Shown here: positions 1 through 64,000 of the stretch, piece after piece
Position numbering within the stretch: the stretch's first letter is position 1
How the letters are laid out: each line of letters starts with the position of its first letter
Assembly (NCBI GenBank): GCA_910586345.1
Contig: CAJUHC010000001.1
Location: forward strand, 38,164-102,163
Length of the DNA stretch: 64,000 bases
Direction: 5' to 3'
From: an uncultured Christensenella sp.
GTDB taxonomy: Bacteria; Bacillota; Clostridia; Christensenellales; Borkfalkiaceae
The notes under the pieces: model-generated
Seen by the model: the letters and a program-made list of their open reading frames with translations, nothing else
The model's database searches: none
Told to the model about the DNA's origin: nothing
Position numbers and translations under genes: made by a program

Positions 1-537
1 CTTACCTGCGTCTGTCTGAATAACCGCTACGGTATCTTCTATGGTAAAGTCGCCCTTTCCCACCGAAACAACCGTGCCCTCGATTCCGTTAGGCACTAAA
101 ATTCTATGCTCGATTATTTCCGTTTCGCGCACGGTGCCGAGGATATCTCCTTCCTTTACTACGTCACCCTCTTTTACGAGCGGAGAAAAAGTCCATTTCT
201 TTTCGCGGTCAAGATTATTTACCGACACTCCTCTCGAAATACGCGAACCGTATTTAAAATAAAGAGTAGTCAAAGGACGCTGAATACCGTCGAAAATTCC
301 CGATACAAGCCCCGGAGCGAGCTCAACAGAAAGAGGTTCGCCGGTAGAAGTCACTTCCTCGCCGGGCCTCAGACCGGAAGTTTCCTCGTAAACCTGTATA
401 GAAGCCTTATCTCCTCTGAGCTCGATAACTTCGCCTATCAATCCTTTTTGCGATACGTGTACGACGTCGTACATTTTGCAGTCGGCCATTCCCTCGGCTA
501 TTATCAGAGGTCCCGAAATTTTTACTGTTTTACCCAT
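1..537 (-). CDS. ntpA: V-type ATP synthase catalytic subunit A, N-terminal part (gene runs off the window start)
   Basis: My own minus-strand translation from the ATG at 537 gives MGKTVKISGPLIIAEGMADCKMYDVVHVSQKGLIGEVIELRGDKASIQVYEETSGLRPGEEV..., a typical A-subunit N-terminus. It lies directly downstream of subunit F. It is missing from the ORF track because it is open at the window edge. Confidence 0.85.
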   Translation of the reverse strand, partial: MGKTVKISGPLIIAEGMADCKMYDVVHVSQKGLIGEVIELRGDKASIQVYEETSGLRPGEEVTSTGEPLSVELAPGLVSGIFDGIQRPLTTLYFKYGSRISRGVSVNNLDREKKWTFSPLVKEGDVVKEGDILGTVRETEIIEHRILVPNGIEGTVVSVGKGDFTIEDTVAVIQTDAGK

Positions 538-593
538 AAAAGAAAATCTCCTCCCGCAAGTATATGTTGCCTGCGCGGAATATATTTAAAAAA

Positions 594-914
594 TCAGCTG
601 TTGAATAAAATATCCACGCCGAGCGCGCGCTCCATCGCGCTTTTCAAAAGCTCGGTTCCGTGTCCCGTGCTCCCGTTTTTGGACGGTATGCTCAATATAA
701 CAGGATAGGGCTGTTCGTCGAAACGTTTTAAAAACTCCGACAGCGGTCTTGCAAGTTCTTCCGTAAGAAAAATTATACGATAGTCTTTGGCTATCTTTCT
801 GATAGTTTCGCGCGCTTTCGTCTCGTTTTCCGCGGGATATGCGGAAACTCCCGCGGCTTTGAAAACCATTATGCTGTCACCGTCGCCGACTATCGCCATT
901 TTGCCCAAACTCAT
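594..914 (-). CDS. V-type ATP synthase subunit F
   Basis: I trimmed ORF 594..1151 to the internal ATG at 914 (MSLGKMAIVGDGDSIMVFKAAGV...). The product is about 106 aa, the size of subunit F, and its sequence is F-like. It sits between subunits C and A. Confidence 0.8.
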   Translation of the reverse strand: MSLGKMAIVGDGDSIMVFKAAGVSAYPAENETKARETIRKIAKDYRIIFLTEELARPLSEFLKRFDEQPYPVILSIPSKNGSTGHGTELLKSAMERALGVDILFNS

Positions 915-925
915 AATTCCTCCGA

Positions 926-1894
926 CTATCTTAACCGTTTCTTTATCTCGTTGCCGCTCATTCCCGCAAGCAGACATACGAAAAGAATTCTTACGTTCGC
1001 GTTCTCGGCACGGCGTCTGAAAACGTAATACAAAAAAGGCTGATTCGCTTTCAGCTCGTGACGTCTTTCCGAAAAATATTGCATTTCGAAACTTTCGGAA
1101 AACTTTTCCGCTTCGGTCAAAGGCAGTCCCTGAGACTGAGCCGAGAAACATTTTTTTATGAACCCCTCATAACCCGTACCGTCGAACGAACGCAATGCTT
1201 TTTCCTTGTCTTCATAAAAAAGTTTTTTAAGCTGTTCTCCGTCAAGCCTACCGCCTTCCGCAAAACAGCTTTGCGCGTGTTCGAAGCTACCCGAACGCAG
1301 CGCCGTTAATATGTTAGCCGTATCGGCTTTTATAACCAGCAATTTCTTCAAGAGCGGATTTCTGAAACAGACTTGCTTTAAATGGGTAAATTTCGCTTTT
1401 TCGAATACGTTTCCTATAACCGCACCCGAAACTGCGGTTTCGCTTTCCGTAAACAGCTTTACCGCTTCTTCGACGGCTTTTGAAAGAGCTTTGCCGAGCG
1501 GAGCGTAATTGCCGTCCGATATGCAGTTCGAAATTACCGATACGGGAATCATACCTTCGGGCGCGAGAAGTTTTTCGGGGTCGAATTTAAGACAGTGCGC
1601 TTTCACGAGAGCTTTCGCGTTATGGAAATCCTGCGGAGAGAGCAGGTATTCGGCTTCCGCGCGCGACGGCGCGTATTTGCGAATAAAAGCGTCCGTATCA
1701 GCCTCGTCAGCTGAAACGAGTTTTTCGAATTCGTATACAGACGAAATTTCCGTTCCCCTGCCGAATCCCGTTTCAATGAGCGTACGCAAAGCCTCCTTTG
1801 CGTCCGTTTCGCAAAGTCTGTATATCCTGTCATTCAAAAGATATTTCTCTCTGACGGCTATAACGCCGTTCGTATATGTTGCGTCCTTACCCAT
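926..1894 (-). CDS. ntpC: V-type ATP synthase subunit C (d-type)
   Basis: 322 aa, at the expected position in the operon between E and F. ATG at 1894. Confidence 0.8.
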   Translation of the reverse strand: MGKDATYTNGVIAVREKYLLNDRIYRLCETDAKEALRTLIETGFGRGTEISSVYEFEKLVSADEADTDAFIRKYAPSRAEAEYLLSPQDFHNAKALVKAHCLKFDPEKLLAPEGMIPVSVISNCISDGNYAPLGKALSKAVEEAVKLFTESETAVSGAVIGNVFEKAKFTHLKQVCFRNPLLKKLLVIKADTANILTALRSGSFEHAQSCFAEGGRLDGEQLKKLFYEDKEKALRSFDGTGYEGFIKKCFSAQSQGLPLTEAEKFSESFEMQYFSERRHELKANQPFLYYVFRRRAENANVRILFVCLLAGMSGNEIKKRLR

Positions 1895-1926
1895 TACCTA
1901 ACCTTAAAATCGAATGCGCTTACGGT

Positions 1927-2496
1927 TTAATTGAAAATCTGCAACGCTATTTCCGCCTGACGTTCCTCGCGGTCGGCAGACAAAAGCGAACCGTAGGACA
2001 GATTTTTATCGGAATTTACGCCGCACAGCGTAAACCCGCCGTCTATTTTCGCCGTCTTTGAAGACTGTTTTAAATTCTTTTCTTTAACTACGGGAAGTTT
2101 CATAACGTCCTGCGCATAACGGTAATTTTCAGCGAAGATTATTTCGTCGCCGTCGTCGGCGTAAGCCTTTAACAGCTTTTCCGCCAGATAAAGCGCCGTC
2201 GGTTTGTCGAGAGCCACGAGCAAACCGAGCGCGCGGGCGTAAATTTCGTCAATTACCGCCCTTCTTTCGCCAAGCGCTATTTTTAAACCGTCAAGACGCG
2301 CAGACGCTGCCTGACCGTCGAAAATACCTTTGACGCGCGCGTCGATTTCGGCTTGCGTACCTATCTTGTTTCTTTCGGCGCGTAAAGAAGCTTCGCCGAC
2401 CGCAACGGAGGCTTTATTTTCCGCGTCTTCTATTATTTTGCGCGCTTCCTGTTCCGCGTCGGAAATTATTCTGTCGACAATTGCCTTTTCGCTCAT
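1927..2496 (-). CDS. ntpE: V-type ATP synthase subunit E
   Basis: 189 aa with a charged, coiled N-terminus (MSEKAIVDRIISDAEQEARKIIEDAENKA...), typical of the E stalk subunit. Confidence 0.8.
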   Translation of the reverse strand: MSEKAIVDRIISDAEQEARKIIEDAENKASVAVGEASLRAERNKIGTQAEIDARVKGIFDGQAASARLDGLKIALGERRAVIDEIYARALGLLVALDKPTALYLAEKLLKAYADDGDEIIFAENYRYAQDVMKLPVVKEKNLKQSSKTAKIDGGFTLCGVNSDKNLSYGSLLSADREERQAEIALQIFN

Positions 2497-2506
2497 AGTT
2501 TCCGCC

Positions 2507-2950
2507 TTAAAGCATTATGGAAATGATAAGTCCCAAAATAGCGTAGAACTCTATCATTGCGGGATATATTATAAGTTTACCGCCGAGCGATTCCTGCTTG
2601 CCCACCGCGTAAATGCAGTTAGCCGACGACTTGCCCTGGAAAATACCCGTTACAAGTCCTGATAAAGCCATAGGCAGTACTTTTCCCAATAAAGCCCAGC
2701 CCTGCGCGGCTACCATTCCGTCGACAAGCGACGAAGAAGCTATAATACCGATAATAAAACCGTAAATACCCTGCGTTGCGGGAAGGAGAACGAGCACGAG
2801 GACTTTGCCGAACTTTTTAGGGTCTTCGCCCAAAACGCCCGCCGCCGCGCTGCCCGTTTTGTAAAGTCCGATTGCCGAACCTATTCCGCACAAGAGCACG
2901 CAAATCGCAATTCCGATTATACCGATAGCATAACCACTGGTAATATTCAT
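2507..2950 (-). CDS. ntpK: V-type ATP synthase proteolipid subunit K
   Basis: 147 aa and very hydrophobic. It carries LLPATQGIYGF and AMIEFYAILG motifs like Enterococcus hirae NtpK. A GGAGG RBS lies upstream. Confidence 0.85.
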   Translation of the reverse strand: MNITSGYAIGIIGIAICVLLCGIGSAIGLYKTGSAAAGVLGEDPKKFGKVLVLVLLPATQGIYGFIIGIIASSSLVDGMVAAQGWALLGKVLPMALSGLVTGIFQGKSSANCIYAVGKQESLGGKLIIYPAMIEFYAILGLIISIML

Positions 2951-2985
2951 AATAAACCTCCGAAAAATTATGTTCTGAACTGATT

Positions 2986-4962
2986 TTAACCGTTCAGATA
3001 AATATATTTATGTTTCGAACCGAGAGGAGCGAAAAGCTCGCCCTCGCCTTCGTAAAACCTGCCGTAAAACTCAACGTACTGCAATCTCGCGTCGTGAATA
3101 TACGCGCCGAGCAGACCAATCGCAAGGTTGAACGCGTGACCTATAAACATAAGAACCACGCCCAAAATAACGAGCCCCGCGTTTCCGCTGAAAAGCATTC
3201 CGACTCCGCCGTTCATACCTGTTACCGCGTATCCCGATATAATCTGCGCTATTACCGCTCCCGACAGCATCAGTCCGTAAAGCCTTGCATAACTCAATAC
3301 GTCTGAAGCAAAGTTGATAACTCCGTAAGCGGCGCCGAAACCTTTTGTGAATTTACCTAATATTTTTTCTTTTCTACCAGCAGTAAGCATTGCGGTTAAA
3401 AGCATTGCGCCCGCGGTAATGCCTCCCGCATAAGCGAGAACAGTAAGTTTGAAATCGTCGATAAGCCCGACTACGGCAAGCCCTACTCCCGCCGTAAACA
3501 AAGCCCATACGACTCCGTCGAAAATACCGTCCAGAATTTTACCGCGCCGCCAGCACTGAACCGCCTTGCATATATAACCCGCGCAAAGCTGAACCGTTCC
3601 TATTAAAAGGCTGATTATGAGCACGGCGGGTATTTTAATACCCGTCAAACTCCACATATCGCCTTGGGCGTCAGGCATAACCGCGCTTTTAAATAAAGGC
3701 AAGCCGAACAGCGAGTTAAACAAAAAGCCCCATATAACCGCAAATATACCGCCTACCGCGAAAACGCCCGCAAGCCTTTTCATTCCCGTATCGCGATTTG
3801 TTCTGAAATATACGAATCCGCCCAGAACCGTCATCAGAAGTCCGTAACCGACGTCGCCCATAATAAAACCGAGGAACACGCTGTAAAAGAAAGCCATAAT
3901 CGCGTTGGGGTCGAATTCTCCGTAGCGTACCGGCGAATACATATTCGTTACCGCTTCAAAGTTTTTAACCACCTTATTGTTCTTTAAAAGCGTCGGCGGA
4001 ATTTCGTCTTCCGCAGGGCTCGAAAATTCGAAATATACCGCGTCCGAAACTTCCTCAACGGCGTTTTTTATCTTTTCTTCGCACTCTTTCGGAACGTAAG
4101 CCTCCAAGAGAAAAGTCGTCAAAGTCGCCCTCAGTTTTTCGGACAGCTCCGCCTTTTCAAGTTCGAACGAAAGATAGTCGCTGTAAATTTTCATATCGCG
4201 GATTCGGTCTTTCAGCGAATACGCATTCTCCGCGTTTAATACGATTTCTTTTTTTATTTCGGTTATGCGCTCCGTCAGAGCTTTATAAAAATCGCGCCCC
4301 GTGCACCCGTCGTTAAAAGGGCATACCGAAAATCCCGCTTCCTGCAATAATTTTTCAGTATCCTGCGCGGCAGACTTATGATACGCGGCGAATATCAGAC
4401 GTTCGCCGCCGCGCCCGGAAAGAGTTTTAAACGTGAAAAGCTCGCTATCCGAAAGATTAGCGACTGCTTTTTCAGGAAGCGTTCCCAAACGGAATTCCGT
4501 ATGCTCCGTACCGCGGATATCCAAAGGATAATCCAAAAGAGAATATATTTCCGCAGACGAAACCGTGCGGCGCAGTTTATTGAGTTCCGAGGCGAGTTCC
4601 TTTTCTTTCGCGTAAATCGAGTCGATTTTGTTTACGAGTCCGGACATATCGTCCGCCATATCTTTGGCGGACATAAATTGCGAATACGAAACTTCGAATC
4701 CGTCCTTCAATTCATCGTCGGCTTTTATCTTGTTTTCCTTAACGTAAACGTTTACGGCAAAAGATAGCCGTTCCAGCGCCGTATCCGTTTTTGCAAGATT
4801 CAAGCGCAGATTTTCGCAGTCCGCCGTAAGCGCCGAAGTATTCTCCGCTTCGTAATGCATTTTAATCTCGGTTGCGCCCGTACGTTGAAGAGCATTTAAC
4901 AGAGCGTCTTTTTCATAAGACATTCCCGCGAGATTGAGTTTGACCATCTCAGCAACCGCCAC
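2986..4962 (-). CDS. ntpI: V-type ATP synthase subunit I (a-type stator/membrane subunit)
   Basis: 658 aa with a soluble N-terminal half and a polytopic C-terminal half. The GTG start at 4962 overlaps the stop of the upstream gene. An alternative ATG lies at 4947. Confidence 0.8.
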   Translation of the reverse strand: MAVAEMVKLNLAGMSYEKDALLNALQRTGATEIKMHYEAENTSALTADCENLRLNLAKTDTALERLSFAVNVYVKENKIKADDELKDGFEVSYSQFMSAKDMADDMSGLVNKIDSIYAKEKELASELNKLRRTVSSAEIYSLLDYPLDIRGTEHTEFRLGTLPEKAVANLSDSELFTFKTLSGRGGERLIFAAYHKSAAQDTEKLLQEAGFSVCPFNDGCTGRDFYKALTERITEIKKEIVLNAENAYSLKDRIRDMKIYSDYLSFELEKAELSEKLRATLTTFLLEAYVPKECEEKIKNAVEEVSDAVYFEFSSPAEDEIPPTLLKNNKVVKNFEAVTNMYSPVRYGEFDPNAIMAFFYSVFLGFIMGDVGYGLLMTVLGGFVYFRTNRDTGMKRLAGVFAVGGIFAVIWGFLFNSLFGLPLFKSAVMPDAQGDMWSLTGIKIPAVLIISLLIGTVQLCAGYICKAVQCWRRGKILDGIFDGVVWALFTAGVGLAVVGLIDDFKLTVLAYAGGITAGAMLLTAMLTAGRKEKILGKFTKGFGAAYGVINFASDVLSYARLYGLMLSGAVIAQIISGYAVTGMNGGVGMLFSGNAGLVILGVVLMFIGHAFNLAIGLLGAYIHDARLQYVEFYGRFYEGEGELFAPLGSKHKYIYLNG

Positions 4963-5266
4963 GCGTAATCCTCCGCACTATATCGTTTACTATTTTATCG
5001 ATGTTTTTAATTCTTTCGGCGCGGTACTGCGCGGACTCAGCCCTTTTAACCGTAATTTCGGACTCGTAATTTTTCCGCGCTTGCTCTTTCGCGGTTTTAA
5101 TGCTTTTTTCTCGTAAAGCCTTGCACTCGGCTTCGGACAGCGCTAAAATCTCCGCGCTCCTGTTCTCGGCGTTTTCCGCGATTTCAGCCGCTTTTTTAAT
5201 CGCGGCCGCTTTGATTTCAGCCGCTTTTTCCTCGGCTTCGTTTATACTGTTTATAATTTCCTGCAT
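4949..5266 (-). CDS. V-type ATPase small stalk subunit (G/H-like)
   Basis: 105 aa with an Ala/Glu/Lys-rich helical sequence. It is the first gene of the operon, as in the ntpF position of E. hirae. Confidence 0.6.
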   Translation of the reverse strand: MQEIINSINEAEEKAAEIKAAAIKKAAEIAENAENRSAEILALSEAECKALREKSIKTAKEQARKNYESEITVKRAESAQYRAERIKNIDKIVNDIVRRITRGGC

Positions 5267-5341
5267 ATAAAACCCCGATTGAATTCTATTGAATATTTTA
5301 CCATATTTTACTTTTTATTGCAATGAAATCGCCGTGAAATT

Positions 5342-6673
5342 TTAAGCATAGCCGTACTTTTTGCGGAATGCGATAACAAACGCCGCCGTAACCGCAAGCG
5401 ATATTATCTCCGCAAAAACGGTTGCCGACCATACTCCGTCGATATCGAGAAAAACAGGAAAAACCAGAACCGCGGCAACCTGAAACACGAGCGTTCGCAG
5501 AAAGGATATAATTCCCGAAACCAGCCCGTTGTTCAAAGCGGTGAACATAGACGAACCGAAGTAGCTGAACCCCGCAATCAGAAACGCAGGCGCGTATATT
5601 CTGAAACCTCTCAAAGTCATATCGAAAATTTCGCCGTCGTAACCGAAAATTTTAAAAAAAGGATATGCGAGCGCTTCCGATAACGCAGTCATCGATATTC
5701 CGCAAACCGCGGTAATTATCATACTTTTCTTAAACAGATTTTTCAGCTCTTCCCTGTTATCCGCGCCATAATTGTAAGCGAAAAGCGGGGCGCAGCCGAC
5801 CGCATAACCCATAAAAATAGCGTAAAAAATCATTGCGACGTACATCATAGTTCCGTACGCGGCAAGACCGCCGTCGCCCGCTACAATCTTCTGAATCTGA
5901 AAATTATAAAGCATAGTTACGACTGCGGCGGATACGTTTGCAAGAAACTCGGAAGAACCGTTGGTACAAGCTTTAAGAAAGGCTCGCCCGTAAAACCTCG
6001 TTTTCGTAAGGCGCAAAAGGCTGTTGTTTTTCGCAAAAAAGTATATAAGCGGCGCTACTCCGCCTATCACCTGGCTTGCGGCGGTAGCGGCCGCCGCTCC
6101 GGCAAGCCCCCACTTGAACCCCGCAACAAATACCGCATCGAGAATTATGTTCGCAAAGCCTGCCGCCGCCGTAACTATAAGACCGAGACGGGGCTTTTCC
6201 GCGGCGACGAAAAAACTCTGAAATACGTTTTGCAGGATAAAAAACGGCTGCGCCCCGATAAGCACTCTGCCGTAAAGTACGCAGTAATCGTAAGTTACGC
6301 CTTCCGCGCCGAACCATTTCGCAATCGGAGGAACAATAAACTGACCCGCCACGGCGATTATCGCGCCTATACCGAATGTGACGTAAACAAGCATTGAAAA
6401 ATAAGCGTTCGCCTTTTCTTTATCGCCCGCGCCGAGCGTTTTTGAAACAAGCGCGCTGCCGCCCGCGCCGAGCATAAACCCAATCGAACCGAGCACGAAA
6501 ATAAGCGGAAAAATCAGACTTATCGCCGCTACCGCCGACGCTCCGGCGAAATTCGAAACGAACAGACCGTCCACAACGCTGTAAACGCTCGTAAACACTA
6601 TCATAATAATTGACGGAAATACGAATATTAATAATTTTTTGAAAGTAAAATGTTCAGATAACTGTATACGCAT
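5342..6673 (-). CDS. MATE family efflux transporter
   Basis: 443 aa with about 12 TM segments and an N-terminus typical of MATE proteins (FTFKKLLIFVFPSIIMIVFTSVYSVVDGLFVSNF). Confidence 0.8.
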   Translation of the reverse strand: MRIQLSEHFTFKKLLIFVFPSIIMIVFTSVYSVVDGLFVSNFAGASAVAAISLIFPLIFVLGSIGFMLGAGGSALVSKTLGAGDKEKANAYFSMLVYVTFGIGAIIAVAGQFIVPPIAKWFGAEGVTYDYCVLYGRVLIGAQPFFILQNVFQSFFVAAEKPRLGLIVTAAAGFANIILDAVFVAGFKWGLAGAAAATAASQVIGGVAPLIYFFAKNNSLLRLTKTRFYGRAFLKACTNGSSEFLANVSAAVVTMLYNFQIQKIVAGDGGLAAYGTMMYVAMIFYAIFMGYAVGCAPLFAYNYGADNREELKNLFKKSMIITAVCGISMTALSEALAYPFFKIFGYDGEIFDMTLRGFRIYAPAFLIAGFSYFGSSMFTALNNGLVSGIISFLRTLVFQVAAVLVFPVFLDIDGVWSATVFAEIISLAVTAAFVIAFRKKYGYA

Positions 6674-6696
6674 AAAATTTACCTATAATGTTATAA

Positions 6697-6855
6697 AGTG
6701 GATAACTTTATTCGCCGAATTGTAAAAACTTGTCGAAAATTAAGCGTAATCAGCGAAATTACGGACAAGTGTTGATAATTTGTGGATAAAGTTCCTGTAT
6801 ATTTGTATTTTTAATCTTTCCACACCGTTAATTGTGGACAACTTACGGTGGATAA
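6697..6855. promoter_or_regulatory. Cluster of five same-orientation DnaA boxes (complement of TTATCCACA, at most 1 mismatch each)
   Basis: The boxes are AGTGGATAA 6697-6705, TGTTGATAA 6770-6778, TGTGGATAA 6781-6789 (perfect), TGTGGACAA 6833-6841 and GGTGGATAA 6847-6855. All lie in the 328-bp gap between dnaJ and the MATE gene. Confidence 0.6.
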
Positions 6856-6953
6856 CCACACAAAAAACGTTAAAATCGGCATACCTTTCATATTAAAAGG
6901 CACACAAATGAACTTAAATACAAATGCGTTTACGCAAATATGCACCGTAATAT

Positions 6954-6982
6954 AAAAGACCGTTTATTTTAAGCGGTCTTTT
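6954..6982 (-). terminator. Rho-independent terminator downstream of dnaJ (hairpin with A/T runs on both sides)
   Basis: AAAAGACCG-loop-CGGTCTTTT stem-loop, 20 nt after the dnaJ stop codon. Confidence 0.6.
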
Positions 6983-7001
6983 TTGCGTTAAGGTTTTATC
7001 C

Positions 7002-8147
7002 TTACTGTTTATCTATTTTTTTACCGTAAATAGCGGACATATTGTTTGCATACTTCTGCATATTTTCGCAGGACCTTAAAGGCACGGCGCTTTCGTAATC
7101 GCCAAGTCTTTTAAGCTGTTCGCGCGTAAGCTTGGCAGGAACGTCTATTTCCACCGTCACATACAGGTTGCCGGTTCCGTTGACCGTTTTAACGCCCTTG
7201 CCTCTGATACAGAAGCGCGTACCCGAAGCGGTACATTCGGGAATATTCAGTTCTATCGCGTCCTCGACTCCGGGAACGAGAACCTTTCCTCCCTGAACCG
7301 CCGTCCTGTAAGAAATAGGAACCGTTACGTACAAATCCCTGTCCTCGCGTTTTAAAAGCTTGTGCGGTTCTATACGGAAATAGATATACAAATCCCCCGC
7401 CTCTCCGCCGTTACCGGCCGCTTGTCCGAAACCGCGCTTTCTGAGACTGCTGTCTTTATCGACTCCCGCGGGAATTTTTACAGTAAACCGCGTTTCCTTG
7501 CGCAGGAAGCCTTTGCCTTTACAATCGGGACACTTATCTATGACCTGTCTGCCCGAGCCTCCGCAGTCGGGACAAACGCCGACCTGTATCGTTCTGCCGA
7601 AAATAGTGTCCTGTGTGTACTTGATTCTGCCCGAGCCTCCGCAACAGGTACAGACTTTGAAAGATGTACCGCCTTTCGCGCCCGTACCCCTGCAAGCCGA
7701 GCAGGGCTCGTTTCTGTTATAGCTTATCTCTTTTGTACAGCCCTTTATCGCGTCAAGGAACGATAAATATACTGTTTGTTCGATGTCCGCGCCGCGGTTG
7801 GGTTTTCTCTGCTCTCCTCCGAAATGTCCGCCGCCGAAACCGCCGCCGAACATAGAATTGATTATGTCCTCGAAACCGCCCATACCGCCACCGAAACCGC
7901 CGCCGAACGGATTACCTCCGCCCATTCCGGGATGTTCGAGTTCGTAATCGTATTGTTTACGTTTCTGCTCGTCGGAAAGTATTGCGTTAGCCTCGTTTAT
8001 TTCCTTAAACTTTTCCGCCGCAACCTTATCGCCGGGGTGAAAATCGGGGTGATATTGCTTGGCAAGCTTTCTGTAAGCGGATTTTATTTCATCGGACGTC
8101 GCTTTCTTGGATACGCCGAGAATATCATAGTAATTTTTATTAGCCAT
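7002..8147 (-). CDS. dnaJ: Molecular chaperone DnaJ
   Basis: J domain with HPD (YHPDFHPGD), a G/F-rich region and four CxxCxGxG zinc-finger repeats. Confidence 0.95.
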   Translation of the reverse strand: MANKNYYDILGVSKKATSDEIKSAYRKLAKQYHPDFHPGDKVAAEKFKEINEANAILSDEQKRKQYDYELEHPGMGGGNPFGGGFGGGMGGFEDIINSMFGGGFGGGHFGGEQRKPNRGADIEQTVYLSFLDAIKGCTKEISYNRNEPCSACRGTGAKGGTSFKVCTCCGGSGRIKYTQDTIFGRTIQVGVCPDCGGSGRQVIDKCPDCKGKGFLRKETRFTVKIPAGVDKDSSLRKRGFGQAAGNGGEAGDLYIYFRIEPHKLLKREDRDLYVTVPISYRTAVQGGKVLVPGVEDAIELNIPECTASGTRFCIRGKGVKTVNGTGNLYVTVEIDVPAKLTREQLKRLGDYESAVPLRSCENMQKYANNMSAIYGKKIDKQ

Positions 8148-8286
8148 ACGAGTATTCCTGAATACGCTTTAACTGATAGTGATTTATTATTTTCTGTACG
8201 GGCGCAACCGTTTTTTCTGCGGCGCCGAACGATTTAACGTATCGGCGGCTAAATTTGCGAAAACGGAAATTCCCGAAATTACGAAA

Positions 8287-8314
8287 TTTTCCGTGCTGTT
8301 CTGCGCACGGAAAA
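8287..8314 (-). terminator. Stem-loop between dnaK and dnaJ (partial terminator or processing hairpin)
   Basis: TTTTCCGTGC / GCACGGAAAA, a 10-bp perfect stem just downstream of the dnaK stop. Confidence 0.4.
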
Positions 8315-8327
8315 TTTGCGAATCGTC

Positions 8328-10669
<2,342 letters not shown>

Positions 10670-10882
10670 TTTTACACTCTCTTTTCCGTCTACATTATTA
10701 ATATAAAACTTTCGCGCCCCCGTTAAACAAAAAAACCACAAATTTTTTTACTTAAATTTCCGCCGTCCTGCAAACACTGCGAATAAAAATGAATAAATTT
10801 TTAAAATTTATGCATAAAAGACGCCGGAACAGCCACCATAACAATAATTTATAAATTTGCGTGTATTTTACCGCCATTTTAC

Positions 10883-10911
10883 TTGCCTGCAAACCGCGTT
10901 TATGATAATAT
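10883..10911 (+). promoter_or_regulatory. Putative sigma-A promoter (TTGCCT-17-TAATAT with a TG extension)
   Basis: -35 at 10883-10888 and an extended -10 TGaTAATAT at 10903-10911, about 48 nt upstream of the ATG at 10959. Confidence 0.4.
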
Positions 10912-10958
10912 AGAAATACTTACATTATAATATAAAACCCAACAAGGAGGTTAATTTT

Positions 10959-13900
10959 ATGAGTATTTTCAGAAAAATACTTATAGCCGTACTTGCGCTG
11001 AGTATTACCGTCTGTGCCGGAATCGCTCTCGCTGCCTGTAAGGATGACAACAAAATCTTAAATCCCGACGGCGAAACCGTTTTTAACGGCAATTACGAAA
11101 TCACGGTCAAATCGCAAGGCGGACTATTGCTCGACGGCATCAAACTCACGTTCGAGAAAGACGGAGTGCAGTACGGAGAACAGTGCATAACCAAACAGGG
11201 CAAAGCGACAATCAAGCTCGCTCCCGACGTTTACGACGTTAAAGTCGATACGAGCGCGAAAAACGGTTATTTCGTACCCGCAGGCGCAGAGTATAAAACG
11301 AAAGCAGACTCGAAAGACGTTTCCGTTATTCTCACGTCGAAAGTAATAGAGTCGGAAACGCCCGCAAACACCAAATATCAACTCGGCGACGTAATGTACG
11401 ATTTCAGTTTCGTCGACGTCGACGGAGTTACGCATAAACTTTCCGAAACTCTCAAAACGAAGAATACGGTAGTCCTCAATTTCTGGGGTACGCAATGCCA
11501 ACCTTGCAAAAACGAGTTTCCCGCTTTACAGAGCGCGTACGACTCGTACAAAAACAAACTCGAACTGTTCGCATTATCGAGTTATGCCACGTCGATGAAC
11601 GGCGCGGACACCGAAGCAGATATAATAAAATTCAGAGACGTCGATAATAAAGGCGCGTACAAATTCCCTATGGCTCTCGATACCGAAACGAAGATTTACA
11701 GCTATTTCGATTTGAGCAAAGGATACCCTACCACCTACGTTATAGACAGATACGGCGTAGTCGCCTGGCGGCTTGCCGGAACGAACCCGAACGAAGCCTC
11801 GTGGAGAGCGGTTTTCGGCAAGTATACGAGCGATAACTACTCGCAGTCTATAAATCCCGGCGGCAGTATCGGCGGAGACGAAAACATAGACAGGGTCCCG
11901 CCCGACGAAGGTCTTTCAACTCCCGCAAGCGAAGATATCCGTAACGCTATATGCAACAATATAGCGCAAGAAGACGTTGAATTCTATTTCAACGAAGATA
12001 ACCCCAACGCAGATACGAACTGGCCCTGGCAAATCGGCGAAAAGGACGGAAACAAGTATCTTTACGCTTCGAACGTAAACACCAAAGAATCCTGGTCGAC
12101 GATTTACTGCAATTTAACGCTCAACGGCGGAGAAAGTTTGTCGTTCGATTACTATATAAACACCCATTCGACCAACAACGCGCTTTACGTAGTCGCAAAC
12201 GGCGCAATCATATGCGAACTGTTCGGCGAAAGCGACGGTTGGTTGACACAACAAGTTTATACGGCTAACCGCAGAACGACTTTGAATATTTCGTTCGTTT
12301 ATATAAAGAACGACGCCGTACTCGAAGATACTCCCGTCTATATCGACAATATAAAGATATTCAATCCTGCCGAAAGCGGAGAGCCTCTCGACATTGCTTA
12401 TTCCGTTACCGATAACACGGAATTCAAAGACAACAAGTACAACGTTAAGCTCGAACTTGACGACGAAGGATTATATCATTACGTAAACGGCGAAAACAAT
12501 TCGATATTATATGCGGACATTTTAGGCGTTGCAAGTTGGGCAGAGAAGCATTTCGGCAGTACGACGTTCGAATTCCTTGCGGAAGACGCCGAAACCCCTT
12601 CGACTTACAGGTCTTCGCTCTACTATCTCGCATATTTCAAAATGTCGAACCTTCAAGGCGTGGGACTCGAATTTAATTTCGGTTACACCGATGCGATAAT
12701 CAAGCTGTACAACCTTCAAGCGTTTGCTACAAGCGGCAACGGCTATCTGCCCGTAACCGAAGAAGTCAAAGAAATGATTTGCGCGTTTATCAATTACGCT
12801 TACGAAATCGGTATCGTCGACGACGAATACTACGACGACCAGTGGCTGGAATTCTGTTACTATTTCAAACACTGGAACAGCGAACACATCTATATCGATA
12901 AAAATCTTTATATAGACGAAGTACCCGTAGAATATGTATCCGCAACAGACTCTTACGTCGTAAACTCCGAAACGGGTCACGCAGACAAGAACGTTTATAT
13001 CGATTTCCACGACAACGGCGTTTTCGGAGTAATCGTAAACAACCGTCTGAAATATTACAGCTTAGAGGACGCTATCAATGCGGAAATGTTCGCAAGTGTT
13101 TACGGCAATAATTATACGGAAATTATGAAATCGTATCTTAAAGCCGCCGACGCTAACGAAGGCGAATTAAAAGGCTTTGTCAAGGCGGATAAAAAGCTTA
13201 CGGATATTCTTGGCGAAACTTTAAGATATACCGAAAGCATACTCGAAATGGTATGCGACGCGGATTGGAAAATTTTCGCAAACTGTTACAGATTAGGCGA
13301 CTGCGATACGGCGAAAAATCCTTTAAAAGGTCTTATATTCGATTTTGCTTACGATGCGCAACTCGGAACAAACAATGTTGAAATCAAAGAAATAATCAAT
13401 ATCAACGCGCCCGAATACGAAGCAGGCGGAGGTATTAAATTCAAATTTACGCCCGAAACTTCGGGAGTACACCTCTTCTCCTCGTCGTATAAGAGCAACG
13501 CAGACCCCAGAATTTTAGTTTACAATTCCGAATTCAATTTAATTGCCGAACAGGAAAACGATATCAGATACGACCATTTTAATCTTGAAAATCCCGATAA
13601 CTTCTACTTGTACGTTAATTTAAATGCTAACGAAACCTACTATATCACCGCATCGCTCAACGGACTCGCACAGGCGACTTACAAAATGGATATTTCTTAC
13701 GTTGCTCCTTATGTAGAAATGCTGCGGGTAGCGACGACAGGCGACGGTACGTGGCTCCCCAGACCGAGCCTTGACGAAAACGGAAATATCAAGTACGATG
13801 AAAACGGCGAAATAGTTTACAACTGGAACGATACGTATTACGACGCGGTTGAAACCGCTTACGACCGTTCGGCGGACGTTTACAGAGTGAGCAATCCCGA

Positions 13901-14249
13901 CGGCACCCGCGGCGCGGTATTGTATATCGACTTCGTCCATACCACGTATTACAGTCTGACAAGCGAAGACGGCAAAAAGATATATTATCCCACTCTTTAT
14001 GAGTTAATCACCCTTTACAACCGTTTCGACAGCGATACGAAAGCAGAGTTATTGGAATATTACAAACTTGCAACCGCAAGAGACGAGTCCGACGAACTTT
14101 ACGGTCTTATCGAGGCTGACGGCAGATTGGTTGAAATACTCAGAAAGTATATGAACGACAGTTACAACGACAATCCTAACGAAGATAACCGCGCTTGGGA
14201 AATGTTCGCTTGCTACTACGAAACGTACGGAACTCCCGAACAAAATTAA
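10959..14249 (+). CDS. Large lipoprotein with a TlpA/ResA-like thioredoxin domain and about 800 aa of uncharacterised C-terminal domains
   Basis: Signal peptide with lipobox (IALAAC). Redoxin motif VVLNFWGTQCQPCKNEFPALQ. Strong RBS AAGGAGG. The rest has jelly-roll- or PPC-like stretches that I cannot assign to a function. Confidence 0.7.
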   Translation: MSIFRKILIAVLALSITVCAGIALAACKDDNKILNPDGETVFNGNYEITVKSQGGLLLDGIKLTFEKDGVQYGEQCITKQGKATIKLAPDVYDVKVDTSAKNGYFVPAGAEYKTKADSKDVSVILTSKVIESETPANTKYQLGDVMYDFSFVDVDGVTHKLSETLKTKNTVVLNFWGTQCQPCKNEFPALQSAYDSYKNKLELFALSSYATSMNGADTEADIIKFRDVDNKGAYKFPMALDTETKIYSYFDLSKGYPTTYVIDRYGVVAWRLAGTNPNEASWRAVFGKYTSDNYSQSINPGGSIGGDENIDRVPPDEGLSTPASEDIRNAICNNIAQEDVEFYFNEDNPNADTNWPWQIGEKDGNKYLYASNVNTKESWSTIYCNLTLNGGESLSFDYYINTHSTNNALYVVANGAIICELFGESDGWLTQQVYTANRRTTLNISFVYIKNDAVLEDTPVYIDNIKIFNPAESGEPLDIAYSVTDNTEFKDNKYNVKLELDDEGLYHYVNGENNSILYADILGVASWAEKHFGSTTFEFLAEDAETPSTYRSSLYYLAYFKMSNLQGVGLEFNFGYTDAIIKLYNLQAFATSGNGYLPVTEEVKEMICAFINYAYEIGIVDDEYYDDQWLEFCYYFKHWNSEHIYIDKNLYIDEVPVEYVSATDSYVVNSETGHADKNVYIDFHDNGVFGVIVNNRLKYYSLEDAINAEMFASVYGNNYTEIMKSYLKAADANEGELKGFVKADKKLTDILGETLRYTESILEMVCDADWKIFANCYRLGDCDTAKNPLKGLIFDFAYDAQLGTNNVEIKEIININAPEYEAGGGIKFKFTPETSGVHLFSSSYKSNADPRILVYNSEFNLIAEQENDIRYDHFNLENPDNFYLYVNLNANETYYITASLNGLAQATYKMDISYVAPYVEMLRVATTGDGTWLPRPSLDENGNIKYDENGEIVYNWNDTYYDAVETAYDRSADVYRVSNPDGTRGAVLYIDFVHTTYYSLTSEDGKKIYYPTLYELITLYNRFDSDTKAELLEYYKLATARDESDELYGLIEADGRLVEILRKYMNDSYNDNPNEDNRAWEMFACYYETYGTPEQN

Positions 14250-14262
14250 TGTCGGTAAAGTT

Positions 14263-14292
14263 AAAAAAGTCTCTCTCACGGGAGACTTTTTT
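14263..14292 (+). terminator. Rho-independent terminator
   Basis: AAAAAGTCTC-loop-GAGACTTTTTT hairpin, 14 nt after the stop at 14249. Confidence 0.6.
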
Positions 14293-14352
14293 ATTGCCCT
14301 TTCGGCAAATATGGTATATAATATATTTAATATTTTTAAAGGAGTACAGACA

Positions 14353-14775
14353 ATGAAAATAATTAAACGCATTTCGCTTATTCTTGCCGTTGCGCTTGCA
14401 GTCGTATGTATGGGCGCGTTGGCTTCGGCTTGTAATTCCGCAACGGATTTTACTATTACCGTCTACTATTCGGACGGAACGACGTTAGTTGACGGCAGTA
14501 CGGAGAAATACGGTATTCAGATTTGCTATTTGGATACGGATACTAACGAGCTCGTAAGTTGCAGTACCGCGGAAGGCTTGGTAGGAGCCGACGGGAAAGC
14601 GACTATAAACATTGACGCGGTTGAAGCGGAAGCTCCCCAATCGGGAAATATCAAATACGAAGTTCACGTGCTTTCCGTCGACGGAACCGAAGAACTCAAA
14701 GAGAACGTATACGTAAGCCGTTCAAACGCTTCCGTCAAAGTAGTTCTTAAAAACGTAAACGCGCCTGCAAAATAA
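14353..14775 (+). CDS. Small lipoprotein, paralogous to the N-terminal Ig-like module of the 1096-aa lipoprotein
   Basis: Trimmed to the ATG at 14353 with an AAAGGAG RBS. Begins MKIIKRISLILAVALAVVCMGALASAC (lipobox). ITVYYSDG...GKATINID resembles YEITVKSQGG...GKATIKLAP in the upstream protein. Confidence 0.6.
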   Translation: MKIIKRISLILAVALAVVCMGALASACNSATDFTITVYYSDGTTLVDGSTEKYGIQICYLDTDTNELVSCSTAEGLVGADGKATINIDAVEAEAPQSGNIKYEVHVLSVDGTEELKENVYVSRSNASVKVVLKNVNAPAK

Positions 14776-14820
14776 ATTAATTTAAAAGACTCCCCTTTTC
14801 ACATTGTATATTTTAGGGAT

Positions 14821-14858
14821 AAAAGCAAGGAATTTATTAATTATTTTTCCTTGCTTTT
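14821..14858 (+). terminator. Rho-independent terminator
   Basis: AAAAGCAAGGAA / TTCCTTGCTTTT, a 12-bp stem followed by a T-run. Confidence 0.65.
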
Positions 14859-14916
14859 TAAATTAAAATGTTTAATGGTTTATGTTGCTTTAAACGGTAA
14901 CTTATAGAAGGAAAAA

Positions 14917-15489
14917 ATGGAATACACATTACAAGATAAATTCAGTTTTATAAAACGCGATATTGTAAAGTATACATCGAAGAATCCCGTTGCAATCGTC
15001 AAAGAAATGATGCACAAGGACTATATAAACATTCACGGACCCGAGCATCATTTTCTTGACGGCGCCGCATTTGCAACCGCAATGAAAAACGCAGGCGGTA
15101 AATTCAGCCTTGACGAGTGTTTGAATGAACTTGAAAACAGAGCGGCAAAAATGCCGGGAGCAATGTGCGCTTATTGGGGCGTTTGCGGTTCGACGGCGTC
15201 CGTTGCGGCAGTTCTGTCGATAATACACAAGACGAGTCCGTTAAGCACGGATACTTACTATAAAGACAATATGGAATTCACTTCCGCAGTTCTTTCTCAA
15301 ATGAGCAAAATCGGAGGGGCGAGATGTTGTAAGAGAAACGCATTTTTGTCCCTTTCTTACGGGGTAAAATTCGTAAAGAAAAATTACGGTATCGAAATGG
15401 AAATAGACGATATTGTTTGCGAGTTCACACAAAAGAACAAACAGTGCTTGGGGAATAAGTGCCCATTTCATTTTGCAAATAAAATTTAA
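14917..15489 (+). CDS. Cys-rich cytoplasmic protein of unknown function (resembles the DUF5714 family from memory)
   Basis: 190 aa with no signal peptide. Motifs are HGPEHHFLDGAAF, CAYWGVCGS, ARCCKRN and CLGNKCPFH. The family assignment is recollection only. Confidence 0.4.
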   Translation: MEYTLQDKFSFIKRDIVKYTSKNPVAIVKEMMHKDYINIHGPEHHFLDGAAFATAMKNAGGKFSLDECLNELENRAAKMPGAMCAYWGVCGSTASVAAVLSIIHKTSPLSTDTYYKDNMEFTSAVLSQMSKIGGARCCKRNAFLSLSYGVKFVKKNYGIEMEIDDIVCEFTQKNKQCLGNKCPFHFANKI

Positions 15490-15546
15490 GTAAAGTCGTA
15501 AAATTTAGTATAAATATCATTATTAACTTAATAAACGTTAAAAAAC

Positions 15547-15585
15547 ATAGTACGCTATACTTCGAAAACGAAGACAGCGTACTAT
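15547..15585. terminator. Bidirectional hairpin terminator between convergent genes
   Basis: ATAGTACGCT...CTTCG-aaaa-CGAAG...AGCGTACTAT, flanked by A-runs and T-runs. Confidence 0.55.
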
Positions 15586-15652
15586 TAATTTTACTTTATT
15601 TATCCACAGGAGAAAATTCCTGCAACAAGCGCCCTTATGGAGCATTTTTTAT

Positions 15653-17296
15653 TTACTTATTCATAGCGGCTTGTATTTCCGTATCCAGAATTTCGTAAGT
15701 AAGCTTTCCGTTGACGGTAAAGGTTATTACGCCGTCTTTATCGAGTATCAGCGTTCTGGGAGCCGCAGGCGCAGTTACGCTGCTGTCGAACGATTTGAAA
15801 ATGTTTTCCTGCGTGTCGTGGGTAAACAATAAATTCCATTCATTGAAACCGAGCCTGTCGATAACTGTCTGAACTCCTTCGTCGTTTACGCTGTTGTTGA
15901 TATGAACTATTATTATGTCGACGTCGTCGCCGTAATGCTCCTTTGCCTCTCTGAAATCGGGCAGCTCCTCTTTACAGGGGTCGCAGGTCGTATACCAGAA
16001 ATTTATTACGGTTACGGTTCCGTAGAAATCGGAAAGCTTAATGCTTTCGATTTTTTCACCGTCGTCATTGTAAGCGCCTGCCGTATCGTAAACTGTTCCG
16101 AAAGTGAAATCGGGGAACTGCTCGCCTACGTCGTACTTTTTATCGGCGACTTCGGCAACCGAGAAGAAATTATAGTAGACGAGCGCGGTTACAAGCACTG
16201 CGAGAGCGAGAGCCCAAGCGGAGAATTGAAGCCAGAAACTTCTCTTCTTTATTTTTCTTTTAACCGCTTCCGCTTTGTCCTCAGCCGTCTGAACCGTTTC
16301 AACCGGGCTTAATTGCGCTTCAGCAACGTTAGCCTCCGATACCGTGGTTTGTTCCACTTTCTCGGCAGTTATAGTTTTAACGGAAACTTTTTCTTCTTCC
16401 GTAACTGACGTATCTATTCCCGCAAGTACCAATTTGCTTCCCTTCCAGCTTATCGCTTTCGTAGGACAAACGGGAATACACTCTCCGCAGTTTATACACT
16501 CGTGGTCGCCGACGTGCTTAATATCCATTTTACAGGTCTGAATACACATTCCGCAATCGACGCATTTCTGTCTGTCGAGTTTGACGCCTATAAGCGCGAT
16601 TTTGTTGAAGAACCCGTAAATCGCGCCGAGCGGACAGAAGAAACGGCAGAAACAACGGTAAATAAACACGCTCGCTACGATAAACGCGACTAACAGACAG
16701 AATTTCCAGGTAAACAGATAACCGAGTCTGTTGAAAAGCGAAGCGTTGCTACTGTTCACCAGCAGCCCTCCCGCGCCGCCGAAAGTTCCGGCGGGACATA
16801 TATATTTACAGAATGCGGGCACTCCGTTATAAAGCAACGGGACCGCAATAACCAGAACCGCGAGCAGAACGTATTTTAAATACGATAAAAATCTCGTATA
16901 ACGGCTCTTTTTGAGCTTAGGAGTTTTTATTTTGTAAAGCAGTTCCTGACCCAAACCTACGGGACAGAAAAATCCGCAAATAGTCCTTGCAAATATCAGT
17001 CCGAGCAAACCGAGTATACCGAGTATGTAATACGGCGCAGTGGTATTCGAGTGGGCAAGCGAGTCCTGTAAAGCTCCGAGCGGACACGCGGTTACCGCTC
17101 CCGGACAGGAATAACAATTCAATCCCGGGGTACACAGCTTTTTCGTACCGCCCTGATAAATATCTCCCGCAATAAAACCCTTTAAATTTGCGTTAAACAG
17201 CAATGCCGAATATATCTGTATGAGCCGACGCTTCGAGGGCGCGTGGTTTTTAAACCACAGTCCGGCTTTTTTGAAAAAACTTTTAACCTTAGCCAA
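15653..17296 (-). CDS. NapH/MauN-like membrane polyferredoxin fused to a C-terminal extracytoplasmic TlpA-like thioredoxin domain
   Basis: 547 aa. Three CX3CP motifs (CGFFCP, CKYICP, CRFFCP). Two ferredoxin motifs (CVDCGMCIQTC, CINCGECIPVCP). An acidic linker is followed by a TM helix and then VINFWYTTCDPCKEELPDF. The TTG start overlaps the upstream stop. Confidence 0.7.
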   Translation of the reverse strand: MAKVKSFFKKAGLWFKNHAPSKRRLIQIYSALLFNANLKGFIAGDIYQGGTKKLCTPGLNCYSCPGAVTACPLGALQDSLAHSNTTAPYYILGILGLLGLIFARTICGFFCPVGLGQELLYKIKTPKLKKSRYTRFLSYLKYVLLAVLVIAVPLLYNGVPAFCKYICPAGTFGGAGGLLVNSSNASLFNRLGYLFTWKFCLLVAFIVASVFIYRCFCRFFCPLGAIYGFFNKIALIGVKLDRQKCVDCGMCIQTCKMDIKHVGDHECINCGECIPVCPTKAISWKGSKLVLAGIDTSVTEEEKVSVKTITAEKVEQTTVSEANVAEAQLSPVETVQTAEDKAEAVKRKIKKRSFWLQFSAWALALAVLVTALVYYNFFSVAEVADKKYDVGEQFPDFTFGTVYDTAGAYNDDGEKIESIKLSDFYGTVTVINFWYTTCDPCKEELPDFREAKEHYGDDVDIIIVHINNSVNDEGVQTVIDRLGFNEWNLLFTHDTQENIFKSFDSSVTAPAAPRTLILDKDGVITFTVNGKLTYEILDTEIQAAMNK

Positions 17297-18098
17297 GTCC
17301 TATACACTCCAGACAGATAGTTACGGCTTTATCGAAAATACCGGAAACGTTGCCGTTACACGCGCCGGCTATAATAAACGAAAAAGCTACGCAACCGACA
17401 CAGACCTGTATGCCGAGTTTGAAATATTTATGATTCAGTATTTCATATATTTTACCGTGTACTAATTGTACGGGTTTATTTCCTGATGCAAGCTTTTTGG
17501 CATGTTCAATTTGCTTCTTTGCCGAAATACCTTCGTAAACGCTGATTGCACTAGCAAACACGAACACCGAGAAAAACCAGGGCAGAATATTTTTAGCGGC
17601 TTGCAGGACTTCTTTCGTCGCATTATCAGAAAACGTAAAACTCGACGGCAATGCCAGATACACTATCGAATACACGATTCCCGCCAGTGCGACCGACGAA
17701 CAGCATAGCCACAGTATTTTCAATATCTTTTCTTCGCGTTTGATAAATCCGTAACTTTCCGCGAGTTCCTCGCCGACGTTGACGGGCATACGCTTTTTTA
17801 AACGCATAAGCGAATAGCGCGGGTCTTTATATGGTGATTTTTTAGGCTTTACGGGAAATACCTCCCAAACGATAAACCCTCCGACAATCATTACCGCCCA
17901 AATCCAGAAAGCAGGCGATATATGGAAAAACCGCTCGGAAAGACCTTCCTGAGTGAATGTAAATTTATTATCCCCGACGGGACCCGTGAAATAGTTGTCG
18001 AGTACCTGCCAGATAAACAAAGCTCCGACTATTGCCGTCATAACGCCGAGTGCAATGCCATAATAAAGACGAACCGTTTTGTTTGTCTTTTCGTTCAT
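17289..18098 (-). CDS. Polytopic membrane protein ending in a CxxC motif (tail resembles the CD1871A-family CXXC motif)
   Basis: Trimmed to the ATG at 18098, with GGAGG 5 nt upstream. The C-terminus reads ...VCVGCVAFSFIIAGACNGNVSGIFDKAVTICLECIGLG. The gene overlaps the polyferredoxin gene by 8 nt, which suggests translational coupling. Confidence 0.55.
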   Translation of the reverse strand: MNEKTNKTVRLYYGIALGVMTAIVGALFIWQVLDNYFTGPVGDNKFTFTQEGLSERFFHISPAFWIWAVMIVGGFIVWEVFPVKPKKSPYKDPRYSLMRLKKRMPVNVGEELAESYGFIKREEKILKILWLCCSSVALAGIVYSIVYLALPSSFTFSDNATKEVLQAAKNILPWFFSVFVFASAISVYEGISAKKQIEHAKKLASGNKPVQLVHGKIYEILNHKYFKLGIQVCVGCVAFSFIIAGACNGNVSGIFDKAVTICLECIGLG

Positions 18099-18365
18099 AT
18101 ACACCTCCGCTTTTTTTATAATTATACATTTATTATATCAACTTATACATTTAAAGTCAAGTAATTTATCATTGTAAATTTGTCAAGCGTTTGCGAGTAG
18201 TTTTTTAGAAATTTTTAAGAATTTTTCTTGAAGACTACTAAAAACACCTCTTGGAGAAGTGTTTTTCGGTAGTAAGCATATCAAATTATATGGGAAAAGT
18301 CAAGCAAATAGCTATCATTTATGGAAGTACTTGACAATGCGTCCGCGATAGAGTATCCTTAATGT

Positions 18366-19640
18366 ATGAACGAAAGAAAATACCAAGGATACATATCTGT
18401 TTTAAGGGAAGAACTCCTGCCGGCAATGGGCTGTACGGAACCTATCGCCGTTGCATACGCTTCTTCGCTCGCCCGCGAAGCTTTGGGCGAATTGCCCGAA
18501 CGCATCGAAATAAGCGTAAGCGGAAACATATTAAAGAACGTAAAAAGCGTAATCGTACCTAATACGGGCGGACTTAAAGGAGTTGCCGCCGCGGCAGCCG
18601 CGGGAATTATCGCGGGAAAAGCCGATAAAAAGTTACAGGCGCTGGAAGACGTTACGTTCGAGCAGCGGTCTGAAATCGCGGAATATTTAAAAACCTGTTC
18701 CTTTAAAGTAAACCACGCTCAGTCGGGATGCGTATTCGATATTTGCATAAAAGCGTTCGCGGGAGTCCACAGCTCGTTCGTGCGCATAGAAGGACATCAT
18801 ACGAACGTCGTTAAAGTCGAAAAAGACGGAGAAAAACTTTTAAGCGGGAACGAAATCTACGAAACAGATTCAAAACTTACGGACAGAAGCATTTTAAACG
18901 TAAAAGACATAACCGAATTTGCGGATACAGTAAAAATTCGGGATATAGACGGGATTATCTCTAAACAAATCGAATACAATACCGCCATAGCCGAAGAGGG
19001 TTTGAATAACGATTACGGCGCGCGTGTCGGTAAAATATTGATAAAAGCTTTCGGAAACGGAGTACATAATCTTGCAAAAGCTACCGCGGCGGCAGGCTCT
19101 GACGCGAGAATGAACGGCTGTTCTCTGCCCGTTGTTATAGTTTCGGGAAGCGGGAACCAAGGTATGACTGCTTCTCTTCCCGTCGTCGTTTACGCGAAAC
19201 ATCTCAACGTTTCAAGAGAGAAGCTTATCCGCGCTGTTGCGCTTTCGGACCTTATAACGGTTCATCTGAAAACGGGCATAGGCAGGCTTTCGGCTTACTG
19301 CGGTGCAGTCAGCGCGGGCGCGGGCGCGGGCGCGGGAATATGCTACCTTTACGGCGGAAGCTACGAAGATATAGCGCATACTATAGTAAACGCGCTTGCA
19401 ATCGATTCCGGACTCATCTGCGACGGCGCTAAATCGAGTTGCGCCGCAAAAATAGCGTCGGCAGTCGACGCGGGACTTACGGGTATGGAAATGTGCAGAA
19501 GCGGAAGCGAATTTAAAGGCGGCGACGGTATTTTAGAGAGCGGAGTCGAAAAAACAATCGATAACGTAGGCGACCTCGCCCGTATAGGTATGAGGGAAAC
19601 CGACGAAGAAATAATAAGAATAATGATTAAAAGTTTATAA
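18366..19640 (+). CDS. UPF0597 / L-cysteine desulfidase-like protein (serine dehydratase alpha-like fold)
   Basis: 424 aa. The N-terminus ...LREELLPAMGCTEPIAVAYASSLAR and the Gly/Ala-rich core are typical of the YhaM/CdsB-type family. Confidence 0.7.
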   Translation: MNERKYQGYISVLREELLPAMGCTEPIAVAYASSLAREALGELPERIEISVSGNILKNVKSVIVPNTGGLKGVAAAAAAGIIAGKADKKLQALEDVTFEQRSEIAEYLKTCSFKVNHAQSGCVFDICIKAFAGVHSSFVRIEGHHTNVVKVEKDGEKLLSGNEIYETDSKLTDRSILNVKDITEFADTVKIRDIDGIISKQIEYNTAIAEEGLNNDYGARVGKILIKAFGNGVHNLAKATAAAGSDARMNGCSLPVVIVSGSGNQGMTASLPVVVYAKHLNVSREKLIRAVALSDLITVHLKTGIGRLSAYCGAVSAGAGAGAGICYLYGGSYEDIAHTIVNALAIDSGLICDGAKSSCAAKIASAVDAGLTGMEMCRSGSEFKGGDGILESGVEKTIDNVGDLARIGMRETDEEIIRIMIKSL

Positions 19641-19648
19641 AAAATCTT

Positions 19649-19675
19649 AAAAGCGCGGAAAATATCCGCGCTTTT
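19649..19675 (+). terminator. Rho-independent terminator
   Basis: AAAAGCGCGGA-aaata-TCCGCGCTTTT, immediately after the stop at 19640. Confidence 0.7.
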
Positions 19676-19725
19676 AATAAATTACGAAAACGGAGCCGCG
19701 GTTTTAAAACCGTGACTCCGTTTTA

Positions 19726-19980
19726 TTACGACGTAAACCACAAATACAGCAATATGGCGACCACTCCCATCGAAGCGATAAATATGCCCAACGGAAGCAA
19801 TATAGCCGAAAACATACCACGTACCATCTGCCAATATTCTTTACGGCTGACTTTGCGTTTTTCTTTTTTGTCCTTTTTGTTCTTCGACGAAGGGTCGTAC
19901 CACGCAAAACCTTCCACGTTCATATCCGCAAAAGTGGTTTCGGTATCCAAACCTTCGTCCTTTTTATTCTTTCGGGACAT
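19726..19980 (-). CDS. Small single-pass membrane protein, last gene of the opp-like operon
   Basis: 84 aa with a Lys-rich N-terminus and one C-terminal TM helix. It overlaps the OppF-like gene by 17 nt. A hairpin at 19688-19724 follows. Confidence 0.5.
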   Translation of the reverse strand: MSRKNKKDEGLDTETTFADMNVEGFAWYDPSSKNKKDKKEKRKVSRKEYWQMVRGMFSAILLPLGIFIASMGVVAILLYLWFTS

Positions 19981-22342
19981 CTTCCGCCTCGGGTTTCACA
20001 GTATCGTTTTCAGGTTTCTTTCTGAAAATATCCTTAACTTTATCTATGAAACCTTTCTTTACAAGCTTCGCCTCTTCTTCAGCGTTCCTCTGCTCCTCTT
20101 CGTATTTGCGTTCGAGCATCTGAACGTCTTCTTCGGTATTATATAGGTGGCACGCGCAGAAATGACCCTTTTCCACTTCCTTATAGATAGGCGCTATACG
20201 TCCGCAAATTTCCATACAACTGTCGCATCTGGTATGGAATTTACATCCCTTGGGAGGATTAACAGGCGAAGGTATGTCTCCTTTGAGAATAATTCTGTTC
20301 ATTTTCACATTCGGGTCGGGAACGGGAACAGCCGAGAACAGCGCGCGAGTATACGGATGAAGCGTATTTTCGAATATGGATTCCTTGCTTCCGTATTCTA
20401 CTAAACTGCCGAGGTACATAACACCGACTTCGTCGGAAATATGCTTAACAACGGAAAGGTCGTGAGAAATAAATATATACGTAAGACCGAGCGATTTTCT
20501 CAGTTCGATAAGCATATTGATTATCTGAGCCTGAATGGATACGTCGAGCGCGGATACAGGCTCGTCGCATATGACGAGTTCGGGTTTAAGCGCGAGAGCG
20601 CGCGCTATACATATTCTCTGCCTCTGTCCGCCCGAGAACTCGTGCGGATACCTTTCGAAATAATGCGGTTGAAGTCCGCACATCTTCATTACGCTGATTA
20701 TATAATCGTGATACTCTTCTTTGGAAACGAGCTTGTGCTGTTTAACCGCTTCGCCGATTATATCGCCGACGGTAAGTCTAGGCGAAAGACTCGCGTACGG
20801 GTCTTGGAAAATCATCTGCATATTCGGACGCAGTTTATCGAACTCGCGGTTTCCGAGCGAGGAAATCTTCTTACCCTTAAACCAAACTTCTCCGCTCGTA
20901 ACGTCGTACAGTCTTAAAATGGTTCTGCCCATTGTAGTCTTTCCGCATCCGCTTTCGCCGACTATACCGAGCGTCTTACCTTTTTCGAGCTTAAACGTTA
21001 CGTTATCTACCGCCTTCAAAGTTTTGGTAGGCCTGCCGAAGAAATCTTTGCCTATAACGAAATGCTGTGACAGCGCGTCTATTTCGAGGAAAGCTTTTTC
21101 GCTTGCGCACTCCTCAGCCGCCGCCTGCTCGGCCTTTTTACCCGCAACCGAAACCAACAGAGGATAACAAGCCGTAAGCACTACAACAGCGAGCGCCAAT
21201 ACACTGATAATAACAGGTATTACAGCCGAAATCCTGATAACGCACAGTTCTCTTACTATATCGTAAGTACTGTCGTCTATTATCTTATCGACTATAGCTA
21301 CCGTAATATTGAATCCGCCCGCGGTTCTTATATATTTTATCTGTTCGGTGCCTTGAACGACTACGTCTTTCGTAGCAAGATTGCCTAATATATCGGAAAA
21401 GAAACCGCCCGCAACCGCCGCTATTATCATAATAAGCAACGTCAGCGCAAAAGCAATTACGTAGAAAACCAAATCGTTCTTTTTATTTGAAAACAGAACG
21501 GAAACGTTGTCTGCGGTCAATACCGCGAACAAAACGGAAATTATCGCGAGAAGCAGGAAACCCGCCGACGACGTCGAAGCAAGCGAGGATAGTTTATCTC
21601 CGCTATAACCTGCCGTACCGTTTATCAAAAGCTGTATAAAACTGCTTTTCGTCACCGCGCCGTTCGCTCCGACTTCAACGAGCGGAGCAGACGCAAGCCC
21701 TAATATGACCGCTAGTACAGCTATACGCGCAAGCGAATAAATAAACTTGACAAGATTGACTCTGTCTTTCAAATATCCGCGGTTAATTAATGCTTTAAAT
21801 ACGTAATAGGTACAGAAAACAGCGCTCGTAAGCGTAAGCCCGCAAACCGTAGCCGCGTTATAACCCGTTCGCGTAACCGTGTCTCCGCTTTTTATTATTA
21901 CGCAGTTTAACGCATAAAACAACGCTGAAAACACTGCGTACGAAAGGTAAGTCAATAACGCGAAGAATTCAATATTGCACTCTTTTTTGTACGCATATTT
22001 AAGCACCGCCTTGTATACCGTAATGCCTGCGGAAGCTATAACCGCGAGCAATCCGAAAATCGTGAGAAGCATACCCGAAAGCATAACCGCACGAGCGGCT
22101 TCTTTCGCCGCGCCCGTTAAAAGCGATACAGAATTTATATAATCGCCGTCGAAAAAGCGGTAAATAAAATAATCGGGTAAACCTTCCGCGTTCGAAGAAA
22201 CGCCTATAAGGAAAGTGAATAATAATGCAAGCCCCGCACCCGCGAGAGCAATGAAAGGTGAAATTTTAGGCAATAAATCCAAAAATCTTGATTTAGCGGA
22301 TTTAACTTCGCCAACAGTAACAGAATTAACTTCGTCAGCCAT
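19964..22342 (-). CDS. OppF/DppF-type ABC ATPase fused to an N-terminal polytopic membrane domain of about 420 aa
   Basis: 792 aa. Residues 1 to about 420 contain roughly 8 hydrophobic helices. These are followed by Walker A GESGCGKTT, the signature FSGGQRQR, Walker B LVICDEPVSALD and an Opp-type C-terminal Cys motif. The ATG overlaps the OppD stop. Confidence 0.8.
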   Translation of the reverse strand: MADEVNSVTVGEVKSAKSRFLDLLPKISPFIALAGAGLALLFTFLIGVSSNAEGLPDYFIYRFFDGDYINSVSLLTGAAKEAARAVMLSGMLLTIFGLLAVIASAGITVYKAVLKYAYKKECNIEFFALLTYLSYAVFSALFYALNCVIIKSGDTVTRTGYNAATVCGLTLTSAVFCTYYVFKALINRGYLKDRVNLVKFIYSLARIAVLAVILGLASAPLVEVGANGAVTKSSFIQLLINGTAGYSGDKLSSLASTSSAGFLLLAIISVLFAVLTADNVSVLFSNKKNDLVFYVIAFALTLLIMIIAAVAGGFFSDILGNLATKDVVVQGTEQIKYIRTAGGFNITVAIVDKIIDDSTYDIVRELCVIRISAVIPVIISVLALAVVVLTACYPLLVSVAGKKAEQAAAEECASEKAFLEIDALSQHFVIGKDFFGRPTKTLKAVDNVTFKLEKGKTLGIVGESGCGKTTMGRTILRLYDVTSGEVWFKGKKISSLGNREFDKLRPNMQMIFQDPYASLSPRLTVGDIIGEAVKQHKLVSKEEYHDYIISVMKMCGLQPHYFERYPHEFSGGQRQRICIARALALKPELVICDEPVSALDVSIQAQIINMLIELRKSLGLTYIFISHDLSVVKHISDEVGVMYLGSLVEYGSKESIFENTLHPYTRALFSAVPVPDPNVKMNRIILKGDIPSPVNPPKGCKFHTRCDSCMEICGRIAPIYKEVEKGHFCACHLYNTEEDVQMLERKYEEEQRNAEEEAKLVKKGFIDKVKDIFRKKPENDTVKPEAEDVPKE

Positions 22343-23639
22343 TTTTTACCTCCGCTTTGCCTTCGTATAAATAGCAGGATACGCTGTGCGTATCGGTTAT
22401 CTTCATAAGTCCTGGATATTCGCCCGAACATTTTTCAATACATTTTTCGCATCTGTCGCGGAAATAACAGTAATCGGGCATATTTATGGGATTGGGAACA
22501 AACCCGGGAATACAATAGAGCTCGTCCACTTTCTGGTCTACCGTCGGTTTACTCTTCTGCAAACCGATAGTGTAAGGATGCATAGGACGGTGGAAAATAT
22601 CCTCCGCGGTACCCATTTCTATTACCTTGCCCGCATACATTACGACTACGAAATCAGCCATTTCGGCAACCACGCCCAAGTCGTGCGTGATAAGCATAAT
22701 AGAACCGTTAATCTTACTTTTTATTTCTCTTAAAAGGTCGAGTATCTGAGCCTGTATAGTAACGTCCAAAGCGGTCGTGGGCTCGTCCGCGACTATCAGT
22801 TTCGGGTTGCACAGAAGAGCTATGGCTATCATAACTCTCTGGCGCATACCTCCGGAAAGTTCGTGCGGATATTTCTTATAAACGCCTTCGGGGTCGGCTA
22901 TGCCGACGAGTTTAAGCATTTCGATACTGCGCTCTTTTACCTTTTGTTTGGAAATACCTTCAATATGAAGTTTTCCGACTTCGTCAAGCTGGTTTCCTAT
23001 GGTAAACACGGGATTAAGCGAGGTCATAGGCTCCTGGAAAATCATTGCGATTTCCCTGCCCCTTATGGAACGCATAGCTTCCGTCGGCATTTTCGCAATG
23101 TCGATAACCTGCCTCTCCATCTCGTACATATTGCCGCCGAGCTCGTTTTTCTTGATTATCTTCTTACCTTTTTCATCGGTCTTGATTCGTTCGTTTCCGT
23201 CCGCATCCGTTTCCGTTTCGTAAACGGGAATTTTTTTACCGCGCTCGTCGCGCTTGAACATATCCGCGCGGAACCTAATAGAACCGCTCACTATCTGACC
23301 GCTCGGTGCCTGAACAAGCTGCATTAACGAAAGCGAAGTTACGCTTTTTCCGCATCCGCTCTCGCCCACTACGCCAACCGTCGAACCGGCGGGGACCGAA
23401 AACGATACTCCGTTTACGGCTTTTACCGTACCCGCATCCGAAAAGAAGTAGGTATGTAAATCCTCGAATTCTACGATATTTTTATCGTCCTTCATTTGCG
23501 TCACATACTCTTCGGGACGGACTTTGCGTTTTTTCTGTTTTTCGAATTTTTTAATCGCCTTGGAATTTTCCTTTGCTATCGCGCGGGATTCCGAACGGGA
23601 TATATAATGCTTTTTAAAATCTTTTTTATTGTCAGCCAT
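22335..23639 (-). CDS. OppD/DppD-type ABC ATPase with an N-terminal extension and an internal insertion
   Basis: Walker [10 protein letters not shown], signature LSGGMRQR and Walker [14 protein letters not shown] charged insert of about 45 aa ([37 protein letters not shown]...) lies before the Q-loop. Confidence 0.85.
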
Positions 23640-23643
23640 TATA

Positions 23644-24708
23644 TTACCTCTTCATTTTAGGGTCGAACGCATCGCGCAGACCGTCGCCCACGAAGTTGAA
23701 CGCAAGAACCGCAAGCGTTATGCAGACGCCCGCGCCGAGCCACATATTCGGATAGAAATTACGGAATCTCTCCTCGCTCGCAAGCTCTATTATATTGCCC
23801 CAGGTAGCTGTACCCAAAGGCGCGCCGAGACCTAAGAAGCCCAAAGTCGCTTCCATCAGTATTACGCCGCCGAGTCCCATCGTCATAGAAACGACGAGCT
23901 GGGGAATTATATTAGGCAATAAGTGTTTGAATATCTTTTTGCCCGTGGACATACCCGAACATTTCGCCGCAAGCATAAATTCCTGCTCTCTCAACGAAAG
24001 TATCTGTCCTCGGACAAGACGGGCAATTCCCGCCCAGCCTATAAGCGTTATGAACACCATCATACAGTATAGTTTCGCTATGCTCGTTATTTCCCAGAAC
24101 ACCGCGGATAATATCAAAAGAATCGGCAGCGACGGAATACAGCTCAATATATCGACCAAACGCATTATAAGCTGGTCAATCCAACCGCCGAAATATCCCG
24201 CGATACTTCCGAGCAGAACTCCTAAAAGAGTTTCGAGCAAAATCACTATAAAACCTATCGTAAGCGATATTCTTCCGCCGTACATAAGACGGGTTAAAAC
24301 GTCGTAACCGTGTTCGTCCGTTCCGAGCCAGTGACTTGCAGACGGCGCGCCGTAAGCTACATAGTCAAAAGCGTTTACGTCAACAGTCCCGCTGTACGCG
24401 TAATAAATTTCGCCGTCGACGACGTATTCTATCGTGTTAGGCGTAAACACGTCGTAACCGTGCGAATAATCTCTGACCGTTCCGCCGTCTCCGCCCCAGG
24501 GCGAAATAAGCGGACCTATGAACGAGAAAGCAAATAAAAATATTATTACGGCTAAACCTATAATCGAAAGTTTGGAACGGAAAAAACGCTTTGCAACGGT
24601 TGCCGCGGGCGACAGAACCTTAACTCTGTCCGTAAGATTTTCGCCGTGGAGATTATCGTTGAAATTTTCGTTTCCGGAAACTTCTTCGGTCTTTATTTCT
24701 TCTTCCAT
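23644..24708 (-). CDS. ABC peptide/nickel-type permease (OppC-like)
   Basis: 354 aa, polytopic, with a BPD-transporter EAA-like region (LREQEFMLAAKCSGMSTGKKIFKHLLPN). Confidence 0.85.
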   Translation of the reverse strand: MEEEIKTEEVSGNENFNDNLHGENLTDRVKVLSPAATVAKRFFRSKLSIIGLAVIIFLFAFSFIGPLISPWGGDGGTVRDYSHGYDVFTPNTIEYVVDGEIYYAYSGTVDVNAFDYVAYGAPSASHWLGTDEHGYDVLTRLMYGGRISLTIGFIVILLETLLGVLLGSIAGYFGGWIDQLIMRLVDILSCIPSLPILLILSAVFWEITSIAKLYCMMVFITLIGWAGIARLVRGQILSLREQEFMLAAKCSGMSTGKKIFKHLLPNIIPQLVVSMTMGLGGVILMEATLGFLGLGAPLGTATWGNIIELASEERFRNFYPNMWLGAGVCITLAVLAFNFVGDGLRDAFDPKMKR

Positions 24709-24717
24709 AATCTCCTC

Positions 24718-25719
24718 CTATTTAACGAGTTTGACTCTCGGGTCAACAACCGCATACATAATATCCGCAAGCAAAGTACCCAGCACCGTTAAAAGCGCAA
24801 GGAACATATTGTAGCCCATAATCAGGTTAATATCTCCCTGCGACAGCGCTTTGTACGCCGCGTTTCCGATTCCGTCGATATTGAATATCGTCTCGGTTAT
24901 CATCGCTCCGCCGAACAACGTCGGCAGAGTAAACGAAAGCGTCGTTATCAAAGGTATAAGCGTGTTTCTGAATACGTGCTTATATATGACTTTTCCGTTG
25001 GAAAGTCCTTTTGCGCGCGCCGTTCTTATGTAGTCCGCGTTCAGAACTTCCAAAGTGTTCGTTCTCGTATATCTCATAAGCGCGCCCATATCTATGACTA
25101 CCATAACGAGTATGGGCAAAATCAAATGCCATATAATATCTCCGAACCTTACGAACCAGCTCGCATCCTTGGGAATATCCAAAGATTCGAGACCGCTCAT
25201 AGGGTCGAACCAGCCGAGGTCGACGGCAAACCATTTAATAAGCATATTGCCGAGGAAGAACGACGGGAACGAGATACCTATCATACACAGGAAAGTTACC
25301 GTATAGTCAAGCTTGCCGTACTGGTTGCAAGCACATTTAATTCCGAGCGGAATAGCTATAATAAGCTCTATGATAAGCGAAACGAACGCTATTGCGAACG
25401 AAATACCCATTTTATTGCCTATAACTTCCGTTACGGGCACGTTTTCAATAAACGCTTTACCGAGATTGCCTTTGAGAAAATTCGAGAGCCAGTTCCAATA
25501 TCCTTTTAAAATTCCGAGGAAACTGTTATCGTCGAGTCCGTAAAGCGCTAAAAGATTGTTGTAATCTTCGTCAGTAAGTCCCGAGTTCTGCCTTAAAGCC
25601 GCGAACTTCTGTTCTACGTAGTTAGAAGGCATACACCTTACGAGGAAATACAGTATTACCGAAACGCCGAACAAAATAAGTATCGCCAGCAGTATTCTTT
25701 TGATTATATATTTGACCAT
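24718..25719 (-). CDS. ABC peptide/nickel-type permease (OppB-like)
   Basis: 333 aa. Starts MVKYIIKRILLAILILFGVSVILYFL and contains ADYIRTARAKGLSNGKVIYKHVFRN, the classic OppB/DppB pattern. Confidence 0.85.
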   Translation of the reverse strand: MVKYIIKRILLAILILFGVSVILYFLVRCMPSNYVEQKFAALRQNSGLTDEDYNNLLALYGLDDNSFLGILKGYWNWLSNFLKGNLGKAFIENVPVTEVIGNKMGISFAIAFVSLIIELIIAIPLGIKCACNQYGKLDYTVTFLCMIGISFPSFFLGNMLIKWFAVDLGWFDPMSGLESLDIPKDASWFVRFGDIIWHLILPILVMVVIDMGALMRYTRTNTLEVLNADYIRTARAKGLSNGKVIYKHVFRNTLIPLITTLSFTLPTLFGGAMITETIFNIDGIGNAAYKALSQGDINLIMGYNMFLALLTVLGTLLADIMYAVVDPRVKLVK

Positions 25720-25802
25720 ATATTACCCTAATCGTTTTTTTACCGTCCGCGCCAGTACACGTTTTTGCAAAGGCGCGGAGGTATATTTTGTTTTAGTATA
25801 AA

Positions 25803-28496
25803 TTAAACGTAATCGATTTCCCAGATTTTATCGAAAAGTCCCATATTGAAGGAAGGATTTTTTACGAGCGAATTCGCGTCTATAACCTTCTTATTGTACA
25901 CGCACATATCGTTACGCTGATAGGTAGGGAATTCGACTGCAAGGTCCATAATAAGGTCAAGGCATTCTTTGTAAATTTCAGCGCGTTTATTTCTCGAAGT
26001 AGTTGCTCTGCCCTCTTCTATTTTGTCGCTGAGCATACCCTCTCCCGCTATAATGTTATATTCGTAACTCCATTTCGTTTGGTCGTTGAGAATATTCTTA
26101 TAGTTCCAGTTGAGAACGCTCGTGGCTCCGCTGTCTTTATGATAAACCTGATAGGGGTCGGGGTCTATCGAAGACGACCAAGCCGCAGCCCAAACCGCAA
26201 GGTTGCCCGTCGCGAGGTCTTTAAGCGCGTTCGCCGCTTTGTTTACGTTAATGTCAAAGCCTATTCCGTTGAGAATATCGCGGGCGTCAAGGAACATTCT
26301 GTATGCAGGGTGGTTCGTCGTTTCGCCTGCGATTATGAACGACAATTTCAAAGTGGTGCCTTTCTTTGCGTTAGCCATACCCCGCTTTTCTTCGGTCTTG
26401 GTGTAAATACCGTTTTGAAGAGTATATCCGGCGGACTCGACGAGGTCTTTTATTTCCTGTATATCGCTAAAATACGCTACTTTGTCATATTCCTGGTTAA
26501 TCGGGTCCTGCGGAGTCGTATTTTCGTAAACCCAGGAAGTTTTCGTCATAGGTCTGCGGAGAACCGAAGCCAAATCCGTACCGTAATAAGAGAGAGTTTT
26601 GTTTGCGTCCATCACCTTCATTATAGCCTGTCTGACAGGGTATTCAGGTACGAATTTGGGGTTGATGCCGACGTAACCGTAACCGCCGGTAGGATAGTGT
26701 TTTTCATCAAGAAAATCTTTGCTTTTATCTACCGTCTGCATATTAGTATAAGTCGCGCTCGGCATACCGAAATCTATCGACTGCGAAGTAAGGTCGGACA
26801 TAATCTGGTCGTCGGATGCAACCTTATAGTCGACGTATTTTATCTTTGCATTGTTAATTCCCGTACCAAGCGTTTCGAAATTTGAGTTGCGCACGAAATG
26901 CACTACGGAATTGCTGTAAAATTCGCTCTTCTTGTCGGTTACGTTTCCGCTACCGTTTGCCGCCGCATAGGGACCTGCGCCGACGGGAACTCCGACTCTC
27001 GAAGAATCCTGCAACATATCCATAAACTTGGGCTCGCCGACTTCAACGCCGAAACAGTAATTACCCTTTTCGTCGGGAGTTTTATAATACTTATGCGCGT
27101 CCGCAACGTAATCTTTGCCTTCCCACGTTCCGGAATAATAGTGTAAAGGCGCAACCGCGAACGAGAAGTTGTAAATAGCCTTGGGGTCGACTCCGTTTAT
27201 AACGATTTTAAGAACCGAATATTCGGAATCCGTGAAAGATTCACCTATTTTACCGTTAAAGTCGGAAAGCTGAGAACCCGAACGCGTTTCCGCGGAAATA
27301 CCGCTTATCTTGCTTACGCCTTTGCCGTCCTCTTTTTGCTGTTTGAAGAATATCGCGCGCTGTTCGTTCGTGAACTGTTCAAGTATGGTTGTAGCCGTCT
27401 TGAAATACGTCAAAGCATCCGCCAACTCCGACTGCGGAGTATTGTTATAGCAAGCAACGTAAGCGTTGTAAACAAGCTCTATGGCTGTATTTTTGATTTG
27501 TTCTTCGTTGTTTCCCGCTTTCGCTATTTCGTCAATAAAGTGCTGAGCGGCGCACTCGCCCACGGTACCGCCGGACGAATTGCCCGCCTGCCAAGGGTCG
27601 AGAGTAGTAAAATATCTTCCTTCTTCGTCCTCGATTTTGGACTGGGAACCGTTTTCGTTGAGCCGATACTGGTCAGCTATAAGTCCTTCGCTGTATAAGA
27701 ACGCCTGCCAAGCCGCGGTAAAACGGTTGGTATCTTTGTACGTATCTTTCCAAGTCGAATAAATATCGTTCCAGTCGGAAGTAATCTCTTCTCTGAAAGC
27801 TTTCTGAACGGCTTGAAGGTCGGCAAGAGCTTTCTTTCCGTCTTCGGTAGTAAAGTCTATTGCGAATTCCGATTTGCCGGTAGACCAGTTTACGAGTTTC
27901 TGAATTCTGTCGTAAGCTTCGCCTCTGAATTTCGCATCCGTATCCTCACCCGAACCGTCGGCTATAGTCAAATCCTGAGCACGGTATGCTTTCAGTCCCT
28001 GAATATCGGTTGAATAAATCGTGGAAGAACCAGTGTACGCGGGGTCGAGATAAACATAGAGATTGAAGAGAACGTCTACAATAGACAGTTCATTACCGTC
28101 ACTGAATTTAATTCCGTTTTTTATTACGAATTCGTATTCTGTTCTGCCGATTTTTTCGTCGCCCTGTTCGTCTGTAACGATACCGTTTTCTACGCTGTAC
28201 TTGGTTTCTTTATAGTCAAGCACTACGGTAGGCTGGTTCTGTCCCGCTACTAGATTCCCGTTTTCGTCGGTTGTGAGCATAGCAATCTGGGTATTCGATA
28301 CCATACTGCCGTCGTTCTGTGCCGTATAAAAGAACGGGTTGAAGTTACCGTCTAATGCGCCCGTGGCAAGTCTGAGAGCGCGAGTCTCGGTATCGTTAGC
28401 CTTGGTTTTGTTAGGGTCGCGCTTACAGCCGGCCGCGCCTAAAAGCAAAGTACCGCATACGCCGGCTATAAGAATGCCTTTTAAATACTTATTCAT
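25803..28496 (-). CDS. Oversized family-5 (OppA-like) ABC substrate-binding lipoprotein
   Basis: 897 aa with lipobox LLLGAAGC. The family-5 SBP-like sequence carries long insertions. It sits directly upstream of the permease genes. Confidence 0.7.
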   Translation of the reverse strand: MNKYLKGILIAGVCGTLLLGAAGCKRDPNKTKANDTETRALRLATGALDGNFNPFFYTAQNDGSMVSNTQIAMLTTDENGNLVAGQNQPTVVLDYKETKYSVENGIVTDEQGDEKIGRTEYEFVIKNGIKFSDGNELSIVDVLFNLYVYLDPAYTGSSTIYSTDIQGLKAYRAQDLTIADGSGEDTDAKFRGEAYDRIQKLVNWSTGKSEFAIDFTTEDGKKALADLQAVQKAFREEITSDWNDIYSTWKDTYKDTNRFTAAWQAFLYSEGLIADQYRLNENGSQSKIEDEEGRYFTTLDPWQAGNSSGGTVGECAAQHFIDEIAKAGNNEEQIKNTAIELVYNAYVACYNNTPQSELADALTYFKTATTILEQFTNEQRAIFFKQQKEDGKGVSKISGISAETRSGSQLSDFNGKIGESFTDSEYSVLKIVINGVDPKAIYNFSFAVAPLHYYSGTWEGKDYVADAHKYYKTPDEKGNYCFGVEVGEPKFMDMLQDSSRVGVPVGAGPYAAANGSGNVTDKKSEFYSNSVVHFVRNSNFETLGTGINNAKIKYVDYKVASDDQIMSDLTSQSIDFGMPSATYTNMQTVDKSKDFLDEKHYPTGGYGYVGINPKFVPEYPVRQAIMKVMDANKTLSYYGTDLASVLRRPMTKTSWVYENTTPQDPINQEYDKVAYFSDIQEIKDLVESAGYTLQNGIYTKTEEKRGMANAKKGTTLKLSFIIAGETTNHPAYRMFLDARDILNGIGFDINVNKAANALKDLATGNLAVWAAAWSSSIDPDPYQVYHKDSGATSVLNWNYKNILNDQTKWSYEYNIIAGEGMLSDKIEEGRATTSRNKRAEIYKECLDLIMDLAVEFPTYQRNDMCVYNKKVIDANSLVKNPSFNMGLFDKIWEIDYV

Positions 28497-28513
28497 TGAG
28501 TTTATTCCTCCTG

Positions 28514-29770
28514 TTATTTACTGATATTTTCCGCAAGTACTTCGCCGTTTATTTTAAGTGTTGCGGCGGTTACTTTAATACCTGCTTTTTCCGTTAAATA
28601 CATATCGTCCGTTTCGTATCCGCCGAAAAGCCAATTATCGGTATTGTTATTCTGTATATTGAGTATAAGCGACGCCGACGTTACCGACAGCGAAGCGTTT
28701 TCTATTTTCAATCCGCTTATATCCGCTCCGTCGTTTCCGTGCGTTACGAGATATAAACCGTTCAGATTACTCTTAGCAGTGACGGATACTTCGATATCTT
28801 TAATGGTAAGGTCTTTTATTTTCGCCTCAGCCGCGAATCTACCGAAAATCGAGTAAGGTCCTCCGCTGATACCTAAAGATTCGAATTTGAGATTTCTTAT
28901 CGTTACGCCGTTACCCTCGATTTTTATATTGAAATTATAAGAACTGAGAGAAATTTTTCTTCCCGTGCAATCTATTTCACCGTTCGGCTCACTCGTAAAC
29001 AGATAATAGTTTCCTCCGTTTGAAGAGTTATTGAACATTGTAACTACGTTAGTTGCGTTTCTTACAACCGTCCATTTACCTTGCAGATATTTAGCGTAAA
29101 TTTTAACGTTTTCCGCGTTCGCTTCGCCGGGTTTTGCAACGCTGGTTATAGGATTAGTGCAGGCTTCGTCCGAGTAAAAGCTGAGGAAAGTCGCATCTTT
29201 CGCCGCGACAGCGTCCGTTTTCTCGCTTAAACCGTAATACTTATCGCTTCCGAAATTTACGGTTTTGAGCTTGTCGCCGTTTTTATAAACCGTATCTCCG
29301 CTCGTCACGTCAAATCCGTCGGCTACAAGATAAATTTCCAACGCGACTTTCGCGTTCCATTTGGCTCCGACGTACTTGTGTTCGCCTGCGGCGATTTTTT
29401 CTTTATCGCCGAGTTTTTTAGAAGTCAGAATAAGGTTGCCGTCTTTATCCAGAACGGGTTTTCCTTCGCCGTCAAGCTGACCGTAGTACCACGCGTCGAA
29501 ATCGTAGAAAATACGGTTTACGGAAAATTTCTCCTGTTGCGAGCTGATAATATAAGAATCGGGTTTATAATAGACGTCCATTACGGTCTTGGTATCGTTC
29601 TCATTGAAAGTACCGCCGTTGCCGTAATACGTTACGCATTGGTTCTCCGCGCCGTTGTCTTTAAGATAATCGTCCAAACTACCTTCACCCATAACGCAAC
29701 CCGCAGTAAGCGCCGCAAACATACATACGATTAATATTATCGATAATTTTATCCGCGTCTTAATTTCCAT
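28514..29770 (-). CDS. Surface lipoprotein of unknown function (possible Listeria-Bacteroides-type repeat plus a beta-rich domain)
   Basis: 418 aa with lipobox ALTAGC. The start overlaps the protease stop by 11 nt. Confidence 0.5.
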   Translation of the reverse strand: MEIKTRIKLSIILIVCMFAALTAGCVMGEGSLDDYLKDNGAENQCVTYYGNGGTFNENDTKTVMDVYYKPDSYIISSQQEKFSVNRIFYDFDAWYYGQLDGEGKPVLDKDGNLILTSKKLGDKEKIAAGEHKYVGAKWNAKVALEIYLVADGFDVTSGDTVYKNGDKLKTVNFGSDKYYGLSEKTDAVAAKDATFLSFYSDEACTNPITSVAKPGEANAENVKIYAKYLQGKWTVVRNATNVVTMFNNSSNGGNYYLFTSEPNGEIDCTGRKISLSSYNFNIKIEGNGVTIRNLKFESLGISGGPYSIFGRFAAEAKIKDLTIKDIEVSVTAKSNLNGLYLVTHGNDGADISGLKIENASLSVTSASLILNIQNNNTDNWLFGGYETDDMYLTEKAGIKVTAATLKINGEVLAENISK

Positions 29771-32700
29771 CGGTGTTCCTCTTTCTCTTTACTATTGCGG
29801 AAACCGCTATTATAACTGAAACTATTCCGAGCGCGACCGCAGCCGAACCCGCTCCGCCGAGTATCGTTTCGGAAGAACAGCCGTTACAGCCGGTTTTCTC
29901 AGGAGGCTCTTCGTGGTTTGTATCGGTATTTTCCGCTGTTACGACAATCCTAATCTGGAGCAGTTTGTTCTGATACTGAACGCGGACGTAGATATTTTCG
30001 GGAGCAAGAGGTCCGTCGTAACCGGATACAAGTTTAACCTGACTCATATCGGCCGTTTCGGACGAATAATCGTCGTAATTCACGATTATTTTAAGACCGG
30101 TCATATCAAACGTTTCGCCGGCTTTGTACTCGGTTTTGTGCGCGCTGTCTTCCGCAAGCGAAATGGAGCTGATATTTACCTTTATACCGAAATAAGCTTT
30201 TACTGCTTTGAGTTCTTTTTCTATTTCGAAAAGTTTGCTAACGTTGTCAGCGCCGAGATATTCGAGCTGTTTTTCGGATTTTATCGTATTGTAAACAGCG
30301 TGAGCTTCCTTTACTTTTTCGGAGAACGCAGTGACCATTGCAATATTTTCGTCGTTCTTGTTAAGCGACGTCCAGCTCGCAACTTCTTCTGCGGAGGGCA
30401 ATTCCTCGATAACCGTTTTAAGTCCGCGCGTCGTATCGTTCATCAGTTCGCCGAGTAAAACCTTGGTTCCGAAATAATTCGAATAAACGTAATTGTCGTA
30501 ACCAGTCCCATTGGTAGGATAACTTATTTTAAGTTTGGCTTTTTCTCCGCCTCCGCCTATCGCGGACGGAGCGTATTTTGCAAATTCGTCTTCAAAGTTA
30601 ATATAGAGCATTGTATAGCCCGCTTCGAACATCGCGTTGGTTTCGGCGTTGACGTCGGTAAGCAGAACAGGCGCTTCTATGCTTTCGAATACGTAAGAAC
30701 TTATTCCGCTCTTGTAGAACGCTCCGTTGCCTATTGTTTTTAAACTGTAAGGAAGTTTTATTTCGTTTATCGCGCCTTTGACAAGTTCGGTAAACGCATA
30801 CGCGCCAATCGACACGGTTCCCTCTTTCACGCTGTAATTACGGACGCCGTTCGATAATGAAGACAGTTTCGTCATAGGATACGCGCAAAGTTCGTAAGTT
30901 CCTTTATCTTTCGTTCCGCTGATTAAGCGGTAAAGGATACCGTCTTCCGCAAAGAATTCCGTATTGCCCGCGTCGACTTCGAAAGCTTTCAAATTTTTCG
31001 TGTTAGCGAACGCTCCTCCTCCGAAAGACGTAAGTCCCGCCGGTATTTTTACTGAAGAAACGTTTGTGCCGTAGAACGCGAATTCGCCGAGATTTTTAAG
31101 TCCTGTTATATCCGCACTGCCGAGCGCGGTATCTTTGAACGCATAATCCCCGATATCCGTTACTTTGCCGAGTCCGGAAACGTTTGAAAGTTTTGCACTG
31201 TCTTTAAACGCGCCTGCGCCGATTACGGTTACGTTTTTAAGGTCTGCGGTTTCGAGAGATACGCAAGCCTCAAACGCAGAAGCTCCGATTACGGTTACGT
31301 TTTTAATATTTATATTTTTAAGCGAAGAACAACCTGCGAAAACGTATTCAGCAAGAAGAACTCTTCCGTCGCCGTCGGCGGCGAGTTCGGGAAGCGAAAC
31401 GCTTTCAAGCGCGGTACAGTTCATAAACGCGTTCCCGCCGAGATTGAGATAATTATTCTGATTGCGCGTTCCGACGAAACTTATCGACGCAAGTCCTGCA
31501 CAGTTTGCAAACGCGCCCCTGCCTATTTCGGTTACGCCCGAAGGTATAGTTATTTCTCTGAGCGCAGACTGCGCAAACGCGTAAGCCGAAATTTCGGTTA
31601 AACCTTCCGAAATATCGATATATTCTGCGGTCGAACGAGCGAACGCATATTCGCCTATTTTCTTTACGGAAGCTGGAAGAACAAGTATGAAAGAGCTTTC
31701 AAATCTGCTGTCCGCAAAAGCGTAAGGCGCGATTTCGGTTGTACCTTCCCTTACTCCAAAAGACGAAGTAATTTGAGAAGGCGCCTTAACGAGCACGGTT
31801 CCGTTATAATGCGCGCCGAGATAGACGTCGCCGTCATAATCTATCAAAGTATTTTCGAATACCTTTATACCGAATTTTTCAACCGCGGTTAAATCGATAT
31901 TCGAAAGTTTTGTACAGCCTGCGAAAGCAGAATCGCCCAACGAAATAATTCTCTTACCGTTGAAATCGGCTTCTTCGAGCGAAGTACAGCCCGCGAAAGC
32001 GCTTGCGCCTACCGTATAGTCGTCGGCAACTCTTATACCATCGACGGATACTCCGAACGTTACTTTTTTGAGTCCTACACAGCCCGCGAAAGCTTCTTCC
32101 GAAACTACGTGGCTGTTGATAACCGCCTCTTTCAATGCTCCGCAGCCTTTGAATATCGCTTCGCCTATCGAAGAATAATAAGCCGTCTTTACCGAAGCAA
32201 GCGATGAACAATCCATAAATACGCCGTAACCGGAATTGTGCATACCGGTTATGTCCGCGTTTTTCAGGCTCGTACAGCCCGCAAACGCGTAATCGTTCAT
32301 AGTTCCGATATTTTCCATCGCAACTACTTCTTCGAGCGCGGTACAATTCATAAACGCGCGCGAAGCAACGGTTATTGTTTTACAGTTTGTCAAATCGAAT
32401 TTTCTAAGAGAAGTACAGCCCTTGAACGCGTCGCTCAATATGAGAGACAAGTCCGAATTGGCGGGTTCCTGTTTTTCACGGCTTATGAAGTAAACTTCTT
32501 CGAGCGACTTACAGTTTAAGAAAGCTTTTTCGTTAATCTGTCTTACCGTTTCGGGTAATATCAGTACTCTTACGTTGTTATTGTCTTCAAACGCTTTTTC
32601 GCCGATATTGATGATATTCTTATCGTCGGGAATTTCAAGCACTCCGTCCTTTCCGCCTAAGCCGTTGTATTCTATGAGAGTATTGTTCGATACTCTGAAC

Positions 32701-35700
32701 GGGTCCTGAACGCTTAGCGTTACGCTTGCCGTATAGGCAGGCATTTCTTTTCCGTCGCTGTCAATTAAAGTTGCCTCTATACGGGCCGTGCCGCGCTTTT
32801 CAAGCGTCTGAACGTTGCCTTTCTGGTCTACCGTCGCAACTTCCGTGTTGGACGATTTCCATTTTAAATTCAGCGTATAAGGATAATACCAAGGGTCTGT
32901 TTTAATTTCGAGTTTTATATTTTTACCCGCGTTGACGTCGACGGTGCCGAAAGCTTTGACTAAATTTTTATCGCTGTTTTCTATAACTCCGAACGAAATC
33001 GACGGCAATGCGAGCGATACGTCTTTTTTAACGACTTTGACGGTGACCGTACGGCGGACTCCGCTTACGGGATTGGAAACCGTCACGGTGGCGGTTCCTT
33101 CCGACGCGCCGAATATTTCTCCGTTGTTTACTTTAACTACGCGTTGAGGCGCCGCGCTCCAAGTAAAGTTCGAAAGATTTGCGTTTCCTTCGTAATCGAG
33201 AGCGATTTTATAAGTTTCGTTTACTCCTATCGTAACTTCGGTAGGTCCGGCTATCTCGAACGTTTCGGGAAGCTGGGAATTCTTTGAAGACGAGAACGAA
33301 ATCGAATAAACGGAATGATTCAGAGCATAGTCGTCGAGCTGTACATATAATCTGTTCTGATATTTTTCGTAAAAATCCGTTATTTCTATCGATACTGTGG
33401 TCGTACCGTTTTTGTTAGCGTTATATACGGGAGTAATATATTCGGTCGCAAGATAAAGATTAGTACTGTCGACGGTCTCGCCTGCGGAATATTCTATGTC
33501 GGAATAACAAAGCAGCACGGCCTGCGCATAGTGGTTGTCGTAAACGTCGAGGTCGAGATAAACTTTCTGTTTTTCCTTATTGTTCTCTTTGTAATCGTAA
33601 TATCTGATACGCGAACCGACGAGTATCGGAGCTTCGTAGTCGACGTAGAAAGTCATCGAAAACTCGTTTTCTTTTTCAACGGCAAGTCCTTCCTCTTCGG
33701 CATCGAAATAGAAACGGAAATTTATTCTGTATTTGCCGTTGTTGGAGAGTCCGAGCTCTTCGGGACTGAGTTCGAGTTTTACGTTTGCGGGAACCGTACC
33801 GCCTCCGCCCGCATACGCTTTCGAAATTCTGTAAAGGCGGTCTTTCATAATCAGTTCGCCCGTATTTTCGTCGTATACGTCGTATGTGACGAGTTCGGCG
33901 TTTCTTAAAAGTCCCGTATAAAGAGCCTTTATCGCCGTGGTCGTCATATAGTTATTATTCGCGTCTTCGCCGTTATAAACGTTATAGCACGAAATCGCCG
34001 TATGCTCCTCTTCAACGTAAATCTGGTCTGCGTCTTCGTCCTGAAGATAGGTAAATGCTCCGAGAGGCACGGTGTATTCGTTATTATAATAACTAGCGTA
34101 AGCCTGCGTAGCCCATACCTGTTCCTTAGGTCTTGTTTCGTCGGTATACGAAGGGTCTTTCTGGAAATCCGCAATCTCGAACGCGTTATAGTCGAGCATA
34201 GGCGCAGATTTCCAATCGCCGTAGAAACCCATAAACGGGAGCGTCAAATCGCACTGCACACTCTTGTCTTGAGATATGAGCTTTGCAAAACCTTCAACGT
34301 ACATACCGTTTTTAAAGGTATTGTCCAAATATTCTTTTTCTTCCGAAGAAAGCGTGAGTTTAACCTGAATTTTAACGGAAGCGCCGGCGTCGACGCTGAT
34401 TGTATCGCCCTCGTTTATTTTTTTGCCGTCAACCGTCCATTCTGCGGGAATACCGTTGAGATACTTAGCCTTTTCCGCAACAGAGAAACCGTCGGGTGAA
34501 AGCTGTTCCGTCATAAAAATTGTTTCGGCTTTAAAATTAAGTTTGTCTGAGCCGAATTCGTTTTTAACGTAGAACGAAATATTGTATACGCCGTTCTTGG
34601 CAGGGTCGTCGCCGAGTTCGAACTTAGGTCTGCCGTCTTCGACAAAGAAACGGTCTTTATGCACTCCGCCTATCGTATACTCGGTTTCGGATTCAACCGT
34701 ATAGAGATATGCTTTCGTCGAAAATACGTTATCCAGAGTCGCAAGACCCGCGCCCTGCTTTCTCGGAGAACAAGCCAAACCTTCCTGGTCGTAAACCGTA
34801 ATCGCGGTACTCATTATAATCTGGTTTACACGCTGGTTGAGAAGCTGAGCGTTCCAATCGGGGTGTTCTTTTTTGAGTTTACCGCGAAGGAGCGCGGCAA
34901 AACCCGCAAGATTGGGCGTAGCCATAGAAGTGCCGCTCATCTCGTCGTAACCGCCCGAAACAGCGGACGTTATTTCTCCGCCGTGCGCGGTGATTTCGGG
35001 TTTAATTTTTAAGTCGGAAGTCGTGCCCCAGGAAGAATAATCGTTCATAAAGGGACCCGCGTTATAACTTCTGTTAATTTCGATACGGCCCGTAATAAGT
35101 TTACGTCCGTTCTCGTATCTGTTAACCAAAGCGTTTCCCGCGTCGAGCGAAATAGATACAGCAGGAATAGGGTCGTCGAGGTCGCCGAGCGTCATACCTA
35201 TCGTTCCGGCGACGTTGTTGTAAATTATAGCCGCGTCGGCGCCCATATTTCTGGCGATTTCGACTTTGTCTTTAAACGTATTGCCGCCGCGCTTTATTAC
35301 GGCGATGACTTTCTCGCCCTCTTGTTTATTTGCAAGCTCGGCTTTTATAGTAGACGTGTAATCGGCGGTCTGTCCGATATTCGGGACAACCACGTATTTA
35401 AACGTTTCGCTCTGTTTGTAAGTCTGAGTTTTTTCGTCGTAAAGCATCTGCTTATTGAAATCGAATTTAACGGCGTTCGCGTCGCTCGATTCAGTATAAT
35501 AAATTACAGACTGGTCGCCCGTTTGGGGATTGGAAAGCATAAACGGAGAAAGCTGACCGTTGATACTCGCAACGGACAACGCGCCGTTGAACGTCGAAGG
35601 CGAACCGACCGTACCCGAATCGGGGTTGGAAGCAAGGTTCGTACCGAAAGCGCTGCCGTAGCCCGAGCTGAAATCGTTGCTCGCCGCACACATAAGACTT

Positions 35701-36998
35701 ATTCCGGCTTCTTTGATTGTTTCGTAAACTTCAGCAAGGGCTATACCTTCGTCGTCGCCCTCTATATATAAGGACGAGAAACCCGCCGTCGTTCCGAGGC
35801 TCATATTTATTACGTCTACTCCGAGAGTTACGCAGTCTTCGAGCGCGGAAATAATATCCTCGGATTTCGCGCCTCCGAGTTCGGGGTCGTCGAAATTATC
35901 GGTGAAAACCTTGCAAATCACAAGCTGCGCGTTAGGCGCCGCGCCCTTGAACTCTAAGACGTTTCCGAGTTCGTCCTTTGCGATTTCGCCGTTTTTGTCA
36001 GTGTAAGAATCCGCGTCGCCCGCAACGATACCCGCGACGTGAACGCCGTGCTGGGAATATGCAGGATAAACGTCGGTATCCTTGTCCGCATAGTCGTAAG
36101 CGAAAGGCACTTTATCGTTGATGTACAATTCGTCCGCGCTTATGGTTTTGCCTTTGCCCGCAGAAAGTCTTACAGCCGATAAACTTGCGGTGTTGACCGT
36201 ATATTCTACTTCGTTTTTAGTGATACCGAGTTCGCCGACGGGCATTTTCTGGAACGCGTCGTGAGTGTAATCGAGCCCCGTATCGAGCACGGCGACGGTC
36301 ATCCCTTCGCCGTTATATTTGTCGATATAAGCCGACGTATCGTAAATACCTGTCGCATACACGTTGCTCGGATTGGACTGTCCCAAATCGCTTGCGGTTT
36401 TTCCGTCGGACGTCGAGTCGTTAGTATACGTTACGCGTTCTTCGGGATATGCGTACGTTTCGGAGACGCTCGCATACTTAACGTTGGGAATACTTTTGAT
36501 TTTAGAGAGATATTTCGTATTGACTTCAATCGCAACGGCGTTCGTAACGTTCGTATACTGATAAACGGTTTTATAATCAACGCCCATCGAAGAAAGAGTA
36601 TTCAGGAAATTGTTCTGAGACGTTTTTATATTTCTCAGCGCTTTATCTCCCTGATACGAAGACAGATACTGCGCAACGCTCTTGCCTTCGGGCAGACTGT
36701 CGAGAACGTTATCGTCTTCGAGAGTTACTATAACCGTTCTCGTTGTGTGCTCAACCGTTTTCGACGCAACGCTGTCGAGTACGTTAGGCGAAAGGTTCTG
36801 AAGAGCGACTTTCGTAAGGTCAACTTTGCCGGTAACGTCCGTAAAATTTACTGTATCGAGTATTTCCGTATCCGATTTTTTAACGATATCCGCAAAAGCA
36901 AGCGCACCGCTCGCCGCAAGGGAAAAAGTCATAACCCCCGTAAGGCAAATGCTCGCCGCGCGTCTTATTTTCGTTTTTGCCAATGCTTTGAATTTCAT
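29760..36998 (-). CDS. Giant cell-envelope subtilisin-like (S8) serine protease with PA domain, Ig-like domains, a BspA-type LRR region and a C-terminal TM anchor
   Basis: The catalytic triad sits in VAVLDTGLDYTHDAF, SQHGVHVAGIVAG and MSGTSMATPNLAGF. A PA-like insert reads VIAVIKRGGNTFKDKVEIARNMGADAAIIYNN. Big_2-like segments are present. There are many AF.GCTSL-type LRR units. The C-terminal anchor is AVALGIVSVIIAVSAIVKRKRN. I chose the ATG at 36998 (GGAGGA RBS) over the TTG at 37010. Confidence 0.85.
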   Translation of the reverse strand: MKFKALAKTKIRRAASICLTGVMTFSLAASGALAFADIVKKSDTEILDTVNFTDVTGKVDLTKVALQNLSPNVLDSVASKTVEHTTRTVIVTLEDDNVLDSLPEGKSVAQYLSSYQGDKALRNIKTSQNNFLNTLSSMGVDYKTVYQYTNVTNAVAIEVNTKYLSKIKSIPNVKYASVSETYAYPEERVTYTNDSTSDGKTASDLGQSNPSNVYATGIYDTSAYIDKYNGEGMTVAVLDTGLDYTHDAFQKMPVGELGITKNEVEYTVNTASLSAVRLSAGKGKTISADELYINDKVPFAYDYADKDTDVYPAYSQHGVHVAGIVAGDADSYTDKNGEIAKDELGNVLEFKGAAPNAQLVICKVFTDNFDDPELGGAKSEDIISALEDCVTLGVDVINMSLGTTAGFSSLYIEGDDEGIALAEVYETIKEAGISLMCAASNDFSSGYGSAFGTNLASNPDSGTVGSPSTFNGALSVASINGQLSPFMLSNPQTGDQSVIYYTESSDANAVKFDFNKQMLYDEKTQTYKQSETFKYVVVPNIGQTADYTSTIKAELANKQEGEKVIAVIKRGGNTFKDKVEIARNMGADAAIIYNNVAGTIGMTLGDLDDPIPAVSISLDAGNALVNRYENGRKLITGRIEINRSYNAGPFMNDYSSWGTTSDLKIKPEITAHGGEITSAVSGGYDEMSGTSMATPNLAGFAALLRGKLKKEHPDWNAQLLNQRVNQIIMSTAITVYDQEGLACSPRKQGAGLATLDNVFSTKAYLYTVESETEYTIGGVHKDRFFVEDGRPKFELGDDPAKNGVYNISFYVKNEFGSDKLNFKAETIFMTEQLSPDGFSVAEKAKYLNGIPAEWTVDGKKINEGDTISVDAGASVKIQVKLTLSSEEKEYLDNTFKNGMYVEGFAKLISQDKSVQCDLTLPFMGFYGDWKSAPMLDYNAFEIADFQKDPSYTDETRPKEQVWATQAYASYYNNEYTVPLGAFTYLQDEDADQIYVEEEHTAISCYNVYNGEDANNNYMTTTAIKALYTGLLRNAELVTYDVYDENTGELIMKDRLYRISKAYAGGGGTVPANVKLELSPEELGLSNNGKYRINFRFYFDAEEEGLAVEKENEFSMTFYVDYEAPILVGSRIRYYDYKENNKEKQKVYLDLDVYDNHYAQAVLLCYSDIEYSAGETVDSTNLYLATEYITPVYNANKNGTTTVSIEITDFYEKYQNRLYVQLDDYALNHSVYSISFSSSKNSQLPETFEIAGPTEVTIGVNETYKIALDYEGNANLSNFTWSAAPQRVVKVNNGEIFGASEGTATVTVSNPVSGVRRTVTVKVVKKDVSLALPSISFGVIENSDKNLVKAFGTVDVNAGKNIKLEIKTDPWYYPYTLNLKWKSSNTEVATVDQKGNVQTLEKRGTARIEATLIDSDGKEMPAYTASVTLSVQDPFRVSNNTLIEYNGLGGKDGVLEIPDDKNIINIGEKAFEDNNNVRVLILPETVRQINEKAFLNCKSLEEVYFISREKQEPANSDLSLILSDAFKGCTSLRKFDLTNCKTITVASRAFMNCTALEEVVAMENIGTMNDYAFAGCTSLKNADITGMHNSGYGVFMDCSSLASVKTAYYSSIGEAIFKGCGALKEAVINSHVVSEEAFAGCVGLKKVTFGVSVDGIRVADDYTVGASAFAGCTSLEEADFNGKRIISLGDSAFAGCTKLSNIDLTAVEKFGIKVFENTLIDYDGDVYLGAHYNGTVLVKAPSQITSSFGVREGTTEIAPYAFADSRFESSFILVLPASVKKIGEYAFARSTAEYIDISEGLTEISAYAFAQSALREITIPSGVTEIGRGAFANCAGLASISFVGTRNQNNYLNLGGNAFMNCTALESVSLPELAADGDGRVLLAEYVFAGCSSLKNINIKNVTVIGASAFEACVSLETADLKNVTVIGAGAFKDSAKLSNVSGLGKVTDIGDYAFKDTALGSADITGLKNLGEFAFYGTNVSSVKIPAGLTSFGGGAFANTKNLKAFEVDAGNTEFFAEDGILYRLISGTKDKGTYELCAYPMTKLSSLSNGVRNYSVKEGTVSIGAYAFTELVKGAINEIKLPYSLKTIGNGAFYKSGISSYVFESIEAPVLLTDVNAETNAMFEAGYTMLYINFEDEFAKYAPSAIGGGGEKAKLKISYPTNGTGYDNYVYSNYFGTKVLLGELMNDTTRGLKTVIEELPSAEEVASWTSLNKNDENIAMVTAFSEKVKEAHAVYNTIKSEKQLEYLGADNVSKLFEIEKELKAVKAYFGIKVNISSISLAEDSAHKTEYKAGETFDMTGLKIIVNYDDYSSETADMSQVKLVSGYDGPLAPENIYVRVQYQNKLLQIRIVVTAENTDTNHEEPPEKTGCNGCSSETILGGAGSAAVALGIVSVIIAVSAIVKRKRNTDGN
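30690..32690 (-). repeat. In-frame degenerate tandem repeat region of about 2 kb, encoding BspA-type leucine-rich repeats within the protease
   Basis: The recurring DNA motif gtacagcccgcgaaagc (encoding AFAGCT) appears near 31916, 31986, 32079 and 32271, with protein periodicity of about 23 aa. The boundaries are approximate. Confidence 0.6.
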
Positions 36999-37057
36999 TC
37001 TGTCCTCCAAATTTATAACCGCGAAAAGGGCAACGGATTACTTGCCCTTTTTGTATA

Positions 37058-40000
37058 CTAATTTTTTCTGCTGAACGTATATTCGGCGCCGTCGCTGTTT
37101 ACGGTGAGCGTATCGTTATCCCTATCGTATACGAAAGTATAATTCTTTCCTTTATAGGTAAACGAGCCCGTCAGCCAACCGTCGTTAAGAGTGTATTTTA
37201 CGGAATCTTTACCGCCGTTTACGAAAACATTGCCGTCGGTTTCCATACAATCTGCCGAGCCTTCGACGTCGTATCTTCCGAGACCGTCGAATTTTAACGA
37301 AGACAGCGTTTCGTCGCCGCCCGTCCAGGTACCTTTCAAATCGTCGTACAGACAGAAAATCACGTTGTTTATTAAAATTCCCTGAGCGTTGGAATAGAAT
37401 ACGCCCGTAAGCGTTTTATTCGTCTTATCGTAAACGAGAGTTCCCCACTCCGTATAATAGTAGTAAAGTTTAACGGTAACGGTTCCGTCGGCTGCGGTTT
37501 CCGAAGAATAGTCCACTTCCAACTCTTTACCTATAGCGTATTTTACGGAAGCTTTACCGTAGCCGTTTAAGCCTATACCGCGGAACGTGACTTCTATAGG
37601 TTCGTTGCGCACAGGACGTCCTGCGAAACTCCAGGTTCCGACGAAGCTGTTTTCTTTATAGAAAGTTTCGCCGTTTACCGAAAGGAAGTTATCGGAGAAC
37701 GAAACCTCCGTATTTTTACCGTCGAGCGTAAGCGTTTCGCCGTTTAAAGTATAAGTTCCGTTATCGGAAGCGAGAATTACCTCTTTACCCGACGCGTCGT
37801 AATCGTAATATTTATAAGTCCAGTTGCCGGCGCCGTCGAACTCGTATCGTCCGATTGCTCCCGCCGAACTTTCCCAAACGCCCTTGAAGTTATCGTAAAC
37901 CGAAACGCCGATTGCGTTGAACGATGTTATTATACCGTTCTCTACCGTGCAGGGTCTGCTTGCTCCCGAAGTTCCGTATTTAACTTCCACTTCGTAATCT
38001 GAACCGTTTTCCGTTACGGTGAAAGTAAAGTTGGTAATAACGCCGTTATTGAGTTTTTCGAATCCCGTTCCGTCTGCGTTGAACGTATATTCGTTGTTCC
38101 GCGCATCGTAATAAACGCCGTAACGGAATCCGTCGAATTTTTTCAGCGCTAAAAGCGGTGCGCTCTGTTTATATACTTCGTAATCGTAAATCGACATTAC
38201 TCCGCCGTTTACGTTCGCTTTAAAGGTGTAGAAATCGTATTCCTCGTCTACGAGTATGGCAAGGAACGTGTTATACAATATAATATAGTCGCCGTTATAA
38301 ACGTAAGTGGATATAACGTTGAGCGCGCCGTCGCGGTAATACAGGTATCCGTCGTCGGTAAGTTCGATATAGCCTTCTTTACCCTGCAAGTAATAAGTTC
38401 CGGAAACAGAAGAATAATCCGCATAGTCTGCGTAAATAGTTATATCGTCCGTCGGAATATATCCGAAAGGCACCTTTACTGTAAGTTCTTTATCGAAATA
38501 GTAACCGTAAGTGCGGTTTCCCGTTCCGATAAATTCGGGGATTCCGGAAGGCACGGTCTGGTCGAGCGTAGCCGAATAATACGAATACCAGTGACCCATA
38601 GATGCGTAATAGCTGTCTATTTCCCATTCGTGAACAGTATCGTCACCGATTTTAACGGTAACCGTAAAAACTTTCTTCGCACTGTCTTTGTTGATTTGAG
38701 GCAGTCCGTCGCCGTTGAATTTCCAATCGGCTTCGGACCAGCCGAGCGAAGCTTTAATGAAACCGTCGCTTATTGACAAATCGGTACCCTGAGTGAAATA
38801 ACAATCCTTCACGAGTGTGCCGACGGTATAAATAAATTCCGTACCGTCCTTGTCCGAACCCGCTACTATTCCGCCCGTTTCTTCGTACTTGGACTGCGTT
38901 GCGTAAGCCTCTACGGTGCCCGTAAAGAAACAATTCGAAATCGCGCAACCGTATTCCGCGTAAGCGGCTATACCGCCGGCATATGCGTAAGAAAAGAATT
39001 CGTTGCCAGTAATCTCGGGAATCGCGTTATCAGCCTCGATATTGCCCGTAGCGTAACAGTTTTTAATAGAACTGTAAGAGCTTACCTGACCCGCTATTCC
39101 GCCGGCGCGCATTACGCCGTATATATCGCCCGTAGCGAAGCAGTTGAGAATGGAAGCGGTAAGACGTTCTTCCGCAGTATACAGGAATCCCGCAATTCCG
39201 CCCGCGGCGTATATGTTGCCCGAAAGCGCGCTGATTTCAACGTCCGTCGAACAGGACTGCACGGAAGCCGTAAGCCTTTCTTCGTCCGCGTTGAAAGATT
39301 CGATTGCCCCTACGATTCCGCCCGCGAAACTCGTTTCGTCTGAACCCTGTATTTTTATTACGCCCTCTGCGGAGCAGTTCTGGATATTTACGCCCCTTGC
39401 GTAGCCCGCGAACGAACCCGCGAACACGTTGTCTTCCATACCTTCGATAGTGATTACGAAATCTTTAAGATTGAGATTGTAAATTCCTGCGTTGAAAGCA
39501 AAGCCGAAAAGCCCCACGTAAGGCAGTTTGATTTCGCCGAATTCGGACTGCTCTATCAAAGAGTTGGACATCGTATAATTTTTTATGGTATGACCGTTAC
39601 CGTCGAAAATTCCCGCGAATATGGAAAGCTGGGTTAAAGTATTTCCGATTACGTGAAGAGTTTCGCCTTCCATATCTATATCGTTTTCGAGACTGTAATA
39701 AGCGGTCTGATAAAACCCCGAAGTATTCCATTCCGATTCTATAAAGTCGGACATAACGTAGAGGTCTACGGGTTCCCTGATAAGGAACGGTTCGTCTTTC
39801 GTTCCTTTTCCGCCGTCCTTTCTGCCCGCAAATGAATTTGGAGCTAAGTCGGTAGGCAATCCTTCTACCGTTACTTTCGTATCGCCCGCAACGCCGAAGC
39901 TGTAAACGCCGTCGGCGTCGGCGGTTACGACCGAAGTATCGGCCATTACGGTATACTCGACCGATTTACCGTAGTAAACGCTGGTTCTTATCCTGAAACT

Positions 40001-40480
40001 TATTTTTTCTCCCGAAGCGACTTCAGCCGTTTCGAGCTTGTTTCCTTCCGTATCGAGATATTCGAAGAAGTCGTTGACGTAAGTGTACTCGTTGCCGTCT
40101 TCGTCCTTTTCCTTATATTCTTTACTGAATTCGACCGTATAGACATTCGAAAAGTAAACTCCCGTTATCTCCACGGTCGTATCGCCTTTCATTTTAAATT
40201 TATAAACGCCGTCCCCGCCGGGAAGAAGCTGTCCGCCGTTTACGTTAACGATAGGCGCGCCCTCGGCGCCCTCGGCAATTATAAGCTTAAAACTGATTTC
40301 CGTTCCGTTAACGACGGACGCTCCGTTTTTGGCTTCTCCTTCGACGGTAACGCACTCGTCGTGTATATAAGTTAACGTATAGCGTTCCTTATCCGTCTGG
40401 CAAGCAACCGCCGTCGCAATGCACGCAAAACAAATAATCGCAAGAACAGCTATTAAAATTTTCTTTAACGATTTTTCCAT
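37058..40480 (-). CDS. Large surface lipoprotein with GLUG-motif-like repeats
   Basis: Trimmed to the ATG at 40480 (AAGGTG RBS). Begins MEKSLKKILIAVLAIICFACIATAVAC (lipobox). GGI(A/V)G motifs recur: AGGIVGAIES, AAGGIAGFLY, RAGGIAGQVS, YAGGIAAYAE. Confidence 0.6.
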   Translation of the reverse strand: MEKSLKKILIAVLAIICFACIATAVACQTDKERYTLTYIHDECVTVEGEAKNGASVVNGTEISFKLIIAEGAEGAPIVNVNGGQLLPGGDGVYKFKMKGDTTVEITGVYFSNVYTVEFSKEYKEKDEDGNEYTYVNDFFEYLDTEGNKLETAEVASGEKISFRIRTSVYYGKSVEYTVMADTSVVTADADGVYSFGVAGDTKVTVEGLPTDLAPNSFAGRKDGGKGTKDEPFLIREPVDLYVMSDFIESEWNTSGFYQTAYYSLENDIDMEGETLHVIGNTLTQLSIFAGIFDGNGHTIKNYTMSNSLIEQSEFGEIKLPYVGLFGFAFNAGIYNLNLKDFVITIEGMEDNVFAGSFAGYARGVNIQNCSAEGVIKIQGSDETSFAGGIVGAIESFNADEERLTASVQSCSTDVEISALSGNIYAAGGIAGFLYTAEERLTASILNCFATGDIYGVMRAGGIAGQVSSYSSIKNCYATGNIEADNAIPEITGNEFFSYAYAGGIAAYAEYGCAISNCFFTGTVEAYATQSKYEETGGIVAGSDKDGTEFIYTVGTLVKDCYFTQGTDLSISDGFIKASLGWSEADWKFNGDGLPQINKDSAKKVFTVTVKIGDDTVHEWEIDSYYASMGHWYSYYSATLDQTVPSGIPEFIGTGNRTYGYYFDKELTVKVPFGYIPTDDITIYADYADYSSVSGTYYLQGKEGYIELTDDGYLYYRDGALNVISTYVYNGDYIILYNTFLAILVDEEYDFYTFKANVNGGVMSIYDYEVYKQSAPLLALKKFDGFRYGVYYDARNNEYTFNADGTGFEKLNNGVITNFTFTVTENGSDYEVEVKYGTSGASRPCTVENGIITSFNAIGVSVYDNFKGVWESSAGAIGRYEFDGAGNWTYKYYDYDASGKEVILASDNGTYTLNGETLTLDGKNTEVSFSDNFLSVNGETFYKENSFVGTWSFAGRPVRNEPIEVTFRGIGLNGYGKASVKYAIGKELEVDYSSETAADGTVTVKLYYYYTEWGTLVYDKTNKTLTGVFYSNAQGILINNVIFCLYDDLKGTWTGGDETLSSLKFDGLGRYDVEGSADCMETDGNVFVNGGKDSVKYTLNDGWLTGSFTYKGKNYTFVYDRDNDTLTVNSDGAEYTFSRKN

Positions 40481-40833
40481 AAAATTTTCACCTTTTGAAG
40501 CAGCCCGAAAAGACGGCATTATGTTATTCCGTCCTATTATACAATAGACCGAATAAAAATTCAAGCAATTTACACGGACTTTTATGTGAAATAATATAAC
40601 GGATATTTTTATTTATTTTAATTTTCGCTTATATCACCGCTAATTTACTATTTATGTAAATAAGCGGGCGATTTTCGCCTTATTTTCCATAATTTGCGCA
40701 TTATTAAATTTATAATACGCGCCGTAACTCGCTTGAATATTAATATCCTAAATTTATAAATTATACATTTTATATGCATAAACCGCTTCTTTCCGAAACA
40801 CAAACAAATAGTTATCCGCTGCGGTTCGTTTAT

Positions 40834-40862
40834 TTGACATTTTATGCATATATGCGTATAAT
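40834..40862 (+). promoter_or_regulatory. Consensus sigma-A promoter TTGACA-17-TATAAT abutting the yitT-like start codon
   Basis: TTGACA at 40834-40839, a 17-nt spacer and TATAAT at 40857-40862. The ATG at 40872 is only 9 nt downstream, and no SD sequence is present. Confidence 0.6.
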
Positions 40863-40871
40863 ATATTTAAG

Positions 40872-41798
40872 ATGACAAAGGCGAAACTGAAAACATATTT
40901 AATACGATACGCCGTAATAACGTTGGGCTGTATCATATTTTCGATTGGCGTATCGCTCTTTCTTGACACGAACAATATCGCGTCGGGAGGCGTAACAGGT
41001 ATCGCCATCATTATAAATTACGCAATAGAACAGGCTTTTGGAGGAAACGTTCCGACAATCGTACATACGATACTGAATACCGGAACTCTTATAATCATTA
41101 TAAATATCCCGCTCTTTATATTGGGCGCAATATTCTTCGGAAAAAAGTTTATTTTATCCACTATGTATTCGACGATTGTGTCTTCCTTGTTTATAGAACT
41201 CTGGAACATTACAATCGTTGAAAAAATAAAAATCACCAAAGACCCTCTTCTCGCAGGAATTTTCGGCGGAGCGCTGTTCGGGCTCGGGCTAGGGCTTATT
41301 TTCAGAATGGGAAGCACCACGGGCGGTACGGATATTATAGTCAAGATTCTGAGAAAGAAGTTCCGTTATATCAAAACGGGCATAATTTCAATGTGCATCG
41401 ATATAGTAATCATAGGAATTTCCGCAATCGTTTTCAAAGATTTCGACTTGACTTTATATACTATAATATCTATCGTCGTAATGACGGCGGCTTTCGACTG
41501 GGTGCTTTACGGCGGAAATTCGGCAAAACTCGTCTACATCATTACTACGGAAGATAAAGCCGAGGAAATCAGCGGGAAAATACTCAAAGAACTCGACGTC
41601 GGCGCGACCTTCGTCGACGGAGAAGGCGCTTACACGGGCAAAGACAAACGGATTATACTCTGCGCGATAAAAAGTTTTCTTTATCCTAAACTCAGAGACG
41701 TTGTACGCGAAGCAGACCCGAAAGCGTTTACGATAGTTACCTCGGCAAAAGAGATATACGGCGAAGGATACAAAGACCCGCACGACGAAGACCTTTAA
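40872..41798 (+). CDS. YitT family membrane protein (DUF2179 C-terminal domain)
   Basis: 308 aa. N-terminus ...YLIRYAVITLGCIIFSIGVSLFLDTNNIASGGVTGIAIIINY, with a soluble C-terminal domain. Confidence 0.8.
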   Translation: MTKAKLKTYLIRYAVITLGCIIFSIGVSLFLDTNNIASGGVTGIAIIINYAIEQAFGGNVPTIVHTILNTGTLIIIINIPLFILGAIFFGKKFILSTMYSTIVSSLFIELWNITIVEKIKITKDPLLAGIFGGALFGLGLGLIFRMGSTTGGTDIIVKILRKKFRYIKTGIISMCIDIVIIGISAIVFKDFDLTLYTIISIVVMTAAFDWVLYGGNSAKLVYIITTEDKAEEISGKILKELDVGATFVDGEGAYTGKDKRIILCAIKSFLYPKLRDVVREADPKAFTIVTSAKEIYGEGYKDPHDEDL

Positions 41799-41804
41799 TA
41801 AAAG

Positions 41805-41836
41805 AACGGCTCGGACGAAATAAAGTCCGAGCCGTT
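41805..41836. terminator. Bidirectional terminator between convergent genes
   Basis: AACGGCTCGGAC-gaaataaa-GTCCGAGCCGTT, a 12-bp perfect stem. Confidence 0.7.
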
Positions 41837-41841
41837 TATAT

Positions 41842-42450
41842 TCAAAGAAGATGTTTTCTTATAGCTTTTATCGCAGTATCGGCGATAAGTCTCGAACCGC
41901 GGTGCGTCGGATGAACCCCGTCCGCTGAATACTCCTTATAATGTATCCTTTCCGCAACGCCGTTGAACATTTCGTCGTAAGCAACGAATTCGTCCGCGAG
42001 TTCGCCGGCTACTCTATCGAGAATTTTAAGCTCCTCGTCGAAAAACTTTCTCATTCTCAGTTTATCCGGCGCAGGAAGCAGAAACGGCTCGAGAAATATT
42101 ACTACTATTCCCGCCTCTTTTATGCTTGTAATGAGCGTTTTCAAATCATTTTCGAATTTTACCAAATCGAGATTTTTACCGTCTCTGAACTTATGGATAA
42201 CTTCGTTTATACCCGCCATTATTACGACCGCGTCGGGTTCGAGTTCGATTACGTCGCGCCGAACGCGCGCAAGCAAATCGCAGACCTCTTCTCCCGCAAT
42301 ACCTTTGTTTACAAGTTCTATATCCGTATCGGGATAAATAGGTCTGAGCTTGTCCGCAAGAATTTTCACGTAACCGTCCCCGAGAGAAGTTTCGTTGTTT
42401 CTGTCGCGTCCGCCGTCCGTTATGGAATCTCCTAAAAATACAATTTTCAT
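41842..42450 (-). CDS. SGNH/GDSL family hydrolase
   Basis: Trimmed to MKIVFLGDSITDGGRD (GDS block I). Also contains GINE and a DGVHPT block V. Confidence 0.8.
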   Translation of the reverse strand: MKIVFLGDSITDGGRDRNNETSLGDGYVKILADKLRPIYPDTDIELVNKGIAGEEVCDLLARVRRDVIELEPDAVVIMAGINEVIHKFRDGKNLDLVKFENDLKTLITSIKEAGIVVIFLEPFLLPAPDKLRMRKFFDEELKILDRVAGELADEFVAYDEMFNGVAERIHYKEYSADGVHPTHRGSRLIADTAIKAIRKHLL

Positions 42451-42541
42451 TTTTTCGTCCCTTTTTAATATTATACCGCAAAAACGCATTTTAAGCAAGT
42501 GCGAATAATAAATTATTTTTTAAAAAGCGTGAAATAATGCT

Positions 42542-42570
42542 TTGACAAACGAATAATAATATGATATAGT
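42542..42570 (+). promoter_or_regulatory. Strong sigma-A promoter (TTGACA-17-TATAGT) in front of the disrupted tRNA-Ser
   Basis: TTGACA at 42542-42547 and TATAGT at 42565-42570. The 5' end of the tRNA is at 42584. Confidence 0.6.
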
Positions 42571-42583
42571 TATTTAGCTTTAA

Positions 42584-42623
42584 GCGGACGTACCCAAGTG
42601 GCTCAAGGGGCTCCCCTGCTAAG
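42584..42623 (+). pseudogene. 5' half of a disrupted tRNA-Ser(GCT): acceptor, D-arm, 5' anticodon stem and anticodon loop
   Basis: GCGGACGTACCCAAGTGGCTCAAGGGGCTCCCCTGCTAAG followed by unrelated sequence. It is complementary in the acceptor and anticodon stems to the 3' half at 43862-43921. Confidence 0.75.
42615..42623 (+). repeat. Left copy of the 9-bp direct repeat CCTGCTAAG (anticodon-loop core) flanking the insert
   Basis: An identical 9-mer lies at 43862-43870. The same 9-mer is also present in the anticodon loop of the intact tRNA at 42788-42878. Confidence 0.75.
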
Positions 42624-42626
42624 AGA

Positions 42627-42658
42627 AACTTGTGGTTAATCGGGGAATAGCACAAGTT
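42627..42658 (+). repeat. Subterminal inverted repeat (AACTTGTG / CACAAGTT), 4 nt inside the left junction
   Basis: 8-bp arms at 42627-42634 and 42651-42658. A second hairpin, AAATGTT/AACATTT, lies at 42660-42677. Confidence 0.6.
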
Positions 42659-42787
42659 GAAATGTTTTGCAACATTTTGAAATGAATTGAAAGGTTATTT
42701 TGGTGTTCCCCTAAAAGACAGAAAATATAGCAAATCGTTGCAAACCGTTGCAATGTGTTTCAATTTAATAGACAATTTATAGACAAT

Positions 42788-42878
42788 GTGGAAGTACCCA
42801 AGCGGCTCAAGGGGACGCCCTGCTAAGGCGTTAGCACGGATTTCCGTGGCGAGGGTTCAAATCCCTCCTTCCACGCCA
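42788..42878 (+). tRNA. tRNA-Ser (anticodon GCT), intact, with encoded CCA
   Basis: Manual fold. Acceptor GTGGAAG/CTTCCAC. D-arm CCC..GGG. Anticodon stem ACGCC/GGCGT with loop CTGCTAA. Long variable arm CACGG-ATTT-CCGTG. T-arm GAGGG-TTCAAAT-CCCTC. Discriminator G followed by CCA. Confidence 0.9.
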
Positions 42879-42910
42879 AACGCCCAAGCTCTTAATGAGC
42901 TTGGGCGTTT
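42879..42910. terminator. Bidirectional terminator shared by tRNA-Ser and hicB
   Basis: AAACGCCCAAGCT-cttaatg-AGCTTGGGCGTTT, a 13-bp perfect stem followed by a T-rich tract. Confidence 0.75.
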
Positions 42911-42927
42911 AATTTGTTTTTTACTTG

Positions 42928-43401
42928 TTAAACTGCGCTTCCGTCTGCGTAAAAGATACGCCAATCAAAATCAAGAAGTAAGCCGATCCTCTTTGCCATA
43001 TCGGGCGAAGGTGTTTTTTTACCGCTGATTATATAGGTAAAGTATGAACGGTCGACGCCTAAAATTTGGGCTGCTTGACTTTTGTTTAGTTGTCTCTTTG
43101 TAAGTCCGTTTTCAACCTCTACCGCCGCACGGAATTTAACCGCATCCTCGCTTTCGTAAGGTTCGGCTTTTACAAGGCTTACAAAGTCTCCTTTGTCAGT
43201 TACTTTTATTGAAGTCATTTCGCTGGGTGCATTAAGCTGTTCTTCGCCATCGGAATATACGAAAAGCGCATCTCCCGCCATTGCGTACGCTTCTTCCAAA
43301 GTTTCGCCTTCGGTTAAGCATCCCGGCAAATCGGGGAACTCTACCCAATAACCGCCTTCTTCAGCTTTGTGAAATAATGCAGGATAAATTATATCTTTCA
43401 T
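42928..43401 (-). CDS. hicB: HicB family antitoxin with a C-terminal XRE-type HTH
   Basis: MKDIIYPALFHKAEEGGYWVEFPDLPGCLTEGETLEEAYAMAGDAL... is the HicB fold signature. The C-terminal HTH reads LNKSQAAQILGVDRSYFTYIISGKK. RBS AAGGAG. Confidence 0.9.
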   Translation of the reverse strand: MKDIIYPALFHKAEEGGYWVEFPDLPGCLTEGETLEEAYAMAGDALFVYSDGEEQLNAPSEMTSIKVTDKGDFVSLVKAEPYESEDAVKFRAAVEVENGLTKRQLNKSQAAQILGVDRSYFTYIISGKKTPSPDMAKRIGLLLDFDWRIFYADGSAV

Positions 43402-43438
43402 AATGTTATCTCCTTATTTATTCTGTGCAGGGCGGTGC

Positions 43439-43633
43439 TTATTTTTTCAGCCCCGCCTGTTTGAGTATTGCCTGTTCGAGTCCTTTGCCTAAATCTTTGT
43501 TATGCATTGGAACGGTTGTCTGTTTACCTGTTTGCGGATTCCGCAGTCTGAGGTGCGACGTTCCCGGCTGCCGAACTTCCTCAAAGCCGTTAGCTTTCAA
43601 AAATTTAACCATTTCTTTTGGTGTCATCGGCAT
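43439..43633 (-). CDS. hicA: HicA family mRNA interferase toxin
   Basis: MPMTPKEMVKFLKANGFEEVRQPGTSHLRLRNPQTGKQTTVPMHNKDLGKGLEQAILKQAGL. I chose the ATG at 43633, with AGGAGG 8 nt upstream. The ORF track uses the GTG at 43642. Confidence 0.9.
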   Translation of the reverse strand: MPMTPKEMVKFLKANGFEEVRQPGTSHLRLRNPQTGKQTTVPMHNKDLGKGLEQAILKQAGLKK

Positions 43634-43659
43634 TAGCCCCACCTCCTGTTTACAATATT

Positions 43660-43689
43660 ATTATATACTATTGTTGACTAAAAGTCAAC
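43660..43689 (-). promoter_or_regulatory. hicAB promoter (TTGACT-17-TATAAT) with an overlapping perfect palindrome GTTGACT-TTT-AGTCAAC, a likely HicB operator
   Basis: On the minus strand, -35 is at 43688-43683 and -10 at 43665-43660. The palindrome spans 43673-43689. Confidence 0.6.
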
Positions 43690-43792
43690 ACTTTTAACAC
43701 AATTTTTTTGAAAAATAGACAATTAATAACACTCCCCTGTTTAGGGTGTCCCAAAAATATAGACAATTTATAGACAATGAGTTAATAAAAAC

Positions 43793-43838
43793 CACAATAT
43801 ATAGTTTTATAAAAGTAAGCAAACTACTATATATTGTG
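43793..43838 (+). repeat. Perfect 13-bp inverted repeat (CACAATATATAGT / ACTATATATTGTG), 24 nt inside the right junction
   Basis: Arms at 43793-43805 and 43826-43838, with a 20-nt loop. Confidence 0.65.
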
Positions 43839-43861
43839 TATTTGCAAAAATTGCCTACATA

Positions 43862-43921
43862 CCTGCTAAGGGAGTAGCGCGGGAAACTGCGGCGCGAGTT
43901 CAAATCTCGCCATCCGCGCCA
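43862..43921 (+). pseudogene. 3' half of the disrupted tRNA-Ser(GCT): loop core, 3' anticodon stem, variable arm, T-arm, acceptor, CCA
   Basis: CCTGCTAAGGGAGTAGCGCGGGAAACTGCGGCGCGAGTTCAAATCTCGCCATCCGCGCCA. GGGAG pairs with CTCCC of the 5' half. The acceptor pairs with one C-A mismatch. Confidence 0.75.
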
Positions 43922-43963
43922 AAAACGCAGTATTTCGTTTGACACGGAATACCGCGTTTTTTT
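43922..43963 (+). terminator. Rho-independent terminator of the original tRNA-Ser gene
   Basis: AAACGC-GTATT-CG ... CG-AATAC-GCGTTTTTTT. Confidence 0.6.
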
Positions 43964-44146
43964 GTTATTTAAACGTCGTTATTGTAAACATTAAATAAAA
44001 AAATTCATATTATAAATTAAAATAAAATTTAATTTCTATCCGGCTCCGTATAAACGGTTCTAAAACATATTCGCCTTTTAACAGCTACATATTCAGCTCC
44101 CGCGACGGGAGCGGTATGTAGTGTTTTTATTTAGGAGCTTTATAAT

Positions 44147-44920
44147 ATGAAAATATTAAATAAATCAAATGTAACCTACAACGCGGTACCGCCGAATCAA
44201 CCCGGAGTTCCCGGCAGTCTTACAAGCAATAGCGTAGAAACAGAGGTATTGTCCGACGCTATTAAAAAAGTTATGACCGTAGACAAAACTTTTGCCAAAG
44301 AAGGAGAAACAGTTCACAATACGGTAACGATTACCAACAATTCATCTGCGGTTTTAACTCCGGCTTATATCATAAACCCCGCGCCCGACGGAGCAAGTTT
44401 CGTTGAAGGAAGCGTCAAAATAAACGGAGTCGCAGCCCCGGCAGACCCCGTATTAGGAATCACCCTTCCTGTATTAAACTCCGGCGAAACAATTACTATC
44501 GAGTACGATATGCAAATAAAGAGCCCTTCTACGGTAACCGCTGTAACCAACACTGCCGAATTCCGATACGACGTGGGAGACCCTGTAAGCGGCATCATCT
44601 CAACCTACACCGAACCCACCAACGACGTTACGGTAAACGTTGTTTCGGCAAAACTCGAAGTTGTGAAAAGCGTCGACAAGGCTTTCGCCGTCAAAGGTGA
44701 AACGCTGACCTATACCGTAACGTTTACGAATAAAGGCAATATTAATATAAACGATATTTATTTCACGGATAATATCCCGCAAGGCACTACTTTTGTGGAT
44801 AAATCCGTTATGATAAACGGTCAGAATATCGCCGCCTACCGTCCCGACATCGGATACAGCGTAGCAAACTTACCTCCCGACGACAGCGCAACCACGAGTT
44901 TCCAGGTAACGATAGACTGA
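44147..44920 (+). CDS. DUF11-like (conserved repeat domain) protein with two repeats and no signal peptide
   Basis: 257 aa. Repeats are MTVDKTFAKEGETVHNTVTITNNS... and VVKSVDKAFAVKGETLTYTVTFTNKGNININDIYFTDNIPQGTTFV. RBS TAGGAG. Confidence 0.6.
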   Translation: MKILNKSNVTYNAVPPNQPGVPGSLTSNSVETEVLSDAIKKVMTVDKTFAKEGETVHNTVTITNNSSAVLTPAYIINPAPDGASFVEGSVKINGVAAPADPVLGITLPVLNSGETITIEYDMQIKSPSTVTAVTNTAEFRYDVGDPVSGIISTYTEPTNDVTVNVVSAKLEVVKSVDKAFAVKGETLTYTVTFTNKGNININDIYFTDNIPQGTTFVDKSVMINGQNIAAYRPDIGYSVANLPPDDSATTSFQVTID

Positions 44921-44934
44921 TTAAGGGGTTAATT

Positions 44935-45600
44935 ATGTTAATACCCAATAAGATAACGGTAACTTACGACGCCATATCGCCCGACGGTAAAAAGTATTCC
45001 GAAAAAACGGAAAGCAACGCCGTAAACACGGAAATTTTAACTTATTCGGTTTCAAAAAAAATACGTTCCGATAAAACAGCAGTCCGTGCCGGAGAAACCG
45101 TGCGTTATACCGCGACGTTAACCAACGACTCGGCGGCGGAATTATTCGATATTTTTTTCAAAGTACCTCAACCCGAAAACGCAAGTTTCGTTACGGGCAG
45201 TGTTAAAATTAACAAAACGGCGCAACCGTCGTGCAATCCTATAACGGGCTTTTATATACCGGATATAAACACGGGCGAAACTGTTGTAATAGAGTATGCA
45301 ATAAAAGCCGAAAAACCGACAGCAACGCCTGTTACTCAATTCGCAACGTTTGATTATACCGTAAACGACCCTGTAAGAGGTAACGCGGAGTACTCCGAAA
45401 ATACCGATAAAATTTTGCTAAACATTATGGAAAAAATCAACGATACGTTTCAAATCGTTATTCGCAGAACCGAATATTTCGCAACGAGAAATTATATTTA
45501 CCCTTGCCGTAATTGCTGTGATTGTAGTGATTTTTGCAACCGTTGCGGTTGTTACGATTGCTGTGATTGCTGTTGCTGTGATTGTTTCCGCGACTATTAA
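44935..45600 (+). CDS. DUF11-like protein with an extremely Cys-rich C-terminal tail
   Basis: 221 aa. One DUF11-like repeat (SDKTAVRAGETVRYTATLTNDSAAELFDIFFKVPQPENASFV). The tail is CRNCCDCSDFCNRCGCYDCCDCCCCDCFRDY, with 14 Cys in the last 31 aa. No signal peptide. Confidence 0.6.
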   Translation: MLIPNKITVTYDAISPDGKKYSEKTESNAVNTEILTYSVSKKIRSDKTAVRAGETVRYTATLTNDSAAELFDIFFKVPQPENASFVTGSVKINKTAQPSCNPITGFYIPDINTGETVVIEYAIKAEKPTATPVTQFATFDYTVNDPVRGNAEYSENTDKILLNIMEKINDTFQIVIRRTEYFATRNYIYPCRNCCDCSDFCNRCGCYDCCDCCCCDCFRDY

Positions 45601-45666
45601 CAAAATAACGTTGCTTTTATGTAGAAATATAAATTAATCGCGCTTTCCGCCGTTCGGCTTTTATTA

Positions 45667-45696
45667 AACGGGCAATCGATAAATCGATTGCCCGTT
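45667..45696. terminator. Bidirectional terminator
   Basis: AACGGGCAATCGAT-aa-ATCGATTGCCCGTT, a 14-bp perfect stem between convergent genes. Confidence 0.7.
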
Positions 45697-45730
45697 ATTT
45701 TACATATAAAAACAAAGCGCGAATAAAAAT

Positions 45731-46858
45731 TTATTCCGGACTCCTTTTTCTCAAAAACAATGCGGTAAAAACTGTTACGGTAACAGCCGATACGAAACAC
45801 AGCGCAGTAGCGGAAATGATTAGCGCGACGTTAACTTCTTTCTCCGCAGAAGTATCGGGTGCAATTAACGGAGGAAATATTTCGCGTCTTATCAAGCTCA
45901 GCAAAGAATATTCTCCTTCCGCGTCCAAAGTAATTTCCCATATCATTACCCCTCCGTATTCTTTTGCCAAACCGCACTTTTCACGCATAGAGTTCGCGCC
46001 CGTATAAGCAACCCCCATATATTCGTCCGAATTGAAATTCGAAGTATCCTTTTCTATAATTTCCGAAAACGATAAATACGAATTCCAGTCGAGCGAGCCG
46101 TTCTCGTCGTAACCACGTCCGTAAAACGGAACTCCGAGAACAAGATTTTCTTTCGGAATTTTCTTTACTCCGTGAAAGTAATCGAGACATTCAACGGCAA
46201 ATTCATAAGAAGAATGAGATTTTACTCCGTGCGAATCATCGTCGTAAGCCATAACGTTCACGAAATCGAACAACGCGAAAGTTTCCGCGTTCACGTTCCC
46301 TGCAACCCATTGCGCCGTCGCAGTACTCAACTCCCAACCGCGCGCATCGCAGATTTTACGGAGCGAAGAAACCCAAGCCCCGTAATTTTTCCAGATTGCG
46401 TCGTTTGAGCCGAGCTCGATGTCGAGGTCTACCCCGTCGAGATTATACTTTTCGCAGAAAGAAACTATTTTTTGGTTCAATAAATTTATTTTATCGGAAT
46501 CCGAAATCAATTCTCGGTACGGTTCTCCGTATCCGCCTCCGCCGAGAGCCGCCGATATCTTTACTCCGTTAGCGTGCGCTTTATCAACGACGGCTTTCAT
46601 TTCGACGTCGGGTATTCCGCAAGAGAGCGAGTCTCCTTTTACGTTGCAAAAAGCGATATTTATATGCGTAAGCGAGGAGAAATCTATATTTTTATATTCC
46701 AGATAAGACCAATCGGGCAGATAACCGACAATTCTCGTTCGGCATTCTCTGTTTTCGTCCGCGTTTGCGCGTAAAGAACCGACAGCTAATAACGAGGCAA
46801 CAAATACGCACGTCAGCAAAATAAATAACGGCGCCGATATAATTCGCAATTTTTCCAA
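45731..46858 (-). CDS. Glycoside hydrolase family 18 (chitinase-like) with signal peptide and C-terminal TM anchor
   Basis: Catalytic motif LDGVDLDIE (DxxDxDxE). Hydrophobic N-terminus and a C-terminal TM helix. Apparent TTG start. Confidence 0.75.
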   Translation of the reverse strand: MEKLRIISAPLFILLTCVFVASLLAVGSLRANADENRECRTRIVGYLPDWSYLEYKNIDFSSLTHINIAFCNVKGDSLSCGIPDVEMKAVVDKAHANGVKISAALGGGGYGEPYRELISDSDKINLLNQKIVSFCEKYNLDGVDLDIELGSNDAIWKNYGAWVSSLRKICDARGWELSTATAQWVAGNVNAETFALFDFVNVMAYDDDSHGVKSHSSYEFAVECLDYFHGVKKIPKENLVLGVPFYGRGYDENGSLDWNSYLSFSEIIEKDTSNFNSDEYMGVAYTGANSMREKCGLAKEYGGVMIWEITLDAEGEYSLLSLIRREIFPPLIAPDTSAEKEVNVALIISATALCFVSAVTVTVFTALFLRKRSPE

Positions 46859-46890
46859 TTTCTAACTTTCACCCTCCCGTCGGTTAAGAC

Positions 46891-47670
46891 TCAGAAACCG
46901 CGCTCGGACAAGTCTTCGCACAGTTTTAAATAAAACGCGTAAACTTTCTCACGTTTTTTCTTGGACGCCGAAAACCCCGTAATTTCCGAGTGAGAAATCG
47001 AATCTTCGGAAACGTGCCCCTTATATTCCCCGAATTTTGAAGCTCCGACCGATACGAGCCCGTCGGAGCCGTCCTTTTCCCAACGCCTTGAAAATATCAA
47101 CGGAATACCCATCAGAAAGTCGTCGCGGCTTCTTTTAAGAACGGCGGAATAACTTTGGCAGTAAACTTTCCCGGAAAAACCGAAAGTCTCTTCTTCAACG
47201 TCTTTTACGCTCTGCAATTGCCTGCATACGGTCAATGCGTCGGGGTGCTTGTCGCCGAAAATTCTATACCATAAATTCACCCAAAACGCAATAAACTTTT
47301 TCAGCGGATTCGGCAAACCGTAAATCTTCGTAGCTACCTGAGAACCTTTATGCGGAGTGCATAACGTCGTAAGCGAAGCGACGGAATTTTCCATACCGAG
47401 TTTGCTTATCATATATTTCGAATCGAGCCCGCCTTTCGAATGCGCGACAAGATTGACTTTTTCCGCACCGCTTTCAGCCAAAACTCCGTTTACGAAATCT
47501 TTAAGCTGTTCAGCGTTGTTTTCTATCGAACCGAAACCGTCAACCTTCGCGTTATAAACCGCGTAGCCCTCTTTTTTTAATTTTTTCTCTATCCCGCCGA
47601 AACATCTGAAAAATTTAAAATCTTTTAAAGCTATTCCGTGAACGAGAACTATCGGATATTTGCTCTTCAT
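46891..47670 (-). CDS. Alpha/beta-hydrolase lipase/esterase
   Basis: MKSKYPIVLVHGI... and the nucleophile elbow AHSKGG (GxSxG variant). Confidence 0.7.
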   Translation of the reverse strand: MKSKYPIVLVHGIALKDFKFFRCFGGIEKKLKKEGYAVYNAKVDGFGSIENNAEQLKDFVNGVLAESGAEKVNLVAHSKGGLDSKYMISKLGMENSVASLTTLCTPHKGSQVATKIYGLPNPLKKFIAFWVNLWYRIFGDKHPDALTVCRQLQSVKDVEEETFGFSGKVYCQSYSAVLKRSRDDFLMGIPLIFSRRWEKDGSDGLVSVGASKFGEYKGHVSEDSISHSEITGFSASKKKREKVYAFYLKLCEDLSERGF

Positions 47671-47736
47671 TATAAACCTGAAATATATTACGATACCATT
47701 ATAACACGAAAATATTAAAATTCAAGTATGAAAAAA

Positions 47737-47770
47737 TACTCCCCCGCGCAATTAAACGCACGGAGAAGTA
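47737..47770 (-). terminator. Rho-independent terminator after glf
   Basis: Imperfect GC-rich hairpin followed by a U-run on the minus strand (plus-strand AAAAAA at 47731-47736). Confidence 0.5.
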
Positions 47771-47799
47771 CTTTGTTAAGGAGACCTTTTAATTGTGTT

Positions 47800-48891
47800 C
47801 TAAATTAATCGTTCGCAAACCGCCAAAGCCTTTTCAACGACGGTATCCATATTATAATATCTGTAATCGGCAAGCCTTCCGCCGAGGATATAGCCCTTTT
47901 CGGCAGCCATAGCCCTATATTTTTCCGCCAAAGCGTCGTTTTTATCGTTATTCACCGAATAATAAGGTTCGCACCCTTCTTCCCAGGCTTTGGGATATTC
48001 CTTTGTGATAACCGTTTTGGGCTGTTTCCCGAATTCGAAATGTTTGTGTTCGATTATCCTCGTATACGGAACTTCGTGCGAAGTGTAATTCACAACGGCG
48101 TTGCCTTGGTAATTTTCAGTACCGAGAACTTCCGTTTCGAATTCCAGAGTGCGGTATTCGAGTTTGCCGAGAACGTAGCCGAACAATCTGTCGGTTGCGC
48201 CCGTATAAACTATCTTGTCAGCAAGAGCTTCGAGCTCTTCCCTGTGCTCCAAAAAATCGCAGTTAAGCTTGACCTCGCTTCCGCCCAAAAGCTTTTCTAT
48301 AATAGGAGTATATCCTCCTATGGGAATACCCTGATAGGGGTCGTCGAAATAATTGTTGTCGTAAGTAAATCTTACGGGCAGACGTTTTATTATAAAAGGA
48401 GGCAATTCTTTACAGCTTCTGCCCCACTGTTTTTCCGTATAATCTTTTACGAGCTTCAGATAAATATCTTCGCCGACCATATTCACAGCTTGTTCTTCGA
48501 GATTTTTCGGCTCGGACACTCCCGCTTTCTTTACCTGTTCAGCGATTTTAGCTTTCGCTTCGTCGGGAGTTTTTATTCCCCACATACGCGAAAACGTGTT
48601 CATATTGAACGGAAGATTATAAACTTCGCCGTGATAGAAAGCCACGGGCGCGTTGATATAGTGATTGAAATCAGCGAACTCGTTTACGTAATCCCAAACC
48701 TTTTTATTTTTGGTATGGAAAATATGCGCGCCGTACTTATGAACGGTTATATTCTCTTCGGTTTCAGTATACACGTTACCGCCTATATGTCCGCGTTTTT
48801 CGACGACAAGACATTTTTTACCCCTTTTGGTAGCTTCGTGCGCGAATACAGCTCCGAAAAGCCCCGCGCCGACAATTAAATAATCATACAT
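47800..48891 (-). CDS. glf: UDP-galactopyranose mutase
   Basis: MYDYLIVGAGLFGAVFAHEATKRGKKCLVVEKRGHIGGN (FAD fold), with Glf-like sequence throughout. The ATG at 48891 has an AAGGTG RBS. Confidence 0.9.
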   Translation of the reverse strand: MYDYLIVGAGLFGAVFAHEATKRGKKCLVVEKRGHIGGNVYTETEENITVHKYGAHIFHTKNKKVWDYVNEFADFNHYINAPVAFYHGEVYNLPFNMNTFSRMWGIKTPDEAKAKIAEQVKKAGVSEPKNLEEQAVNMVGEDIYLKLVKDYTEKQWGRSCKELPPFIIKRLPVRFTYDNNYFDDPYQGIPIGGYTPIIEKLLGGSEVKLNCDFLEHREELEALADKIVYTGATDRLFGYVLGKLEYRTLEFETEVLGTENYQGNAVVNYTSHEVPYTRIIEHKHFEFGKQPKTVITKEYPKAWEEGCEPYYSVNNDKNDALAEKYRAMAAEKGYILGGRLADYRYYNMDTVVEKALAVCERLI

Positions 48892-48972
48892 ATTATACAC
48901 CTTAATTTTTACGTCTGAAAGCCGTCATTAAGTTTGTGTAACCGCAATTAATACACGTTTAAAACGCAAACA

Positions 48973-49941
48973 TTACATCAAAAGAGCGGCGGCGCCGTAA
49001 GCGCCCGCCTTTCCGCCGAGCGAAGCGGTAACCACTTTTACGGGCGCAAAATCCGTTCCCGCGAAAATTTCTTCATCCAAAAGTTTCTGAACGGGCAAAG
49101 TAAGCCTTTCTTTCTGTCCGCTGACTCCGCCTCCGAACATCACGACTTCGGGTCTGAAAACGTTCGCGATATTCGTTACGCCTATCGCAAGATGTTTTAT
49201 GTACCAATCGACGACTCTTTTCGCCGCTTCATCCGTATCCGAATACTCGAAAGCAGTCAAACCCGTAACAGTTTCGGGAGTGTATTTTTCCCACATCGCG
49301 GAATTTGTATCCGCGCGCATCTCTTCGCGCGTTTTTCTCATAAGCGCCGACGCGGAAGCGTAACATTCGAAACAGCCTTTGCGTCCGCAGGAACAAGGAT
49401 AACCGTCTGTTTCTATGACGGTATGCCCTATTTCCGTGCCGACCGATTTACCGCCCTCGAACAATTGTCCGTCGACGACTATTCCGCCGCCGACGCCCGT
49501 TCCGAGCGTAACCAGGATACTGTCCTTGTATTTTCTGCCTGCGCCGAACTTGGCTTCGCCCAATGCCGCAGCGTGAGCGTCGTTCGTTATTTTAACGGGC
49601 AAACCGATTTTATCGGAAATTTCCTTTTGCAGAGGAAAATATTTCAGACCGAGATTACCAGAAAAAACGACAAAACCGTTTTTACTGTCTATCAGTCCCG
49701 GACAGCCTATACCGACGCCTTTTATGTCGGTCTTGTATCCGCCGATAGTCTGTATCATTCTGTTTATGAGAGTAACTATGTTATCGCACATAGCCGAACC
49801 GCCGTTTTTACAGCCTGTTTCGATACAGTCCTTGCATAGTTCGGTACCGTCGCCTCTCAAAATCATACCCTTTACGGACATTCCGCCGATGTCTATTCCT
49901 ATATATTTCTTTACACTGTTTCCGGTATCGGTAATTTTCAT
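48973..49941 (-). CDS. ROK family sugar kinase (glucokinase-like)
   Basis: IGIDIGGMSVKG ATP motif and the zinc motif GHTVIETDGYPCSCGRKGCFECYAS. Confidence 0.85.
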   Translation of the reverse strand: MKITDTGNSVKKYIGIDIGGMSVKGMILRGDGTELCKDCIETGCKNGGSAMCDNIVTLINRMIQTIGGYKTDIKGVGIGCPGLIDSKNGFVVFSGNLGLKYFPLQKEISDKIGLPVKITNDAHAAALGEAKFGAGRKYKDSILVTLGTGVGGGIVVDGQLFEGGKSVGTEIGHTVIETDGYPCSCGRKGCFECYASASALMRKTREEMRADTNSAMWEKYTPETVTGLTAFEYSDTDEAAKRVVDWYIKHLAIGVTNIANVFRPEVVMFGGGVSGQKERLTLPVQKLLDEEIFAGTDFAPVKVVTASLGGKAGAYGAAALLM

Positions 49942-49945
49942 AAGC

Positions 49946-50971
49946 TTATCCTAATTTAACTTTTTTACAAAGAATATCGTAACCTTTACACATTATCCAC
50001 CCTCTCATACGCCAGGGAAGATAATTTACCGCCGTCGCGTAGGAACGGCTTCTCAAACGTCTGTACAACGCTTTGTCCTTTTCCTTAATATGCTTCCACA
50101 TAGCTTTTAAAGCCTGCTTACGCTCGGGCGAATACTCCGCACATATAAACAACAGCGTCGTCATCATAAGAGCTTCCAGCGAGTGCCACATATATTTTCT
50201 AAGCCCCTTGGGCATTTTTTTTATTTCTGCCCAAGTATAAGCGTCGGTCATTCTCAGCATTACTCTGATTTGCTGTTCGTATCTCTTTACGAAATTGGCT
50301 TTATTCACCGATTGGTCGCTTCTGCCGATAAAATAATGATAAAGATTAAGGTTAAGATAACAAACAGTCTGCATATACGGCAAAGGCTGATACGCGTAAA
50401 TATTATCCACATAAAAAGTGTGTTCGGGAAGAACGGTACCGCTTTGCAACAGTTTTTCACGCTTATAAAGCAGAGCGTGCATAAGCATCATATGCGAATA
50501 CCTGAATTTTTTAAGTTTATCCCAACCGCATATTTCGCCTTCGGGAAGTTTGTCTCCGTACGCGCTCACGTGGCGCGTATTTTCATAAACTTTATCGTAA
50601 ATGAAGTTAGTCACATACAAATCGGGAAGGGTATTTTCCGACTGATGTTTCTTTATCGTATCGAGGAGCTGTTTCAAAGCCTGTTCGTCGAGCCAATCGT
50701 CCGAGTCCACGACTTTATAATAAAGTCCCGACGCGAGATTTAAACCCGCGTTTACTCCCGAGCCGTGACCGCCGTTTTCCTTGTCTATGACTTTAACGAT
50801 ATCGGGATATTCTTCGGCGTACCCGTTAGCTATTTTCAACGTGTCATCTTTCGAACCGTCGTTTACAATAATGACTTCTACGTCGTTACCGCCCGTCAGC
50901 AGGCTGTCTATACATTTACGCATATACTCCTGCGAATTGTAGCTGGGTACGGCAAAACTGATTAATTTCAT
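49946..50971 (-). CDS. Family 2 glycosyltransferase
   Basis: ISFAVPSYNSQEYMRKCIDSLL...VIIVNDGSKDDT and a DSDD motif. Confidence 0.85.
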   Translation of the reverse strand: MKLISFAVPSYNSQEYMRKCIDSLLTGGNDVEVIIVNDGSKDDTLKIANGYAEEYPDIVKVIDKENGGHGSGVNAGLNLASGLYYKVVDSDDWLDEQALKQLLDTIKKHQSENTLPDLYVTNFIYDKVYENTRHVSAYGDKLPEGEICGWDKLKKFRYSHMMLMHALLYKREKLLQSGTVLPEHTFYVDNIYAYQPLPYMQTVCYLNLNLYHYFIGRSDQSVNKANFVKRYEQQIRVMLRMTDAYTWAEIKKMPKGLRKYMWHSLEALMMTTLLFICAEYSPERKQALKAMWKHIKEKDKALYRRLRSRSYATAVNYLPWRMRGWIMCKGYDILCKKVKLG

Positions 50972-50975
50972 ATTT

Positions 50976-51773
50976 TTATACCAGATATTTTTTCTTTAAA
51001 GTAATTATGTCCTTATCGGTAACTTCTAAAACTTGTTTGCAATATTCCGCTATTCCGCCGTATCGGGCTTTCATATCGTTGATAACGGTTTCGAGATATT
51101 CGCGTTTGGTACGCATAAAACCGAAAAGTATTTTCTTTAACTTCAAAGAAACGGGAGCAATGGCAAGCACGAACCTGTTCAAAGAATATTGCTTTCTCCA
51201 GAATTTCCGTGAAACCAAATAGTCGGATATAATCGTTTCTTCGTCTGCGCCCAGCAGAGCTTCGACAAGCATTGCGCAGATACCGCCTCGGTCCTTACCG
51301 CTCGTACAATGCCACAAAACAGTACCTTCTTCCTCAATTACAATACGAAGAAATTTTTTGAGTTCCTGTTGAGGCTGTTCGTTAAAAAGTATACTGCGGT
51401 AAGTTTCAATCATATAATTGTCCGCGGTCCCGAACTCATCTTTAATGCGTCTGCTTTCTTTGAGCATAGTATGACGCATACTGCTGTCTGAGGTGACCCC
51501 GGGCGTAGAAGTGCACAATACGGGAAGCCAAAAATAATTTATGCCGTCAATTTGCGTATCGGGATGCTGCTGTCTTTCGGTGCTTATACGAAGGTCTATG
51601 ACAGTCGTAACCCCGATTTTTTTAAGCGCGGCAATTGTGCAGGCAGGCAAATCGGAAAGCTTACCGCTACGGATAAGCTTTCCTCTTTTTATTTCCAGCC
51701 CGTCCGACGTCGGCAAACCGCCGAGGTCGCGGGTGTTATTTAATTTTTTAAGCTTTAAACGCTTAATAACCAT
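50976..51773 (-). CDS. Protein-tyrosine phosphatase-like protein (CX5R type)
   Basis: HCTSGKDRGG active-site loop. Overlaps the upstream stop in a TAATG arrangement. Confidence 0.75.
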   Translation of the reverse strand: MVIKRLKLKKLNNTRDLGGLPTSDGLEIKRGKLIRSGKLSDLPACTIAALKKIGVTTVIDLRISTERQQHPDTQIDGINYFWLPVLCTSTPGVTSDSSMRHTMLKESRRIKDEFGTADNYMIETYRSILFNEQPQQELKKFLRIVIEEEGTVLWHCTSGKDRGGICAMLVEALLGADEETIISDYLVSRKFWRKQYSLNRFVLAIAPVSLKLKKILFGFMRTKREYLETVINDMKARYGGIAEYCKQVLEVTDKDIITLKKKYLV

Positions 51774-52831
51774 TACAATGCTTTTGCCGCGTTGAAAGCA
51801 ACTTCCTTTTCGTCTCTTGCAACAATCGCATATACCGCGTTTTCAAATGCTTTTTCTATTTTTGCGGTATACAATTCTTTTTCTTCTGCTTTAAGTTTGG
51901 GATTTTCGGAAGCTTTGACAATCGCATTATACTTCATAACTGCCGCATTGACCTGCGATTTGGCTTTGAAATATTCCTTTTCCGCATTGGATTTCGTAGC
52001 TTTGTCTTCCCAGAGTTTCATAGTATTTTCGGCTTTAACGATTTTCTCAGTAGGCGCGTTTTTAGCGACGAGTTTTTCATACTTAGCCTTGGAACTCTTA
52101 GCCATTTTGTTATTATCGGGGAAGATAATAAGGAAGATAAAGAAGAATATCGCCATAGATACGCCGCCCGTAAGCACCGTCTTTATTAAACCTGCGACAA
52201 CGTCGAGTCCCGGGCTCTGATACCAGCCCCAGTGAGTAAAGAATACGTTGCAGATGCCCCATACGGCGTTTGTAAATACGGAAACAAGCACCCAACCTAT
52301 GAAATACCACAAAGCCTGCAACCAGGGATTACCGTGCGAACGGTAAGTTATGTTTCTCTGTAAGGGGAAGTTAATGCACTGAGCGGTAAATACCGCGATT
52401 TCAAACGCTATAAAATATCCCCAGCCGTTATTGTCTCCGAATATAACGTACGACGCGCCGTTATTCGTAAACGAACCCAAAGTTATATTGGGCCAGCCCA
52501 CCGTTATTTGCGGGAAAACGCTTTGGGGGAACGCATAAGGCAGGAACGTCATAACGATAAACTGCCAGATAGTCACAGCCTGCGAGAAAACCACAAGGAA
52601 AAAAATCTTATAAATCAAATCCGAGCCCTTGGGATGTTTGTCGCAAAAGCCGTACCAGGTCCCGAGCCACCAGCGGCCTATTTTCTGAAAGAACCTTAAA
52701 AACCCGTTTTTCGAAAGAGGTTTAACCTGTTTTTGCAAGTCCTCTACGGTATATTTACTTATATCCGCTTTGGATACGGACGCGTCCGCCGCTCCCGCGG
52801 CTTCGGCAGTTTCTTTTACTTCTTCACTCAT
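51773..52831 (-). CDS. Polytopic membrane protein with a Lys/Ala-rich C-terminal tail, function unknown
   Basis: 352 aa with several hydrophobic helices. ATGA overlap with the GH3 stop. Confidence 0.5.
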   Translation of the reverse strand: MSEEVKETAEAAGAADASVSKADISKYTVEDLQKQVKPLSKNGFLRFFQKIGRWWLGTWYGFCDKHPKGSDLIYKIFFLVVFSQAVTIWQFIVMTFLPYAFPQSVFPQITVGWPNITLGSFTNNGASYVIFGDNNGWGYFIAFEIAVFTAQCINFPLQRNITYRSHGNPWLQALWYFIGWVLVSVFTNAVWGICNVFFTHWGWYQSPGLDVVAGLIKTVLTGGVSMAIFFFIFLIIFPDNNKMAKSSKAKYEKLVAKNAPTEKIVKAENTMKLWEDKATKSNAEKEYFKAKSQVNAAVMKYNAIVKASENPKLKAEEKELYTAKIEKAFENAVYAIVARDEKEVAFNAAKAL

Positions 52832-55227
52832 TTCTTTGCCTCCTTTTTAACTTTTTCCTTTGATAAGAATCTGCCAACGCCCTTAAAGAAGTGACCGTTG
52901 AACATCAGAAGTAACGCTTCCATTTGTCTGCGGCTCATACCGCCGAATTTCGCAAGCCCCCTCACGGGCTGATGCAGTACGCCCATAACGAGCGTGTTCG
53001 CAAGCGAACGCATTCCGAAGCCCTTGCACGCTTTGATAGCAAAGCGTATAACGCCCGAGAACGCTCTGCCTACCCACCGTTTCGAATATCTCAAATCGGC
53101 GATAGTACAGTTTTCATGTATAACCATTCTCTTCTTTTTATAGAAATTATATCCCGAATAAGGAATATCCCTTCCGAGAAGTTCTTTGAATTCTCCGTCG
53201 CCGACGTTCGCAACGTTACCGCTGTAATACGAAGGAAGTTTCCCGCTGTCGTAAGGAACAACGTCGGTAGTGCCCTGCTTAATTACACTCGCCGTAAGGC
53301 GGATATCCGCCGAGCTCGCGCCTATATAGAGCTGATATTCTCCGGCCTCTATTTCCCACTTATCAGTCTTTACGTTGAAATAGCGGAACGTCTTGTCGTC
53401 GAAAGCTATATTAACGTTCTTGCTTTCGCCCGCTTTAAGATAAACTTTCGCAAAGCCTTTCAATTCCTTTGCGGGACGGAAAACTTTTCCGTCCTTTTTG
53501 CCGACGTAAAGCTGAGCCGCTTCCGCGCCGTCGTATTTGCCTGTATTTTTAACGGTGAACGAAACTCCGTTTGCGTCCGCTTTGACGTCGGAATATTCGA
53601 AAGTCGTATAAGAAAGTCCGAAACCGAACGGATATGCGACTTCAACGTTCGCCGTATCGTAATACCTGTACCCGATATAAAGTCCTTCGCGGTACTCTAC
53701 CGTCATCTGCTTGCCGGGGAAATGGGAAGCCGAGGAACAATCGCCGTATTTCACAGGGAAAGTTTCCGCAAGTTTACCCGAAGGATTGACCTTACCCGTG
53801 ATTACGTCGAGCATAGCGCCCGCGCCCGCCTGACCCGTAAGACAGCCGTAAACAATCGCGTTCGCGTCTTTGCACCAGTCGGTTTCAACCGCGCTTCCGC
53901 ACGAAAGAACAAGAATAAGCTTTTTGCTGTTAGCTCTTACCTGTTTATATAAAGCAATCTGGTTTGCGGGAATTTTTATCTGCTCCCTGTCGAGTCCTTC
54001 CGCTTCCGACACCTCGTCGAGTCCGAGACAAAGAATTACGTTGTCGACTCTCTTGGCGAGTTTAACCGCTTTTTTTATAAGTCCGTTCTTATTTTTGCCG
54101 TATCTGTCGAAACCTTGTTCGTAACCTATAAAGTTTACTTCGTGTCTGTTTTCGAGTATCGTAGTAAGTTTTGTGGGATTAACAATCGAAGAACCCGCGC
54201 CCTGATATCTCGGCAGGTGCGCGAAATCGCCGATGAGCGCAGTTCTCGTATCTGCGGACACAGGAAGAACACCGTCGTTCTTTAACAAGACGATGCTCTC
54301 TTCCGCGCATTTGCGCGCTATTTCGTGATGAGCCTCGACGTCGAAAGGTTTTCCTTTTTCCGTTTGAGTGGTTCTCTCTATCAACGTGAGAATACGTTCG
54401 ACGCATTCGTCCACGTATTTAATATCGAGCGTACCGTCTTCGACAGCCTTGACTATATCGTCCGCGCCGTATTTGCACGATGGCATTTCAAGGTCGCTAC
54501 CCGCCGCAGTGGAAGCTACTTTGTCGTTACAGCCGGCCCAGTCCGAAATCACGACGCCGTCGAACCCCCATTCCCCGCGGAGTATGTCGCGTATAAGGTG
54601 GTCGTTTTCGTCCGCGAACTTGCCGTTAATCATATTGTAAGAAGACATTATGGAATTTGTTTTGCCCTCTCTCACTGCAATTTCAAATGCGGTAAGATAA
54701 ATCTCGCGCAAAGTTCTTTCATCCATTACGGAGTCTGTAACCATACGTCTCTCTTCCTGGTTGTTTGCGGCGAAATGCTTCACGCAAGCCGAAGTTCCCT
54801 TCGACTGAATACCGCGTATATACGAAGCCGCCATTTTACCCGCGAGATAGGGGTCCTCCGAAAAATATTCGAAGTTTCTTCCGCAACGGGGATTGCGCTT
54901 CATATTCGTGCCGGGACCGAGAAGAACGTTTACTTTCTGCGAAGCCGCCTCCTCGCCCAGAGCTTCGCCCATCTTTTCGCCAAGCTCTTCGTTCCAACTG
55001 TTTGCCATCGCCGCCGCCGTAGGGAAACACGTAGCCGGAATACTCGCGTTCAGTCCCAAATGGTCAGCCGCGGCGGCCTGTTTCCTTATTCCGTGAGGTC
55101 CGTCCGATAAAAACAGCGACGGAACTCCCAGCTCGGGATAATCCTTGGTCTGCCAGAAATCTTTGCCCGTAAGCAAGTCGGCTTTTTGGCGGACTGTCAG
55201 TTCGTTTATTATTTTTTGTTTGTCCAT
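52828..55227 (-). CDS. Glycoside hydrolase family 3 beta-glucosidase
   Basis: LSDGPHGIRKQ, GFDGVVISDWAG (nucleophile region) and an Fn3-like domain. 799 aa. Confidence 0.9.
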   Translation of the reverse strand: MDKQKIINELTVRQKADLLTGKDFWQTKDYPELGVPSLFLSDGPHGIRKQAAAADHLGLNASIPATCFPTAAAMANSWNEELGEKMGEALGEEAASQKVNVLLGPGTNMKRNPRCGRNFEYFSEDPYLAGKMAASYIRGIQSKGTSACVKHFAANNQEERRMVTDSVMDERTLREIYLTAFEIAVREGKTNSIMSSYNMINGKFADENDHLIRDILRGEWGFDGVVISDWAGCNDKVASTAAGSDLEMPSCKYGADDIVKAVEDGTLDIKYVDECVERILTLIERTTQTEKGKPFDVEAHHEIARKCAEESIVLLKNDGVLPVSADTRTALIGDFAHLPRYQGAGSSIVNPTKLTTILENRHEVNFIGYEQGFDRYGKNKNGLIKKAVKLAKRVDNVILCLGLDEVSEAEGLDREQIKIPANQIALYKQVRANSKKLILVLSCGSAVETDWCKDANAIVYGCLTGQAGAGAMLDVITGKVNPSGKLAETFPVKYGDCSSASHFPGKQMTVEYREGLYIGYRYYDTANVEVAYPFGFGLSYTTFEYSDVKADANGVSFTVKNTGKYDGAEAAQLYVGKKDGKVFRPAKELKGFAKVYLKAGESKNVNIAFDDKTFRYFNVKTDKWEIEAGEYQLYIGASSADIRLTASVIKQGTTDVVPYDSGKLPSYYSGNVANVGDGEFKELLGRDIPYSGYNFYKKKRMVIHENCTIADLRYSKRWVGRAFSGVIRFAIKACKGFGMRSLANTLVMGVLHQPVRGLAKFGGMSRRQMEALLLMFNGHFFKGVGRFLSKEKVKKEAKK

Positions 55228-55369
55228 CAGTTTTTGTTACACCTTAACAAATTTTTATGGAATTATACAATATTGAGAAACAAAATTATATAACATTAGC
55301 GTAACCTGCAATTTACGCATCGTAATTTGCAGGTTACTCAACTGTTTTATTTGTAAATTCCCTTAGTTT

Positions 55370-57550
55370 TTATCTCTCGACGTATTTGCCTGCTATAAAA
55401 GACGTAAACTGCGTCTTAGCGCCGTCGAAATTGCTTTTACCGCGTTCGTTGACGATATACCTGATTCCGCCGTTCGTTTTCTTGTCGCCGAAATTGAGAA
55501 AATTCGCAATAGCCATATGCTCGACGTGAATACCCTCGTTCGACGGAAGCTCTATTGCGTGGTCGAGGGTAAATATATTTTTAAGCCTGCTGCTTGCAAC
55601 GTAGTAAACGCCTATTCCGTAAGCGGTATGATTTTTAACACCGTCAGCAACTTTATAACTCGCATAACCCTGATAAGTTTTGCCGTTCCACTCCGACATC
55701 CATTCGTCCTGTGCGTATTCGGGATTTTCTTCCGTCGCGCCGTCCGCAAGGCGGGAAGGCACGTCGTAAGGAGTTTCCGACTGATAGAAAGCCATAAAAC
55801 CGTGTTCGCCTTTCCATATCGTCTGATACTCGTGGAAATGCTCTACCATAAGCCCGTAAATCGTCACGTAATCGCCGTTTACTATCACGCCGTTCTTGGT
55901 TTTGTTTATATCCCAACCTACCGTACCGCTGTTGCCGTGGTCCGCGCGCCATACCCAGAAATTATCGCCTACGACGTCGTTGGAATTTATTTCGAGCGTC
56001 AAATCAACCGAAGTCGCTCCTTTATCCGCTCCGCCTATGCGGTAATAAACGTCGTTCAGTACGGTAGGATTTTCATTGTGGCGCACTTGCGTCTTTTTAT
56101 CTCCGAGCCGTAAAAGATTTTGGGAATATTCGCCCGCGTCGAACATAATGCCGCTGAGCTGTACTCCGTCCACGTCGCTTACGCTCATTATGGTATCCTT
56201 ATTATTACCCGCAAGCTTTAACGTCGCAAGCCCCAAACCCATAACAATAGTATCGGGTTTCGTAACCAGCAACGGACTTTCTATATCGTAAATGCCTGCG
56301 GTAAACAGAATATGTTTTCCGTTGTTTAAAGCCGCGTTAATGGTCTTTGCGTTGTCTCTGTCCGAACGCGCGACGTAGAATTTATCGAGCGATATATATT
56401 CGTCGTAGTCGTTGAGCGATTCACCGTTTTCCGACCAGCTAACGCCTGACGAATTCCTTTGCAGTGCAGGACGGCAAACGTAATATCCGTCGTCGAAAAC
56501 GAGGTAAGGCTTTTCGCGCATAACGTTGGTGGTTTCGAGAACAGTAACGCGCCTTTCGGGCCAGGCGTAAGTTTTATCGGCAAAACCGCCCGTACATCCC
56601 GAATAGACCATATTTATATCGCAGCCCGACCATTTATTCCAGCTTGAATTGCGCGTAAACCACTGCTGCTGTATGCTTCCGTCGATATTTCCCGAAACTA
56701 CCGTGTCGGAAATAAATCCGCCCGAAGCCCAGGGGGTTTTACCCGTATCGTGAAGAGTGAGATTGCCGTTTACTTTCATACGGCGGAAACTCGTCGCCTG
56801 CGAAACCGACCACTGTACGTCACTGTTTACGGTCATATTATCTATACCGCACCAGAAGTTACAGGTCGAATTTCCTCCCGAAAGCTCGCCCTTTGTATAA
56901 AAACCGCCGAGTTCCACTCCGGTAGGCAGATAATCGAGTCCCGAAAAGGTCATATAATAGCGCATTTGAAGGTTCAAATCGTTATACTTTCCTTTCTTGA
57001 AAAGTCCTGCATAACGTCCCTCGCCAAGCAGCCTTTCGCCCGTTTCCACCCATTCGCCGTCTTCGTTTTGCTCGTATACGGGTTCGTAAATCTCTTTCCA
57101 GGCAAACTGGCTCGTATTGTTTTTGAACCTGTCTACGTCCGCCTGAACAAGTTCCTGATTATCGTAGGGCGAATATATATGCGTATTTTTGCCGAACGTA
57201 TCCAATTCGTACGAATATATTTCGGAAGAAATAACTTCTTCTCCGTTCATTGCGTCTACCCTGTAATAACCGTACTTATCGAAACTTACGAATTCGCATT
57301 CCGTTTGCGCTATTTCGAACTTATAGTCGCCGAAACGGCTTTGACTGTGATATATTCTGTATTCAGTCGCGTTCTCGACTTCTTTCCATTTGATTTCAAC
57401 CCCGTTTTCCGTAAGAGTAGCGTTATTTTCCCATTCCGGTATCACCGTTTCGTCTTCCTTTCCGGGATTTCCGATACAGCCTGCAAGAGGGACGAGCAAG
57501 CTGCCTGCGATAATTCCTCCTAAAATCAGAGCCGTTAATTTTTTTCTCAT
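55370..57550 (-). CDS. Lipoprotein with a probable right-handed beta-helix glycosidase-like domain (family not assigned)
   Basis: Trimmed to the ATG at 57550 (GAGGAGG RBS). Lipobox PLAGC. The C-terminal part has an INAALNNGKHILFTAGIYDIESPLLVTKPDTIVMGLGLATLKL segment. The fold call is pattern recognition only. Confidence 0.45.
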   Translation of the reverse strand: MRKKLTALILGGIIAGSLLVPLAGCIGNPGKEDETVIPEWENNATLTENGVEIKWKEVENATEYRIYHSQSRFGDYKFEIAQTECEFVSFDKYGYYRVDAMNGEEVISSEIYSYELDTFGKNTHIYSPYDNQELVQADVDRFKNNTSQFAWKEIYEPVYEQNEDGEWVETGERLLGEGRYAGLFKKGKYNDLNLQMRYYMTFSGLDYLPTGVELGGFYTKGELSGGNSTCNFWCGIDNMTVNSDVQWSVSQATSFRRMKVNGNLTLHDTGKTPWASGGFISDTVVSGNIDGSIQQQWFTRNSSWNKWSGCDINMVYSGCTGGFADKTYAWPERRVTVLETTNVMREKPYLVFDDGYYVCRPALQRNSSGVSWSENGESLNDYDEYISLDKFYVARSDRDNAKTINAALNNGKHILFTAGIYDIESPLLVTKPDTIVMGLGLATLKLAGNNKDTIMSVSDVDGVQLSGIMFDAGEYSQNLLRLGDKKTQVRHNENPTVLNDVYYRIGGADKGATSVDLTLEINSNDVVGDNFWVWRADHGNSGTVGWDINKTKNGVIVNGDYVTIYGLMVEHFHEYQTIWKGEHGFMAFYQSETPYDVPSRLADGATEENPEYAQDEWMSEWNGKTYQGYASYKVADGVKNHTAYGIGVYYVASSRLKNIFTLDHAIELPSNEGIHVEHMAIANFLNFGDKKTNGGIRYIVNERGKSNFDGAKTQFTSFIAGKYVER

Positions 57551-57567
57551 TATATCCTCCTCAAAAT

Positions 57568-59529
57568 TTACAGCCACTGTTTATCGAGATAATTAAATCT
57601 CTTAGTAAGCCATTTATACAAATGGTCGACTGCGTCGGACTGGTTTTTAACGTTTTGCTGTATTTCCCATACGCTCTCGCCGCTAACTACAAAGCCCCAT
57701 CTTTCGAAATTACGCTTATATTCCTGCGAATTATAATACGTCCTCAATTCTTTTACGTACGAAAGCGCGCCAGTCTGAACTCCGGCTCTATTCATTTCCT
57801 GCCACTTATCTTTGACCATATTCCAGAACCAGCTTTCGTTTATGAATATGATTACCCAAGGATTCGAACTGTTTGCGGCGAATAACCCTTCGCCGCTTGC
57901 ACAAGCATCCTTCAACCCGAAAGCAGAGTCAAAATCCCAAGGCGCCTCGAACCGAAGAAGATTATTTTCGGAATCCGCGCCCAAATCGACGTCCATAAGG
58001 AAGCTCGACCAGCCTATGTCGTAGTCGCACACTATTTCGCAGTGTATATACATATCTACGAGCGATTTTATATCAATCACCTTGGAAACGGTTTCCCGCA
58101 CGGGATTATCCGTTGCGGGCGTATAAACGACGAGCCCGGTAAAGTCACCGTTGAACGCGTAATACTTATGGTTATAAACCGCCTCGTAACAAATCTTATA
58201 CAGATTGTTCATATAGCTTTCTATAAATCTTGTCTGACTGATGTCGTAAATATCGTTCTTTATTGCAAAACCTTTCTGGTCCGGCGTTACCCTGTTGCCG
58301 CTTCTCGTTTTCAGCGGGCCGTATTTTGCATAATTGCATTCGAATCTCTCGGTTTCGATTTCGAGTTTATAATATCCGTCGTATTCGATAAAATATCCTA
58401 TATCCGTCCCGAGATAAGGTTCGCCCTCGGGGGTTTCGGGTTCGGTAATATTTATGCGCTCCGCATTAACCTGCTGTTGTTCGGCAAGAAGATAAACGCC
58501 CCAATACTCGCCGTTTAAGTAAAGTTCGACCTGACGCGAGTCGGACGAATAATAACCGTCCGTTTCGAAAATCTGATTGCCGAGGTAGAACGCAAGACTG
58601 TTCCTCTCCAAAGAAACGTCCTTATAATCCGCAAGCAATACCCAGCTTTTGCACTTTGCACCTTCGTTGAGCCCAAGCATAGGCTGTTTCTTGTCGAATT
58701 TGATTCTGAACGGTTTTTTGGGATACGTAGTAGTCCAATTTCCGCGCACCTTAATTCCCGCGGTCTTTTCAAGTTCGTATTCGGTTTCGCAATTGCTCAG
58801 CTTTACGGTACACTCGTGATACTGCCAATCTATATTGTTGGCGGGATTGTTGTTATCGAAACTCGGCACGTCCCGCGTCGCGTCCGAAATAAAATCCGAC
58901 GCCGCTTGAACGTCTATTCTCGGAAGCCGTGCGCTTAAATGCGGTTTGTAACCGTAAACAGGGTCTTCGGGTTTGGTTTGAGGCTGTTTTTCTCCGCAAT
59001 GCTTACAGGAGCCGTCGATGTATTCGTGAACACAAGGTTTACCGCAAACTTTGCACTCGCCGTTCTCATAAGTCCGGTGACTGCATACCGTTCCGCATTG
59101 CGTACACGCGCCGTCCGCATAAACGGGATGTTTGCAGACTATTCCGCATTCGGCGCAAGTCCCGTTAACGTAATCTGCGTGCGAACAATGAGCCGAACAC
59201 TCTTTACATATTCCGTTCACGTATTCCGTGTGCCCGCACACGGTGCCGCAAACGGCACATACTCCTTCTTCATATTCTTCGTGAGCACACGCAGAACCGC
59301 ACTCGGCGCAGACTCCGTCTTCATACTCTTCGTGAGCGCATACTGTACCGCATCTTATGCAAACCCCGTTCTCGTATTCGCTGTGCGGGCATAAGCTTCT
59401 GCAAGCGCTGCAAACTCCGTCCACGTAGGTATGCTTACATTCCATACAGCCAGCAAACATACCTAATGCGATTACAAGTACGCATAAAATAGCGATGCTT
59501 TTAATTGGCAAGTTGTTTTTTGTTCTCAT
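57568..59529 (-). CDS. CotH-family (atypical kinase fold) lipoprotein with an N-terminal array of nine Cys/His repeats
   Basis: Trimmed to the ATG at 59529 (GGGAGG RBS). Lipobox MFAGC. CotH-like core includes FRIKFDKK and LRFEAPWDFDSAFG. Confidence 0.7.
   Translation of the reverse strand: MRTKNNLPIKSIAILCVLVIALGMFAGCMECKHTYVDGVCSACRSLCPHSEYENGVCIRCGTVCAHEEYEDGVCAECGSACAHEEYEEGVCAVCGTVCGHTEYVNGICKECSAHCSHADYVNGTCAECGIVCKHPVYADGACTQCGTVCSHRTYENGECKVCGKPCVHEYIDGSCKHCGEKQPQTKPEDPVYGYKPHLSARLPRIDVQAASDFISDATRDVPSFDNNNPANNIDWQYHECTVKLSNCETEYELEKTAGIKVRGNWTTTYPKKPFRIKFDKKQPMLGLNEGAKCKSWVLLADYKDVSLERNSLAFYLGNQIFETDGYYSSDSRQVELYLNGEYWGVYLLAEQQQVNAERINITEPETPEGEPYLGTDIGYFIEYDGYYKLEIETERFECNYAKYGPLKTRSGNRVTPDQKGFAIKNDIYDISQTRFIESYMNNLYKICYEAVYNHKYYAFNGDFTGLVVYTPATDNPVRETVSKVIDIKSLVDMYIHCEIVCDYDIGWSSFLMDVDLGADSENNLLRFEAPWDFDSAFGLKDACASGEGLFAANSSNPWVIIFINESWFWNMVKDKWQEMNRAGVQTGALSYVKELRTYYNSQEYKRNFERWGFVVSGESVWEIQQNVKNQSDAVDHLYKWLTKRFNYLDKQWL
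58987..59439 (-). repeat. Nine in-frame tandem repeats of about 51 bp encoding C-x-H-x2-Y-x2-G-x-C-x2-C-G units
   Basis: The units are CKHTYVDGVCSACRSL, CPHSEYENGVCIRCGTV, CAHEEYEDGVCAECGSA, CAHEEYEEGVCAVCGTV, CGHTEYVNGICKECSAH, CSHADYVNGTCAECGIV, CKHPVYADGACTQCGTV, CSHRTYENGECKVCGKP and CVHEYIDGSCKHCGEK. Confidence 0.8.
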
Positions 59530-60058
59530 TTTTTCCTCCCAAAGGCCCGTATAAGCCGACAAACAGCGTAATGGGCATTATTGCCTTAATTTTTCTTATC
59601 AGTTCTTCGTTTGTTTCAACGCATTTATTTTTAAGCCAAGCCATAAGGACGTCCGTTACGTAGTGCGTAAAAACGTCGGCTGAATAAGCGTAATATTCGT
59701 CTTCATCCGCTCCTGCGTTTTCCGAAAAATATTTGCGCATAAGCTGTTCGTGATACGAACGCAACGAATTTATATCCTGCGACTCGAAAGCGTTTATAAT
59801 TATCGACGGGCTGTTTTTGAACGAATTCATAGAACGGCTCAGAAAACTTTCCCAAGTCTGAGCGCCGTTCAAAATACCGTTATAAAAATGATTCTGAAAA
59901 CTGCATATGAGAAGGTGATATTTATCCTGATAATACTTATAAAACGTGCCCTTGCAAATACCTATCTCGTCAATCAAATCTATTACACGAATAGAATCTA
60001 TTTTCTTTGTTTTAAGAAATTTCAGCAAAGTCGTTTCAATATAATACTCTATTTTCAT
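59501..60058 (-). CDS. TetR/AcrR family transcriptional regulator
   Basis: N-terminal HTH (IRVIDLIDEIGICKGTFYKYYQDKYHLL). Its 3' end overlaps the CotH start by 29 nt. Confidence 0.8.
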   Translation of the reverse strand: MKIEYYIETTLLKFLKTKKIDSIRVIDLIDEIGICKGTFYKYYQDKYHLLICSFQNHFYNGILNGAQTWESFLSRSMNSFKNSPSIIINAFESQDINSLRSYHEQLMRKYFSENAGADEDEYYAYSADVFTHYVTDVLMAWLKNKCVETNEELIRKIKAIMPITLFVGLYGPLGGKNENKKQLAN

Positions 60059-60061
60059 TGC

Positions 60062-61801
60062 TTACTCCAATACGAAAACCGCCGCGCGGAAACTATCCGC
60101 GTCGGCGAGCGCCCTGCCTTCGTCGTCGATACGCAGATACTTACAGGTCGAATATGAAACGAACACCGTTCCGTATTCCGTTTGTACGGGATAAAATCTT
60201 GCCTCGTTCGAAAGCGAGCCTACCGCGGTTATAAAATTTTCTCCGCCGCTTTTCGATACCGACAAATATTTCCCGCCGGCAGATATATAAGCGCTTCCGT
60301 CTTTCGAATTATGGTAGATTATAGAAAACGTATATTTATCGCCCGAACCGCCCGTTGCAAGCAACGTCTTTCCCCCGCTTTCTTTCATAATGAGAGGAAG
60401 ATTATCCACGCCGTAACGTATTTCATAGCTTCCCGCTTCCGGTTTATAAACATACTCTTTGTCCGTGTATTCTGAATACAGACGTTCAAGCGTTCCTATT
60501 TCGACTTTTCCGCCGTCTTCGCCTCTGCCGTAAAACGTGTACTTATCAGCGGCGGCGCCGTCTGTCCTGAGATTTTTAAATTTTCCGAGTATAACTTCGT
60601 AATCGTCGGAGTACGCGTCTACCTTTTGGCTATTATCCGCGGTTATATTTACGATACCCCAAGCCATTCTGCCCCAGACTTTATAGGTCCAGCTTACCCA
60701 ATGCCAATTGGAACGGTTCAACAGTCCGAGAGTATACTCCCATTTATATGGCGAAGAATAGCTCGTAAACTCGCCCATTTGCAAAGGAACGCCGAAATTC
60801 TGCGACGTAACGTTGGATATTTTATTGTTCCAATCAAGATTGTGCGCAAGTTCTCCGTCAGCGCTCGTATCCGTATTGCTCGTATAATGATGGAAAGAAT
60901 ACATACAGTTTTCCCATCCGTAAACTTCCGGACGCGGTAAATTTTCGCCGTTCCAGCACGATTCGAAAATTATTATGTGATTATCGCCGTTCTCTCTTAT
61001 TTCTTCGTATACTTTATCGAAGAAATCCCAGTGCCTCTGTTCCGTGCTGTGAACTCCGTCGTTGCCGTTCCCTTTTCTTTCGCCGGGCTCGTTGAGAATA
61101 TCGTAACCCGCAACCGCAGGATTGTCTTTATAATGCTCCGAAAGCGCGCCCCAAAGCTTTACAGTCAGCGACTGCATCCGTTCGTTCGAGTAGAAATCGA
61201 CTGCACGGTAATCTTTGATTTCTCCGGAATGGTCCTGCCCGCTCTGAGAACCGTACGCACCGTGCAAATCGAGTATCGTATACAAACCGTATTCCGCTGC
61301 TCTTTCGATAAATGCGTCCAAAGCCGAAAAGTCGTAGTTCTTTCCCGCGTTGTCATAACTCGTTATTGCGTCAAAGTCAACGTTCATATACGTAAAAGGC
61401 AGACGGATAACGTTCATACCCATATTGACACAGTTCTCGAAATCGGTATCAGTCCACCAGTTCGCGCGGTATTCTTTCCACAGTTCTTTCGTCTTCTCCG
61501 CACCGAACCTGTCTATAAAAATTTTCGTAAGAGATTTATAATCGTTGTTGGGCTTGGTGCCGTAGGAAAATCCCGTCATCCAATGTTCGGTTACGAAAAG
61601 TCCGCCCGCGTTGACTCCGCGCAGAAAAACGGTATTTCCTCCGCAATCTTTAACCAGCTCCCCTTCGGCTGTAAGATAATCGTTCTCACCGAGCTTTTGA
61701 TAAGGCCATACTTCTTTGTTTTTACAGCCTCCGAACCCCGCGAGACACATTATCGAAACAGCTAACGCTACAACCGCCGATATAAACTTTTTAACTTTCA
61801 T
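60062..61801 (-). CDS. Glycoside hydrolase family 5 lipoprotein
   Basis: Lipobox LAGFGGC. Catalytic acid/base in GYDILNEPGE and nucleophile region LQMGEFTSY. I preferred the ATG at 61801 (GGAG RBS) to 61813. Confidence 0.8.
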   Translation of the reverse strand: MKVKKFISAVVALAVSIMCLAGFGGCKNKEVWPYQKLGENDYLTAEGELVKDCGGNTVFLRGVNAGGLFVTEHWMTGFSYGTKPNNDYKSLTKIFIDRFGAEKTKELWKEYRANWWTDTDFENCVNMGMNVIRLPFTYMNVDFDAITSYDNAGKNYDFSALDAFIERAAEYGLYTILDLHGAYGSQSGQDHSGEIKDYRAVDFYSNERMQSLTVKLWGALSEHYKDNPAVAGYDILNEPGERKGNGNDGVHSTEQRHWDFFDKVYEEIRENGDNHIIIFESCWNGENLPRPEVYGWENCMYSFHHYTSNTDTSADGELAHNLDWNNKISNVTSQNFGVPLQMGEFTSYSSPYKWEYTLGLLNRSNWHWVSWTYKVWGRMAWGIVNITADNSQKVDAYSDDYEVILGKFKNLRTDGAAADKYTFYGRGEDGGKVEIGTLERLYSEYTDKEYVYKPEAGSYEIRYGVDNLPLIMKESGGKTLLATGGSGDKYTFSIIYHNSKDGSAYISAGGKYLSVSKSGGENFITAVGSLSNEARFYPVQTEYGTVFVSYSTCKYLRIDDEGRALADADSFRAAVFVLE

Positions 61802-61834
61802 TTTTCGCTCCATATTACTTATTTATTGTAACAT

Positions 61835-61916
61835 ACGTACCGTACGTTTGCAATAATTTACAAAAATTGCAATGTATTTACAAAAGACGTAATAAAAATG
61901 CAATGTTTTCAAAAAA
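61835..61916. promoter_or_regulatory. Palindrome ACGTAC-c-GTACGT plus three direct repeats of about 19 bp (TTGCAAT..ATTTACAAAA) in a divergent promoter region
   Basis: The palindrome is at 61835-61847. The repeats are at 61848-61865, 61867-61885 and 61898-61916 (the last is degenerate). Confidence 0.4.
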
Positions 61917-62160
61917 GATTAATTTTTATTATGCTCGTTCGATTTGGTATAATTATATACTTTTTTATATTTTAGTCAATATTTTATACTATATTAAATA
62001 AAGTATATTGCCAATAATTGGCTTTTGGGCTATCATTAATAAGGAATCGATTTACAATATTATATAATTGTCAATCTGCGGAAAAACCGTGAACGGTAAT
62101 TCGCCGTTCCGTTTTTTTAATAAACAGAAAAATTTTTTTAGGAGGAGAAAAAACAAGACA

Positions 62161-64000
62161 ATGAAAGCAAAAGAATTTAAGGCAATTGCTTTTTCGTGCG
62201 CCGGAGTATTGCTCGCGCTGTTATTAGTGCTCAGCATTGCAATCGGAGTATTCTCGAAAGAACTTGATAAGTTCGTTGTAGGATACAAAGAAAGCGGAGC
62301 CGATTCGGCGGCGCGCGCAAAAAGCGCAGAACTTGCGGAGCAAATTCAGGACGAAGGAATCGTTATGGTCAAAAACGATTCTCTTCTGCCTTTGAAGAAA
62401 GCGGAAGCTTCGAAGGTCAACGTATTCGGCTGGGCGGTTACCGACTGGGTTCTCAGCGGTTCGGGTTCGGGTCAGGTTAAAAGAGCCAACTCCGTCGACC
62501 TGCTCACCGCGTTGAAAGACTACGGCATAGATTACAATACGCAATTGACCGATATGTACAAAAAATTCCGTCCTTACCGCGAATACAGTCAGGGCGGCAG
62601 TCATTCGGGAGCTCCGTCGGCAGGCAATCCGAACGATTCGGGTTCGCTTCATAGCTTCAACTATGAATTCAGCCGTTTGTACGAGCCTGCTATTGACGAT
62701 ACGAGTTATTATACTGTCGATATGCTCAACAACGCTAAAAACTATTCCGACACCGCCTTCGTCGTAATCGGCAGAGTTTCAGGCGAAAGCAACGATTCTC
62801 CCGCCGTTCAGTATAAGCAGACTGCCGGCACAAATAAGCAGTCGGGTATGCTTTCCGAAGACAAAATCGACAGAAACCGCACTTATCTCGAAATTTCCGA
62901 AGAGGAAGAAAAACTCCTGACTTACGTAGGTGAAAATTTTAAAAACGTAGTCGTTCTCATAAACTCAACCAACGTTATGGAACTCGGATTTATGGAAACC
63001 ATTCCCGGACTCGACGCGTGTCTCGTAGTCGCGACGACGGGTACGGTAGGAGCGAAGTCCGTTCCCAAAGTTATTTACGGCGACGTTAACCCCTCCGGTA
63101 AGCTTGCGGATACTTACGCTTACGACCTTTCCACTGCCTCTACCTATGTAGACACCGGTAAAGGCAACGATACGACGCATTTCTATACCAACGGCAACGG
63201 TTTATATCCCACGAACGTACAGCACACCAACGGAAGTTCAAACGTTCCCTATACGGGCGTTGCTTATCAGGACTACCGCGAAAGCATTTACGTCGGATAT
63301 AAATGGTATGAAACCGCCGACACGGAAGGTTTCTGGGACAGTAATTACGCCAAAACAAAATGGGGAATTACAAACGGATACAAAGACGTGGTTCAATATC
63401 CTTTCGGATACGGTCTTTCCTATACGGAATTCGAATGGGAAGTAACAAACATCAAAACCGACAAGGTTATCGGCAATGGCGCGACGGTAGACAAAGACGA
63501 CGTCGTAGAAATACTCGTCCGAGTAACCAACGTAGGCGAAACAGCGGGTCAGGACGTAGTAGAACTTTATTACTCTACCCCCTATGAAACAAACGGAAAA
63601 ATCGAACAGGCTTCGGTAAATCTTCTTGCGTTCGGCAAAACACAGAAAATACTGAAAAAGGGCGAGCACGAAGACGTAAAACTTTCGTTCACCGTTTCCG
63701 ATATGGCTTCTTACGATTATCTCAGCGTTAAAACCACCAACGGCGGTTACGTTCTTGAAAAAGGCGAATACGGACTCTCTTTCCGTACCGACGCGCATAC
63801 CTTAGCGACAGATAAGCTTATCGACAGCGATTTCTTAAAAGGCGATACGCTGACTTTGAATATAGCGCAGGATACACGTTGCAACGAAGAATCGGAGAAC
63901 CGTTTTACAGGCACCAATACTACCGACGGAGTTGCCATTGACGGCAACAGCGACGGTTCCGCAGAAATCACCTATCTTTCGAGAAAGGATTTTGAAAGAA
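62161..64000 (+). CDS. Membrane-anchored glycoside hydrolase family 3 protein, 5' part (open at window end)
   Basis: My own translation begins MKAKEFKAIAFSCAGVLLALLLVLSIAIGVF (TM helix). It continues with a GH3 C-terminal-type domain (...VIYGDVNPSGKLADTYAYD..., QYPFGYGLSYTEFEW) and an Fn3-like segment (VRVTNVGETAGQDVVELYYS). There is no in-frame stop through 64000. Confidence 0.8.
   Translation, partial: MKAKEFKAIAFSCAGVLLALLLVLSIAIGVFSKELDKFVVGYKESGADSAARAKSAELAEQIQDEGIVMVKNDSLLPLKKAEASKVNVFGWAVTDWVLSGSGSGQVKRANSVDLLTALKDYGIDYNTQLTDMYKKFRPYREYSQGGSHSGAPSAGNPNDSGSLHSFNYEFSRLYEPAIDDTSYYTVDMLNNAKNYSDTAFVVIGRVSGESNDSPAVQYKQTAGTNKQSGMLSEDKIDRNRTYLEISEEEEKLLTYVGENFKNVVVLINSTNVMELGFMETIPGLDACLVVATTGTVGAKSVPKVIYGDVNPSGKLADTYAYDLSTASTYVDTGKGNDTTHFYTNGNGLYPTNVQHTNGSSNVPYTGVAYQDYRESIYVGYKWYETADTEGFWDSNYAKTKWGITNGYKDVVQYPFGYGLSYTEFEWEVTNIKTDKVIGNGATVDKDDVVEILVRVTNVGETAGQDVVELYYSTPYETNGKIEQASVNLLAFGKTQKILKKGEHEDVKLSFTVSDMASYDYLSVKTTNGGYVLEKGEYGLSFRTDAHTLATDKLIDSDFLKGDTLTLNIAQDTRCNEESENRFTGTNTTDGVAIDGNSDGSAEITYLSRKDFER

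Follow-up and report, generated by a model that had tools for sequence, protein, structure and literature searches.

The products of two overlapping genes in the window, the whole 64-kb stretch of DNA analysed here, probably form a membrane complex through which reducing equivalents from the cytoplasm reach a thioredoxin-fold domain at the cell surface. The best reading of the sequence is a conduit that would resemble DsbD and DipZ in function and be built on a NapH-like scaffold: a fusion protein joins, in this order, a NapH-like membrane module, two [4Fe-4S] motifs, a linker, a fifth transmembrane (TM) helix and a TlpA/ResA-like redoxin domain, and a CXXC-tailed partner is encoded upstream of it (Table 1). 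To our knowledge, the DsbD/CcdA family, fed by cytoplasmic thioredoxin, lies on every established route by which reductant reaches thioredoxin-fold proteins outside the cytoplasm; these routes serve the maturation of cytochrome c, the synthesis of spore cortex, the repair of methionine sulfoxide at the surface and the assembly of copper centres. The main low-potential currency of strict anaerobes is ferredoxin, not NADPH/thioredoxin, and a non-homologous, Fe-S-wired route, if real, would alter the view of envelope redox homeostasis in these organisms.

Table 1. Features of the locus, with positions counted from the first nucleotide of the window
Feature	Position	Strand	Basis or remark
Convergent 1096-aa lipoprotein, lipobox LAAC	10959..14249	+	ORF call, profiles
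Second ResA/TlpA-like domain, residues 142-279 of this lipoprotein, WGTQCQPC	11382-11795	+
Small lipoprotein, 140 aa as called	14353..14775	+	Homologues in 24/80 loci
NapH-like/redoxin fusion gene, 547 aa	15653..17296	-	ORF call and domain profiles
Predicted extracytoplasmic TlpA/ResA-like redoxin domain, residues 390-547	15656..16129	-	Redoxin profile, structure matches
Redoxin active site, C438-D-P-C441	15974-15985	-	Context W434YTTCDPCKEELP446
Fifth TM helix, residues ~353-380, predicted inside to outside	16157..16240	-	Hydropathy, model
Acidic E-rich low-complexity linker, residues ~291-352 (~62 aa), ends KRKIKKRS	16241..16426	-	Translation
Predicted cytoplasmic ferredoxin-type 2x[4Fe-4S], C245/248/251/255 and C267/270/273/277	16427..16585	-	Profiles, motifs
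NapH-like four-TM module, residues ~20-235	16592..17239	-	Fer4_5 (three stretches), NapH models, hydropathy
CX3CP motif 3, C217RFFC221P, cytoplasmic end of TM4	16631..16648	-	Common to NapH
CX3CP motif 2, C163KYIC167P, after TM3, predicted outward	16793..16810	-	NapH has WEWINP there
CX3CP motif 1, C107GFFC111P, cytoplasmic end of TM2	16961..16978	-	Common to NapH
Cysteine cluster C55-x5-C61-x2-C64-x6-C71-P, TM1-TM2 loop, predicted outward	17081..17134	-	Invariant; without NapH counterpart
Partner gene, 5-TM membrane protein, 271 aa from GTG	17289..18104	-	ORF call, hydropathy
CD1871A unit, partner residues 236-271, last TM helix and predicted extracytoplasmic tail ...NGNVSGIFDKAVTICLECIGLG-COOH	17292..17399	-	NF040920
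Sigma-70-like promoter candidate, TTGACT-17-TATAAT, TG upstream	18132..18160	-	11/12 consensus positions

The preliminary description had reported a 547-aa protein with three CX3CP motifs, two CxxCxxCxxxC(P) clusters, an acidic linker of about 70 residues followed by an extra TM helix, and a redoxin domain; the reading frame and each of these elements were recovered in the translation, with a slightly shorter linker, and profile searches drew the domain boundaries as described. Fer4_5 (PF12801) matched in three stretches (47.4 bits; cutoff 22), ferredoxin-type 4Fe-4S models matched at residues ~238-290, where direct reading gives C245xxCxxCxxxC255 and C267xxCxxCxxxC277P, and Redoxin (PF08534) matched residues 390-531 (64.9 bits; cutoff 26.6). 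Hydropathy predicts the module helices at residues 25-43 (weakly hydrophobic), 91-109, 137-155 and 199-217, and in an alignment with Escherichia coli NapH (27% identity) the four TM helices, the two cytoplasmic CX3CP motifs and the 2x[4Fe-4S] domain coincide. AlphaFold confidence for the membrane module was low (pLDDT 50-70 when the full-length protein was modelled and 49 when the module was modelled by itself); the linker, whose length and sequence differ among homologues, reached 32-40, and the redoxin domain about 90. The helix that follows the linker has conserved residues at W355, A360, W361 and A364.

The redoxin domain matched the structures of ResA, Etrx2, StoA, TlpA and the C-terminal domain of DipZ (TM-score to target 0.8-0.86). 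Its active-site cysteines and the cis-proline, P513, are invariant in the homologue alignment, and E444, three residues past the CxxC, occupies a position at which ResA also has Glu (direct reading of the printed alignment). Judged by its CxPC motif, ResA-like Glu and cis-proline, the domain is of the reductive ResA/TlpA/Etrx/StoA type.

All 20 listed cysteines, 18 in the module and two in the thioredoxin domain, were invariant in an alignment of 92 full-length homologues (54-73% identity), and the pattern is therefore not due to chance; they were still invariant in relatives at 44-47% identity, and unfused NapH-like proteins of ~290 aa retain every cysteine of the module. Six of them, C55/C61/C64/C71 and C163/C167, lie in two loops predicted to face outward and are absent from E. 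coli NapH; the preliminary description had overlooked these six. Given these cysteines and the CXXC pair of the partner, a mixed Fe-S/thiol relay would be no less likely than a wire made up of Fe-S centres only. The earlier proposal of an Fe-S-based conduit is half established: the two ferredoxin-type clusters are the only Fe-S sites that can be recognised, and the CX3CP cysteines may bind Fe-S or act as dithiols. In NosR the iron content covers just two 4Fe-4S clusters, and no family that carries CX3CP motifs has a function assigned to them (PMC5928378).

The positive-inside rule and hydropathy predict that the N-terminus, the K/R-rich loop 110-136 and the ferredoxin domain lie inside and that the D/E-rich TlpA domain lies outside; the TM1-TM2 loop contains only two K/R residues. 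Relatives whose N-terminal extensions carry 0, 1, 2 or 4 TM helices all keep the module N-terminus on the predicted cytoplasmic side, one N-terminally extended relative has a soluble NAD(P)H/FAD oxidoreductase at that end, and the TlpA orthologues of unfused systems, among those inspected, were lipoproteins. Taken together, topology rules and gene variants consistently predict the orientation originally proposed, in which the Fe-S domain faces the cytoplasm and the TlpA domain the exterior.

The upstream gene overlaps the fusion gene by 8 nt, as previously noted: the codons read ...ATA GGA CTT GGC TAA at the end of the partner and cTTG GCT AAG at the start of the fusion, whose TTG start codon sits within the Leu-Gly codons of the partner. 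Gene callers begin the partner at the ATG at 18098 (269 aa), the end coordinate adopted in the preliminary description, and a promoter candidate, picked out by consensus match alone, lies 28 nt upstream of the partner ORF. The partner had been called polytopic, which is correct for the five TM helices predicted here; the first four are, however, weakly conserved and lineage-specific, and the conserved unit is one TM helix with a CXXC tail. Residues 236-271 matched NF040920 (CD1871A_fam, NCBIfam) at model positions 3-38 of 38 (37.1 bits; cutoff 32), so that the resemblance to CD1871A-type tails noted in the preliminary description is now a formal family match. The features of the family, one TM helix and a C-terminal K-A-x-x-I-C-x-E-C-I-G-[LI]-G tail beside a NapH-like 4Fe-4S gene, are all present; K259, A260, C264, E266, C267, G269 and G271 were found in 100% of 81 sequences. 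Free-standing CD1871A-family peptides of 33-53 aa exist elsewhere. The system also exposes annotation problems: CD1871A peptides of 40-50 aa long carried the annotation 'thioredoxin', and in at least one genome a conserved 308-aa partner shows up under the family name as its last 33 residues only.

Linkage of the two genes is obligate in the genomes examined. In all of 80 other GTDB species genomes the gene directly before the fusion, and on its strand, was that of the partner, with the C-terminus K-A-x-x-I-C-x-E-C-I-G-L-G invariant throughout. In other Bacillota lineages the partner is a CD1871A peptide of 40-53 aa, which overlapped a Fer4_5/redoxin fusion in 5/5 loci (Oscillospiraceae, Lachnospiraceae, Solobacterium and two unassigned metagenome loci). 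Fused and unfused architectures are interchangeable: unfused operons have the order tlpA-like, CD1871A, napH-like, and in a sample of 80 metagenome loci, not de-replicated, the Redoxin (TlpA-like) gene was directly upstream in 70/76 and somewhere in the locus in 75/76. The co-occurrence of fusion and CXXC partner, which the preliminary description had suggested checking, was seen in all 80 genomes, and the objection it had raised against itself, that homologues might be consistently unfused and unlinked, fails because of the 80/80 and 70/76 linkage. In one variant (P0360), GltD-like Fer4_20 and Pyr_redox_2 domains (NAD(P)H/FAD) are fused to the module N-terminus in place of the TlpA fusion; the neighbours of this gene encode a CD1871A peptide and a separate TlpA lipoprotein. 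The GTDB species representatives gave at least 511 matching stretches, and 369 clusters at 50% identity had E <= 1e-30; the two-gene operon is kept across hundreds of gut Clostridia species, the carriers being human- and animal-gut MAGs labelled Clostridia, with Pumilibacter muris as one cultured carrier. The CD1871A family name points to the genetically tractable Clostridioides difficile 630. A literature search found no paper on the NapH-like/redoxin and CD1871A system and no experimental data on any member.

The convergent lipoprotein next to the operon carries a TlpA-like domain of its own, and in 40/80 genomes a homologue of it (~960 aa) is found in the corresponding place; the lipoprotein is a candidate for a client or relay downstream of the module. 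The small lipoprotein belongs to a lipoprotein cluster that is often found downstream of the module. The preliminary description had seen no ccdA-like gene in the window, and indeed no DsbD/CcdA family member was present among its scanned polytopic membrane ORFs (V-ATPase c, MatE, two Opp permeases, YitT, a GtrA-like protein and an ABC ATPase with a membrane domain); the one further polytopic ORF, of 658 aa with 7 TM helices, adjoins V-ATPase c and is likely V-ATPase subunit I. Furthermore, no ccdA-like gene was linked in the ~160 flanking regions fetched, and PF02683 (DsbD/CcdA) matched neither of the two proteins. The alternative to CcdA suggested in the preliminary description is tentative, its basis being the gene content of the window and of those regions. 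No nap, nos or rdh genes lay nearby, and nap and mau genes were absent from the window and from 80 related loci.

From these features we propose the following route. A low-potential cytoplasmic donor, probably ferredoxin here and a fused NAD(P)H/FAD oxidoreductase in one relative, would reduce the two ferredoxin-type [4Fe-4S] clusters at the inner face. Electrons would then pass through the NapH-like four-helix module, by way of the two CX3CP pairs that TM2 and TM4 carry at their cytoplasmic ends and the six invariant cysteines of the outward loops, while the one-helix CD1871A unit of the partner would contribute its CXXC pair at the outer face. The resulting outer cysteine centre, which could work as a disulfide relay, as a cluster next to a disulfide in the manner of ferredoxin:thioredoxin reductase, or as both, would reduce the CDPC disulfide of the tethered TlpA/ResA-like domain, and this domain would in turn reduce exported clients, with the neighbouring TlpA-domain lipoprotein as a candidate. 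A transmembrane conduit that takes electrons between membrane or cytosol and an extracytosolic redox domain, namely an FMN domain, has already been proposed for NapH-like proteins of PF12801 (PMC8238504). Several considerations count against a conduit: a one-electron Fe-S donor would have to reduce a disulfide across the membrane, assembly of an Fe-S cluster at the outer side of a Sec-inserted protein would be difficult, the hydropathy signal of TM1 is weak, the low-confidence model of the module leaves the proximity of the cysteine groups hypothetical, and the TlpA domain could in reality be reduced by CcdA.

Three other readings deserve attention. The first differs from the conduit in scope and keeps the same mechanism: the module would reduce the TlpA domain as an auxiliary stress branch beside CcdA, without generally replacing CcdA, for example to repair oxidised surface proteins after oxygen reaches a strict anaerobe, by analogy with the pneumococcal CcdA-Etrx-MsrAB pathway. 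The pneumococcal surface thioredoxins Etrx1/2 are among the closest structural matches of the redoxin domain, and they serve the resistance of the cell to extracellular oxidative stress (PMC3914529). Genes for Fur and rubrerythrin are found near one related locus. We nevertheless regard this reading as unlikely, as none of the variants has a fused Msr domain and no Msr-like family emerged among the conserved neighbours of 80 loci, compared at the level of gene clusters.

A second reading, to which we give slightly less credence, inverts the relationship: the TlpA domain, reduced by CcdA or otherwise, would maintain or mature the outward cysteines, and the true job of the complex would lie elsewhere, in CcoG-like extracellular metal reduction or with a surface acceptor of another kind. 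TlpA reduces ScoI/CoxB and ResA reduces apocytochrome c, and the eight invariant outward cysteines, of which the module has six and the partner two, would have to be protected against oxidation. PF12801 includes the cupric reductase CcoG, the fusion has a Fer4_18 match, below the Pfam threshold, and lipoproteins without an assigned function cluster beside the operon. This arrangement, however, requires an extra, unlinked reductant, and none was linked in any locus fetched; it leaves unexplained the variants with two tandem Trx-like domains; Pfam searches detected no metal-binding or FixG_C domain in the fusion protein; and the second TlpA-domain surface proteins that adjoin the operon in 40/80 and 2/3 loci look like an outward relay.

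Least probable of the three is a quinone-linked or oxidative system, in which the module would exchange electrons with menaquinone as NapH does, so that the TlpA domain either is reduced by menaquinol or acts as a DsbA-like oxidant and sends electrons inward in the manner of DsbB/VKOR; in favour of such a role, NapH, to which the module is homologous, is itself thought to be a quinol dehydrogenase (a proposed quinol oxidiser; PMC5928378; PMC8238504), but the thioredoxin domain is of the reductive ResA/TlpA type, with CxPC and the ResA-like Glu, and not DsbA-like, the conserved 2x[4Fe-4S] domain and the GltD-like NAD(P)H/FAD fusion point to a soluble cytoplasmic partner, and transfer from a thiol (about -250 mV) to low-potential ferredoxin-type clusters would be thermodynamically unfavourable.

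The conduit remains our preferred reading, with support from gene linkage, fusion variants and predicted topology. A wider proposition, which we advance tentatively and do not yet favour, is that the two genes represent a previously unrecognised class of transmembrane disulfide reductase that passes electrons from ferredoxin or NAD(P)H through Fe-S centres to surface thioredoxins, by means of the module and a CXXC peptide of ~40 residues, and that replaces or bypasses CcdA/DsbD in much of the gut Clostridia. Such a reductase would have cysteine centres on both membrane faces and may hold an FTR-like cluster-plus-disulfide site in or beyond the membrane. If so, the redox state of the fused thioredoxin would be a tractable read-out for the widespread CX3CP 'NapH-like' module and could help to explain the CX3CP motifs of NapH, NosR and RdhC.

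Comparison with known systems places the two halves of the protein in different families. The module is a 'NapH-like' protein in the sense of Meheust et al. 2021 (PF12801 with several TM helices), and it is not of the ApbE-flavinylated FMN-domain type of that study: neither the window nor the 80 related loci contained an FMN-binding or ApbE gene, and the extracytosolic domain is a redoxin. Models of the NapH/MauN family scored well below their cutoffs (62.4 bits against 213.05 for TIGR02163; 44.8 against 234 for NF007013). Likewise, the redoxin domain has the attributes of the TlpA/ResA/CcmG type (PF08534/PF00578), namely a thioredoxin fold, WxxxCxxC, a cis-proline and a TM anchor that has positive charges on its cytoplasmic side and is predicted to place the domain outward, and it fell short of the equivalog models for ResA (68.8 against 170), TlpA (53.2 against 230), StoA (40.5 against 210) and DsbE (27.9 against 123). 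With NapH, NosR, RdhC (PceC), MauN and CcoG the module shares a homologous scaffold of four TM helices, CX3CP at the cytoplasmic ends of two helices and a C-terminal cytoplasmic 2x[4Fe-4S] domain; in contrast to NapH, the window protein has a third CX3CP and a four-cysteine loop on the predicted outer face. Where these relatives have an FMN-binding domain, NapG or a reductase as the extracytosolic partner, the module has a thioredoxin fold, and the CD1871A peptide is an obligate partner.

FTR and HdrB/CCG-type enzymes are soluble cytoplasmic or plastidic Fe-S disulfide reductases defined by a cluster-adjacent disulfide. Their chemical logic, from ferredoxin-type Fe-S to a disulfide to a thioredoxin fold, would be the same as that proposed here, whereas no sequence relationship is detectable and the cluster-adjacent disulfide, theirs by definition, is hypothetical in the window protein. 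VKOR-Trx fusions are laid out in the same way, in that a four-TM redox module with loop and membrane cysteines is followed by an additional TM helix and a Trx-like domain that faces outward, a parallel that speaks for the quinone-linked reading; they are, however, quinone-dependent and oxidative, lack an Fe-S domain and are unrelated in sequence.

The DsbD/CcdA family, taken to include DipZ and ScsB, moves cytoplasmic reducing equivalents to an extracytoplasmic TlpA/ResA-like thioredoxin, which is also the job proposed for the system in the window. DipZ of Mycobacterium tuberculosis likewise places a membrane electron-transfer module before an outward TlpA-like domain in a single polypeptide, its C-terminal domain being one of the structural matches noted above, and the variants with two tandem Trx-like domains recall the multi-domain relay of DsbD. 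The membrane module of the window protein is nevertheless not homologous to theirs, having neither PF02683 nor paired PCxxP motifs; where theirs has two membrane cysteines, it has 18 that are invariant, together with two ferredoxin-type clusters; it also depends on a one-helix CXXC peptide encoded separately, and its expected donor is ferredoxin or NAD(P)H via Fe-S instead of cytoplasmic thioredoxin. On these grounds we consider the system DsbD-like in predicted function only.

The membrane partner and the fusion protein are encoded by two overlapping minus-strand open reading frames (ORFs); for the former, the gene callers chose the ATG at 18098, giving a protein of 269 aa. The partner gene ends in ...ATA GGA CTT GGC TAA, and the TTG start of the fusion gene is formed from the last two sense codons of the partner, Leu (CTT) and Gly, both in the window and in the related loci L007-L022 and others. 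The same 8 nt thus encode the invariant ...GLG-stop tail of the partner and the MAK... start of the fusion, so that both genes are constrained, and the overlap suggests translational coupling. Given this overlap and a strong sigma-70-like promoter candidate upstream, the two genes appear to form one translationally coupled operon.

Features of the window and of the 547-aa fusion protein (residue numbers refer to the fusion unless stated; membrane sides are predictions)
Feature	Position	Strand or location	Detail
1096-aa lipoprotein, convergent, downstream of the module	10959-14249	(+)	ResA/TlpA-like domain at its residues 142-279, WGTQCQPC
Cys-rich DUF5714 protein	14917-15489	(+)	partial match to MbdU metal-binding double-selenoprotein model, 92.7 bits against a cutoff of 600
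Fusion ORF	15653..17296	(-)	547 aa
Gene overlap	17289-17296	(-)	8 nt
Partner ORF	17289..18104	(-)	271 aa
Sigma-70-like promoter candidate, strong	18160..18132	(-)	TTGACT-17-TATAAT, 11/12 consensus positions, 28 nt 5' of partner ORF
Second ATPase gene of Opp-type ABC operon	19964-22342	(-)	792 aa
N-terminus	residues 1-24	predicted inside	8 K/R
TM1, weak	residues 25-43	membrane	hydropathy 1.2
Loop holding C55-C71	residues 44-90	predicted outside	2 K/R
TM2	residues 91-109	membrane	
Loop, C107/C111 at inner boundary	residues 110-136	predicted inside	7 K/R
TM3	residues 137-155	membrane	
Loop holding C163/C167	residues 156-198	predicted outside	3 K/R
TM4	residues 199-217	membrane	
C217/C221 and ferredoxin domain	residues 217-290	predicted inside	
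Linker	residues 291-352	predicted inside	ends in KRKIKKRS
TM5	residues ~353-380	membrane	
TlpA domain	residues 381-547	predicted outside	32 D/E against 13 K/R
Invariant four-Cys cluster	C55-x5-C61-x2-C64-x6-C71-P	loop joining first two hydrophobic segments	homologue alignment
Invariant CX3CP pairs	C107/111, C163/167, C217/221		homologue alignment
Eight invariant ferredoxin-type cysteines			homologue alignment
Invariant Trx pair	C438/C441		homologue alignment

Pfam assigned to the fusion three Fer4_5 (PF12801) repeats, ferredoxin-type 4Fe-4S models across residues ~238-290 and Redoxin/AhpC-TSA across residues 390-531, and each motif listed in the preliminary description was found where it had been placed. 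Among NCBIfam models, the N-terminal part was closest to NapH and the C-terminal domain to ResA/TlpA/StoA, both well under equivalog cutoffs; the last 36 residues of the partner matched the CD1871A family model (37.1 bits against a cutoff of 32). A peroxiredoxin function was rejected, as the AhpC-TSA matches reflect a shared fold and the active site, read directly, is of the thioredoxin type (WxxxCxxC). Searching PDB sequences returned matches limited to thioredoxin (Trx) and ferredoxin domains, with no solved NapH-like membrane module among them, and Foldseek with the full-length model returned thioredoxin-fold matches only; AlphaFold gave high confidence for the Trx domain only, the membrane module alone reaching a pLDDT of 49 and a pTM of 0.28, too low for interpretation.

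The identical 547-aa protein was present on at least 24 metagenome contigs in an unchanged neighbourhood; among the matches listed, the nearest genome was a mouse-gut metagenome-assembled genome labelled uncultured Christensenella sp. (92% identity), and Pumilibacter muris (56%) was a cultured carrier. At least 511 candidate stretches encoding relatives were detected in GTDB species representatives, and the N-terminal module as query gave 369 clusters at 50% identity with E <= 1e-30. In each of the 80 other genomes fetched, the gene immediately 5' of the fusion on the same strand was the partner gene, with an 8-nt overlap or a gap of at most 16 nt. Across these genomes the partner ended in K-A-x-x-I-C-x-E-C-I-G-L-G; conservation was strong in the last helix and tail only, the four preceding helices being weakly conserved. 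A profile built from 24 aligned tails (the 47-aa tail as sole query gave no matches) retrieved mainly short peptides (33-79 aa), for many of which the NCBI name is 'thioredoxin'. Five such loci were inspected (Oscillospiraceae, Lachnospiraceae, Solobacterium and two unassigned metagenome contigs); in all five the CD1871A peptide gene overlapped a gene for a 470-523 aa Fer4_5/ferredoxin/redoxin fusion, and in two a further Redoxin surface protein adjoined the pair.

Dozens of the retrieved peptides (among the related proteins P0121-P0240) consist of 40-50 aa, with one transmembrane helix and a CXXC tail, and the NCBI name 'thioredoxin' is wrong for them because they are far too short for a thioredoxin fold. 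In P. muris, the NCBI entry is a 33-aa 'CD1871A family' protein (P0209) while the ORF with that tail encodes 308 aa (L015, 9053-9979) and shows homology to the window's partner along its whole length (39% identity, E = 3e-54); annotation may systematically truncate long partners.

Below ~48% identity, the representative search yielded many proteins of 270-310 aa without the Trx domain. A metagenome scan seeded with these unfused proteins gave 80 loci, in which an overlapping CD1871A peptide gene precedes the NapH-like gene. Of the 76 evaluable loci, 70 had a Redoxin/TlpA-like gene, confirmed by Pfam, immediately upstream on the same strand and 75 had one at some position in the locus, counts that overstate independence as the loci were not de-replicated; the encoded TlpA-like proteins span 175-424 aa and carry CxPC or CxAC. 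Re-fused forms were also found: one contig (L096, 3106-6447; JGI metagenome 3300033148) encodes, in order, a 44-aa CD1871A peptide, a fusion (P0360) with GltD-like Fer4_20 and Pyr_redox_2 domains at the N-terminus of the NapH-like module, and a 203-aa TlpA lipoprotein. In longer fusions (700-750 aa), two Trx-like domains stand in tandem; no fusion to Msr, which might have pointed to clients, was found. The fused, split and re-fused variants indicate that the three components stay together and that the inner side can gain a cytoplasmic, NAD(P)H-dependent domain for input. Homologues are thus not consistently unfused and unlinked, and the coupling proposed in the preliminary description is supported.

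Some module relatives without a Trx domain (P0311, P0315 and P0319) carry in its place a hydrophobic extension at the C-terminus (130-200 aa), for which Pfam gave no match. At four loci (L134, L136, L139 and L140), genes for two membrane proteins of ~425-458 aa, with an ABC ATPase-like gene between them, lie after the unfused napH-like gene; next come a response regulator/histidine kinase-like pair in L136 and L140 and a regulator-like ORF only in L139, with none seen in L134; these downstream genes were assigned from N-terminal sequences only.

Topology was predicted from Kyte-Doolittle segments and K/R counts. For the partner, five transmembrane helices with the N-terminus inside were predicted, so that the CXXC tail would lie outside. 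CD1871A peptides encoded on their own have a basic N-terminus, one helix and the same tail, and are expected to be oriented likewise. The predicted topology of the fusion is backed by three independent observations. The TlpA proteins inspected from unfused systems are lipoproteins with lipoboxes, which supports an external TlpA domain; N-terminally extended relatives, whether they add no helix, one (N-out), two or four, or else a soluble domain, all leave the module N-terminus cytoplasmic; and the GltD-like NAD(P)H/FAD oxidoreductase joined to that N-terminus in one relative must be cytoplasmic. The hydropathy and charge pattern, the lipoprotein orthologues and the N-terminal variants therefore agree on an extracytoplasmic TlpA domain, as had been proposed, and not on a cytoplasmic one. 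No partner-module gene fusion, which would contradict the predicted opposite topologies of the two proteins, was found among the inspected N-terminally extended representatives.

Aligned first with 23 and later with 91 full-length homologues (54-73% identity), the fusion showed 20 invariant cysteines, including a four-cysteine cluster (C55-C71) absent from the preliminary description. All 20 were still invariant in relatives from other lineages at 44-47% identity, and in unfused relatives (37-46%) 17 of the 18 module cysteines were invariant, C163 being kept in at least 90%. E. coli NapH (27% identity to the module) has in common with it C107/111, C217/221 and both cluster motifs, with no cysteine matching C55/61/64/71 or C163/167 and WEWINP where the module has CKYICP; the membrane part of the fusion is therefore a NapH-like scaffold carrying six additional cysteines. 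Two CX3CP pairs are predicted at the inner face, and one CX3CP pair, the four-cysteine loop and the partner's CXXC at the outer face.

The best-supported reading, which we hold with moderate confidence, is an electron route from cytoplasm to surface through the NapH-like module, the CD1871A helix and the TlpA domain. A low-potential cytoplasmic donor would reduce both ferredoxin-type clusters, the module and the CD1871A helix would carry the electrons across the membrane to an outer cysteine centre, and this centre would reduce the tethered TlpA domain by thiol-disulfide exchange, allowing it to reduce exported clients. We infer outward flow because the Trx domain is of the reductive ResA/TlpA type (CxPC, a ResA-like Glu three residues past the CxxC, whose equivalence was read from a printed alignment, and a cis-proline), because of thermodynamics, because an NAD(P)H oxidoreductase is fused in one variant, and because PF12801 proteins have been proposed to pass electrons to extracytosolic domains (PMC8238504). 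A role linked to quinones, or an oxidative one (VKOR/DsbB-like), is possible, since NapH has been proposed to oxidise quinol, but the Trx type and the cytoplasmic input domains speak against it. That the TlpA domain might instead maintain the module's own outer cysteines would need an unlinked reductant and would leave the tandem and neighbouring TlpA domains unexplained.

As to the chemistry of the outward route, Buttet et al. point out that CX3CP motifs lack an assigned function and favour disulfide chemistry for them, given that NosR contains only ~8 Fe, enough for its two 4Fe-4S clusters (PMC5928378); here a pure Fe-S wire is no more likely than a hybrid Fe-S-to-dithiol relay or an FTR-like cluster next to a disulfide. 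The observation behind the conduit originally proposed is confirmed and its interpretation partly supported: coupling, topology and direction have good support in silico, whereas an Fe-S-only mechanism is conjectural. Its role as an alternative to CcdA is likewise a hypothesis, drawing on the window and on locus flanks: as had been noted, the 64-kb window holds no DsbD/CcdA gene, and a heuristic search (two PCxxP-type motifs, at least four transmembrane helices) confined to the flanks of ~160 loci found no CcdA candidates. The system may also be a specialised branch working beside CcdA, a less likely reading that departs from the main one in scope but not in mechanism.

A plausible client or relay of the module, judging by its domain and position, is the convergent 1096-aa lipoprotein, ~800 residues of which have no detectable family; homologues of ~960 aa occupied a like convergent position in 40 of the 80 genomes, beside other large lipoproteins with Ig-like or SpaA-like domains. 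In L002 and L005, from the window's species, this lipoprotein was called as two ORFs of 125 and 952 aa (~10194-13477), which could be strain variation or a frameshift, and an rve-family integrase (IS element; ~5066-6070) just upstream of the partner gene replaces a serine-dehydratase-like gene. The DUF5714 gene, placed between the module and the lipoprotein cluster, was present in the window's own species only (6 loci) and is probably not part of the system. The 792-aa Opp ATPase has a hydrophobic N-terminal region of ~400 residues (~8 predicted transmembrane helices) before ABC_tran/oligo_HPY, which is unusual for an OppF-type ATPase.

Literature searches (CD1871A, PF12801, NapH-like with thioredoxin, NapH/TlpA/CcdA) returned nothing on CD1871A or this architecture; the sole 'CD1871' match concerned an ABC permease in another strain's numbering, and the 'ccdA' of a C. 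difficile WalRK paper refers to the ccdAB toxin locus of E. coli. The flavinylation survey in which 'NapH-like systems' were defined demanded an FMN-binding or ApbE partner and left thioredoxin fusions unmentioned (PMC8238504), and databases list the domain combination only under generic names, '4Fe-4S binding protein' and 'redoxin family protein' among them. In ancestry the system is closest to the NapH/NosR/RdhC group (PF12801), although score, gene context and the extra cysteines of the module set it apart from NapH proper; in function it is closest to DsbD/CcdA, above all to DipZ, whose C-terminal TlpA-like domain structurally matches the redoxin domain of the fusion, yet it is not a DsbD. 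We rate it as a putative NapH-like transmembrane electron conduit with thioredoxin output, and there is a substantial chance that, mechanistically, it represents a new class of transmembrane disulfide reductase.

What the first reader, a model, noticed from the sequence alone, without database searches (positions are those of the whole stretch)
42584..43921. tRNA-Ser(GCT) gene split in its anticodon loop by a 1.24-kb recombinase-less insert that carries its own replacement tRNA-Ser(GCT) and a hicAB module
Seen directly:
- 42584-42623 is a perfect tRNA 5' half ending in the anticodon loop (..CTCCC CTGCTAAG).
- 43862-43921 is the matching 3' half (CCTGCTAAG GGAG...CCA).
- When joined, the anticodon stem CTCCC/GGGAG, the T-arm and the acceptor stem pair. 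There is one C-A mismatch in the acceptor stem, consistent with decay after disruption.
- The junctions share a 9-bp direct repeat, CCTGCTAAG.
- The 1238 bp between the halves contains an intact, sequence-divergent tRNA-Ser(GCT) in the same orientation, plus hicA/hicB on the opposite strand.
- No integrase or transposase is present.

Inference:
- This is a small, non-autonomous or decayed integrative element. It inactivates a host tRNA, complements the loss with its own isoacceptor, and is stabilised by a toxin-antitoxin pair.
- The strong host promoter (TTGACA-17-TATAGT at 42542-42570) would read through the tRNA 5' half and two hairpins into the element's tRNA. The element may therefore use the host tRNA promoter.
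- Canonical tRNA-targeting islands instead restore the target tRNA by carrying a duplicate 3' segment.
Basis: partly seen in the sequence, partly recalled or inferred. Interest (0 to 1): 0.75.

Follow-up and report, generated by a model that had tools for sequence, protein, structure and literature searches.

The report
Phage remnant that replaced a tRNA
A 1.25-kb leftover of a temperate phage sits inside the anticodon loop of the host's serine tRNA gene, splitting it and supplying its own replacement tRNA plus a toxin-antitoxin pair; this integration strategy was described in 2024 as "tRNA-dependent lysogeny", and here it appears in gut Clostridia in a stripped-down form with no integrase.

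Summary
tRNA-Ser(GCU) is split at 42623/43871 by a 1247-bp insertion that includes one copy of the 9-bp repeat CCTGCTAAG. A conspecific contig, L149, is 98% identical over 16.5 kb. It carries the uninterrupted tRNA, which matches the in-silico join exactly, including the C·A pair. That mismatch is therefore native and not a sign of decay.

The insert contains:
- a 164-bp arm;
- an intact but divergent tRNA-Ser(GCU), 76% identical to the host tRNA;
- a terminator;
- a hicAB cassette;
- a 149-bp arm.

It has no recombinase and no terminal inverted repeats.

A second, independent element in another gut species splits the same tRNA after the same nucleotide. It carries its own tRNA-Ser(GCU) and has AGACAAT boxes at the same offsets from the core (+101, +155, +166). 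That element is a full siphovirus-like prophage.

This matches published "tRNA-dependent lysogeny" (PMC10865867): a short core, no rebuilt tRNA, and a phage tRNA that complements the loss.

The window element is most likely a deletion remnant that kept only the parts that cannot be lost, the replacement tRNA and the toxin-antitoxin pair. Less likely, it is a mini-element that can be mobilised in trans.

The mechanism is already known. The host clade, the target tRNA, the architecture and the reduced form are new. Interest is moderate.

The parts
42542..42570 (+). Host tRNA-Ser(GCU) promoter, TTGACA-17-TATAGT with a TG extension. It is the only consensus promoter upstream of the element's tRNA.
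   Evidence: The same sequence lies upstream of the intact tRNA in L149.
42584..42623 (+). 5' half of the host tRNA-Ser(GCU), the host side of attL. It ends with core copy 1, CCTGCTAAG (42615-42623).
   Evidence: It is 100% identical to the 5' part of the intact tRNA in L149 and L148.
42624..42787 (+). Left arm of the element ('Y', the P'-arm equivalent). It is non-coding. AGACAAT boxes start at 42770 and 42781 (+155 and +166 from the core start), and a degenerate box, AGACAGA, starts at 42716 (+101). Hairpins lie at 42627-42658 and 42654-42766.
   Evidence: It aligns colinearly with the arm of the L153 prophage, with the boxes at the same offsets.
42788..42878 (+). Element-borne replacement tRNA-Ser(GCU) ('tRNA B'). 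It is intact, has a G73 discriminator and an encoded CCA, and is 76% identical to the host tRNA. It contains an internal copy of the core at 42819-42827.
   Evidence: It is absent from the empty site in L149.
42878..42910 (.). Hairpin terminator with a 14-bp stem, shared by tRNA B (+) and hicB (-).
   Evidence: A similar hairpin lies downstream of hicB in L144-L147.
42928..43401 (-). hicB antitoxin, 157 aa (HicB_lk_antitox; an HTH region is listed for homologues).
43439..43633 (-). hicA toxin, 64 aa.
43660..43689 (-). hicAB promoter, TTGACT-17-TATAAT. It overlaps the palindrome GTTGACTAAAAGTCAAC (43673-43689), which is conserved in hicAB cassettes of other species.
43713..43861 (+). Right arm of the element ('X', the P-arm equivalent). 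It is non-coding. ATAGACAAT occurs at 43715, 43759 and 43770, so the AGACAAT boxes lie at -145, -101 and -90 from the core start. A 34-nt direct repeat of the sequence upstream of tRNA B lies at 43746-43779, and an inverted repeat at 43788-43843.
43862..43921 (+). Core copy 3, CCTGCTAAG (43862-43870), followed by the 3' half of the host tRNA-Ser(GCU) (43871-43921). This is the host side of attR.
   Evidence: It is 100% identical to the 3' part of the intact tRNA in L149 and L148.
43921..43961 (+). Terminator of the host tRNA.
   Evidence: (I4). It is present downstream of the intact tRNA in L149.

Best explanation
The insert is an integrase-less derivative of a temperate phage that uses tRNA-dependent lysogeny. 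It is most likely a deletion remnant.

**Proposed sequence of events**
1. The parent element recombined with the host tRNA-Ser(GCU) gene through a 9-bp common core, C-CTGCTAA-G. This is the 7-nt anticodon loop plus one base pair on each side.
2. The recombinase was most likely a tyrosine integrase guided by arm-type AGACAAT sites on both sides of the attP core.
3. Because identity is limited to 9 bp, neither junction rebuilds the tRNA. The host gene stays split into 42584-42623 and 43871-43921.
4. Serine AGY decoding is taken over by the element's own tRNA-Ser(GCU). This tRNA lies 164 bp inside the left junction, in the same orientation as the host gene. It is probably transcribed by read-through from the strong host tRNA promoter and ends at its own terminator.
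5. The phage body and the integrase were later lost. What remains is what a cell cannot delete without cost: the now-essential replacement tRNA, the hicAB addiction module, and about 150 bp of non-coding arm on each side.
6. Both junctions and all arm boxes are intact. Precise excision by a cognate Int/Xis supplied in trans therefore remains formally possible.

**What is shown**
- A precise insertion with a 9-bp duplication, and an empty site in a conspecific strain.
- The composition of the insert.
- A homologous full prophage with the same core and the same arm layout.

**What is inferred**
- The type of recombinase.
- That the element arose by deletion.
- Read-through expression of tRNA B.
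- That tRNA B is essential.
For: **Precise insertion**
- L149 is 98.04% identical over 16.5 kb. It has one continuous tRNA identical to the join and one copy of CCTGCTAAG.
- The sister species L148 also has the intact tRNA.
- All 120 other-species loci that share the 5' half have an intact tRNA. Many of them keep the GDSL gene divergently upstream of the tRNA.

**Same strategy in an independent element**
- L150-L160 show a host 5' half with a different acceptor stem (GCAGAT...), then the same CCTGCTAAG, then non-tRNA sequence.
- This is followed by an arm of about 180 nt, a different intact tRNA-Ser(GCU) and a terminator.
- That element continues into tape-measure, tail-fibre, Dit and Neck1 genes.
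- The orthologous site in the related species L077 holds an intact tRNA.

**Arms**
- ATAGACAAT occurs 5 times in the window, only in the insert and all on the + strand. The expectation is 0.41, and 0 of 100 shuffles reach 5.
- AGACAAT boxes lie at +155 and +166 in both elements, and at +101 in L153 (degenerate in the window). The window's right arm has boxes at -145, -101 and -90.

**Published mechanism with the same defining features**
- PMC10865867 describes a tyrosine integrase, an 8-17 bp core, no reconstructed tRNA, a phage tRNA of the same isotype, and arm-type sites flanking the core.

**No autonomy**
- No recombinase was found in the window ORFs tested or in the flanking genes.

**Fixation in the lineage**
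- The exact HicB protein is found on 188 contigs (253 blocks). The locus is 100% identical in four of five other assemblies compared and 99.94% in the fifth.
Against: - No integrase was seen. The far end of the full prophage relative could not be fetched, so the recombinase class is inferred only from the arm-like repeats and the literature.
- No phage gene fragments remain in the insert. This fits a clean deletion, but it fits integration of a ready-made mini-circle equally well.
- The hicAB cassette is 89.5% identical to cassettes at unrelated, non-phage loci in other species. It may have entered later and need not be original phage cargo.
- The attP-side sequences next to the core show little dyad symmetry (11 of 25 positions).
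- The AGACAAT dimer next to tRNA B overlaps a TATAGA -10-like hexamer. It could be a promoter element rather than an integrase-binding site.
- I could not test whether tRNA B is the only tRNA-Ser(GCU) in the genome.
Confidence: 0.7

Rival explanations
1. The 1.25-kb unit is a non-autonomous mini-element, similar to a CIME or a satellite. It integrated in its present form as a 1247-bp circle, using the integrase of a helper phage of the same family supplied in trans. It persists through double addiction: an essential tRNA plus hicAB.
For: - Both core copies and all six arm boxes are retained. No phage pseudogene debris lies between them.
- The two tRNA halves have no substitutions relative to the empty allele.
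- Contig L006 ends exactly at the last base of tRNA B. This hints at co-existing variants with different cargo after the tRNA.
Against: - Only one insertion site in one species was found.
- No second copy and no circular junction were found in viral or metagenome collections.
- Retention of a tRNA, a toxin-antitoxin pair and short flanks is also what deletional decay under selection predicts.
Confidence: 0.2
2. The unit is a transposon-like cassette (a MITE or mobile insertion cassette) inserted by a DDE transposase that makes 9-bp target-site duplications.
For: - A 9-bp direct repeat flanks the insert.
- There is no recombinase inside the unit.
Against: - There are no terminal inverted repeats. 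The local alignment score is 10, against a shuffle mean of 10.2.
- An unrelated-cargo element in another species is inserted after exactly the same nucleotide of the same tRNA, with conserved sub-terminal boxes at fixed distances. This indicates site-specific recombination.
Confidence: 0.04
3. The structure is an artefact or coincidence. Either it is an assembly chimera, or the two fragments are independently decayed tRNA copies that were never contiguous.
For: None beyond the general risk that comes with metagenome assemblies.
Against: - The same 1701-bp structure is 100% identical in four independent assemblies and 99.94% identical in a fifth.
- 22 of the 23 contigs read carry the same neighbourhood.
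- The empty allele joins the two halves exactly.
Confidence: 0.01

Closest known systems
tRNA-dependent lysogeny of actinobacteriophages, for example Fionnbharth (K4), LeBron (L), Gaia (X) and Mollymur (Guerrero-Bustamante & Hatfull, mBio 2024, PMC10865867)
   Same: - attB lies in a host tRNA gene.
[quoted passage not shown]
- Neither junction rebuilds the tRNA.
- The element carries a tRNA with the same anticodon.
- Repeated arm-type boxes flank the core.
   Different: - The host is a gut Clostridia lineage whose nearest syntenic relatives are Christensenellales-like MAGs, not an actinobacterium.
- The target is tRNA-Ser(GCU), with the core in the anticodon loop.
- The replacement tRNA sits inside the attachment arm, 164-185 bp from the core and co-oriented just downstream of the host tRNA promoter. 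In Fionnbharth the tRNA lies elsewhere in the genome and has its own demonstrated promoter.
- The window copy has no integrase and no phage genes, and it carries hicAB.
Lactobacillus johnsonii prophage Lj965, cited in PMC10865867 as a possible example outside the actinobacteriophages
   Same: It is a prophage of a Bacillota host. It is reported not to rebuild the target tRNA, and it carries a cognate tRNA.
   Different: - In record NC_005355 the integrase is at one end and the tRNA genes (Ser, Glu, Tyr, Phe) form a mid-genome cluster at 12.8-13.4 kb. They are not next to the attachment site.
- Lj965 is a full 40-kb prophage.
Canonical tRNA/tmRNA-integrating islands and prophages (Islander-type, PMC4383910; for example P4, HP1, T12)
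   Same: They integrate site-specifically into a tRNA gene. One known sub-class crosses over in the anticodon loop (my recollection of Williams 2002, not checked here).
   Different: Canonical elements carry a copy of the 3' part of the tRNA, so an intact gene is regenerated and only a displaced fragment marks the far end. Here the identity is 9 bp, both halves are orphaned, and a whole replacement gene is supplied.
CIMEs (cis-mobilisable elements), which are att-flanked and recombinase-less derivatives of ICEs in streptococci. This comparison rests on my own knowledge and was not checked here.
   Same: They are flanked by functional-looking attachment junctions, lack an integrase, and are presumed to be mobilisable only in trans.
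   Different: - The element here derives from a phage family, not an ICE.
- It splits its target rather than restoring it.
- It carries an essential-gene replacement.

Membership tests
tRNA-dependent lysogeny (PMC10865867) | attB overlaps a host tRNA gene | tested here: met
   The conspecific empty site in L149 has an intact tRNA-Ser(GCU) exactly where the insert lies.
tRNA-dependent lysogeny (PMC10865867) | Only a short common core (about 8-17 bp), and no functional tRNA rebuilt at attL or attR | tested here: met
   The core is the 9-bp CCTGCTAAG. The 5' half is followed by AGAAACTT... and the 3' half is preceded by ...CCTACATA. ARAGORN finds no tRNA at either junction.
tRNA-dependent lysogeny (PMC10865867) | [quoted passage not shown] | tested here: met
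   tRNA-Ser(gct) at 42788-42878 scores 57.2 bits in Rfam and is 76% identical to the host tRNA.
tRNA-dependent lysogeny (PMC10865867) | A tyrosine integrase encoded by the element | tested here: not met
   The insert has no recombinase. None was found in the window ORFs tested or in the flanking 10 kb. For the full prophage relative, the far end could not be retrieved.
tRNA-dependent lysogeny (PMC10865867) | Arm-type integrase-binding sites flank the attP core | tested here: inconclusive
   AGACAAT boxes lie at -145, -101 and -90 and at (+101), +155 and +166. The offsets are conserved in an independent element. Binding was not tested, and the dimer overlaps a -10-like TATAGA.
tRNA-dependent lysogeny (PMC10865867) | The element is a temperate phage | tested here: not met
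   The window insert has no phage genes. The homologous element in L151-L156 does: tape measure, tail fibre, Dit and Neck1.
tRNA-dependent lysogeny (PMC10865867) | The disrupted host tRNA is otherwise essential (single copy), so the element's tRNA is required | not testable with these tools
   Only a 64-kb window is available. This needs a tRNA inventory of the whole genome.
Canonical tRNA-restoring genomic island or prophage | The element carries a 3' tRNA segment that regenerates the target gene at one junction | tested here: not met
   Identity stops after 9 bp.
DDE transposon or MITE | Terminal inverted repeats plus a target-site duplication | tested here: not met
   A 9-bp duplication is present, but there are no terminal inverted repeats. 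The alignment score is 10, against a shuffle mean of 10.2 and sd of 2.0.
HicAB type II toxin-antitoxin module | Adjacent hicA (toxin) and hicB (antitoxin with an HTH) under one autoregulated promoter | tested here: met
   Pfam gives HicA_toxin at 1.4e-20 and HicB_lk_antitox at 3.5e-11. The promoter is TTGACT-17-TATAAT and overlaps a conserved palindrome. Activity was not tested.

The most novel reading that the evidence does not exclude
The 1.25-kb unit is not dead debris. It is a living hitch-hiker: a minimal attachment-site cassette that helper phages of the tRNA-dependent-lysogeny type integrate and excise in trans. It makes itself undeletable in two ways. It replaces the host's only tRNA-Ser(GCU), taking over the host promoter, and it carries hicAB. 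A weaker corollary is much more likely to be true. A phage tRNA has permanently displaced an essential host tRNA gene in a whole bacterial lineage.
Probability: 0.18. Interest if true: 0.7.

Novelty: new variant of a known kind. Interest (0 to 1): 0.45.

Why it matters
The authors of the 2024 paper on tRNA-dependent lysogeny asked how common the strategy is outside actinobacteriophages. This locus and its full-prophage relative show it in uncultured gut Clostridia, at tRNA-Ser(GCU). The design is more compact here, because the replacement tRNA lies inside the attachment arm, directly behind the host tRNA promoter.

The window copy also shows a possible evolutionary end-point. Once the phage body is gone, the host lineage appears to be left with a foreign tRNA in place of its own at this locus. 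That tRNA is locked in, because only a precise excision would restore the original gene. This would be a concrete route by which phage tRNAs become host genes.

There are also practical consequences:
- Orphan tRNA halves next to an intact tRNA with the same anticodon can serve as a searchable signature of such elements.
- Island finders that rely on regenerated tRNAs will miss them.

Tried and rejected
**Searches that found nothing**
- Viral-contig scans all gave 0 hits: the circular junction, the ATAGACAAT dimer, tRNA B, each junction 20-mer, the L153 tRNA, and an AGACAAT-plus-tRNA pattern.
- The metagenome scan for tRNA B gave 0 hits.
- In the phage database, the insert matched only at the level of the tRNA and hicA.
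- The L153 phage genes had no relatives by DNA or protein. The 206-aa protein had none in viral contigs.

**Explanations rejected**
- Canonical restoring island. I tested whether the intact tRNA is a host 5' half joined to an element 3' half, with 43871-43921 as the displaced fragment. It is not. The 3' fragment pairs with the 5' half at 42584 (anticodon stem 5 of 5, acceptor stem 6 of 7) and not with tRNA B, and the empty site settles the matter.
- Transposon: there are no terminal inverted repeats.
- Decay of the split gene: the C·A pair is native.
- hicAB as a marker of the element family: close hicAB homologues in other species sit at unrelated loci with no tRNA and no AGACAAT boxes.

**Not obtained**
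- The organism name could not be found.
Full report
**1. What is in the sequence**

- 42584-42623 is GCGGACGTACCCAAGTGGCTCAAGGGGCTCCCCTGCTAAG. This is the acceptor 5' strand, the D-arm and the 5' anticodon stem plus loop of a class II tRNA.
- 43862-43921 is CCTGCTAAG followed by GGAGTAGCGCGGGAAACTGCGGCGCGAGTTCAAATCTCGCCATCCGCGCCA.
- CCTGCTAAG occurs only three times in the 64-kb window: at 42615, 42819 and 43862.
- ARAGORN finds a single tRNA in the window, tRNA-Ser(gct) at 42788-42878. Rfam scores it at 57.2 bits, E = 7.5e-11.
- The in-silico join of the two fragments is called as a 91-nt tRNA-Ser(gct). All arms pair, apart from one C·A pair in the acceptor stem.
- On the minus strand between the fragments lie hicB (42928-43401) and hicA (43439-43633). 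Their Pfam E-values are 3.5e-11 and 1.4e-20.
- The hicAB promoter is TTGACT-17-TATAAT and overlaps the palindrome GTTGACTAAAAGTCAAC.
- The host promoter TTGACA-17-TATAGT (42542-42570, 11 of 12, TG-extended) is confirmed.

**2. The two halves were once one gene**

I searched with a variant of the adjacent GDSL-hydrolase protein (P0122, 99% identical) and found contig L149, ERZ13692144 NODE_2916.
- L149 has the same gene order but lacks hicAB.
- It aligns at 98.04% identity over 16,490 columns to the window with 42624-43870 removed. The alignment is a single block that crosses the junction.
- At the junction it has one intact tRNA-Ser(gct), identical to the in-silico join, and a single CCTGCTAAG.
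- L148, from a sister species (GDSL 92%, flanking DNA 83%), carries the identical intact tRNA.
- In a scan of one genome per species, all 120 loci that share the 5' half continue with GGAGTAG..., meaning they are intact.
- About 30 of those loci, mostly Clostridia or Christensenellales-type MAGs, keep the GDSL gene divergently upstream of the tRNA.

The empty state is therefore ancestral. The window carries a precise 1247-bp insertion, consisting of 1238 bp plus a second copy of the 9-bp core.

The C·A pair cannot be decay. It is present in the intact genes of L149 and L148, and in L021, L024, L031, L034, L058, L061, L110, L113 and L116.

**3. Anatomy of the insert**

| Coordinates | Part |
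|---|---|
| 42624-42787 | Non-coding left arm ('Y'), 164 bp |
| 42788-42878 | tRNA B |
| 42878-42910 | Hairpin terminator with a 14-bp stem |
| 42917-43709 | hicBA operon with its promoter |
| 43713-43861 | Non-coding right arm ('X'), 149 bp |

- The hicAB block is a separable cassette. It is 89.5%, 81.5%, 75.8% and 69% identical at the DNA level to hicAB operons of other species. Those operons lie at unrelated chromosomal loci, with no tRNA next to the cassette (the only tRNA found, a tRNA-Gly in L137-L142, lies about 2.5 kb away) and with no copy of ATAGACAAT or CCTGCTAAG (both tested in L128-L142). No recombinase appears in the Pfam lists of their called genes.
- The insert ends have no terminal inverted repeats. 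The local alignment score is 10, against a shuffle mean of 10.2.
- No recombinase was found among the window ORFs scanned. None appears in the Pfam list for the genes within 10 kb on either side.
- The window otherwise holds housekeeping genes, including dnaJ, grpE, V-ATPase and opp.
- ATAGACAAT occurs five times in the window, always on the + strand and only inside the insert. The expectation is 0.41, and 0 of 100 shuffles reach five.
- A 34-nt direct repeat links the sequence just upstream of tRNA B with the right arm.

**4. A second element with the same design**

I scanned metagenome contigs for the tRNA 5' half followed by any base other than G, which is the signature of a split gene. This returned exactly one contig, L150, from human gut.

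Read in tRNA orientation, L150 contains the following:
- a host 5' half with a different acceptor stem (GCAGATG...);
- the same CCTGCTAAG;
- non-tRNA sequence after the core;
- an arm of about 180 nt;
- a different intact tRNA-Ser(gct), 75% identical to tRNA B and 84% identical to the window's host tRNA;
- a terminator.

Longer contigs that carry the adjacent 206-aa protein (L151-L156) show that this element is a siphovirus-like prophage.
- It encodes a tape-measure protein (PHROG E = 6e-25), a collagen-like tail fibre, Dit and a Neck1 or tail-completion protein.
- The host side contains a TTGACA-17-TATATT promoter and an M20 peptidase gene.
- A related species, L077 (84% flank identity), has an intact tRNA at that site.

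The two arms align colinearly, and the AGACAAT boxes sit at the same distances from the start of the core:

| Element and arm | Box offsets from the core start |
|---|---|
| Window, left arm (Y) | +155 and +166, plus a degenerate AGACAGA at +101 |
| L153, left arm (Y') | +101, +155 and +166 |
| Window, right arm (X) | -145, -101 and -90 |

Boxes at fixed offsets on both sides of a short core are the layout of an attP site with arm-type sites for a tyrosine integrase.

**5. Mechanism**

The features match "tRNA-dependent lysogeny" (Guerrero-Bustamante & Hatfull 2024, PMC10865867). In that system:
- a tyrosine integrase recombines attP with an attB inside a host tRNA gene;
- the common core is only 8-17 bp, so the tRNA is not rebuilt;
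- putative arm-type sites flank the core.

The authors note that the host tRNA is single-copy and essential in their system. They ask how common the strategy is outside actinobacteriophages, and they cite Lj965 of Lactobacillus johnsonii as a possible example.

For the window, I infer this sequence.
1. A phage of the L153 family integrated at the anticodon loop of tRNA-Ser(GCU).
2. tRNA B took over AGY decoding.
3. The phage body and integrase were then deleted.
4. What remains is the part whose loss is costly, namely the tRNA and the toxin-antitoxin pair, plus the short arms.

In both elements, the only consensus promoter upstream of the element's tRNA is the host tRNA promoter. tRNA B is therefore probably made by read-through across the orphan 5' half and the arm. 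The predicted transcript folds into an arm hairpin, the cloverleaf and the terminator.

The element is essentially fixed in this lineage.
- The exact HicB protein is on 188 contigs (253 index blocks), against 242 blocks for the flanking GDSL protein.
- The 1.7-kb region is 100% identical in four other assemblies and 99.94% identical in a fifth.

**6. What is shown and what is inferred**

Shown:
- the split gene;
- the empty allele;
- the 9-bp duplication;
- the composition of the insert;
- the absence of a recombinase and of terminal inverted repeats;
- a homologous prophage with the same core and box offsets.

Inferred:
- the integrase class;
- origin by deletion rather than integration of a ready-made mini-circle;
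- read-through expression;
- the essentiality of tRNA B;
- whether hicAB was original cargo.

The mini-element alternative (probability about 0.2) is kept alive by three points. The junctions and arms are complete, there is no phage debris, and contig L006 ends exactly at the last base of tRNA B. That contig end suggests a co-existing variant with other cargo.

**7. Comparison with known systems, and novelty**

The window element meets the three sequence-level criteria of tRNA-dependent lysogeny. It fails the integrase and phage criteria, so I classify it as a derivative of that kind of element and not as a member phage.

It differs from the published cases in four ways.
- The host clade is different.
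- The target is tRNA-Ser(GCU), with the core in the anticodon loop.
- The replacement tRNA sits inside the attachment arm, behind the host promoter. In Fionnbharth the tRNA lies elsewhere and has its own promoter. In Lj965 the tRNAs form a mid-genome cluster.
- The element is reduced to 1.25 kb and carries a toxin-antitoxin module.

It differs from canonical tRNA islands (PMC4383910, listing) because it does not regenerate the target gene.

The mechanism is already described, and the variant is new. Interest is moderate, at 0.45.

Noticed in passing
L006 1-390 (equivalent to window 42489-42878): An 81-kb contig from another sample ends exactly at the last base of tRNA B. This suggests an assembly branch there. 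A co-existing variant may have different sequence after the tRNA, such as a full phage or a form without hicAB.
   Followed up: partly
L156 and L159 (ends of contigs): These contigs of the full-prophage relative stop 21 nt and 5 nt before the CCTGCTAAG core, inside the host 5' half. This is consistent with a mix of filled and empty alleles, or with excision, in those samples.
   Followed up: no
window 42917-43709; L128-L147: The hicAB operon with its promoter and operator recurs at 69-89.5% DNA identity in other species. It lies at unrelated chromosomal sites with no visible mobility genes or repeats. It behaves as a promiscuous 'naked' toxin-antitoxin cassette, and how it moves is unexplained.
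   Followed up: partly
window 42589 paired with 43915; L021, L024, L031, L034, L058, L061, L110, L113, L116, L148, L149: A C6·A67 mismatch in the acceptor stem is a conserved native feature of intact tRNA-Ser(GCU) genes in a group of related Clostridia MAGs.
   Followed up: partly
window 44935-45600 (+): A DUF11/CLIPPER-domain protein ends in an extremely cysteine-rich tail (...CRNCCDCSDFCNRCGCYDCCDCCCCDCFRDY). It lies next to a second DUF11 protein at 44147-44920.
   Followed up: no
L153 10963-10980 (- strand): In the full-prophage relative, the attL junction itself forms a small hairpin, CCCCTGCTAAGTAAGGGG, followed by a T-run. This looks like a terminator and might attenuate read-through from the host promoter.
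   Followed up: no
window 42819-42827: The replacement tRNA contains a perfect internal copy of the 9-bp core. Recombination with either junction would create non-functional hybrid tRNAs. The anticodon stems differ between the host tRNA (CTCCC/GGGAG) and the element tRNA (ACGCC/GGCGT), which might prevent self-targeting.
   Followed up: no
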